DNA from: a virus
UHGV virus genome: UHGV-1363914
DNA length: 40,153 bases
Reading direction: 5' to 3' (one strand)
In this document: in pieces, positions 1 to 40,153 of the stretch
Numbering within the stretch: position 1 is the first letter of the stretch
Layout of the letters: the number at the start of each line of letters is the position of its first letter
Translations under genes and position numbers: made by a program
The notes under the pieces: generated by a model
Told to the model about the DNA's origin: nothing
Databases searched by the model: none
What the model saw: only the letters and a program-made list of their open reading frames with translations

Positions 1-129
1 TTTTATAAAAGAAAATATTTAATAAACAGTCTGGCCAGACAGTTATTATAAAAAATTTATGTCCGGAAGAAGTTTAAAATTTTTGCCGGACAAGTATTTA
101 TGAGTATTTAAAAATTTTAGAAGGTAACA

Positions 130-291
130 ATGGAAGCATTTGTAGAAAGAATGGTTGTTGAAAAAGATGAATTACAAGACAGAGTAACAAAATTAGAAAA
201 TTTTATAAATGGAGAAAAGTTTAAGGAATTAAAAGGTTTAGAACAAGCTTATTTAAAAGAACAATTAAGTTTTATGAGAGGCTATTTATAA
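130..291 (+). CDS. small coiled-coil phage protein (53 aa), hypothetical
   Basis: ATG at 130 preceded by a GAAGG-type RBS and a stop at 289-291. Not in the ORF track because it is shorter than 60 aa. The protein MEAFVERMVVEKDELQDRVTKLENF... is charged and amphipathic, resembling small coiled-coil proteins seen next to phage lysis genes. Confidence 0.4.
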   Translation: MEAFVERMVVEKDELQDRVTKLENFINGEKFKELKGLEQAYLKEQLSFMRGYL

Positions 292-343
292 GTGTATTAA
301 GACAAAGAATTAATTTTTATAACAAATAACAGGAGGTTTAAAA

Positions 344-724
344 ATGAAAGATTTAATTAATCAAGTGGTAGGATATTTGGCAGGTTTTAGTGTAGAACAA
401 TGGATATGGATAGCAGGAGCAGGAGCAATTTTAATTTATCTTATTTACAACAGAAAACAGTATGTAAATTTATTTAGACAATCAGTAATTTTTGCAGAAG
501 AAAGTTTTAATCACGGGGAAAATAGAAAAAAACTAGAAGCAGCAGTAAATTTTATTCTATTTAGAACTTCAAGTTTACCTTGGGTAGCAAGAATTATAAT
601 TATAAAATTTATCAGTAGAAAAAGAATGATAGATATTATAGAAAAGACATTGCAAAAGTTTTCTGATATCTTCGCAGCTGGCCATAAGGTAGATATAAAA
701 GGTAATGAAGATGGAGAAAACTAA
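344..724 (+). CDS. holin, LL-H family-like (N-terminal TM helix)
   Basis: Strong RBS AGGAGG 8 nt upstream. The N-terminus has one hydrophobic helix (GFSVEQWIWIAGAGAILIYLIY), followed by a GENRKKLEAAVNFI segment that matches the Holin_LLH pattern. It sits in the lysis cassette. Confidence 0.55.
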   Translation: MKDLINQVVGYLAGFSVEQWIWIAGAGAILIYLIYNRKQYVNLFRQSVIFAEESFNHGENRKKLEAAVNFILFRTSSLPWVARIIIIKFISRKRMIDIIEKTLQKFSDIFAAGHKVDIKGNEDGEN

Positions 725-1163
725 ATTAAAATTAGAGTTTATTTCAAACAAAAAAGCGGTTTTACTCCAAGATTATATCTACTCTATTAATGGTTATGAT
801 ATTAAGGTATTTAGAGGTTTCATCACTGATGGAGCCTCTGTACCTAAATCTTTACGATGGTTATATAATCCTTATGGCAAATACATTAATGCAGCAGTTA
901 TCCACGATTATTTGTATTCAATATACAATAATACTGGTATAAATAGAACTCTTGCTGATAAGATATTTAACTTTATTATGAAAGAAACAGGAGTAGATAA
1001 CAGGACTAGAAGAAAATTTTATATAGCAGTTAAGTATTTTGGTGAAACATCTTGGAAGTCTAAATTGAAAAATGAGGGGTACAAGGATAGAGCTGCTATA
1101 GATAGGACCAAAGAAGCCAGAGAGTATTATAACCATTGGTATAAAGTATTAGGGATTAGGTGA
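705..1163 (+). CDS. DUF1353-family phage protein
   Basis: The motif FITDGASVP ... AAVIHDYLY matches the DUF1353 signature (TDGASIP / HD.LY). It overlaps the holin stop, suggesting translational coupling. The start could instead be the ATG at 711. Confidence 0.55.
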   Translation: MKMEKTKLKLEFISNKKAVLLQDYIYSINGYDIKVFRGFITDGASVPKSLRWLYNPYGKYINAAVIHDYLYSIYNNTGINRTLADKIFNFIMKETGVDNRTRRKFYIAVKYFGETSWKSKLKNEGYKDRAAIDRTKEAREYYNHWYKVLGIR

Positions 1164-1167
1164 TATT

Positions 1168-1356
1168 ATGGAAAAAACTTTACTGGAATATGGCGTATTA
1201 GGGGCTATTTTACTGTATTTTCTATGGAAAGATAGTAAGACATTTGAAATTTATAGAACTACTATGCAGAAGATAGTAGACCAGTTGGAAGCAATGCAAA
1301 AGGACCAATCAGAATTAAAAAAAGATATGGAGGAGATTAAAAAAATCATAAAGTAA
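1168..1356 (+). CDS. small membrane protein (N-terminal TM helix plus C-terminal coiled coil), putative lysis accessory
   Basis: The 62-aa protein has a hydrophobic stretch LLEYGVLGAILLYFLW followed by a charged coiled-coil tail. It is the last gene before a strong terminator and sits in the lysis cassette. Confidence 0.45.
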   Translation: MEKTLLEYGVLGAILLYFLWKDSKTFEIYRTTMQKIVDQLEAMQKDQSELKKDMEEIKKIIK

Positions 1357-1357
1357 T

Positions 1358-1391
1358 GGGGTAGGATTTTGTCCTGCCCCTTCTTTTTTTT
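1358..1391 (+). terminator. rho-independent terminator ending the lysis operon
   Basis: Stem GGGGTAGGA / TCCTGCCCC (9 bp, one G-U pair) with loop TTTTG, followed by TTCTTTTTTTT. Confidence 0.6.
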
Positions 1392-1631
1392 ATTTGTTAA
1401 ACTTATGATTTTATGAAGTGTTTAGATGTATTAAAAAAAATTTAAAAAACCATAAAATTAAGATGATTTTATAAAAAATAAATATAAAAATATTATGATA
1501 AATATAAGAAAATAAATAGTATAAACTTCAAAGGTGTAGAATTAGTTTAATTACTAATCTATGTTTAAACTAATAATACCAATGACTTTTAAAAGCGTTG
1601 GGCTTAAAATGGACTTAAAAAATTTAAATGT

Positions 1632-1660
1632 AAAAGACGGTTTTATATGCCGTCTTTTTT
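1632..1660. terminator. bidirectional hairpin terminator at the end of the repressor operon
   Basis: Stem AAAAGACGG / CCGTCTTTT (9 bp) with a 9-nt loop and T-runs on both strands. The loop contains the stop codon of the minus-strand ImmA-like gene. Confidence 0.5.
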
Positions 1661-2005
1661 GTTCAACACAGATATCATATATTCGTGTGATTCTGAGTAT
1701 AAATGTGAATATATGTTTAAGGTTGTTTCTATTTTCTCATGCCCTAAAGTGAATCTAATTCTTTTCTTTCTTTGGGTATTGTAGAAAATGATATAGTTTT
1801 CTCCATCATACACTGTAAATCCATCTAAAGAAACCTTAGCTTGCTCATCAAAATCAGTATATTCATAAAGAATTATATTCAATTCTTCTTTTAAACTGTC
1901 TATAAGTAAATATATATCACCCTTAGACATTTCTACTTTTGGATTTGAAATAAAGTCTGATATTATACTGTAAAGTTCTTTATAATTAACCAAAATAAAA
2001 TACAC
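1643..2005 (-). CDS. ImmA/IrrE-like (DUF955-like) protein, truncated or degenerate: no intact HEXXH
   Basis: It lies immediately downstream of the XRE repressor on the same strand, the classic immR-immA arrangement. The motif IIFYNTQRKKRIRFTLGHE resembles the ImmA consensus (I.IN....RQRFT.AHELGH), but the second His and the C-terminal half are absent. The start is uncertain (GTG at 2005 or the internal TTG). Confidence 0.4.
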   Translation of the reverse strand: MYFILVNYKELYSIISDFISNPKVEMSKGDIYLLIDSLKEELNIILYEYTDFDEQAKVSLDGFTVYDGENYIIFYNTQRKKRIRFTLGHEKIETTLNIYSHLYSESHEYMISVLNKKDGI

Positions 2006-2007
2006 CT

Positions 2008-2322
2008 CTACTTTTTCTTAAAACTTAATACAATTTTTTTAATAGTTTCCTGAGTAGAAGAATCTAAATTTTCTATTTCTCTCGCAAGCATCCTTACTTC
2101 ATCATTATCTTCTCCATTATAAAGAAAATCTAATGACACTCCAAAATAAGCTGCAACTCTCTGTACTTTATCTATAGAAGGTATTGAACTTGACCAATTT
2201 CTTAGTGTTCCATTACCTAAATCTGCCCTCCTTTCCAGTTCTGCTCTTGTAATTTCTTTTTTCTTTAGTAGGTCATCGATTCTTCTTAAAATATTTTTTC
2301 CTACATCTTTTCTGTTTTTCAT
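2008..2322 (-). CDS. XRE-family HTH repressor (cI-like), 105 aa
   Basis: The HTH reads ITRAELERRADLGNGTLRNW. GGAGG lies 7 nt upstream of the ATG at 2322. The longer track ORF (to 2478) would read through a consensus promoter and looks non-coding. The gene is divergent from the cro-like gene. Confidence 0.7.
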   Translation of the reverse strand: MKNRKDVGKNILRRIDDLLKKKEITRAELERRADLGNGTLRNWSSSIPSIDKVQRVAAYFGVSLDFLYNGEDNDEVRMLAREIENLDSSTQETIKKIVLSFKKK

Positions 2323-2382
2323 TAATAATCCTCCACAAAGTATTGGATTTCCTTTACTTTTATTAATGTTAAAAAAAAAACA

Positions 2383-2411
2383 TTGACAAATGTTAGGTTT
2401 AGCATTATAAT
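2383..2411 (+). promoter_or_regulatory. near-consensus sigma70-type promoter TTGACA-17-TATAAT
   Basis: TTGACA at about 2383, a 17-nt spacer, then TATAAT, lying in the cI/cro intergenic region. A TTAGCAT motif abuts it. It is rightward-facing. Confidence 0.4.
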
Positions 2412-2560
2412 AAGCATATGAATTTATTAGGAACTCCTTAATGTAAATAATCAGACGCTGAATATTAAATGCTACCATCTATCTTTATTGGTAGACTAGA
2501 TATATCGTTTAAAAATAAAAAATATTTGGAGTTTAGAATAAGTATTTTTTATTGTGCTTA

Positions 2561-2587
2561 CATATTAGCATATTTAGCATATTTAGC
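2561..2587. repeat. three tandem 9-bp repeats CATATTAGC / ATATTTAGC / ATATTTAGC: candidate operator sites
   Basis: The repeats are read directly from the sequence. The same TTAGCAT core recurs near 2398 and 2417. They lie between the divergent repressor and cro-like genes. Confidence 0.45.
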
Positions 2588-2676
2588 ATTTTTTGTCAAT
2601 ATATTTGCTAAGAATTTATAGCATAAAAAATGTAAAATTTACTTTTTACAATCTAATATGAAAAAAGGAGGTATAT

Positions 2677-2865
2677 ATGACAAGATTAGATTTTGAAATG
2701 GAGGTAAAAAGAGTATTAAGAGAAAAAGGTATCACTCAAGCAGAATTATCAAGACTACTTGGAATAAAACCATCTTATTGCTCTGACATAATTAGAGGAA
2801 ACAGAAATGGAGGAGATGTTAAGAAAAAAATGATTAAATTCCTTGGAATTAAGGAGGTTTTATGA
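2677..2865 (+). CDS. Cro-like small HTH regulator (62 aa)
   Basis: AAGGAGG RBS. The HTH reads ITQAELSRLLGIKPSYCSDII. It is divergent from the repressor. Confidence 0.65.
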   Translation: MTRLDFEMEVKRVLREKGITQAELSRLLGIKPSYCSDIIRGNRNGGDVKKKMIKFLGIKEVL

Positions 2866-3596
2866 CTGAACTAAGATTAAAAAATCAAATAACAAGTTTG
2901 GAATTACTGGATCAAGTAAATCTTTTTAGAAAAGAAGAGTATAAGGAAAAGTTAAAAAATAATACTCTTACGCAAGCTGAAAAGAATAGAGGAAAGTTTG
3001 TTAAATTAGAACATAAAACATTATTAGAAATAATAAGAGATGAATTTTCAGTAGAAATAAGAGAGCAAAAAATTTTGCTGTCCTCTTACAAGAACTCTCA
3101 AAATAAGGAACAACCAATGTTCATCTTAACTCTTAATCAAGCTAAACAAGTTTTATTGAGAGAAAGTAAATTTGTTAGAAGAGCGATTATATCTTATATA
3201 GAAGTATTGGAACAAGCAATTTTAGATAAAACTAAGAGTGAGTGGCTACTAACAAGACAACAAGGAAAGTTGGTAAGAAGAGAAGAAACTGATGCTATTC
3301 AAGTATTAATAGAATATGCAAAGAAACAAGGAAGTCAACATTCAGAAAAACTATATATGACTTATAGTAAGTTAGTTAATTCTTTGATAGGGATAAAAGC
3401 AAATTCAAGGGATAAGGTCGATTTTGGAATATTGATGGTAATAAGACAATTAGAAGATATGTTTACAAAACTAATAACAAGTTCTATGGAAAATAAAATA
3501 CATTATAAAGAAATTTATAAGATCTGCAAAAATCAAGGTAGTCAATTTATAGAAATTGTTAATGGGAATGTGAAAAGCTTAGGATATGTAAATTAA
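2862..3596 (+). CDS. Rha-family phage regulatory protein / antirepressor-like
   Basis: The N-terminus (ITSLELLDQVNLFRK...KLEHKTLLEIIRDEF) resembles Phage_pRha. ATGA overlap with the cro-like stop. Confidence 0.5.
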   Translation: MTELRLKNQITSLELLDQVNLFRKEEYKEKLKNNTLTQAEKNRGKFVKLEHKTLLEIIRDEFSVEIREQKILLSSYKNSQNKEQPMFILTLNQAKQVLLRESKFVRRAIISYIEVLEQAILDKTKSEWLLTRQQGKLVRREETDAIQVLIEYAKKQGSQHSEKLYMTYSKLVNSLIGIKANSRDKVDFGILMVIRQLEDMFTKLITSSMENKIHYKEIYKICKNQGSQFIEIVNGNVKSLGYVN

Positions 3597-3607
3597 AAGG
3601 AGAGAAT

Positions 3608-3742
3608 ATGGAAGATTTATATTTCAAAAATCATGAAGCAAGATTAATATTTGGGCTTGCAGAACTTGAGGGTAAGGCTCAACTAGATTTACTAGGGATA
3701 GATTTGGAACACTATTCTAATAAGGAATTGGCTAAGAGTTAG
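3608..3742 (+). CDS. small hypothetical protein (44 aa)
   Basis: AAAGGAGAG RBS then ATG at 3608. The only support is the ORF plus its RBS. Confidence 0.3.
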   Translation: MEDLYFKNHEARLIFGLAELEGKAQLDLLGIDLEHYSNKELAKS

Positions 3743-3851
3743 TACTCAGAAACAAAGAGAAAAATAGTTAATAGCAGTCATCCAAGGTTAGAAATAGCCT
3801 TAGTAAACTTGGAAAAACTTTATAAAGGGATGAGATAGAAGAGGTGTAAAA

Positions 3852-4121
3852 ATGAGAAAAATAGAAACTATACAAGATAAATTTAAAATATTTGAACATA
3901 AGGTAAGTAGACCAGTGGTGTATAGAGAAATCTACGGAATTAATCAACTTAGTGCATTTGGTAGAGATAGCTCATATTCATCTTGGGATTTTGTTGGAAC
4001 TAGCAGAGAAGTTAATGAATATGAAAAAAGATGGTGCAGCAGAGGCTCAAATGGTTTTGATTTTATAGGAGTGGAAATTATAAAAGGTTTTCAAGGACAA
4101 ACTAATTATTACGGGAAATAA
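3852..4121 (+). CDS. hypothetical early protein (89 aa)
   Basis: ORF with a GAGGTG RBS. No recognisable motif. Confidence 0.5.
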   Translation: MRKIETIQDKFKIFEHKVSRPVVYREIYGINQLSAFGRDSSYSSWDFVGTSREVNEYEKRWCSRGSNGFDFIGVEIIKGFQGQTNYYGK

Positions 4122-4131
4122 GGAGTGAAAA

Positions 4132-4254
4132 ATGAACTGTAAAACTTTTAAAAAATGGGTAAATATAATAGCTTTTCCAGCAGGAATTAAGCTAGTTGAT
4201 GCAGTTGAAATTATTGAGAAGTACATAGAAATGGAGGCTAATAATGGGAAATGA
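4132..4254 (+). CDS. small hypothetical protein (40 aa)
   Basis: AGGAGTG RBS 5 nt upstream of the ATG. A short ORF, not in the track. Confidence 0.25.
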   Translation: MNCKTFKKWVNIIAFPAGIKLVDAVEIIEKYIEMEANNGK

Positions 4255-4374
4255 TGATTTCAAAAAAGCCAGTGTAATGAAGGTTGTTAAATTTAAGGTT
4301 AAGTGGTTATTAAAACTAATTTTGTACTGCATAAATAGACCAATAGAAATTTTATTAGAATGGGCGTGATGTAT

Positions 4375-4599
4375 ATGACTGAGTTTGCAGATGTAAATAG
4401 AGTAATTGAATTATTAGGTTGTAGTCAAGCAATGGCATATAAAGCTATTAGGACACTTAATTCTGAACTTAAAGAAAAAGGTTTTTTAACTATACAAGGG
4501 AAGGTGAATGAAAATTATTTGAGAGAAAGATATGGTTTAGAAAAAAGAAAAACATCTGTTGACAGCGACCAAACTAAAACAGATGTTCAAAACAAATAG
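4375..4599 (+). CDS. small HTH DNA-binding protein (excisionase/HTH_17-like)
   Basis: The protein is TEFADVNRVIELLGCSQAMAYKAIRTLNSELKEKGFLTIQGKVNENYLRERYGL. The helix-turn-helix followed by a 'GkV....L....GL' tail is typical of MerR/Xis-like small phage regulators. The start could be 4360. Confidence 0.45.
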   Translation: MTEFADVNRVIELLGCSQAMAYKAIRTLNSELKEKGFLTIQGKVNENYLRERYGLEKRKTSVDSDQTKTDVQNK

Positions 4600-4630
4600 G
4601 GTAGGTAAACCCTTACTTACCCTTGATTTT
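4599..4630 (+). terminator. putative hairpin terminator
   Basis: Stem GGGTAGGTAA / TTACTTACCC (10 bp, one G-U pair) with loop ACCC, then TTGATTTT. Confidence 0.35.
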
Positions 4631-4665
4631 ACTACAAATAATAAAAAATATCAAGGAGGAATTTT

Positions 4666-5007
4666 ATGTTAAAAGCCAAATTTATAGACAAAATATTAGA
4701 AGTTATGCAAGAAGAAGCCCATAAAATTTGGATAGATAATAAAGAAGTTACTGTTTGCTTTAAGGATTCAAAAGATGTAGATGGTAATGCTGAAATACTT
4801 AAACATATCTATACTCTACAACTTAATAAGGTTGTTGGAGAGTACAGAATTTGTATAGATTATGAGTTTAAAAATATAGAAATTCATAAAGGAACTAAGT
4901 TTGTATGTTTAAGAGGTTTTGGAAAATATGGAGTAACAGGAATCTGGACGATGATTTTAGAAGAAATTGAAAAAGATAAGGTGAAAAATAATGAAAATAA
5001 GAGTTAA
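4666..5007 (+). CDS. hypothetical early protein (113 aa)
   Basis: ORF with an AGGAGG RBS. Confidence 0.5.
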   Translation: MLKAKFIDKILEVMQEEAHKIWIDNKEVTVCFKDSKDVDGNAEILKHIYTLQLNKVVGEYRICIDYEFKNIEIHKGTKFVCLRGFGKYGVTGIWTMILEEIEKDKVKNNENKS

Positions 5008-5290
5008 TCAGTTTTATAAGAATGTTGAATGTCCTCGTGAATTTGTTTGTGCTCATTGTGGAGCTCATGTCTATGTTATAGATCCAAAAGATAAAAGAGT
5101 AAAATACTGCTCTTCTGCTTGTGAAAAACAGTACTGGAGAGATAAATCTAAACAAAATGCAGCTTACAAAAAAAGAAGTCGTGAAAAAGTCCTTGGACTT
5201 AGAAATTACAGTGCAAAAGGTATGGCAATCAAGTTATATAAAGAAAAGAAAGAAGCTGAAGAAATGGATTGGAAGGAGAGAAAAGAATGA
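4991..5290 (+). CDS. zinc-ribbon protein (CxxC...CxxC)
   Basis: ECPREFVCAHCGAHVYVIDPKDKRVKYCSSACEKQY supplies four Cys in two CxxC pairs, followed by a lysine-rich tail. Confidence 0.5.
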   Translation: MKIRVNQFYKNVECPREFVCAHCGAHVYVIDPKDKRVKYCSSACEKQYWRDKSKQNAAYKKRSREKVLGLRNYSAKGMAIKLYKEKKEAEEMDWKERKE

Positions 5291-5514
5291 ATACACTATC
5301 TGATTTGAATACAAAGCTATTTGAACAGTTGAATAATTTAAGCAAAGAGAATATATCATCTGAAGAACTTGAAAAAGAAATAGCTAGAAGCGAATCCATG
5401 ATAAAGATAGCAAATGTAATTATAAGTAATGGTGATTTAGCTTTAAGAGCAGCAAAATTTAAAGATGATATGTTAAATGCTGATAATAAGCTACCAAAGA
5501 TGTTGGAAGGTTAA
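5287..5514 (+). CDS. hypothetical protein (75 aa)
   Basis: ATGA overlap with the upstream stop and a GGAGAG RBS. The track start at 5269 is less likely. Confidence 0.45.
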   Translation: MNTLSDLNTKLFEQLNNLSKENISSEELEKEIARSESMIKIANVIISNGDLALRAAKFKDDMLNADNKLPKMLEG

Positions 5515-5517
5515 AAA

Positions 5518-6123
5518 ATGAAAAGAAAATATACAGATGATATTATAGATTTTTTAAGGGAAATTGCTCCTGGAAAAACCTATAAGGAAATAGCTGAAAT
5601 ATTTAATAAAAAATATGATTTAGGCATGACAGTTGACAAATTAAGTAGTTTACTAAGCCGAAAAAAGATTAATACTGGAACTTTAAGACGATTTAAAAAA
5701 AACTATATTCCTTGGAATAAAGGAAAGAAAGGGTATATGGGGGCTAACAAGACATCTTTTAAAAAAGACCACAAGCCTAAAAATTGGCTACCTGTTGGAA
5801 GTGAAAGAATTAATGATGAAGGTTATACACTAATAAAAGTTTCCAATGAAAACAGTATGTGGCAAAGATGGGCTCTGAAACATAGAGTAGTTTGGGAACA
5901 ATATCACAAAAAGAAGATTCCAAAAGGTGCTGTAATCATATTTGCGGATGGAGATAGAAGCAACTTAGACATAGATAATTTAATCTGTGTAACAAGAAAT
6001 GAATTGAAGGTTCTTAATAAATGCAGATTAATTAGTTCTGTTCCTGAGTTAACTAAGACAGGATTGAATATAGCTAAGATTAAAATTAAGTTGGCAGAAA
6101 TAAGAAAGGAGAAGAAATATTGA
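5518..6123 (+). CDS. HNH_3-like endonuclease-family protein with an N-terminal HTH; the catalytic His appears replaced
   Basis: HRVVWEQYHKKKIPKGAVIIFADGDRSNLDIDNLICVTRNE aligns to the HNH_3 consensus (HR.VwE...G.iP.G..vdHidGd..NN...NL...t..eN), but it has FA where the first His is expected. Confidence 0.45.
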   Translation: MKRKYTDDIIDFLREIAPGKTYKEIAEIFNKKYDLGMTVDKLSSLLSRKKINTGTLRRFKKNYIPWNKGKKGYMGANKTSFKKDHKPKNWLPVGSERINDEGYTLIKVSNENSMWQRWALKHRVVWEQYHKKKIPKGAVIIFADGDRSNLDIDNLICVTRNELKVLNKCRLISSVPELTKTGLNIAKIKIKLAEIRKEKKY

Positions 6124-6857
6124 ATATAAGAGAATATAATGCTCAAAATATGGGAAAACAAGTTTTAGTGCTACAAGAAAAAGAAATAAAAAGTTTAATG
6201 CACTTTTCTAGTATAGCTAAAAATCAAGAGTTAAATGGACTAATTATTTCTGGGAAATATGTTGGGGTTACAGATACTTACAGAATGGCAGTAATAAAAG
6301 ATACCAGAGAAGAATTACAAGGCTCAGATAAGATGATGATGTATTCAGCAGACGCATTAGAAGAACTAAAAAAGGCACACTCTATGGCAGTTCTAAACAA
6401 TGGGAAGTTAGCCATTCAAGTAGGTAGTGAAGTAACGGAGTATGAACCTGTAAACAGGGAAAGAGTACCCGACATTAAGGTATTTATTGAGGGTTATGAA
6501 TATGGAAGCCATACAAAAGCAAGATCGTTAAACAAGATTACGGATGATTTAGTTTGGAAAATGCTAAAGCTGATAGATAGTTCTGATGAAAAGAGATATT
6601 TCTCTTTTGAAGATGGAAAACTAATAGTAGAAGCATATCCAAATGGAAATTCTGTACTGCTGCTAGATGTTTTAGAACTAGACAATAAAGGATCTAAGTT
6701 AAAAACTACTCTAAATTTTAAATATATGGACTTATGGCTAAAGTATGTGAAAGATGAAAAATTTGATATTGCTTTAGCTAAAAATAATAGGAATGCTTGT
6801 CAGTTCAGAAAGGATAATCTATTTTATATAGTTATGCCTGTGGCATTAAGAGATTAA
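6120..6857 (+). CDS. DnaN-like sliding-clamp candidate (short, about 2 domains)
   Basis: The C-terminus (LNFKYMDLWLKYVKDEKFDIALAKNNRNACQFRKDNLFYIVMPVAL) matches the beta-clamp C-terminal consensus (FNakYLlDvLkal...v.l.l.....p......yvvMPmrl). Confidence 0.4.
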   Translation: MNIREYNAQNMGKQVLVLQEKEIKSLMHFSSIAKNQELNGLIISGKYVGVTDTYRMAVIKDTREELQGSDKMMMYSADALEELKKAHSMAVLNNGKLAIQVGSEVTEYEPVNRERVPDIKVFIEGYEYGSHTKARSLNKITDDLVWKMLKLIDSSDEKRYFSFEDGKLIVEAYPNGNSVLLLDVLELDNKGSKLKTTLNFKYMDLWLKYVKDEKFDIALAKNNRNACQFRKDNLFYIVMPVALRD

Positions 6858-6862
6858 AGGAG

Positions 6863-7189
6863 TTGATAGAAATGACTAAAATAGAAGAAGTACTGGAATA
6901 CTTAAGATGTAATACTTATGCAACGAATAAAGAAATAGCTGAAGATTTAAAAATGGGAGAGGGAGTTGTTAAAACATATTTAAATAGATTAAAAAATAAA
7001 GGATATTTAGAAAAAGTAGGTTCTGAATACAAGGTTTTAAAAGAAATGCCTGTTAACAAATCTAGCTATAAACAAGAAATTATAAAAGAAATGTTAGAAG
7101 TTTATATGGATGATTTTAGAGAAATTAAGGTAATCAATGAAAAGATTAGAGTTGGGGAACTTATTATAAGACTTGTAGATAAATTGTAG
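6863..7189 (+). CDS. winged-helix DNA-binding protein (DeoR/TrmB-like HTH)
   Basis: VLEYLRCNTYATNKEIAEDLKMGEGVVKTYLNRLKNKGYLEKV is a wHTH pattern. Confidence 0.45.
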   Translation: MIEMTKIEEVLEYLRCNTYATNKEIAEDLKMGEGVVKTYLNRLKNKGYLEKVGSEYKVLKEMPVNKSSYKQEIIKEMLEVYMDDFREIKVINEKIRVGELIIRLVDKL

Positions 7190-7198
7190 GAGGACTAA

Positions 7199-7303
7199 AT
7201 GACAAAATTTTTAATAAATGGAATTTGGTATGAATTGGTGTTAGAAGATAATGGTATAGCAGTTTTACAAGATATGTATGACAGACAAACATACAACTTT
7301 TAA
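7199..7303 (+). CDS. small hypothetical protein (34 aa)
   Basis: AGGAGG RBS 5 nt upstream of the ATG at 7199, with a stop at 7301-7303. Confidence 0.35.
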   Translation: MTKFLINGIWYELVLEDNGIAVLQDMYDRQTYNF

Positions 7304-7352
7304 ATATAAAGTACCACAAATTTTAAAAAATTGCAAATAGGAGGATAAATAA

Positions 7353-16978: not shown

Positions 16979-17469
16979 GATTAAGAGCACCCAAAAATTT
17001 TGAAGATCTATTAGGGCTACAGGCAATACTTGATGAGAGAATGAATAATAATAGAGAAAGAGTACTTGAAGATATTAAATTATCATTAATAGCGGAATTA
17101 ATTGAACTTAATGAGGAGACAAAATACAGTCACAAAACTTGGAAAACTAAGGAATACAATAGAGATAAAGAACTAGAAGAACTGACTGATGTTTATTTCT
17201 TTTTTGCACAGTTAATAAATAATAAAAGCAGAGATGGTAGGTTTCAAATAGAGCCTTATTGTAAAGAATTTGAAATTTTCCCAGATTATTATGCTGGAGC
17301 ATATTTTACTGGATTAATATACAATTTACTAGATAACAAATTTAGATGGTTTTTCTGTAGCTTGTTAACTCTTTCTGTAAAACTAGGCTATACAAAAGAA
17401 GATATTTTAAATTGCTATTGGGAAAAGTGGCAAAAGAATATGAAAAGAATTGGTAAGGAGTGGAATTGA
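16975..17469 (+). CDS. all-alpha NTP pyrophosphohydrolase / dimeric dUTPase-like protein
   Basis: LLGLQAILDERMNNNRE...LSLIAELIELNEETK...ELEELTDVYFFFAQL resembles dimeric dUTPase/MazG-like phage proteins, which commonly follow the SNF2 helicase in this module. Confidence 0.4.
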   Translation: MRLRAPKNFEDLLGLQAILDERMNNNRERVLEDIKLSLIAELIELNEETKYSHKTWKTKEYNRDKELEELTDVYFFFAQLINNKSRDGRFQIEPYCKEFEIFPDYYAGAYFTGLIYNLLDNKFRWFFCSLLTLSVKLGYTKEDILNCYWEKWQKNMKRIGKEWN

Positions 17470-17909
17470 TGATAACAAAAGAACAAAAGATAATTTTTAG
17501 AAAGATGGAAGAAATATTAAGAAACTATCCAAAGTATCAGAAAAGAATAGAAGTAGAAATAGAAAATTTAAAAAATCCACAAATAAAAAAATCATGTGGA
17601 CCTGGTGGACAAGGTGGGAACAGCTATGATTATAAAAGTGAAGTAGAGCAGATAGAAGAATTAAAACAAAGAATTTCTAATAACATAAGTCGTTATGAGG
17701 AAATAATTTTTAGGATAGATGAGTGTTTGAGTATGGTTAAAGACCATAAAGATTATAGTTTTATTCAAATGAAATATTTTGACAAAATGACTTATGAGGA
17801 GATAGCTGAGAAACTTGGAGTTTCTTTAATGAGTACATATAGAATGAGAAATAATATCTTAAGTACTCTAGAAATACACTTTAAAACACAGAGATTAATA
17901 GAGTTTTAA
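17469..17909 (+). CDS. ArpU/RinA-like late transcriptional activator (sigma-70 region-4-type HTH)
   Basis: The C-terminus YFDKMTYEEIAEKLGVSLMSTYRMRNNILSTL is a region-4-like HTH. It lies immediately upstream of the packaging genes. AAGGAG sits 8 nt before the ATG at 17469. Confidence 0.6.
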   Translation: MITKEQKIIFRKMEEILRNYPKYQKRIEVEIENLKNPQIKKSCGPGGQGGNSYDYKSEVEQIEELKQRISNNISRYEEIIFRIDECLSMVKDHKDYSFIQMKYFDKMTYEEIAEKLGVSLMSTYRMRNNILSTLEIHFKTQRLIEF

Positions 17910-17916
17910 TATTACT

Positions 17917-17982
17917 TTGTTAAAACCTTGTTAAAAAGCTGTTAAAAATGCGTTATTGTACTGTTAGTTTTAATGTGTTAGT
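17917..17982 (+). promoter_or_regulatory. direct repeats TTGTTAAAA x3 (11-bp phasing) plus two TGTTAG copies: candidate activator sites / late promoter
   Basis: Repeats start at 17917, 17928 and 17940, with further TGTTAG at 17962 and 17977. They lie directly after the ArpU-like gene and upstream of the tRNA and terS. Confidence 0.4.
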
Positions 17983-18219
17983 ATGGTAGCATGTAGCAAA
18001 GTTTAAAGATTCCTCTTTAAAAATTGTGGTAGTAGTTTGAGACTCTACTATAAAAAAGTCTTGCCATAATAATGTCAATACTCTCACAGCACTTAGATGT
18101 GCAGGATACGTTCCTATGTGGGAGTTTTTTTATTGATTAGCCCACTTTCAGTATTATATTGGCTATAAACAAAAATGCGAGTCAAAGTGCACAAAGGTAG
18201 TTATTTGCTACCTTCGACT

Positions 18220-18304
18220 GGAGAGTTACATTAATGGTAAATGAGCAGTCTGCTAAGCTGTTGTCCTGATGGACTTATAGGTTCGAGTCCTATACTCTCC
18301 TCCA
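18220..18304 (+). tRNA. tRNA-Ser (anticodon GCU), class II with a long variable arm
   Basis: Manual fold: acceptor GGAGAGT/ACTCTCC (7 bp). D-stem CATT/AATG with a GG-containing D-loop. Anticodon stem GCAGT/GCTGT with loop CT-GCT-AA (U33 present). 15-nt variable arm with GTCC/GGAC stem. T-arm ATAGG-TTCGAGT-CCTAT. Discriminator T then an encoded CCA. Confidence 0.75.
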
Positions 18305-18403
18305 AATAAAGATATAAAAGTTTAAAAAGTTCTAAAATAGAACATATTGAAAGATTATAACAGATATCAATTGGCGAAATAGGTTCTTTCAGAATATAAA
18401 AAA

Positions 18404-18433
18404 GCCGAGAGGGTCTCGCGAGTCCCGAGCTCC
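18404..18433. other. GC-rich near-palindrome (GGGTCTCGCGAGTCCC core): candidate cos site
   Basis: GCCGAGAGGGTCTCGCGAGTCCCGAGCTCC is a strongly GC-rich island in an AT-rich genome. It contains the 8-bp palindrome CTCGCGAG within a 16-bp imperfect palindrome, about 60 bp upstream of a lambda Nu1-like terS. Confidence 0.4.
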
Positions 18434-18484
18434 ATCTGAATATTGACCAAAAATTTAACAATTTCCGTTCCAAAGGAGTGAAAA

Positions 18485-19063
18485 ATGAACACAAATGAAA
18501 AAATCGTTAGCAGCCCTGAACTTGCAGAAATGTTTGGGGTGAGTGATAGATATATCCGTATGCTTGCACAAGACGGCATTGTAAAGAAAAGTGGAGCTAG
18601 AGGTAAATATTTACTCGTTGAGAGTGTAAAAGGTTTCATTGAGTTTGTTAAAGAACAAAACTCAGCTGATGTTGATTTGAAAGACACAAAACTCAAAAAA
18701 GAAACTGAAAAAATTGAAAAAGATATAGAGCTAAAAAGTATAAAAATATCAGAATTGAAAAATGAACTGCATTCAGCAGAGATAGTTAAGAAAGTTATGA
18801 CAGTTATGCTTACAAATTTAAAGGGTAAATTGTTAGCAGTTCCTAACAAAATTGCCCCTTTGATTGTGGGTTGCGATAATCTTGGAGATATCCAGGATAT
18901 AGTTTTGAGTTCTATAGAAGATGTTTTGCTGGAGTTAAGTGATTATAGCCCAGAGTTATTTAAAAATAAAAATATAATCCTGGAAGATGAAGAAGAGGTG
19001 GAAGATGAAAAAAGCAAAGGAAAAGGATCTAATAGAAAATCCAAGTCTAAGAAAAACAATTAA
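18485..19063 (+). CDS. terminase small subunit, lambda Nu1-like
   Basis: The N-terminal wHTH SPELAEMFGVSDRYIRMLAQDGIVKKSGARGKYLLVESVKGFIEFV parallels lambda Nu1 (KKQLADIFGASIRTIQNWQEQGMPV...GKGNEVLYDSAAVIKWY). It is followed by a gpA-type large subunit. Confidence 0.7.
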   Translation: MNTNEKIVSSPELAEMFGVSDRYIRMLAQDGIVKKSGARGKYLLVESVKGFIEFVKEQNSADVDLKDTKLKKETEKIEKDIELKSIKISELKNELHSAEIVKKVMTVMLTNLKGKLLAVPNKIAPLIVGCDNLGDIQDIVLSSIEDVLLELSDYSPELFKNKNIILEDEEEVEDEKSKGKGSNRKSKSKKNN

Positions 19064-20831
19064 TCTATTTGCTGACATATTCCAAACATTGAAGCCTCCT
19101 CCAAAGTTGACTATAGATACTTGGGCTGATTCGTATAGGATTTTAAGTTCTAAGACATCAGCTGAACCTGGAAGATGGAAAACAGATAGAGTACCTTTTC
19201 AAAGAGAAGTAATGAAAGCTATCTCAGATAAAAAAACAAGTAAAATTGTAATGATGTATGGAGCTCAGTTATCTAAGACTGAAATTTTACTGAATGTTTT
19301 TGGTTATTACGCCGATTATGACCCTGCTCCTATCATGTATCTTTTGCCAACTAAAGATTTAGCAGAAGATTTTTCTAGTACAAGACTTGATGACATGATA
19401 CAAAGTACACCTCAACTTAGAAATAAAATATTGAATAAGGTTGATGGTAGAGATACAAAATTACAAAAGGAATTTGTTGGTGGATATATCACACTTGTTG
19501 GAAGTAATTCAGCAGCAGAATTATCAAGCAGACCTCTTAGAATATTACTTGCTGATGAAGTAGACAGATTCAAAAGTGATGTTGGAGGAGAGGGTGATCC
19601 TTTAAACTTAGTGATAGAAAGAACAAAAACTTTCTGGAATAAGAAAATAGTTATAACAAGCACACCTACAATCAAAGGGGAATCAAGAATAGAAAAAGAA
19701 TATGAAAATTCAACAAAAGAAGAATTTTATATACCTTGTCCTAAGTGTGGTTCTTTTCAAAAATTAGAATGGAGAAATATAGTTTTTGAACCTGTTGGGC
19801 ATAAATGTTCCGATTGTTTAGAAATATCCTCTGAACATGAGTGGAAAAGAAATATGATTCATGGAATATGGCAATCACAAGAAGAAATTGAGGATTGGAG
19901 TGTTAGAGGTTTTCATATTTCGGAGTTATACAGTCCTTTTTCAACCTGGCCAGAAATTATAAAAAAATTCAAAGCAGCAAAAGGTAATGCTCAGATGATG
20001 AAAGTATTTACTAATACTTGTCTTGGTCAAACATGGGAAGAAAAAGTAGAAAAAATTGATTTTTTGGATATTTCAAAAAGAAAAGAAGAATATAGTGCTG
20101 AAATTCCTAACCAAGTTCAAGTTTTAACTGCTGGTGTTGACATTCAAGACGATAGATTAGAAATTGAAGTTGTAGGTTGGGGATTAGGTGAAGAATCTTG
20201 GGGAATTTATTATAAACAGTTTATAGGCTCTCCTGGACAAAATGATGTATGGGAACAATTGGATAGATTTTTGGAAACTGAGTTTAGTTATGATAATGGA
20301 GAAAAGATAAGAATTTTATGTACTTGTATAGATACTGGGGGCCATTATACTCAGGAAGCATATCAATACATCAAGCCGAGAGAATTTAGAAGAGTATTTG
20401 GAGTAAAAGGGAAAGGCGGAGATGGGGTAGCTTTTGTATCTAAACCATCAAGAACAAATAGAATGCAAATATCCTTATTTACACTTGGAGTAAATACTGG
20501 TAAAGAAACAATACTTGCTAGATTGAAAATAAATGAACCTGGTTCTATGTATATGCACTTTCCAAGTAATATAGATAGGGGATATGATGAAGTATATTTT
20601 AAAGGATTAACATCTGAGGTTAAGACAACTGTATGGGAAAAAGGAGTTAAAAAGACTATATGGAAAGTTATAGGAACAAAAAGAAATGAGCCTTTGGATT
20701 TAAGAAACTATGCTTATGCAGCATTAAAAATAGCAAATCCAAACTTAAATAAAAAATATACTGTTGAAGCAACCAAAAAGAATGTGAAGGTACAAAAAAG
20801 AAGAGTTTTATCAAAAGGAGTGAGCTTATAA
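18987..20831 (+). CDS. terminase large subunit, lambda gpA family
   Basis: Strong gpA-like stretches: GRWKTDRVPFQREVMKAISD, VFTNTCLGQTWEEK, VLTAGVDIQDDRLEIEVVGWGLGEESW. The start is either 18987 or the ATG at 19005, which has a GAGGTGG RBS. Confidence 0.85.
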   Translation: MKKRWKMKKAKEKDLIENPSLRKTINLFADIFQTLKPPPKLTIDTWADSYRILSSKTSAEPGRWKTDRVPFQREVMKAISDKKTSKIVMMYGAQLSKTEILLNVFGYYADYDPAPIMYLLPTKDLAEDFSSTRLDDMIQSTPQLRNKILNKVDGRDTKLQKEFVGGYITLVGSNSAAELSSRPLRILLADEVDRFKSDVGGEGDPLNLVIERTKTFWNKKIVITSTPTIKGESRIEKEYENSTKEEFYIPCPKCGSFQKLEWRNIVFEPVGHKCSDCLEISSEHEWKRNMIHGIWQSQEEIEDWSVRGFHISELYSPFSTWPEIIKKFKAAKGNAQMMKVFTNTCLGQTWEEKVEKIDFLDISKRKEEYSAEIPNQVQVLTAGVDIQDDRLEIEVVGWGLGEESWGIYYKQFIGSPGQNDVWEQLDRFLETEFSYDNGEKIRILCTCIDTGGHYTQEAYQYIKPREFRRVFGVKGKGGDGVAFVSKPSRTNRMQISLFTLGVNTGKETILARLKINEPGSMYMHFPSNIDRGYDEVYFKGLTSEVKTTVWEKGVKKTIWKVIGTKRNEPLDLRNYAYAALKIANPNLNKKYTVEATKKNVKVQKRRVLSKGVSL

Positions 20832-21055
20832 TGGCATATACAAGAGAAGATTGCTTACATATGATAGAGGCATATAAAAAAGCTGAATTAGCAGTATTAT
20901 CTGGAAAGAGTTATAAAATAGGAACAAGAGAACTTGAAAGAGAAGATTTATCTGAAATTAGAAAAGGAAGAGCCTTCTGGGAAGGTGAACTAGACAAGTT
21001 AAACAATAATGGAAGAAAAAAATTAGGAAGAAGAGTAATACCTAGAGATTTATAA
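20831..21055 (+). CDS. head-tail joining protein, lambda gpW-like
   Basis: The size (74 aa), the position between terL and portal, and an AELAVLSGKSYKIGTRE...DLSEI..GRAFWEGEL pattern all resemble gpW. Confidence 0.6.
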   Translation: MAYTREDCLHMIEAYKKAELAVLSGKSYKIGTRELEREDLSEIRKGRAFWEGELDKLNNNGRKKLGRRVIPRDL

Positions 21056-21097
21056 GGAGTGAAATACTTCTTTTTTTATCGCAAAAGGAGGTGAAAA

Positions 21098-22657
21098 ATG
21101 AATATATTAGATAAAGCAATAGCTTTTTTTAGTCCAGAAAAGGCTCTTGAAAGAGAAGTTGCTAGAAAAAAAATAGAAATTCTAAACACAGGATACTCAA
21201 ATCATGGGGCGTCTACAACAAAAAGTTCTATGAAAGGTTGGATTTCAACAGGTGGTGGAGTTAAAAAAGACATCTACAAGAACAGAAAAAAGCTAGTTGA
21301 AAGGTCAAGGGACTTGTATATGGGAGCTCCTGTTGCTCAAGGAGTTATGAAAACTATTAATTCTAACGTGATTGGTAGTGGGTTGAAGTTAAAATCATCT
21401 ATTGATTACGAAGTTTTAGGAATTAGTGAAGAAGAAGCTGAAACTATTGAAACTACAATTGAAAAAGAATTCAAATTATGGGCAGACAATAAGATTGAAC
21501 AGATGGGAGTTCTTAATTTTGACCAAATCCAAGATTTAGTATTCTTAACTATTCTCCTAAATGGCGAGTGCTTTGTGAAATTTAACTATTTTCTAACACC
21601 TAAGAATCCATATAGCCTAAAACTACAGATAATTGAGCCTGATAGAGTTATGACACCTTCTATATTGCAAAATGATGAGAGTATTGTTGACGGAGTAAAA
21701 ATCGATAGCAATAATAGAATCTCTGGATATTATATTGCAAGAAAGCACCCACTCGATGTATCAGGAAATGTAGAAACTGACTTTATTTCAGTTTATGGAA
21801 AAGAAGAACAGTTAAACATTCTACACATAATGCTAGCTGAAAGACCTGAACAAGTCAGAGGTATACCTATTTTGTCTCCAGTAATTGAAGCTTTAAAGCA
21901 ACTGGATAGATATACTGACGCAGAACTTATGGCGGCAGTTGTAAGTGGGATGTATGCGATATTTATTGAAAGTGATAAGGACAATGCACAAGGGGCTAAT
22001 ATTGCAGACCATGAAGTCTTAGATGAAACAGAGCAAATAGATAGTTCTAATGATGAAACTATAGAACTAACCCCAGGTTTAGTACAGGGGCTTAATCCTG
22101 GAGAAAAGGTTGTCGCAACCAATCCTGGTAGACCTAATGCACAGTTCGACCCTTTTGTTACTTCAATTTTAAGGCAAATAGGAGCTGCTTTAGAAGTTCC
22201 TTACGAGTTACTAATCAAGCATTTTACTGCTAGTTATTCAGCGAGTAGAGCTGCTTTATTGGAAGCTTGGAAGATGTTTAGAAAGAGAAGAGATTGGTTC
22301 TCTAGCAATTTTACACAAGTAGTATATGAAGAATGGTTAAGAGAAGCTTATTTGCTAGGTAGAGTAGATATGAAAAACTATGGAGAAGATCCATTGCTAA
22401 CAAAAGCTTGGAGTGGAGCTCAATGGAATGGACCTAGTCAAGGACAACTTGACCCACTTAAAGAAGTTAAAGCAAGTACATTAAGAGTTCAACAAGGATT
22501 CTCTACTAGAACAAAAGAAACTGTCGAGCTTAACGGGGGTGATTTTGAGCAAAATGTAAGAATCTTAGCAAAAGAAAATAAATTATTAGAAGAAAAAGGA
22601 GTGATGATTAACAATGCCGAAAATGACAAAGAAGTTTTGGAACATAATGAAGAATGA
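21098..22657 (+). CDS. portal protein, lambda gpB family
   Basis: Size and position fit, and RBS AAAGGAGGTG. Lambda-type portal features (e.g. GVLNFDQIQDLVFLTILLNGECFV). Confidence 0.8.
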   Translation: MNILDKAIAFFSPEKALEREVARKKIEILNTGYSNHGASTTKSSMKGWISTGGGVKKDIYKNRKKLVERSRDLYMGAPVAQGVMKTINSNVIGSGLKLKSSIDYEVLGISEEEAETIETTIEKEFKLWADNKIEQMGVLNFDQIQDLVFLTILLNGECFVKFNYFLTPKNPYSLKLQIIEPDRVMTPSILQNDESIVDGVKIDSNNRISGYYIARKHPLDVSGNVETDFISVYGKEEQLNILHIMLAERPEQVRGIPILSPVIEALKQLDRYTDAELMAAVVSGMYAIFIESDKDNAQGANIADHEVLDETEQIDSSNDETIELTPGLVQGLNPGEKVVATNPGRPNAQFDPFVTSILRQIGAALEVPYELLIKHFTASYSASRAALLEAWKMFRKRRDWFSSNFTQVVYEEWLREAYLLGRVDMKNYGEDPLLTKAWSGAQWNGPSQGQLDPLKEVKASTLRVQQGFSTRTKETVELNGGDFEQNVRILAKENKLLEEKGVMINNAENDKEVLEHNEE

Positions 22658-23690
22658 AGAAGCTAAAAGTGCCGATATCGTAATGTATGGGGCTATTGGC
22701 TCTGATGAATATTGGGATGATGTGTGTGACAAAACGATTAAAGAAGAAATCGGAAATTTAGGTGCTGTGGAAAATATAAATGTGCACATTAACTCACCTG
22801 GTGGAAGTGTATTTGCTGCAGTGGCGATAGCTAACACATTGAAAAATCACAAGGCTAAAGTTACAGCATTTATCGATGGACTTGCAGCAAGTGCGGCAAC
22901 TATTATAACTAGTGCTTGTGACGTAGTAAAAATGCCAAAAAATGCTCTGTTTATGATACATAACCCATTAACATGGGCTTATGGAAACAAGCAAGAGCTA
23001 GAAAAGACTGGAGTTCTTTTAGATAAGGTTAAAGATAGTATTTTAGAAACTTACTTAGCTAAAGCTAAAGATAAGACTAAAGAAGAGCTATCTGCACTTA
23101 TGGATGAAGAAAAATGGTTCAATGCAGAAGAAGCTAAAGAGTATGGGTTTGTTGACGAGATAGTAGGAGAAGTGGAAAATTTACAAAATGTTAATAATTT
23201 ACTAATTGTAAATAGTCTAGCATTTGATATTTCTAAATTTAAAAATTTTCCTGGATCTAATCCTACAGAACCAGTAACAGGACCTGTTCCAGAGCCAACT
23301 CAAAATACAGCTACAAACACAGAAGAAATGAGTGTAGAGAAGTTCAAAGCAACTTATCCAGAACTGTATGAAAATATAGTTAATTCAGCAATTCAAGGAG
23401 AAAGAAATAGAATTGAAGCGATTGAAAATCTCGAAATAGCAGGATTTGATGATGTTGTAAGCACAGCTAAATTTAAAGAACCAGTTGATGCTGCAAATCT
23501 AGCATTAAAAATATTAAACATCAAAAAAGAAAAGAATAAAGAGACTCTTAAAAACATACAAGAAGAGAGTCAAGCAACAGCAGTACCAGTAGCTCCAAAA
23601 GCAGAAGCAGGGGAAACAGGAACAGTTGTAGGAATACCATTAAACAATATTTTAAAGTATATGAATAAAAAGACAGGAGGTACAAAATGA
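22614..23690 (+). CDS. head maturation protease (ClpP/S49-like) with a C-terminal scaffold-like domain
   Basis: IVMYGAIGSD...VHINSPGGSVFAAVAIANTL...AFIDGLAASAATIITSACD...MIHNP is a ClpP/S49 protease core. The acidic/helical C-terminus is in the lambda C/Nu3 position. Confidence 0.75.
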   Translation: MPKMTKKFWNIMKNEEAKSADIVMYGAIGSDEYWDDVCDKTIKEEIGNLGAVENINVHINSPGGSVFAAVAIANTLKNHKAKVTAFIDGLAASAATIITSACDVVKMPKNALFMIHNPLTWAYGNKQELEKTGVLLDKVKDSILETYLAKAKDKTKEELSALMDEEKWFNAEEAKEYGFVDEIVGEVENLQNVNNLLIVNSLAFDISKFKNFPGSNPTEPVTGPVPEPTQNTATNTEEMSVEKFKATYPELYENIVNSAIQGERNRIEAIENLEIAGFDDVVSTAKFKEPVDAANLALKILNIKKEKNKETLKNIQEESQATAVPVAPKAEAGETGTVVGIPLNNILKYMNKKTGGTK

Positions 23691-24022
23691 GCTTTATAGA
23701 AGATGGTAAAAAATATGGAGTAGACCAAATATTAAGTGGAACAGGGCATAAGGTTATGGAATTAGAAGTGCCACAAGGGAAATCAGTTAAGAGAGGACAA
23801 GCGGTAAATGCAAGTGCAGAATTATCTGATGGAACAGATTTATTTGGTATAGTTTTAGAAACAGCTGATGGAACTACAGCTAAGACTAAAACTACAGTTG
23901 TAGTGTTTGGAGAAGTTATTTTCGAAGGACTTGAATTAAAAGCAGCAACAGTAAAAGCAGACTTTATCAAAAAAGCAAGAGATAAAGGAATAATAGTGAA
24001 AGAATTAGGAGGTAGATATTAA
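23687..24022 (+). CDS. head decoration protein, lambda gpD-like
   Basis: 111 aa. GIVLETADGTTAKTKTTVVVFGEVIFEGL parallels lambda gpD [25 protein letters not shown]. It sits directly before the major capsid gene. Confidence 0.5.
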   Translation: MSFIEDGKKYGVDQILSGTGHKVMELEVPQGKSVKRGQAVNASAELSDGTDLFGIVLETADGTTAKTKTTVVVFGEVIFEGLELKAATVKADFIKKARDKGIIVKELGGRY

Positions 24023-25035
24023 TGGCAGTATTAATCGATTTTTTAGGAGTATATGACCAGTCAGTTATAAAACCAAAGACATTTATCAGAGACATGTTTT
24101 TTGCAAAACATGAAACTCATGAATATCCAAAATGGGAAATTGAGTATAGAAAAGGTAGACAATTAGTAGCTCCTTTCGTGTCTGAATTAATCCCAGGAAC
24201 AGAAGTGGTAAAAAGAAGTTATGCATCTAAATACTACTCTGCACCAAAAGTAGCACCAAAGAAAACATTCTCTGCACAAGAAATTTATTTTGCTAAATCA
24301 GCTGGAGAAACTATTTATGGTGGAATATCTCCAGAAGAAAAAAAAGCAAAATTAATTGGAGAAGCATTTGCAGACTTTGAAGACCAAATCTCAAGAAGAG
24401 AAGAATTAATGTGCATTGACTTAATGTTCAAGGGTTCTATAGTAGTAAAAGGAGAAGGAATTGAAGATAAAATAGAGTATGGAACAATTCAAGAAATCAC
24501 ACCTACTACATTATGGAATCAACCAAATGCAGATATTTCAGGGGACATAGAATCTGTAATTACATTAATAGGAGAAACTACAGGTCAAAAAGTTGAGCAC
24601 ATAGTAATGGATCCAGTTGCAGCAAGACTATTCACTCAAAATGAGAAAATAGCTAAATTATTAGATGTCAAAAATGCTAATTTTGGACAAATAGACCCTA
24701 AAGAATTAGCAAGTGGAGCAATATATATTGGAACATTAGCCCCTTATAATATCCCTATTTATTCATACCAAACTCAACATTCAGTGTTAAAACCTGATGG
24801 AAAATCATATGATACAGTGAAAATGATTCCAGAAGGAAGAGTATTATTTGCTCCATCTAATAATACTTTACATTATGGACCAGCAGCAGATATAGCTAAA
24901 GGGATAATAGTTGCAGAAAGAGTACCTTTTGAAGATGAAGATACAAAAGTTAATACTCTTGAAGTAAGAACAGAATCAAGACCTTTACCTGTTCCATTTG
25001 ATATAGATGCAATAAAGGTTTTAAAAGTTAAATAA
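24022..25035 (+). CDS. major capsid protein, lambda gpE family
   Basis: Its size (337 aa) and its position after the protease and decoration genes fit. The overall pattern is consistent with Phage_cap_E. Confidence 0.7.
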   Translation: MAVLIDFLGVYDQSVIKPKTFIRDMFFAKHETHEYPKWEIEYRKGRQLVAPFVSELIPGTEVVKRSYASKYYSAPKVAPKKTFSAQEIYFAKSAGETIYGGISPEEKKAKLIGEAFADFEDQISRREELMCIDLMFKGSIVVKGEGIEDKIEYGTIQEITPTTLWNQPNADISGDIESVITLIGETTGQKVEHIVMDPVAARLFTQNEKIAKLLDVKNANFGQIDPKELASGAIYIGTLAPYNIPIYSYQTQHSVLKPDGKSYDTVKMIPEGRVLFAPSNNTLHYGPAADIAKGIIVAERVPFEDEDTKVNTLEVRTESRPLPVPFDIDAIKVLKVK

Positions 25036-25046
25036 GGAGGGGTAAT

Positions 25047-25280
25047 ATGAAATTAAAAGTTATTCAATCACTAATTTATGGTGGAATAGTTTATAATTCT
25101 GGTGAAGTAGTAGATATATTAGAATCAGATATCATAGAAAGAGTTAAAACCCTTGAACTTGTAGAATCAGAAGAAGTTGAAGAAACTACTGAAGAAAACA
25201 CAGAAGTTGAAGAAACTACTGAAGAAAACACAGAAGTTGAAGAAGCTAATAAAAATTCAAAAAAATCTAAAAGGGCTTAA
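25047..25280 (+). CDS. small acidic protein with an internal tandem repeat (TTEENTEVEE x2)
   Basis: ORF with an AAGGAGG RBS. A 30-bp DNA tandem repeat at about 25174-25247 encodes the repeated peptide. It is in the lambda FI position. Confidence 0.45.
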   Translation: MKLKVIQSLIYGGIVYNSGEVVDILESDIIERVKTLELVESEEVEETTEENTEVEETTEENTEVEEANKNSKKSKRA

Positions 25281-25282
25281 AT

Positions 25283-25615
25283 ATGGGCTTTAAAGAAGAA
25301 GTAGCTAGTGATATGGTAAGTGTTTTTCTGAATTTAGAAGAGTTTGGAGATACACATACTATAGGAAAAAAAGAAACTATCTGTGTTATCGATGAAGAAA
25401 GATTTCAGAATAAGCAAAGAAATAGAACTAAATCTTTAGAGAATGACGGGTTATTTATCGAAGGTATGACACTTTTTATAGAAAAGTCCTTCTTTAAATA
25501 CCCACCTCATTCTGGAGAAAAAATCTTAGTAGATGGAGTTAGATATTTAGTAGAAGAAACTAAGGAAGACATGGGTTTACTAGAGATAGACTTAACGAGG
25601 TATGATGAAAAATGA
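25283..25615 (+). CDS. head-tail adaptor / head-closure protein (lambda FII-position)
   Basis: The C-terminal GEKILVDGVRYLVEETKEDMGLLEIDL resembles head-tail joining family endings (G..y.I........G...l.L). Confidence 0.4.
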   Translation: MGFKEEVASDMVSVFLNLEEFGDTHTIGKKETICVIDEERFQNKQRNRTKSLENDGLFIEGMTLFIEKSFFKYPPHSGEKILVDGVRYLVEETKEDMGLLEIDLTRYDEK

Positions 25616-26181
25616 TAGGAATTAAAGTTGAAACTACTGGAATAAATGAAGTTATCAATACTCTTGGAAAGTATGAGAGCGAGCTACCAGGTTGTATTTC
25701 AAGGGCTATTAATCGTTCACTTGAGATGGTAAAAACTGAGCAAATCAGAAAGACAACGGAGTCTTATTTTGCACAAAAAAGTAAATTGCTTAGTAGTGTT
25801 AATGTCTTTAAAACTAGTAAAAGTAATTTGACAGGCTCTAACATAAGTAGCGGTAGAGTTATAGGTTTAGACCATTTTAAGTTAAATCCTAAGACTAGGA
25901 TAAAAGGAAAAATAGTTCAAGCAGCTGTTAAAAAAGGTGGATACAAATCTTTACCAAATGCTTTTATAGCATATAAGAGTGGAAAACTTGGAGCTTTTGA
26001 AAGAACAGGTAAATTCATTACAAAAAATGGTAGAAAAAGAGAAACTATAAAAAGACTTATGTCAGTTTCAGCACCTCAAATGCTTGGAAACTTGTCTATT
26101 TTAGAATATCTACAAGGCTATGCAGATGAAAAATTCAGAATGAGATTAGAGCATGAAATAAACAGGGTGATAGGATTATGA
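25612..26181 (+). CDS. head-tail connector / tail-completion protein (HK97 gp10-like?)
   Basis: It lies between the capsid and sheath genes. Assignment rests on position and size. Confidence 0.35.
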   Translation: MIGIKVETTGINEVINTLGKYESELPGCISRAINRSLEMVKTEQIRKTTESYFAQKSKLLSSVNVFKTSKSNLTGSNISSGRVIGLDHFKLNPKTRIKGKIVQAAVKKGGYKSLPNAFIAYKSGKLGAFERTGKFITKNGRKRETIKRLMSVSAPQMLGNLSILEYLQGYADEKFRMRLEHEINRVIGL

Positions 26182-26669
26182 TTCTTGAAGTAGAAAAATT
26201 AATATTTGATTTCTTAGTTGAGAAATTAAAAGATAAAAATATAACTGTATATCATGGACTTCTACCAGAAATAAATCATGAGGATAGAGAAGAAGGAAAG
26301 AGTGAAAAAGATCTCTTTCCTTTTGCTGTTTTAAGGGTTACTAAGTTTGAACAGACTAGGAATGGGATAGATAGTTATGATGTACCAGTAGATTTAGAAG
26401 TATGGTTAGGTAGCAAAATGGATAAAGAAGAAGATTATTTAAGCAATTTGTCTATTGGAGATTATTTGAAAAAAGAGTTTTTAAATGAAAGTACAGTAGA
26501 TGGAAAATTTGCTGTGGATCAATCATATCCATTTTCGATAGAGTACTTTACTGCAGAAGCAGAGCCTTATTTTTACTCTGTTTGTAGATTTAGAGTATTC
26601 GGAATACCTGACACTTCTGAAATAATTGATAGAAAAATAGCAAAACTTTTAGGAAGGAGTGGAAAATGA
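26178..26669 (+). CDS. tail terminator / tail completion protein (DUF3168-like?)
   Basis: Position, plus a LIFDFLVEKL....VYHGLLP pattern. Confidence 0.35.
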   Translation: MILEVEKLIFDFLVEKLKDKNITVYHGLLPEINHEDREEGKSEKDLFPFAVLRVTKFEQTRNGIDSYDVPVDLEVWLGSKMDKEEDYLSNLSIGDYLKKEFLNESTVDGKFAVDQSYPFSIEYFTAEAEPYFYSVCRFRVFGIPDTSEIIDRKIAKLLGRSGK

Positions 26670-26887
26670 AAAAATATATTTATGTAGGTAAAAAATTAGA
26701 ATTACCTGAGTTTCTCTTTGTAAGAGGGACTGTGTATTTTGGAGAAGAAATTGAGAAACTTATTGAAAAATATCCTCTACTAGGAAGATTATTAATTCCT
26801 GTAGAAGATTATCCAAAAATCAATAAGGACTATCAATATTTTAATTCTATAGTAGATGAGTTAGTAGGAGGTAGAAATGAGTTATAA
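26666..26887 (+). CDS. small hypothetical structural-module protein
   Basis: ORF whose start overlaps the upstream stop and whose end overlaps the sheath start. Confidence 0.4.
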   Translation: MKKYIYVGKKLELPEFLFVRGTVYFGEEIEKLIEKYPLLGRLLIPVEDYPKINKDYQYFNSIVDELVGGRNEL

Positions 26888-28319
26888 ACATGGTACATAC
26901 CAACAAGAAGGGGCTACAGCCTTTCAGTTACCTGTGGTTTTAGATTATGGGCATTTTATAGTTGGAACAGCACCAATTCACAAAGTTAAAGCAGAAAACA
27001 GAAAAGTAAATGAAGTGATAAGAATTGGAACTTATCAGGAAGCTATTCAATACTTTGGAGACACTTATGATTTAGATTTCTCTATATCACAAGCTATCAA
27101 AGTTTTCTTTGAATTGTATGCCGTTGCACCACTTTATGTAGTTAATATCTTAGATTTAACTAAGCATAAATCAGCTAAGAAAACACTGACTAATAAAACT
27201 CTTGAAAAAGGAAAAATATTAATTCCAAGTCATAAGATAATTCCTGAAACTGTTGTTGTTAAAAATAGTGCTGGAAAACAAGTTATTTCAGATGCAAGAA
27301 TAGTTTATACATCAGAAGGATTAGAAATATATGCAACAGTAGCTGGAAATAATATTGATGTTGAATATGAAGAAGTTGATTTATCAAAAGTTACTAAAAC
27401 AGAAGCAATAGGTGGTTTTGATAGTGCAACAATGAAAAGAACTGGGTTAGAGTTAGTTAATGAGATATTTCTAAAATATTCAGAATTACCAGCTTTTATA
27501 GATGTTCCTGATTTTTCTCATGAAAGTGATGTTGCAGCTATTATGGAAACTAAGGCTAAAAATTTGAATGGTGGAATGTTTGAAGCTATGGCTTTAATTA
27601 ATGCTCCTATTGATAAGAAATATAATGAATTGGTTGAATGGAAAGAAACTAATAATATTTTAAGTAATGACCAAGTTATTTTATATGGAAAGATTAAACT
27701 TTCAGGAGAAGTATATTATCAATCTATCCACTATGCAGCTTTATCTATGAAAGTAGATGGAGAAAACAATGGAGTACCTAGTCAAGGTCCATCTAATTAC
27801 TCATACAAAATGGATGCTTTTGTATGGAAAAATGCTAGTGGAAATTATGAAGAAATAAGATTAGATAAGGAACAACAAGCCAATTTCTTAAATAAAAATG
27901 GAGTAGTTACTGCTATAAACTTAAAAGGATGGAGATGTTGGGGTTCTGAAACAGCTAAGAATCCATTAGCAACTGATCCAAAAGATAAGTTTATTTATGG
28001 TCGTAGAATGTTTAAATACATAGGTAATGAACTTGTAATATCTTATTTTGGTAATGTAGATAAGAAATTTACTTTAAAAATGGCTGAAACAATGAAAAAG
28101 TCAATGAACATTAGACTTAATGCACTTGTTGCAGCAGACCAATTATTATCAGCAAAAGTTAATTTCTATGCAGCCGATAACAGTTTGATAGATATTATAA
28201 ATGGAGATATTACTTGGACTATTGACCTTGGAATAATACCAGGAGCAAAATCCATAACATTTAAGAAAGTTTATGATGTTGATGCTTTACAAAAATTTGC
28301 TGAAAGTTTAACAGCTTAA
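26877..28319 (+). CDS. contractile tail sheath protein
   Basis: Its size (480 aa) and an N-terminal MSYKHGTYQQEG... typical of Phage_sheath fit. It is followed by a tube protein. Confidence 0.75.
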   Translation: MSYKHGTYQQEGATAFQLPVVLDYGHFIVGTAPIHKVKAENRKVNEVIRIGTYQEAIQYFGDTYDLDFSISQAIKVFFELYAVAPLYVVNILDLTKHKSAKKTLTNKTLEKGKILIPSHKIIPETVVVKNSAGKQVISDARIVYTSEGLEIYATVAGNNIDVEYEEVDLSKVTKTEAIGGFDSATMKRTGLELVNEIFLKYSELPAFIDVPDFSHESDVAAIMETKAKNLNGGMFEAMALINAPIDKKYNELVEWKETNNILSNDQVILYGKIKLSGEVYYQSIHYAALSMKVDGENNGVPSQGPSNYSYKMDAFVWKNASGNYEEIRLDKEQQANFLNKNGVVTAINLKGWRCWGSETAKNPLATDPKDKFIYGRRMFKYIGNELVISYFGNVDKKFTLKMAETMKKSMNIRLNALVAADQLLSAKVNFYAADNSLIDIINGDITWTIDLGIIPGAKSITFKKVYDVDALQKFAESLTA

Positions 28320-28334
28320 TAAGGAGGGAAAAAG

Positions 28335-28862
28335 ATGGGAAGAAAACAAATACCTAATGCTCTAATAGATGCTGAAACATATTTTAATGGTTCTAATGAT
28401 CTAGCAGGTATTTCAGAAGTTGAATTACCTAATATTGAATATGATACAGTTACATCAGAACAAATGGGATTAACAGCAGAATTAGAAGTACCTTTAATGG
28501 GGCATTTTAAAAAGTTGGAAGCTAAAATAAAAATGGATTGTGTTGATGAAACTGTCTTAGAAATCAATAATGAGAAATCTATTTTGATTGAGTGCAAAGG
28601 GGCAGCACAAGCTATGAACAGAGGAACACATGGAGCAGATGTTTATGGCATAGATGCTACTTTTAAAGGACTTATTAAGAAAATGGATGGGTTAAAGATG
28701 AAACCTAGCGGAAAGCTAGAAACATCTATTGATTTGTCTGTTACTTATTATAAATTAGAAATTGGTGGAAAAACAGTTATAGAAATAGATGTACTTAACA
28801 ATGTAAATGTTATTCACGGATTAGCTAATGAAGCAGTTAGAAGATATTTAGGATTAAATTAA
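28335..28862 (+). CDS. tail tube protein (FII/Phage_tube family)
   Basis: 175 aa. The N-terminus MGRKQIPNALIDAETYFNG...ISEVELPNIEY fits the tube pattern. Confidence 0.7.
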   Translation: MGRKQIPNALIDAETYFNGSNDLAGISEVELPNIEYDTVTSEQMGLTAELEVPLMGHFKKLEAKIKMDCVDETVLEINNEKSILIECKGAAQAMNRGTHGADVYGIDATFKGLIKKMDGLKMKPSGKLETSIDLSVTYYKLEIGGKTVIEIDVLNNVNVIHGLANEAVRRYLGLN

Positions 28863-28872
28863 GGAGGAATAA

Positions 28873-29214
28873 ATGAAAGTACAATTATCACAATTATACA
28901 ATTTTTGTGGAAAAGAATTTGAAGAATTGGATATAAATATTGAAGAAATGACAGGTAAAGACTTTATGCAGTGTGAAAAAGAGTTTAAAGCAAGAAATAA
29001 AGATGCAGGAGCAGTAAAAGAATTAGAAGATTCTTGGGCCGTAACAGTAGCAGCAAAAGCTCTTGGTGTTAAATACGGAGATTTATTAAATCTTGTATCT
29101 GTTGACTACTTGAAGGTGGTGAATGGGGTAAAGCGTTTTTTGAGCAAAGGCTGGGACGAGAAAGAGGATCAGAAGAATATTATAGAGGAAACAGCAGAGG
29201 AAATTGGTGCTTAA
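28873..29214 (+). CDS. tail assembly chaperone (E/G-like), zero-frame product
   Basis: Position between the tube and tape measure genes, and acidic. Confidence 0.6.
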   Translation: MKVQLSQLYNFCGKEFEELDINIEEMTGKDFMQCEKEFKARNKDAGAVKELEDSWAVTVAAKALGVKYGDLLNLVSVDYLKVVNGVKRFLSKGWDEKEDQKNIIEETAEEIGA

Positions 29215-29381
29215 TCTATCTGGATATGATAACTGAACTTTTAAGAGTTCTAAATTATTTTAAAGTTAATATGAGCTATGATTCAATGTTGGATTGTAGC
29301 TTGTATGAACTTGATTACTGGATAGCTAGGGCTAATAAGCTAGTTGAGGAAGAGGAAGAAAGGCAAAGTAAAGAAGATTAA
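28873..29381 (+). CDS. tail assembly chaperone, -1 frameshift fusion product (E+E'/GT-like)
   Basis: Slippery heptamer T_TTT_TTG at 29136-29142 in the zero frame. The -1 frame is open from 29106 through to the stop at 29379-29381. It encodes ...ITELLRVLNYFKVNMSYDSMLDCSLYELDYWIARANKLVEEEEE. Confidence 0.45.
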
Positions 29382-29383
29382 AA

Positions 29384-29406
29384 AAGAGGCTGTGGTTTAG
29401 CCTCTT
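29384..29406. terminator. hairpin terminator serving the minus-strand gene
   Basis: Stem AAGAGGCT / AGCCTCTT (8 bp) with loop GTGGTTT. A T-run follows on the minus strand only. Confidence 0.55.
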
Positions 29407-29659
29407 ATGGTGTGTTATTACATATTGTATCTATTAATGTTAGAGTTCCAAAAATATACATAATTATTGATACCATAGATATAATTTTTTGAAAAGTCGA
29501 ACCATCTGTAAAAGCTTCATAAAAACCTGCTAAAATTAACCAGCCTATTGGTGTTAGAATTAAAAATAAAGTTGTCAGAAGTATCAAACCCAAAATACAA
29601 AAGCTAAATAAAAAAGGTGATTTTTTAAAACCTTTAAATATAATTTCTTTGTTATTCAC
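29405..29659 (-). CDS. two-TM small membrane protein (84 aa), moron antisense to the tail operon
   Basis: GTG start with AGGAGG 7 nt upstream (minus strand). Two hydrophobic helices (FLFSFCILGLILLTTLFLILTPIGWLILAGF and ISMVSIIMYIFGTLTLI). Own promoter TTGACT-17-TATATT on the minus strand (about 29692-29720) and own terminator. Confidence 0.55.
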   Translation of the reverse strand: MNNKEIIFKGFKKSPFLFSFCILGLILLTTLFLILTPIGWLILAGFYEAFTDGSTFQKIISMVSIIMYIFGTLTLIDTICNNTP

Positions 29660-29744
29660 TAAAATACCTCCTTTTCCCTATTGTTTTTTATAATATATAA
29701 TATTTACTTTTAAAAGTCAACAAAATAAATGAGGAGGTGGCAGA

Positions 29745-32270
29745 ATGTCAAAAGATATGAGTTTAGTTTGGCAAATGAGTGTAGCAGGAGCAGCAGGAGC
29801 TATGACAGCACTATCTAAAGCAACCCAAGCTATGAAAGATGTGAAAGACTCTACAGAAGATTTGGTGAAATCGCAAAAAAAATTAGAAAGTTTAGACAAG
29901 GTTGCTGAGGCATATAAAAATGCTAATTCAGAATACAATAAAGCAGCTAAAAATTTAGAAAGTTTAAGAAAAGCATATTTAAAATCAAACAATGTTACTG
30001 CAGAATTTAAAGAACAAATAAAGAATGCTGAAAAACATGTTGAAAAACTTAATAAACAAAAAGAAAGACAAAAGCACATCTTTCAAGCTGCAAGAAGTGA
30101 ATTAGAAAAAGAGGGCATAAAATTAGAGGGATATAAAAAGAAATTAAAAGAAGTTAATGATGAACTTAAGAAACAGGAAAAATTAAAAAAAGATTTAAGC
30201 AAAGCACAAGCTATCTCTGATTTAGGAAGTAAATTTTCTCAAAAGGGTAGTGAACAAATTAGAAGAGGAGCAGCTACAGGAGCTGTACTAGCTATACCTG
30301 TTAAATTTTACATGGATGTAGAAGAGTCTCAAGCAGACTTAAGAAAAATTCTAGGGAAAGAAGCTGAGAAATACTATGATGATTTAGCTGAATTATCTAA
30401 GAACGGACCTCTATCACAAATAGAAATTAATGAGATTGCAGGTAGTTTAGCACAATCAGGGATAAAAGGTGAGGATATTGTAGCTTATACTGATATGGCT
30501 GGAAAAATGAAAGTAGCATTTGATATTTCTACAGATGAGGCAGGTACATTTTTAGCGAAAACAAAAGAGCAATTAAATTTATCTAAAGATGAATTATTCT
30601 CTTATATGGATACACTCAATATGTTATCTAATAACTACTCTGTTACTGCTGCTCAACTAGCCGATGTATCAGCTAGAACAGGTGGATTTGCTAAGTCTAT
30701 AAACTTATCTAAAGAATCTAATATGGCGTTTGCTACATCTCTTATATCTGCTAGCGTAAGTGCAGAGCAAACAAGTACTGTATTAGGTAAGCTATATTCA
30801 GAACTTTCTCAAGGTGCTAATACTAAGAATAAAGCGTCTGCTTTAGAATACTTAGGATTTGATCCTAGGACTATAAACAAAGAAATGGCTGAAAATGCCG
30901 AAGGTACTATCTTAAAAGTACTAGAAAGAATTAAAAATTCTAATGTTGCAGACAAGTCAGCATTGATCAGTGATATTTTTGGAAGTGATAAATCTGTAAT
31001 TAACGGATTATCGGTATTATCTGAAAACTTAGATGGAGTTAAGGAAAAACTAGACAAAGCAAAACAAGCTGTATCTGAAAATGAAAGAGTTAATGGAGAG
31101 TATGAAGACAGAATAAACACTTTATCTAATCAATTAAAGATGTTTAGGAATAATGCTTTTAATGCTCTTGCAGATATTGGAAATAGTATAGCTCCTGAAC
31201 TTAAAGAAGCTTTAAATACTTTTAAAGAATTTGCAGGAAAGATAGCTAATTTCATAAAAGAAAATCCTAAGCTAGTAGCTTTTATAGTTAAGATGGTTGC
31301 TGGATTTGCAGCTATGAATTTTGGAATGGGTGTTGCTAACAAAATATTGTTAGGTCCATTTGCAAAAGGTGTTGGCTGGTTGTATAAATTCGGGGCATTT
31401 AAAAGTAAAGGGGGACTTTTGTTTGCATTAAAAAGAATGTTTCCTCTAGCTTCAAAACTATTTGGAACGTTTATGAAGATTGGAAAATTCTTAGGCGGAA
31501 AATTCATAACTGTTATAAAAATTGTAGGTACTGCTTTAAAAATAGCTCTTACAGCAAATCCAATAGGACTTATTATAGCTGCAATTGTAGCTGTTATTGC
31601 TATATTTGTAGTTTTATATAAAAAATGTGAATGGTTTAGAAATATGGTTAATGCTGTATGGAAAGCTATTAAAGATACTTTTTCAAGTGTTTGGGAATGG
31701 ATAAAAGGTCAATTTAATGCTTTGGTAGATATTGGTGCTAAGGCTTGGAATGGATTAAAAGAGAGTGGAGCAGCTATTATTGATAAAATAAAAGATGCAT
31801 TTAAAGGTTTCTTTGATTGGTTACATAATAAATGGGAAGATTTAAAATCCTTAGGCTCTAAATTAAACCCATTCAAATGGTTTGGTAAAAAAGATAATGC
31901 TATTCCACAAAATTATTCTGGTACAAATTATTTTGGAGGTGGACTTACAACTCTTGCTGAAAGAGGAGCAGAGCTAGTAGAAATGAATAATAATTCTTAT
32001 CTAGTAAATTCTAAAACATTAGCTAATTTACCTCATGGAGCTAAAATTTTAAATAATTCACAAACAAGAAAATCTTTATCTTCAAGGGTATCTTCTTTAA
32101 AAGACAGAATAAGAAATATCTCTAATAATAATTCAAAAACAATTATAGGTGGAGATACTATAACTATCAATATTAAAGGTGGTTCTGGAAATGCTACGGA
32201 TATTGCTAGAGAAGTTAAAAGAGTAATTGAAGAAATGCAAAGTAAGAAAAGAAGGACGGCGATAATATGA
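29745..32270 (+). CDS. tail tape measure protein
   Basis: 841 aa. Coiled-coil N-terminus, TP901-type TMP core region, central hydrophobic segments. GAGGAGG RBS. Confidence 0.8.
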   Translation: MSKDMSLVWQMSVAGAAGAMTALSKATQAMKDVKDSTEDLVKSQKKLESLDKVAEAYKNANSEYNKAAKNLESLRKAYLKSNNVTAEFKEQIKNAEKHVEKLNKQKERQKHIFQAARSELEKEGIKLEGYKKKLKEVNDELKKQEKLKKDLSKAQAISDLGSKFSQKGSEQIRRGAATGAVLAIPVKFYMDVEESQADLRKILGKEAEKYYDDLAELSKNGPLSQIEINEIAGSLAQSGIKGEDIVAYTDMAGKMKVAFDISTDEAGTFLAKTKEQLNLSKDELFSYMDTLNMLSNNYSVTAAQLADVSARTGGFAKSINLSKESNMAFATSLISASVSAEQTSTVLGKLYSELSQGANTKNKASALEYLGFDPRTINKEMAENAEGTILKVLERIKNSNVADKSALISDIFGSDKSVINGLSVLSENLDGVKEKLDKAKQAVSENERVNGEYEDRINTLSNQLKMFRNNAFNALADIGNSIAPELKEALNTFKEFAGKIANFIKENPKLVAFIVKMVAGFAAMNFGMGVANKILLGPFAKGVGWLYKFGAFKSKGGLLFALKRMFPLASKLFGTFMKIGKFLGGKFITVIKIVGTALKIALTANPIGLIIAAIVAVIAIFVVLYKKCEWFRNMVNAVWKAIKDTFSSVWEWIKGQFNALVDIGAKAWNGLKESGAAIIDKIKDAFKGFFDWLHNKWEDLKSLGSKLNPFKWFGKKDNAIPQNYSGTNYFGGGLTTLAERGAELVEMNNNSYLVNSKTLANLPHGAKILNNSQTRKSLSSRVSSLKDRIRNISNNNSKTIIGGDTITINIKGGSGNATDIAREVKRVIEEMQSKKRRTAII

Positions 32271-32488
32271 AAAAAGTAAAAGTTTATAAGACAGTTAGTG
32301 GAGATACCTGGGACTTGATAAGTTATAAATTATATGGTTCTGAACAGTATTTTCACCAGCTAATGAGGGCTAATCTTAATTTATTATCTATCGCTGTATT
32401 TGATTCTAATATACCTATCATAGTACCAGAAGTTACGCCTATCGCAAGCGTTGTAGAAACATCTAAACTACCTCCATGGAAAAGATAA
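32267..32488 (+). CDS. tail protein X (gpX / LysM-like)
   Basis: 73 aa. YKTVSGDTWDLISYKLYGSEQYFHQLMRANLNLL...IPIIVPE matches Phage_tail_X (y.v..GDTld.ia...yG.....l..aNp.l....lp.G..l.iP). Confidence 0.6.
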   Translation: MKKVKVYKTVSGDTWDLISYKLYGSEQYFHQLMRANLNLLSIAVFDSNIPIIVPEVTPIASVVETSKLPPWKR

Positions 32489-32498
32489 TGTAATAATA

Positions 32499-32527
32499 TT
32501 GATTTTATACGGAATTTATAGTACAAT
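32499..32527 (+). promoter_or_regulatory. sigma70-like promoter TTGATT-17-TACAAT for the lipoprotein moron
   Basis: Read directly from the sequence. A second TATAAT lies at 32534-32539. It sits in the 70-bp gap between gpX and the lipoprotein gene. Confidence 0.4.
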
Positions 32528-32557
32528 AGGTATTATAATTTTATCAGGAGGGAGAAT

Positions 32558-33337
32558 ATGTTAAAAAAAATAATTTTATTTTTAGTACTTATTTTCTTCA
32601 TTGGTTGCGGATCTGAAAAAGCTACAGAAGCACCGCAAGAACCAATAAAAGAAGATAATTCTAGTATGTCTGTTGTTATTACAGATAAGAAAACTGGTGA
32701 TACGTGGATACAAATTCTGGTACCTGATGATGCTACAGATATTCAAATTAATGAAAAAATGGCTGAATATGTTAAAAAATATCTTGATGATGGAATGAAA
32801 GATTTTATAGTGCAAGCATATGGAGACCAAAGATTTTGGAATAAGACCTTTGGAACACACGGATATACTAACGTTAGAAATGGACAGAATGTTGAAAGTT
32901 ATGCACAAGCTAGAGTATACATCCCATCTGAAGATGAAAAAGAGTTGTACCTTGAGTATTACCACGCTGTTGCTAATTTAATTGATACTGGAGAAAAAGA
33001 AGAAACAGCAAAGCAAACAGTTCTAAACATTTTAACTAATAGACTAAGTAAATCAGAGCAAGAAATAAAAGATATTCTAGCTAAAGTAGATGACTACTTA
33101 GATTTAAAAAGTGCTAATGTGAAAACTCAAGACACAAGTAAAGATACAAATGAAGTACGATATGAAGATTTTAAAAAAGTTAAAGGTTTTGAAGACTACA
33201 TAGCAGAAAAAGGAAAAGATACAAATGATGAGTCTATAAAATCGTATCTAAAAGAAGAAAAAATAGACTTAAGTGTAGAAGAGTTTAAAGCTTTGCAAGA
33301 GAAAGTTACAGAATGGGATAAAAATAGAAATAAATAA
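32558..33337 (+). CDS. lipoprotein (signal peptide plus lipobox FIGC), moron inside the tail module
   Basis: MLKKIILFLVLIFFIGCGSE is a type II signal peptide with a lipobox Cys. The mature protein is acidic and hydrophilic. Own promoter and terminator. Confidence 0.7.
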   Translation: MLKKIILFLVLIFFIGCGSEKATEAPQEPIKEDNSSMSVVITDKKTGDTWIQILVPDDATDIQINEKMAEYVKKYLDDGMKDFIVQAYGDQRFWNKTFGTHGYTNVRNGQNVESYAQARVYIPSEDEKELYLEYYHAVANLIDTGEKEETAKQTVLNILTNRLSKSEQEIKDILAKVDDYLDLKSANVKTQDTSKDTNEVRYEDFKKVKGFEDYIAEKGKDTNDESIKSYLKEEKIDLSVEEFKALQEKVTEWDKNRNK

Positions 33338-33351
33338 ATATCTGGAATCCA

Positions 33352-33380
33352 AGAGCAGTGCAAAAGCTGCTCTTTTTTTA
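33352..33380 (+). terminator. rho-independent terminator after the lipoprotein gene
   Basis: Stem AGAGCAG / CTGCTCT with loop TGCAAAAG, then TTTTTTT. Confidence 0.6.
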
Positions 33381-33402
33381 TTGCAAAAAGGAGGTTGGTG
33401 TA

Positions 33403-34158
33403 ATTGGGATAGCTAGAAACATAAAGATATTAGTTTTCTATGAAGGAGTAGACATAACTGAAGAAATACAACCTAGTATCTCGTCTATGACTTACACAGA
33501 TAACTCAAAAAATGCTGTAGATGACTTAGAGTTAAACCTGGAAAACTTAGATTATAGATGGCTTAATGAATGGTATCCAGATGAAAATTCAAGACTCTTA
33601 ATAGGTATCCAGCAAAATGAAAATGGGAAATCTAAGTTCTTAGACCTTGGAATTTTCTATGTAGATGAACCTACTTTTAATAATCAAAGATTATCCTTAA
33701 AATGCCTGGCATTGCCATTAGACCAAACCATTAGAGAACAAGTTAACAGTGTTGCATGGGAAAAAATAACTCTATCTGAACTAGTATCTAAAATTGCAGT
33801 TAAGCATGAATTAGACTATGAGTTACATTGTGATAATGCCTTCTTTGATAGACTAGACCAGGATAGAGAAACAGATTTAGGTTTTTTAAATAGGGTTCTA
33901 TCTGAAACAGCTCTAAGTTTGAAAGTTACTGATGATAAGTTAATAGTCTTTAATGATGAGGCATTAATTGATAATGATAATATTGATATCTTTAATATTA
34001 AAGATTTTCGTATTAGAAGCTTTACTCTAAAGAAGAAAAATCAAGGAGTTTACGATAAAGTGGAAGTTAGCTATTATGACGCAGACAAGAAGCAGCACAT
34101 TGTTGAGACAATTACAAAAGAAGAACTTGAGAAAAGAAATGAGGTAAAACATGCTTGA
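33403..34158 (+). CDS. baseplate hub protein, Phage_GPD (P2 gpD / Mu P-like) N-terminal part
   Basis: ILVFYEGVDITEEIQP...DDLELNLEN...LDLGIFYVDEP is the GPD family pattern. The start is uncertain: AGGAGG at 33389-33394 is followed in frame only by ATT (33403), and the track's GTG at 33358 lies inside the upstream terminator stem. Confidence 0.55.
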   Translation: MGIARNIKILVFYEGVDITEEIQPSISSMTYTDNSKNAVDDLELNLENLDYRWLNEWYPDENSRLLIGIQQNENGKSKFLDLGIFYVDEPTFNNQRLSLKCLALPLDQTIREQVNSVAWEKITLSELVSKIAVKHELDYELHCDNAFFDRLDQDRETDLGFLNRVLSETALSLKVTDDKLIVFNDEALIDNDNIDIFNIKDFRIRSFTLKKKNQGVYDKVEVSYYDADKKQHIVETITKEELEKRNEVKHA

Positions 34159-34666
34159 TGATGGAGGATACATAGCTTTTAAAGAGAAAGCTAACAAGAC
34201 AAAAACTAAAAAAAGAGTTAAAAAAGCTAAGACAAAAAAGATTAAAACTAAAGGAAAATCTCAAGCTAAGAAAGTGGCCGAGAAAACTTTAAAGGACAGC
34301 TTAAAGCAAGAATACTCTATAAACTTAACAGTTGATGGAGATGTAAAATACTGTGCAGGTTGCCTTATAGAACTAGATGACAGCTTTGGTAGATTTGCTG
34401 GACGATATGTAATTGATAAAGTTACTCACAATATCTCAGGAGACTACACTTGTGATATAGAAGCTTTTAAAGTTGGTGCTAGACAAAATGCAGAAGAAAG
34501 AGCAAAAGCAATTGATAAAGCTAAAAGAGATAAGAAGGAAAAAGAGAAAGAAGTTAGGAAGAAAGCTAGAAAAAAAGAAAGAGAAAAAAGAAAAGCAAAT
34601 AAGATTAAAAATAAAAAGGAGGTGAGTAAGAATGCTGGATATCTTGAAGCAAGGAGAAGTAAATGA
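34151..34666 (+). CDS. gpD C-terminal-like protein with lysine-rich low-complexity tracts
   Basis: GRFAGRYVIDKVTHNISGDYTCDIEA matches the C-terminal motif of GPD proteins (G.Y.v..v.H.l...gy.t.le). It has a GAGGT RBS and an ATG overlapping the upstream stop. The K-rich stretches are KTKKRVKKAKTKKIKTKGK and RKKARKKEREKRKANKIKNKK. Confidence 0.5.
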   Translation: MLDDGGYIAFKEKANKTKTKKRVKKAKTKKIKTKGKSQAKKVAEKTLKDSLKQEYSINLTVDGDVKYCAGCLIELDDSFGRFAGRYVIDKVTHNISGDYTCDIEAFKVGARQNAEERAKAIDKAKRDKKEKEKEVRKKARKKEREKRKANKIKNKKEVSKNAGYLEARRSK

Positions 34667-35135
34667 TATAGACATAGCTAATGGTAAAGCAAGAGTTATA
34701 TTTCCTGACAGAGACAATAAGATAAGTGATTGGTTAAATATTCTGGTTCCATTTTCAGAATCACATTCTGATAGTTATCATCTAGAAAAAGGTCAAACAG
34801 TCATAGTCTTATCATTGCCAGATATGATGGAGCAAGGTTATATCTTAGGTTGTCCTATGAGACCTTCAAAAATTTCTAAAGGAGAAGTAAAAAGGACATT
34901 CTCAGATGGAGGATTCTATTCTTACAAAGATGGAGTTTTGGCATTATCTCCTATCACAAAAGTAGTTATTAATGCAGATGTGGAGATAAAAAAGACTTTA
35001 ACTGTAGATGGAGATACAACTTTTAAATCTAATACTGATACAAAAGGTACTGCTAAATTAGGAAATATTAATCTTAATGAGCATACTCACCCAGGAATAC
35101 AACCTGGAAATAGCAAGACAGGAGGTCCATCATGA
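34632..35135 (+). CDS. baseplate spike protein gpV (Phage_base_V)
   Basis: GEVNDIDIANGKARVIFPDRDNKISDWLNILVP...HLEKGQTVIVLSLPDMMEQGYILGC and the C-terminal EHTHPG fit the gpV family. Confidence 0.7.
   Translation: MLDILKQGEVNDIDIANGKARVIFPDRDNKISDWLNILVPFSESHSDSYHLEKGQTVIVLSLPDMMEQGYILGCPMRPSKISKGEVKRTFSDGGFYSYKDGVLALSPITKVVINADVEIKKTLTVDGDTTFKSNTDTKGTAKLGNINLNEHTHPGIQPGNSKTGGPS

Positions 35136-40153: not shown

Follow-up and report, generated by a model that had tools for sequence, protein, structure and literature searches.

A probable lambda-type cohesive-end site upstream of a Nu1-like terS gene in a Fusobacterium-type phage genome

The virus genome UHGV-1363914 was analysed as one stretch of 40,153 nt (the window), and a GC-rich block near its middle, just upstream of the small terminase gene terS, raises the question of where the DNA of this phage is cut for packaging. 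The first-pass annotation, made from the sequence, had proposed the block as a candidate cos site laid out as in lambda. This proposal is supported by the terminase genes, by contig starts at G18412 and by the register with Paenibacillus phage Lily. We conclude that the block is very probably the cosN of a cohesive-end site of the lambda type, which would extend from about 18380 to 18475. The functional unit, about 95 bp, is larger than the block as first reported. The coordinates originally given for cos do contain cosN, but the cosQ-like element lies outside them on the upstream side and the R3-like site on the downstream side (Table 1). This kind of element is already known; what is added here is its placement to the base, the cosQ-like and R3-like subsites, and the incidental nature of a palindrome in the block.

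Table 1. Positions of the features at the predicted cos site and in its surroundings (offsets are relative to the predicted top-strand nick)
Feature	Position	Strand	Remarks
ArpU/RinA-like regulator (DUF1492/sigma-70 region 4)	17469-17909	+	about 500 nt upstream of the block
Three TGTTAAAA repeats	17918-17947		within 160 nt after the regulator
tRNA-Ser(GCT)	18220-18304
Conserved upstream element AAATAGGTTCTTTCAGAATATAAAAAA	18377..18403	+	at least 99% conserved, 81 unique Fusobacterium-type sequences
cosQ-like core GGTTCTT(T)	18382-18389	+	-30 from the predicted top-strand nick
GC-rich block as first reported, GCCGAGAGGGTCTCGCGAGTCCCGAGCTCC	18404-18433	.
Variable spacer between cosQ-like element and nick	18404..18410	+	GCCGAGA here; GTCAAGC in most relatives
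Predicted cohesive end (cosN) 5'-GGTCTCGCGAGT, 12-nt 5' overhang	18412..18423	+	from contig starts and homology
Contig start	18412		ERZ772953; SPAdes, 13.8 kb
Contig start	18412		ERZ27263089; MEGAHIT k119, 7.0 kb
Contig start	18412		ERZ988826/ERR589437; MEGAHIT k127, 2.9 kb
Right flank of cosN, conserved, CCCGAGCTCC	18424..18433	+
A/T-rich tract	18438..18461	+	AAAATTT at 18450-18456 (+39)
R3-like candidate TerS-binding site TTTCCGTTC	18462..18470	+	+51 to +59; equals lambda bp 55-63
RBS of terS, AAAGGAG	18472-18478	+
terS, Nu1-like small terminase subunit, 192 aa	18485..19063	+	phrog_57, 6.2e-26
terL, gpA-type large terminase subunit	18987..20831	+	start of the gene callers, 19005

The block had been described as the most GC-rich part of an AT-rich genome, and this is exact in sequence and coordinates. 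It has 22 G+C in 30 nt, more than any other segment of that length in the 40,153 nt, whose overall GC content is 31.3%; the runner-up has 19. It also ranks first at a window size of 20 nt, is tied at 40 nt and is second at 50 nt. A binomial estimate expects 0.11 windows this GC-rich per 40 kb; thus, the block is unusual but not extreme by composition alone. CpG content is a more telling measure than GC, as CpG is strongly depleted across the 40,153 nt (227 observed vs about 920 expected) and the block holds four CpG in 30 nt. The window has only five GC-rich 8-bp palindromes, and the perfect palindrome that had been noticed, CTCGCGAG (18415-18422), is among them; it lies within the 16-bp near-palindrome GGGTCTCGCGAGTCCC (18411-18426), which has one mismatched pair. 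The distance to terS, given before as about 60 bp, is 51 nt from the end of the block and 66 nt from the dyad centre to the ATG (18485). The palindrome is degraded in most Fusobacterium relatives and absent in Roseburia phage Shimadzu and in Lily. About 99 of 118 related loci have CTCGCGAA or other non-palindromic variants. Because most relatives read CTCGCGAA, the palindrome is not the conserved feature, and on this comparison it appears to be incidental to cos.

The genes around the block are those of a lambda-like packaging system, and all neighbouring genes lie on the plus strand. The winged helix-turn-helix of TerS had been called clearly Nu1-type. The homology is real, as BLASTP matched lambda Nu1 at 1e-9 across 139 aa and the best PDB matches were the lambda Nu1 chains 6hn7 and 1j9i, but the match is modest and a Pfam search of TerS gave no Phage_Nu1 match. 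A PDB profile search with 11 TerS homologues returned the lambda Nu1 chain 6hn7_B as its sole match (E = 0.0011). Against the TerS of Lily, BLASTP gave 1e-28 (33% identical). The assignment of TerL to the gpA type was confirmed by its Pfam domains, GpA_ATPase (2.4e-77) and GpA_nuclease (7.1e-86), and terL is followed by genes for a DUF6148 adaptor and a lambda-family portal. TerL is 48% identical to that of locus L079, 44% to that of Lily, 39-46% to those of the group of Shimadzu and the Faecalibacterium phages Lagaffe and Lelie, and 37% to that of Faecalibacterium phage Pioen. The nearest named relatives are the Fusobacterium phages JD-Fnp2, JD-Fnp3 and JD-Fnp5, with 85% DNA identity and 95% identity in TerL. 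They were deposited as circular records opened at arbitrary points, and the paper describing them mentions neither termini nor packaging.

An ORF runs from the end of the window into its start, and the same junction is contiguous in phage FNU4, which indicates that the 40,153 bp of the window are a whole genome in circularly permuted form. Therefore the physical ends would lie in the middle of the window, as the first-pass annotation had supposed. Such a permutation is to be expected if an assembled circle has cos in its interior. The record end of FNU_1P, which lies near homologous upstream sequence, was rejected as a terminus; that record is merely re-opened at the terS ATG and carries a different, non-gpA terminase.

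Contigs point to the position of the left end. Three ENA contigs that encode exactly the TerS of the window start at GGTCTCGCGAGTCCC, that is, at G18412. One of them (L119, from ERZ772953, in which the terL gene call begins at locus position 594) differs at nine sites from the other two (L120 and L121), so at least two strains are represented among the three contig starts. L120 and L121 are identical and may share one sample. Searches with the TerS variants P0051, P0001, P0008, P0011 and P0022 gave one further start in the block, that of L132, a Logan contig of another variant, which starts with GCGGGTCT, 3 nt upstream of the equivalent of 18412. Three whole IMG/VR contigs from two sister metagenomes have ends at the equivalents of 18416 and 18417 and a start at that of 18432; these breaks miss the predicted nicks and may be eroded ends. 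Contigs with an end at 18423, where the right end is predicted, were not encountered, and a look-up via the upstream regulator gave none either. Several apparent termini (L007, L019, L028, L030, L039 with L063, and L074) were internal database-chunk boundaries in longer contigs and were discarded. A scan of genome contigs gave one chance match, in a MAG of 45% GC and with no GC block after it.

The comparison with the cos sites of other Nu1/gpA phages, which had been suggested as a check, placed 18412 in register with the ends of Lily, Shimadzu, Lelie, Lagaffe and nd4. A TerL search of phage records led to these gpA-clade phages, whose linear records begin just upstream of terS. Position 18412 aligns without gaps with base 1 of Lily, for which ligation, PCR and Sanger sequencing showed ends with the 12-nt 5' overhang GGTGCGCGTGAG (PMC4472882; PMC6070908). 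The Lily record starts with GGTGCGCGTGAGCCCGAAATCC, and its cohesive end and flank read GGTGCGCGTGAG^CCCGAAATCC (^ marks a nick), with CCCGA as the right flank. In Shimadzu, the 11-nt repeat GTGCTTGCGAG is found at both record ends, followed by CCC, and the start aligns with 18412. In nd4, the 9-nt repeat GCTGGCGAG occurs at both record ends; the record starts inside the aligned end, and the junction aligns with 18412 after re-registering. The cos of Lagaffe was located upstream of termS by PhageTerm (PMC5883640), and its junction was likewise re-registered because the first base of the record falls 5 nt into the aligned cohesive end. PhageTerm also assigned 5' cohesive ends to Lelie, whose record was rearranged to start at cos (PMC11792537); this record begins with GGTCCGAAAGCCCGAAAATTTT and aligns with 18412. 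The same site layout is found in register in Pioen.

These phages share a GC-rich cohesive end of 9-12 nt that begins with G(G)T, with (G)CG before the nick in most, and an R-like site (C)GTTTC(C)GTT at about +50. The junction of the Fusobacterium majority is GCG^GGTCTCGCGAAT^CCCGA, and that of the window is GAG^GGTCTCGCGAGT^CCCGA. The window fits the left end of the Lily/Shimadzu type, G(G)TNC...GCG(T)GAG followed by CCC(G/A)A, and it is the Fusobacterium majority that has (G)CG before the nick. When the cos junctions of Lily, Shimadzu, Lagaffe and lambda were combined in an nhmmer profile, this profile missed the site, and its best matches in the window lay elsewhere with E >10; an anchored composite-motif test was used in its place. 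With a composite cosQ-plus-R3 pattern derived from the reference sites, only the anchors 18409-18413 fitted in the window, five of about 80,000. The pattern also occurred somewhere in 37 of 300 shuffled windows (12%), and it is weaker as a blind genome-wide search. The DNA similarity to reference cos sites consists of short motifs in register and not of an alignable stretch. The contigs and the homology give the same position, 18412, so two independent lines coincide to the base, and G18412 is supported as the left genome end.

The positions of the two nicks are predicted by homology. The top strand is most likely nicked between 18411 and 18412 and the bottom strand between 18423 and 18424. 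As the position of the bottom-strand nick comes from relatives, the length and 5' polarity of the overhang are predictions too. Overhang length varies between 9 and 12 nt among the relatives, so that twelve nucleotides is a best guess; an 11-nt end finishing at 18422, by the Shimadzu register, is the alternative. We also considered a 14-nt overhang. The near-palindrome, with 14 of 16 positions matching, is centred between 18418 and 18419, and nicks symmetric around that centre (CTCG^CGAG) would yield a 14-nt end. We hold 12 nt to be more likely, because in the measured relatives the nick lies directly 5' of CCC and there is no palindrome.

How the predicted cohesive end is embedded was seen from pattern scans of IMG/VR and metagenome contigs, which recovered about 120 loci; 118 were compared, with 82 unique sequences. 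In all recovered loci the module consists of AAATAGGTTCTTTCAGAAWATAAAAAAG, a 7-nt variable spacer, GGTCTCGCGA(A/G)T CCCGA(G/A)CT, an A/T-rich tract, TTTCCGTTCC, an RBS and terS. Upstream of AAATAGG, that is, 5' of 18377, the sequence is mosaic among relatives. The heptamer GGTTCTT (18382-18388) is conserved in 81 of 81 Fusobacterium-type sequences. A core GGT[ACT]CT begins at -28 to -31 in Lily, Shimadzu, Lagaffe, Lelie, nd4, Pioen and L079, and in lambda GGTCCT begins at -29 within the heptamer GGGTCCT (bp 48473-48479), which we take to be cosQ. In lambda-type cos sites, cosQ is a short conserved element about 24-30 bp upstream of the nick. By this resemblance, GGTTCTT is a candidate element with a cosQ-like role. 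The spacer variants GTCAAGCG, GTTATGAG, GTTATGCG, TTTGTGCG and GCCGAGAG stand before an invariant GGTCT. The nick is flanked as GCG^GGT in most relatives and also in Lily and Shimadzu, and as ACG^GGG in lambda; CG flanking the nicks is conserved in lambda-like phages (PMC4669245). Directly after the cohesive end, CCC(G/A)A is found in Lily, Shimadzu, Lagaffe, Lelie, nd4 and Pioen, and CCCGA is kept in most of the 118 loci, with CCCAA or CCCAG in a minority.

On the downstream side, the A/T-rich tract is a candidate bend or IHF/HU-type site. It is variable in Fusobacterium relatives, always A/T-rich, and often has short inverted repeats. AAAATTT is found at +34 in lambda, +31 in Lily, +37 in Shimadzu and +39 in the window. 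The only exact copy of TTTCCGTTC in the 40-kb window is the one at 18462-18470, and the corresponding lambda segment, bp 55-63, is the core common to R3 of lambda and N15 (PMC9026076). Nearly all relatives keep TTTCCGTTCC at this candidate TerS-binding site. In lambda-type cos, R3 stands at a fixed distance from the nick, about +48 to +65. No convincing second or third R copy was found within 18300-18800. A single R-like site, 14 nt from the terS ATG, suggests a 'simple cosB' of the N15 type and not the R3-I1-R2-R1 arrangement of lambda.

Compared with lambda itself, the site has a homologous TerS and TerL and a lambda-family portal beside it, and the same order of cosQ-like element, nick site, A/T tract, R3-like site and terS. 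The cosQ-like core is at -30 here vs -29 in lambda, the identical 9-mer TTTCCGTTC is at +51 vs +55, and both cohesive ends are GC-rich and begin with GG. In contrast, the cohesive end is GGTCTCGCGAGT here and GGGCGGCGACCT in lambda (ACG^GGGCGGCGACCT^CG at the nicks), terS is at +74 instead of +191, the single R element stands without R2, R1 or I1, and the genome has 31% GC and a Fusobacteriota host. Lambda has 12-nt 5' cohesive ends; this length and polarity are predicted here. N15, with its 'simple cosB' (PMC4669245), is similar in having a single TerS-binding site beside cosN at the R3 position and no I1 or R2 upstream of terS, but its terS contains an inverted accessory copy, rR2, at a distance of about 200 bp. 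The only matches here have two mismatches and lie on the minus strand at 18702 and 18752, and they are unconvincing in an AT-rich gene.

In Lily (PMC4472882), the left end aligns without gaps as GGT, nine variable bases, CCCGA, two variable bases and TCCA (15 of 26 identical), with AAGGTACTTT at -28, AAAATTTT at +31 and TTTCCGTT at +55. Lily differs from the window in the internal bases of the cohesive end, in the position of terS (+156) and in its Bacillota host. Shimadzu has TAGGTTCTTC at -29, which is nearly the TAGGTTCTTT of the window, and terS lies at +79 in Shimadzu and +84 in Lagaffe. The cos sites of Shimadzu, Lagaffe and Lelie were placed from the terminal repeat of the record or by PhageTerm (PMC5883640, PMC11792537). 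Their cohesive ends differ from that of the window, being GTGCT(T/G)GCGAG (11 nt, Shimadzu record) or GGTCCGAAAG, and Lelie has an extra ORF between cos and its Nu1-like terS.

Could the block and its left flank instead be a late promoter or operator at which the ArpU/RinA-like regulator switches on terS and terL? A DUF1492/sigma-70 region 4-like regulator is encoded 500 nt upstream, the 575-nt gap must hold a late promoter somewhere, and the left flank contains a TATAAA-like hexamer. However, a sigma-70 scan gave no promoter at the block, and the element is kept with the terminase genes in L079, Shimadzu, Lily and lambda regardless of the upstream content. Furthermore, phages with an identical regulator and identical next 160 nt that carry pac-type terminases (Terminase_2/3/6) have neither the TAGGTTCTTTCAG element nor the GC block, and the whole module is absent from them. 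This indicates that the element is part of the Nu1/gpA packaging cassette and no part of the late promoter, and we regard the promoter reading as very improbable. The near-palindrome in the block could also form a hairpin, either a minus-strand intrinsic terminator (CGAGACCCTCTCG followed by a T-rich stretch) or a structured 5' leader of terS, and a consensus scan did find one terminator-like site, on the minus strand at 18418-18406. Against this, folding of either strand was no better than that of shuffled sequence (z = -0.47, -0.74, +0.78), and the 5-bp stem needs the spacer that is specific to the window, GCCGAGA, where most relatives have GTCAAGC. As the neighbouring genes are on the plus strand and an Rfam search found the tRNA alone and nothing at the block, the probability of a hairpin function is practically negligible.

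A different question is whether the site is a true cos or a pac-type initiation site, at which each concatemer would be cut once, with headful packaging to follow and with terminal redundancy and partial permutation of the DNA as the outcome. Pioen has a gpA-type TerL and the same layout and was classified by PhageTerm as 'headful' (PMC11792537), although its authors reported surplus reads at the genome start. Where ends have been determined in the closest relatives, they are cohesive, namely in Lily by ligation and Sanger sequencing and in Lelie by PhageTerm (5' cos), and the Shimadzu and nd4 records have terminal repeats of 11 and 9 nt. The cosQ-like termination element is conserved. In addition, TerL is of the gpA type and not Terminase_1/3/6, and the pac-type modules beside the same regulator lack the element. 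Headful packaging from this site is thus unlikely. Lastly, the GC-rich stretch might have arisen by chance and the contig starts might be assembly artefacts. The composition is moderately unusual, and several apparent ends near the block were database-chunk boundaries, both of which fit such a view. It is nevertheless extremely unlikely, given the near-invariance over 82 unique sequences beside mosaic flanks, the same start base in three assemblies (k from the SPAdes defaults up to 127) and the base-for-base register with measured ends in phages from other phyla.

Read as a lambda-type cos, the site would work in the way that is reviewed for lambda in PMC4669245, on the grounds of homology. 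Once the DNA has circularised and been replicated as a rolling circle, the Nu1-like TerS would bind the single R3-like site TTTCCGTTC (18462-18470), aided by the A/T-rich tract between this site and cosN, which probably supplies a bend. The gpA-type TerL would thereby be positioned for a top-strand nick between G18411 and G18412, and its cut in the bottom strand would lie some 12 nt further right, directly 5' of CCC and most likely between T18423 and C18424. The product would be virion DNA with 5'-protruding cohesive ends GGTCTCGCGAGT. Packaging would proceed rightward, through terS, terL, the portal gene and onward around the 40,153-bp unit, and would stop at the next cos; the terminal nick made there is expected to require the cosQ-like GGTTCTT at -30.

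Elements of the same module were also seen apart from a full packaging gene set. The 11-kb contig L101, and also L086, has the cosQ-like element, GGTCTCG(C/T)GAGT and the R3-like GTTCCGTTC. L101 carries a lone terS of the Terminase_2 type without terL, portal or capsid genes, and it encodes a YefM/YoeB pair, XRE repressors, a Rha-like protein and a D5/P4-type primase-helicase. This gene set is similar to that of a PICI-like phage satellite. We tentatively suggest, as a possibility that we hold somewhat less probable than its contrary, that L101 and L086 represent a PICI-like satellite that hijacks cos, and that the gpA-clade layout of cosQ, nick, A/T tract and R3, with offsets constant within 1-4 bp, is shared between lambda, Fusobacteriota and Bacillota phages. 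If the satellite reading is true, it would be the first candidate cos-hijacking satellite in Fusobacterium. If the layout is shared clade-wide, the cohesive ends of the whole gpA clade would be predictable from sequence alone. The satellite lead and the cross-phylum cos layout are worth more than the finding of cos itself, which leaves the understanding of cos packaging unchanged.

For this phage group, the site would fix the physical map; JD-Fnp2, JD-Fnp3 and JD-Fnp5 and many oral-metagenome contigs were deposited as circles with an arbitrary opening point. The first bases of the genome would be GGTCTCGCGA(G/A)T and its first gene terS, and the regulator and tRNA-Ser would lie at the right end. 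Such a map may be used in annotation, in terminus prediction without PhageTerm, and for cos-plasmid or cosmid-like transduction tools, which would be of value in Fusobacterium nucleatum, a bacterium whose manipulation is difficult and which is of interest for colorectal cancer. In summary, the lambda cos layout, including the exact 9-mer of the R3 core, persists in phages of very distant hosts.

The amidase/endolysin ORF leaves the end of the window and resumes at its start (1-30 and 40100-40153), and this end-start junction is unbroken in phage vB_FnuS_FNU4. The window is a complete, circularly permuted genome of 40,153 bp. CpG is strongly depleted throughout (227 observed versus about 920 expected from base composition).

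An identical ArpU-like regulator is located upstream of three packaging modules, as seen in the window and in the related loci L122, L123, L125 and L127. Since one regulator precedes three modules, a sharp mosaic joint separates it from the packaging genes. The 160-nt stretch that follows the regulator gene (17910-18070) is unchanged in phages whose terminase modules are very different and of pac type; this repeat-bearing stretch is probably both the target of the regulator and the late promoter. On the predicted virion DNA, the tRNA-Ser gene falls at the far right end, and relatives (L122-L127) have either this tRNA or a different one in the same place.

Features flanking the predicted cos in the window and on the contig L101
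Feature	Coordinates	Description
ArpU/DUF1492-like regulator	17469-17909	146 aa
TGTTAAAA repeats (n=3)	17918-17925, 17929-17936, 17940-17947	11-nt spacing; directly 3' of the regulator gene
tRNA-Ser	18220-18304	phage-borne; anticodon GCT; between late regulator and cos
Packaging modules behind the regulator		Nu1/gpA; Terminase_2+Terminase_3+SPP1 portal; Terminase_2+Terminase_6N
L101 genes after cos	574-9526	lone Terminase_2-type terS, YefM/YoeB pair, two XRE repressors, Rha-like protein, Dit-like protein, D5_N/DUF5906/Pox_D5 primase-helicase

Variation was also found within the cos module. In the window (18434-18461) and the equivalent region of six related loci (L012, L013, L024, L110, L113 and L132), cosN and the R3-like site are separated by at least four A/T-rich versions of sequence that are unrelated to one another, and several of these versions have short inverted repeats of their own (ATGAA...TTCAT; GGAAGTG...CACTTCC). 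Sequence is swapped while length stays roughly constant. A distant relative, L079:13884-14000 (Ga0182742_1001661; 48% identity in TerL and 34% in TerS), retains the Fusobacterium-type TAGGTTCTTTCAGAAAATAAAAAG element almost exactly, and the cohesive end joined to this element is the GTGCTGGCGAG of the Lagaffe/nd4 type. Recombination at the nick appears to exchange the left and right halves of cos.

Three whole IMG/VR contigs (L054, L058 and L066; metagenomes 3300009961 and 3300009964) are broken within the GC-rich block, with ends ...GCGGGTCT and ...GCGGGTCTC and the start CCACCTG. These breaks disagree with the predicted nick positions and are possibly eroded ends or strain-variant graph breaks. 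The record of Faecalibacterium phage Pioen (L165/L166, PP479940.1) starts at GCG|GGCTCGATGACCCCGAAA, with AGGTACTGT at about -32 and TTTCGTTACGG downstream. Pioen was called 'headful' by PhageTerm; despite this call, its cos layout is the same as that of the window, and it may be worth revisiting the packaging mode published for this phage.

Among GTDB species representatives, the 22-nt cosQ-region pattern had a single match, L162 (CAYJXL010000017.1), in a MAG labelled Candidatus Woesearchaeota. It is a chance match; neither a GC block nor a terminase lies downstream.

The cos module is also carried by L101:250-345 (OEAP01002056.1), with a cosQ-like element, GGTCTCG(C/T)GAGT and GTTCCGTTC, and likewise by L086 (ODVX01016032.1); on neither contig does a Nu1/gpA terminase follow it. 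No terL, portal or capsid gene was found across the 10.7 kb of L101. By its gene content, the element on L101 and L086 looks like a PICI-like satellite bearing a helper-type cos.

Follow-up and report, generated by a model that had tools for sequence, protein, structure and literature searches.

An Antisense Moron Adjoining the Tape Measure Gene of a Fusobacterium Myophage Encodes a Small Membrane-Type Protein, a Candidate for Superinfection Exclusion

The Locus and Its Genomic Setting

The stretch of DNA analyzed here (40,153 bp, hereafter the window) is the complete genome of a Fusobacterium myophage, and it is circularly permuted since the open reading frame (ORF) of its Amidase_3 endolysin crosses the end-to-start joint. 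The phage is a relative of JD-Fnp2, JD-Fnp3, and JD-Fnp5, with which it shares 86–88% DNA identity in the late region. Within its tail module, a gene for a P2 gpE-like tail assembly chaperone, with the genes of the sheath and of the tube (Phage_tube, 5.9e-29) to its left, is separated by a small cassette from the gene of the tape measure protein (TMP; Table 1). The chaperone gene contains a P2-type slippery heptamer, T TTT TTG (29136–29142, +), where we infer a −1 frameshift by analogy with P2 E/E′. With a −1 frame free of stops up to 29381, the listed 51-aa ORF (29226..29381) represents the 3′ part of the frameshift product. JD-Fnp2_57 is the same kind of 51-aa “hypothetical protein,” i.e., the tail of a chaperone frameshift product. 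The TMP has a hydrophobic region at approximately aa 480–640 (hydropathy by bins; maximum 19-residue Kyte-Doolittle mean of 3.14, at aa 601–640) that is probably membrane-inserting, and its gene retains its own ribosome-binding site (RBS), GGAGGTGG. Elsewhere in the genome, a tRNA-Ser gene (anticodon GCT; 18220–18304, +) lies directly upstream of the terminase small subunit gene.

The cassette itself measures about 350 bp and occupies the minus strand between the stop codon of the chaperone −1 frame (29381) and the ATG of TMP (29745), with a promoter, an RBS, an 84-aa ORF and a terminator in this order. Every element listed for this place in a preliminary description of the locus, namely the minus-strand ORF with its GTG start, the AGGAGG motif, the promoter and the terminator, was recovered by reading of the sequence, motif scan, and folding. 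GTG is the sole workable start because the first in-frame ATG occurs only at Met62. The stop codon of the ORF leads directly into the terminator hairpin, which has a folding energy of −10.6 kcal/mol (z = −5.0 compared to shuffles) and is followed by a T-run shared in part with the stop codon that closes the −1 frame of the chaperone. The GC content is 0.26–0.27 in the cassette compared to 0.30–0.38 in its flanks, a small gap in an AT-rich genome, and the GC skew becomes negative over the cassette stretch only, as expected of a minus-strand gene.

The 10/12 promoter match is by itself not remarkable, as such matches are common in DNA this rich in AT. In a local scan, 11 promoter-like sites turned up where shuffles gave 6.0 ± 2.4, and 16 sites of at least 10/12 were present on both strands of the whole 40-kb genome by this stricter count. 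As promoter-like matches thus abound, the promoter call rests on conservation, which is described below. Directly upstream of the main promoter lies a second promoter-like site (TTGACA-18-TATTTT, 10/12; 29722–29751, −), whose −35 hexamer reads as the reverse complement of the beginning of TMP (ATGTCAA) and whose equivalent in L061 scores 11/12; it could simply reflect the coding sequence of TMP, or else be a tandem promoter.

Table 1. Positions of the features discussed in the text; coordinates refer to the window unless a locus is named.
Feature	Position	Strand	Evidence or remark
Tail assembly chaperone, P2 gpE-like, left neighbor of the cassette	28873..29214	+	Phage_TAC_7, E = 0.0016; phrog_3140, 4.7e-23
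−1 frameshift extension of the chaperone (E′-like)	29136..29381	+	−1 frame open from about 29106 to the stop at 29379–29381
Intrinsic terminator	29374..29406	−	8-bp stem with 7-nt loop at 29406–29384, then TTTTTTAATC
Moron ORF, 84 aa, GTG start	29405..29659 (stop included)	−	ORF list and translation
Shine-Dalgarno AGGAGG	29667..29672	−	Read from the sequence; 7 nt ahead of GTG
Predicted sigma-70-type promoter	29692..29720	−	Scan, 10/12 matches; TTGACT (29720–29715), 17-nt spacer, TATATT (29697–29692)
Tape measure protein, 841 aa, right neighbor of the cassette	29745..32270	+	PhageMin_Tail, 1.4e-29
Amidase_3 endolysin ORF, 210 aa	39543–40153 joined to 1–22	+	Clean reading across the end-to-start joint
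ImmA-like fragment	1643..2005	−	
HTH repressor	2008..2478	−	
L007, T3-like gene	2073..2345		42% identity
L007, J-like gene	About 3861..4130	−	Apparently frameshifted
L007, W-like gene	4983..5255		73% identity; promoter and terminator present

A Polymorphic Junction in the Tail Operon

The tube protein was used to gather 76 IMG/VR loci (L022–L097), and the 63 that have an intact junction between the chaperone and TMP genes were classified. The junction is empty in 36 of these 63 loci, with a gap of only 13–15 nt between the E′ stop and the TMP ATG (e.g., L044:5020–5080); the 27 filled ones comprise 25 inserts of 358–407 nt and two truncated joints. Four types of cassettes were distinguished, i.e., the type of the window (W; eight loci, gaps of 363–373 nt), that of JD-Fnp2_58 (J; six intact loci with gaps of 366–369 nt, and the two truncated ones with N at the joint and gaps of 115 and 273 nt), a third type encoding 76 aa (T3; one locus, L061:4440–4860, gap of 358 nt) and a fourth encoding 104 aa (T4 type; 10 loci, gaps of 405–407 nt, e.g., L085:5020–5560) that sits in a sister lineage whose tube is 59% identical. 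Each of the four types is antisense, codes for a small protein whose hydrophobic helices are C-terminal and is followed by a hairpin and a T-run. The W and J types are distant homologues; comparison of the T3 and T4 types with the W/J family by hhalign gave probabilities of 4% and 0.5%, respectively, by which no common origin is demonstrated. The chaperone/TMP junction is a polymorphic hotspot, which is either empty or holds one of four antisense cassettes for small membrane proteins.

In the two truncated loci (L035:5030–5200 and L072:5030–5340), the J-type gene is joined at N to a second, empty-type E′ end and TMP copy. Both are probably metagenome assembly chimeras of co-occurring phages with and without the moron.

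The insert is present or absent at exactly this site among phages with 92–97% identical tube proteins. The cassette is a true moron in the sense of Juhala and Hendrix, that is, an additional piece of DNA where close relatives have an unbroken sequence, and it comes with its own predicted promoter and factor-independent terminator. The initial proposal of an autonomous antisense moron within the tail operon is supported by this pattern and by the conserved signals, and the conservation at the equivalent position in related phages, on which that proposal had been staked, holds for a subset of the relatives. Because 36 of the 63 related junctions are empty, tail assembly cannot depend on the moron, and such a role was rejected.

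Conservation and Selection

A protein search retrieved 20 clusters, all of 82–90 aa except fragments, and the gene was antisense between chaperone and TMP in every clean context examined. Across 10 diverged loci, TTGAC does not vary, and the spacing of 17 nt, the −10 region, and the position of the start are conserved, the start codon being ATG, GTG, or TTG. The RBS core GG(A/G)GG is found in nine of the 10 aligned loci (GGCAGG in L014). The terminator hairpin is kept in all loci; its loop varies, G-U changes occur and the stem of one copy is extended to 11 bp. The retention of these signals across the 10 loci raises the promoter match above chance level and supports the view, first taken from the window, that the gene has a promoter, RBS, and terminator of its own.

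The pairwise dN/dS of the ORF is mostly 0.15–0.6, which indicates purifying but relaxed selection, and no frame disruptions occur in clean assemblies. A chance ORF surrounded by chance signals would be a natural suspicion in AT-rich DNA where promoter-like sites are frequent. It is effectively refuted, and retains almost no probability, given that the ORF and its RBS, promoter, and terminator have been retained by at least 10 diverged loci at a dN/dS below 1, that the GC skew is locally reversed and that gene callers predict the ORF in independent assemblies.

The Encoded Protein

The moron protein has a basic N-tail (K4, K9, K12, and K13), two hydrophobic blocks by hydropathy (approximately residues 14–47 and 59–79) and an acidic C-tail. 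AlphaFold2 (pLDDT 85.9) predicts helices at residues 15–35, 37–51, and 55–81, the first hydrophobic block being split by a kink at the invariant Pro37, so that the number of membrane spans is either two or three. The small hydrophobic protein of membrane type that had been described at first is supported by the hydropathy profile together with the purifying selection acting on the ORF; its two helices correspond to the two hydropathy blocks, but the AlphaFold2 model shows three. Three spans with an N-in/C-out orientation would be favored by the basic N-tail and the acidic C-tail according to the positive-inside rule. In the model, the protein is nearly all membrane-embedded, with tiny loops and tails. 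Residues T29, F32, P37, W40, L43, K58, and Y68 are invariant across the W and J types, and G39 shows no variation among W-type proteins.

No homologue of known function was retrieved by sequence, profile, defense-system and fold searches. Pfam and PADLOC gave no match, PHROGs only phrog_13405 “membrane protein” at E = 0.028, and NCBIfam only STM3941_fam at E = 0.024, far below its cut-off. The PDB sequence search returned chance transmembrane matches only, and Foldseek had no match in BFVD and PDB. An exhaustive profile search of 1.84 billion representatives yielded six matches only, one of which is a spurious repetitive protein of 1065 aa. A GTDB genome scan gave only two loci, one of which (L008, Thiotrichales, 41% identity over 37 aa) was treated as chance. 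Judged by these searches, the family is tiny and does not extend beyond this phage lineage.

Two other identities were tried and rejected. The protein is not a lipoprotein, since the LFSFC context is no lipobox and Cys21 is replaced by Ser or Gly in homologues. Nor is it the holin, as a holin homologue is encoded elsewhere in the phage genome, outside the cassette, like the Amidase_3 endolysin.

Divergence and the Link with the Tape Measure Protein

With a mean amino-acid distance of 0.39, the moron is the fastest-diverging gene of the tail module, ahead of TMP (0.25), the chaperone (0.12), and the sheath and tube (about 0.05). Its distance matrix correlates with that of TMP (Mantel r = 0.83–0.88, p = 0.0002–0.003) in a small sample of independent loci; without the JD-Fnp2 outlier and duplicates, r amounts to 0.50–0.61 (p = 0.009–0.05). 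No correlation was found by Mantel tests between moron distances and those of the chaperone, the sheath, the tube, or the gene after TMP. The correlation peaks in the gene-proximal N-terminus of TMP and fades toward its C-terminus and, because it is strongest in this proximal part, physical linkage alone could explain the co-divergence. The variability of TMP along its length presents no decisive peak in the hydrophobic region. As a sign of a functional tie between both proteins, the co-divergence is suggestive and not decisive.

Clustering of TMP showed that J-type cassettes are always accompanied by a single distinct TMP clade and that T3 is accompanied by another. Two W-type loci fall into the same TMP cluster as empty-site phages, and the association between cassette type and TMP allele is only partial.

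Copies Outside Tail Operons

Copies of the moron were also found in two chromosomal contexts. In a Fusobacterium metagenome-assembled genome (L007, CAUTEN010000015.1), a chromosomal island (2073–5255) located between oppD/F-like ABC ATPase genes and yajC/amidase/prfA harbors homologues of three cassette types (Table 1) and duplicated small genes of unknown function, but no tail genes. In GCA_015473145.1 (L006, BNJS01000953.1, 5713–6409), a W-type cassette lies between copies of a 37-nt CRISPR-like repeat, GTATTGAGGGCATTCCATTTATAACAAGGTTTAAAAC, and includes about 95 nt from the start of the TMP gene as well as about 100 nt from the end of E′. Three copies of the repeat enclose one normal spacer of 42 nt and one “spacer” of 544 nt that is the cassette; no cas genes are present within 6 kb. 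As this assembly is full of frameshifts, the arrangement could be an artifact or a recombination event.

Copies outside tail operons fit a benefit to the host, and the protein might modulate the fitness of the host or the physiology of its envelope (tolerance of stress, transport, adhesion, or colonization) instead of excluding phages, as many morons have such roles (PMC3594210). This explanation is rather unlikely, considering that the protein is predicted to be almost wholly membrane-embedded, that its family is confined to this phage lineage with six representatives among 1.84 billion, that its fast divergence tracks TMP and that several unrelated small membrane proteins alternate at a single TMP-adjacent site.

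Orientation, Expression, and Lysogeny

Besides the moron, genuine minus-strand genes are limited in this genome to the pair formed by an HTH repressor and an ImmA-like fragment (1643–2478). A perfect 12/12 promoter, TTGACA-17-TATAAT (2383–2411, +), faces the early genes at this lysogeny-type switch. JD-Fnp2 encodes two integrases and a LexA-like repressor, and its moron counterpart lies on their strand. No integrase is recognizable anywhere in the complete 40,153-bp genome of the window, which makes the lysogenic setting uncertain for this phage; it may be a plasmid-like prophage or a virulent derivative. Expression in the lysogen or early in infection had been deduced from the antisense orientation, but the orientation does not by itself imply expression in a lysogen; HK97 gp15 is co-directional with the tail genes.

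On the plus strand, the terminator hairpin folds at −13.1 kcal/mol just upstream of TMP and is followed by AUGGUGUGUUAUUA, a poor U-tract, and read-through of the late operon to TMP is plausible since a good U-tract is missing. Late transcription would then have to cross the cassette, collide with the moron promoter, and make antisense RNA to the moron. Such a geometry, entailing convergent transcription, together with the hairpin and the embedding in the tail operon, could suit a cassette that mainly tunes the ratio of TMP to tube and sheath via hairpin and convergent promoter, or a gene that serves the phage's own lytic cycle through lysis timing, membrane remodeling, injection, or assembly. 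Both are very unlikely in view of the close relatives with near-identical tail proteins that do without the insert (36 of 63), the holin and endolysin encoded elsewhere, the purifying selection on the ORF with its conserved RBS and the plus-strand hairpin without a U-tract.

Proposed Function

Our preferred interpretation, to which we give a little less than an even chance, is that the moron encodes an inner-membrane superinfection-exclusion (Sie) protein acting on the TMP-mediated DNA entry of related phages. The protein would be expressed from its host-type promoter independently of the late operon, in the prophage state, if any, and/or from early infection. It would insert into the inner membrane, keeping its basic N-tail on the cytoplasmic side, and interfere with the membrane-inserting region of the TMP of related phages, by which genome entry would be blocked; HK97 gp15 is proposed, and T4 Imm reported, to act in this way. 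Late in the lytic cycle, transcription reading through the tail operon against the moron promoter would produce antisense RNA and probably silence the moron. That the three other cassette types of the site also encode antisense small membrane proteins was counted in favor of exclusion, as were the divergence that tracks TMP, the minus strand shared with the repressor genes, the copies in chromosomal contexts, and the precedents of gp15 and Imm. As homology to HK97 gp15 or T4 Imm is lacking, superinfection exclusion is here a claim that the protein works like these proteins, and not that it belongs with them.

A small, very hydrophobic protein behind a strong, constitutive-looking promoter might also be an abortive-infection or toxin-type membrane effector, i.e., a pore-former or depolarizer that kills or arrests the cell on superinfection. 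Rapid diversification fits defense genes of this kind, and antisense transcription from the late operon could regulate the effector. However, an uncontrolled constitutive toxin would be costly and the 363-nt gap seems to leave no space for a partner gene or an antitoxin sRNA: Rfam finds nothing in the cassette (and one tRNA only, outside the cassette, in the whole window), and neither room nor a second promoter is evident for an antitoxin sRNA within the cassette, although a novel sRNA is conceivable. Without a PADLOC match and with the TMP-adjacent position and co-divergence left unexplained, such an effector is distinctly improbable.

A bolder version of the exclusion proposal would make the junction a dedicated “immunity slot,” in which at least four little-related or unrelated families of small membrane proteins are each matched to the adjacent pore-forming TMP allele, TMP and immunity protein co-evolving and being exchanged as one module, and hosts collecting orphan copies such as the three types in the L007 island and the repeat-flanked copy of L006. 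This can be likened to pore-forming colicins paired with cognate immunity genes, and it is a speculative scheme that we hold to be unlikely.

If superinfection exclusion is indeed its function, the moron helps to set the host range among F. nucleatum strains. Strains that are lysogenic for moron-carrying phages, or in which relic copies persist, would be resistant to entire groups of JD-Fnp-like phages, and host range is relevant to phage therapy against cancer-associated F. nucleatum. More broadly, the junction, which is naturally empty or filled in four different ways beside matched TMP alleles, offers a tractable system to test how TMP is recognized by small membrane proteins during DNA entry.

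Comparison with Known Systems

A close counterpart is the hypothetical protein JD-Fnp2_58, also found in JD-Fnp3 and JD-Fnp5 (ON464760-2), which shares the position, the strand, the promoter type, and a near-identical terminator with the moron of the window. Both are distant homologues with 39% identity over a 33-aa core, and P0025, a close relative of JD-Fnp2_58, is tied to the moron by profile at E = 2.6e-4. However, the overall identity is only about 27–28%, and JD-Fnp2_58 is accompanied by another TMP clade, with an N-terminus that is about 50% identical. Its annotation is limited to “hypothetical.”

Several prophage-encoded envelope proteins, such as SieA of P22, Sie2009 of Tuc2009, and Ltp of TP-J34, block DNA injection as proposed for the moron, and escape from them maps to ejection proteins or TMP (PMC10883804). 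They are unrelated to it in sequence and, unlike the moron, are encoded in or near lysogeny modules and not in the tail operon; in addition, Ltp is a lipoprotein, whereas the moron protein has no lipobox. Tab of JBD26, an 83-aa moron product that blocks tail assembly with a specificity mapping to TMP (PMC10884400), is likewise a small protein from a moron inside a late operon. Its gene lies between terminase genes, it acts on assembly and not on entry, and its description gives no sign of a membrane protein, the word “transmembrane” being absent (PMC10884400).

Imm of phage T4 was reported to bind TMP and to block genome translocation (bioRxiv 10.64898/2026.03.06.709160). Similarly to the moron protein, it is small (83 aa), consists nearly entirely of membrane helices and comes from a contractile-tailed phage, although imm is an early gene located far from the T4 TMP gene and T4 is virulent. 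Comparison by hhalign gave a probability of homology of 0.7%. The invariant turn of the moron protein (residues 36–42, TPIGWLI) resembles residues 51–57 of Imm (SIIGWFI), a likeness over seven residues that is not significant; the binding of TMP by Imm reportedly depends to an important degree on its W50.

The original moron, gp15 of HK97, lies between chaperone and TMP and encodes a Sie protein of the inner membrane (PMC3594210), and its exclusion depends on the tail or TMP of the incoming phage (PMC10883804). Homology of the moron protein to gp15/YebO received a probability of 1% over nine aligned columns by hhalign. The YebO-like gp15 is shorter (62 aa compared to 84 aa), co-directional with the tail genes where the moron is antisense, and encoded by a siphovirus of E. 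coli, whereas the moron belongs to a Fusobacterium myovirus. Both nevertheless occupy the same slot between a frameshifted chaperone pair and the TMP gene, and both are small membrane proteins with their own promoter and terminator that are absent from close relatives. The window thereby extends the arrangement of HK97, with a moron between chaperone and TMP, to contractile-tailed phages of a distant phylum.
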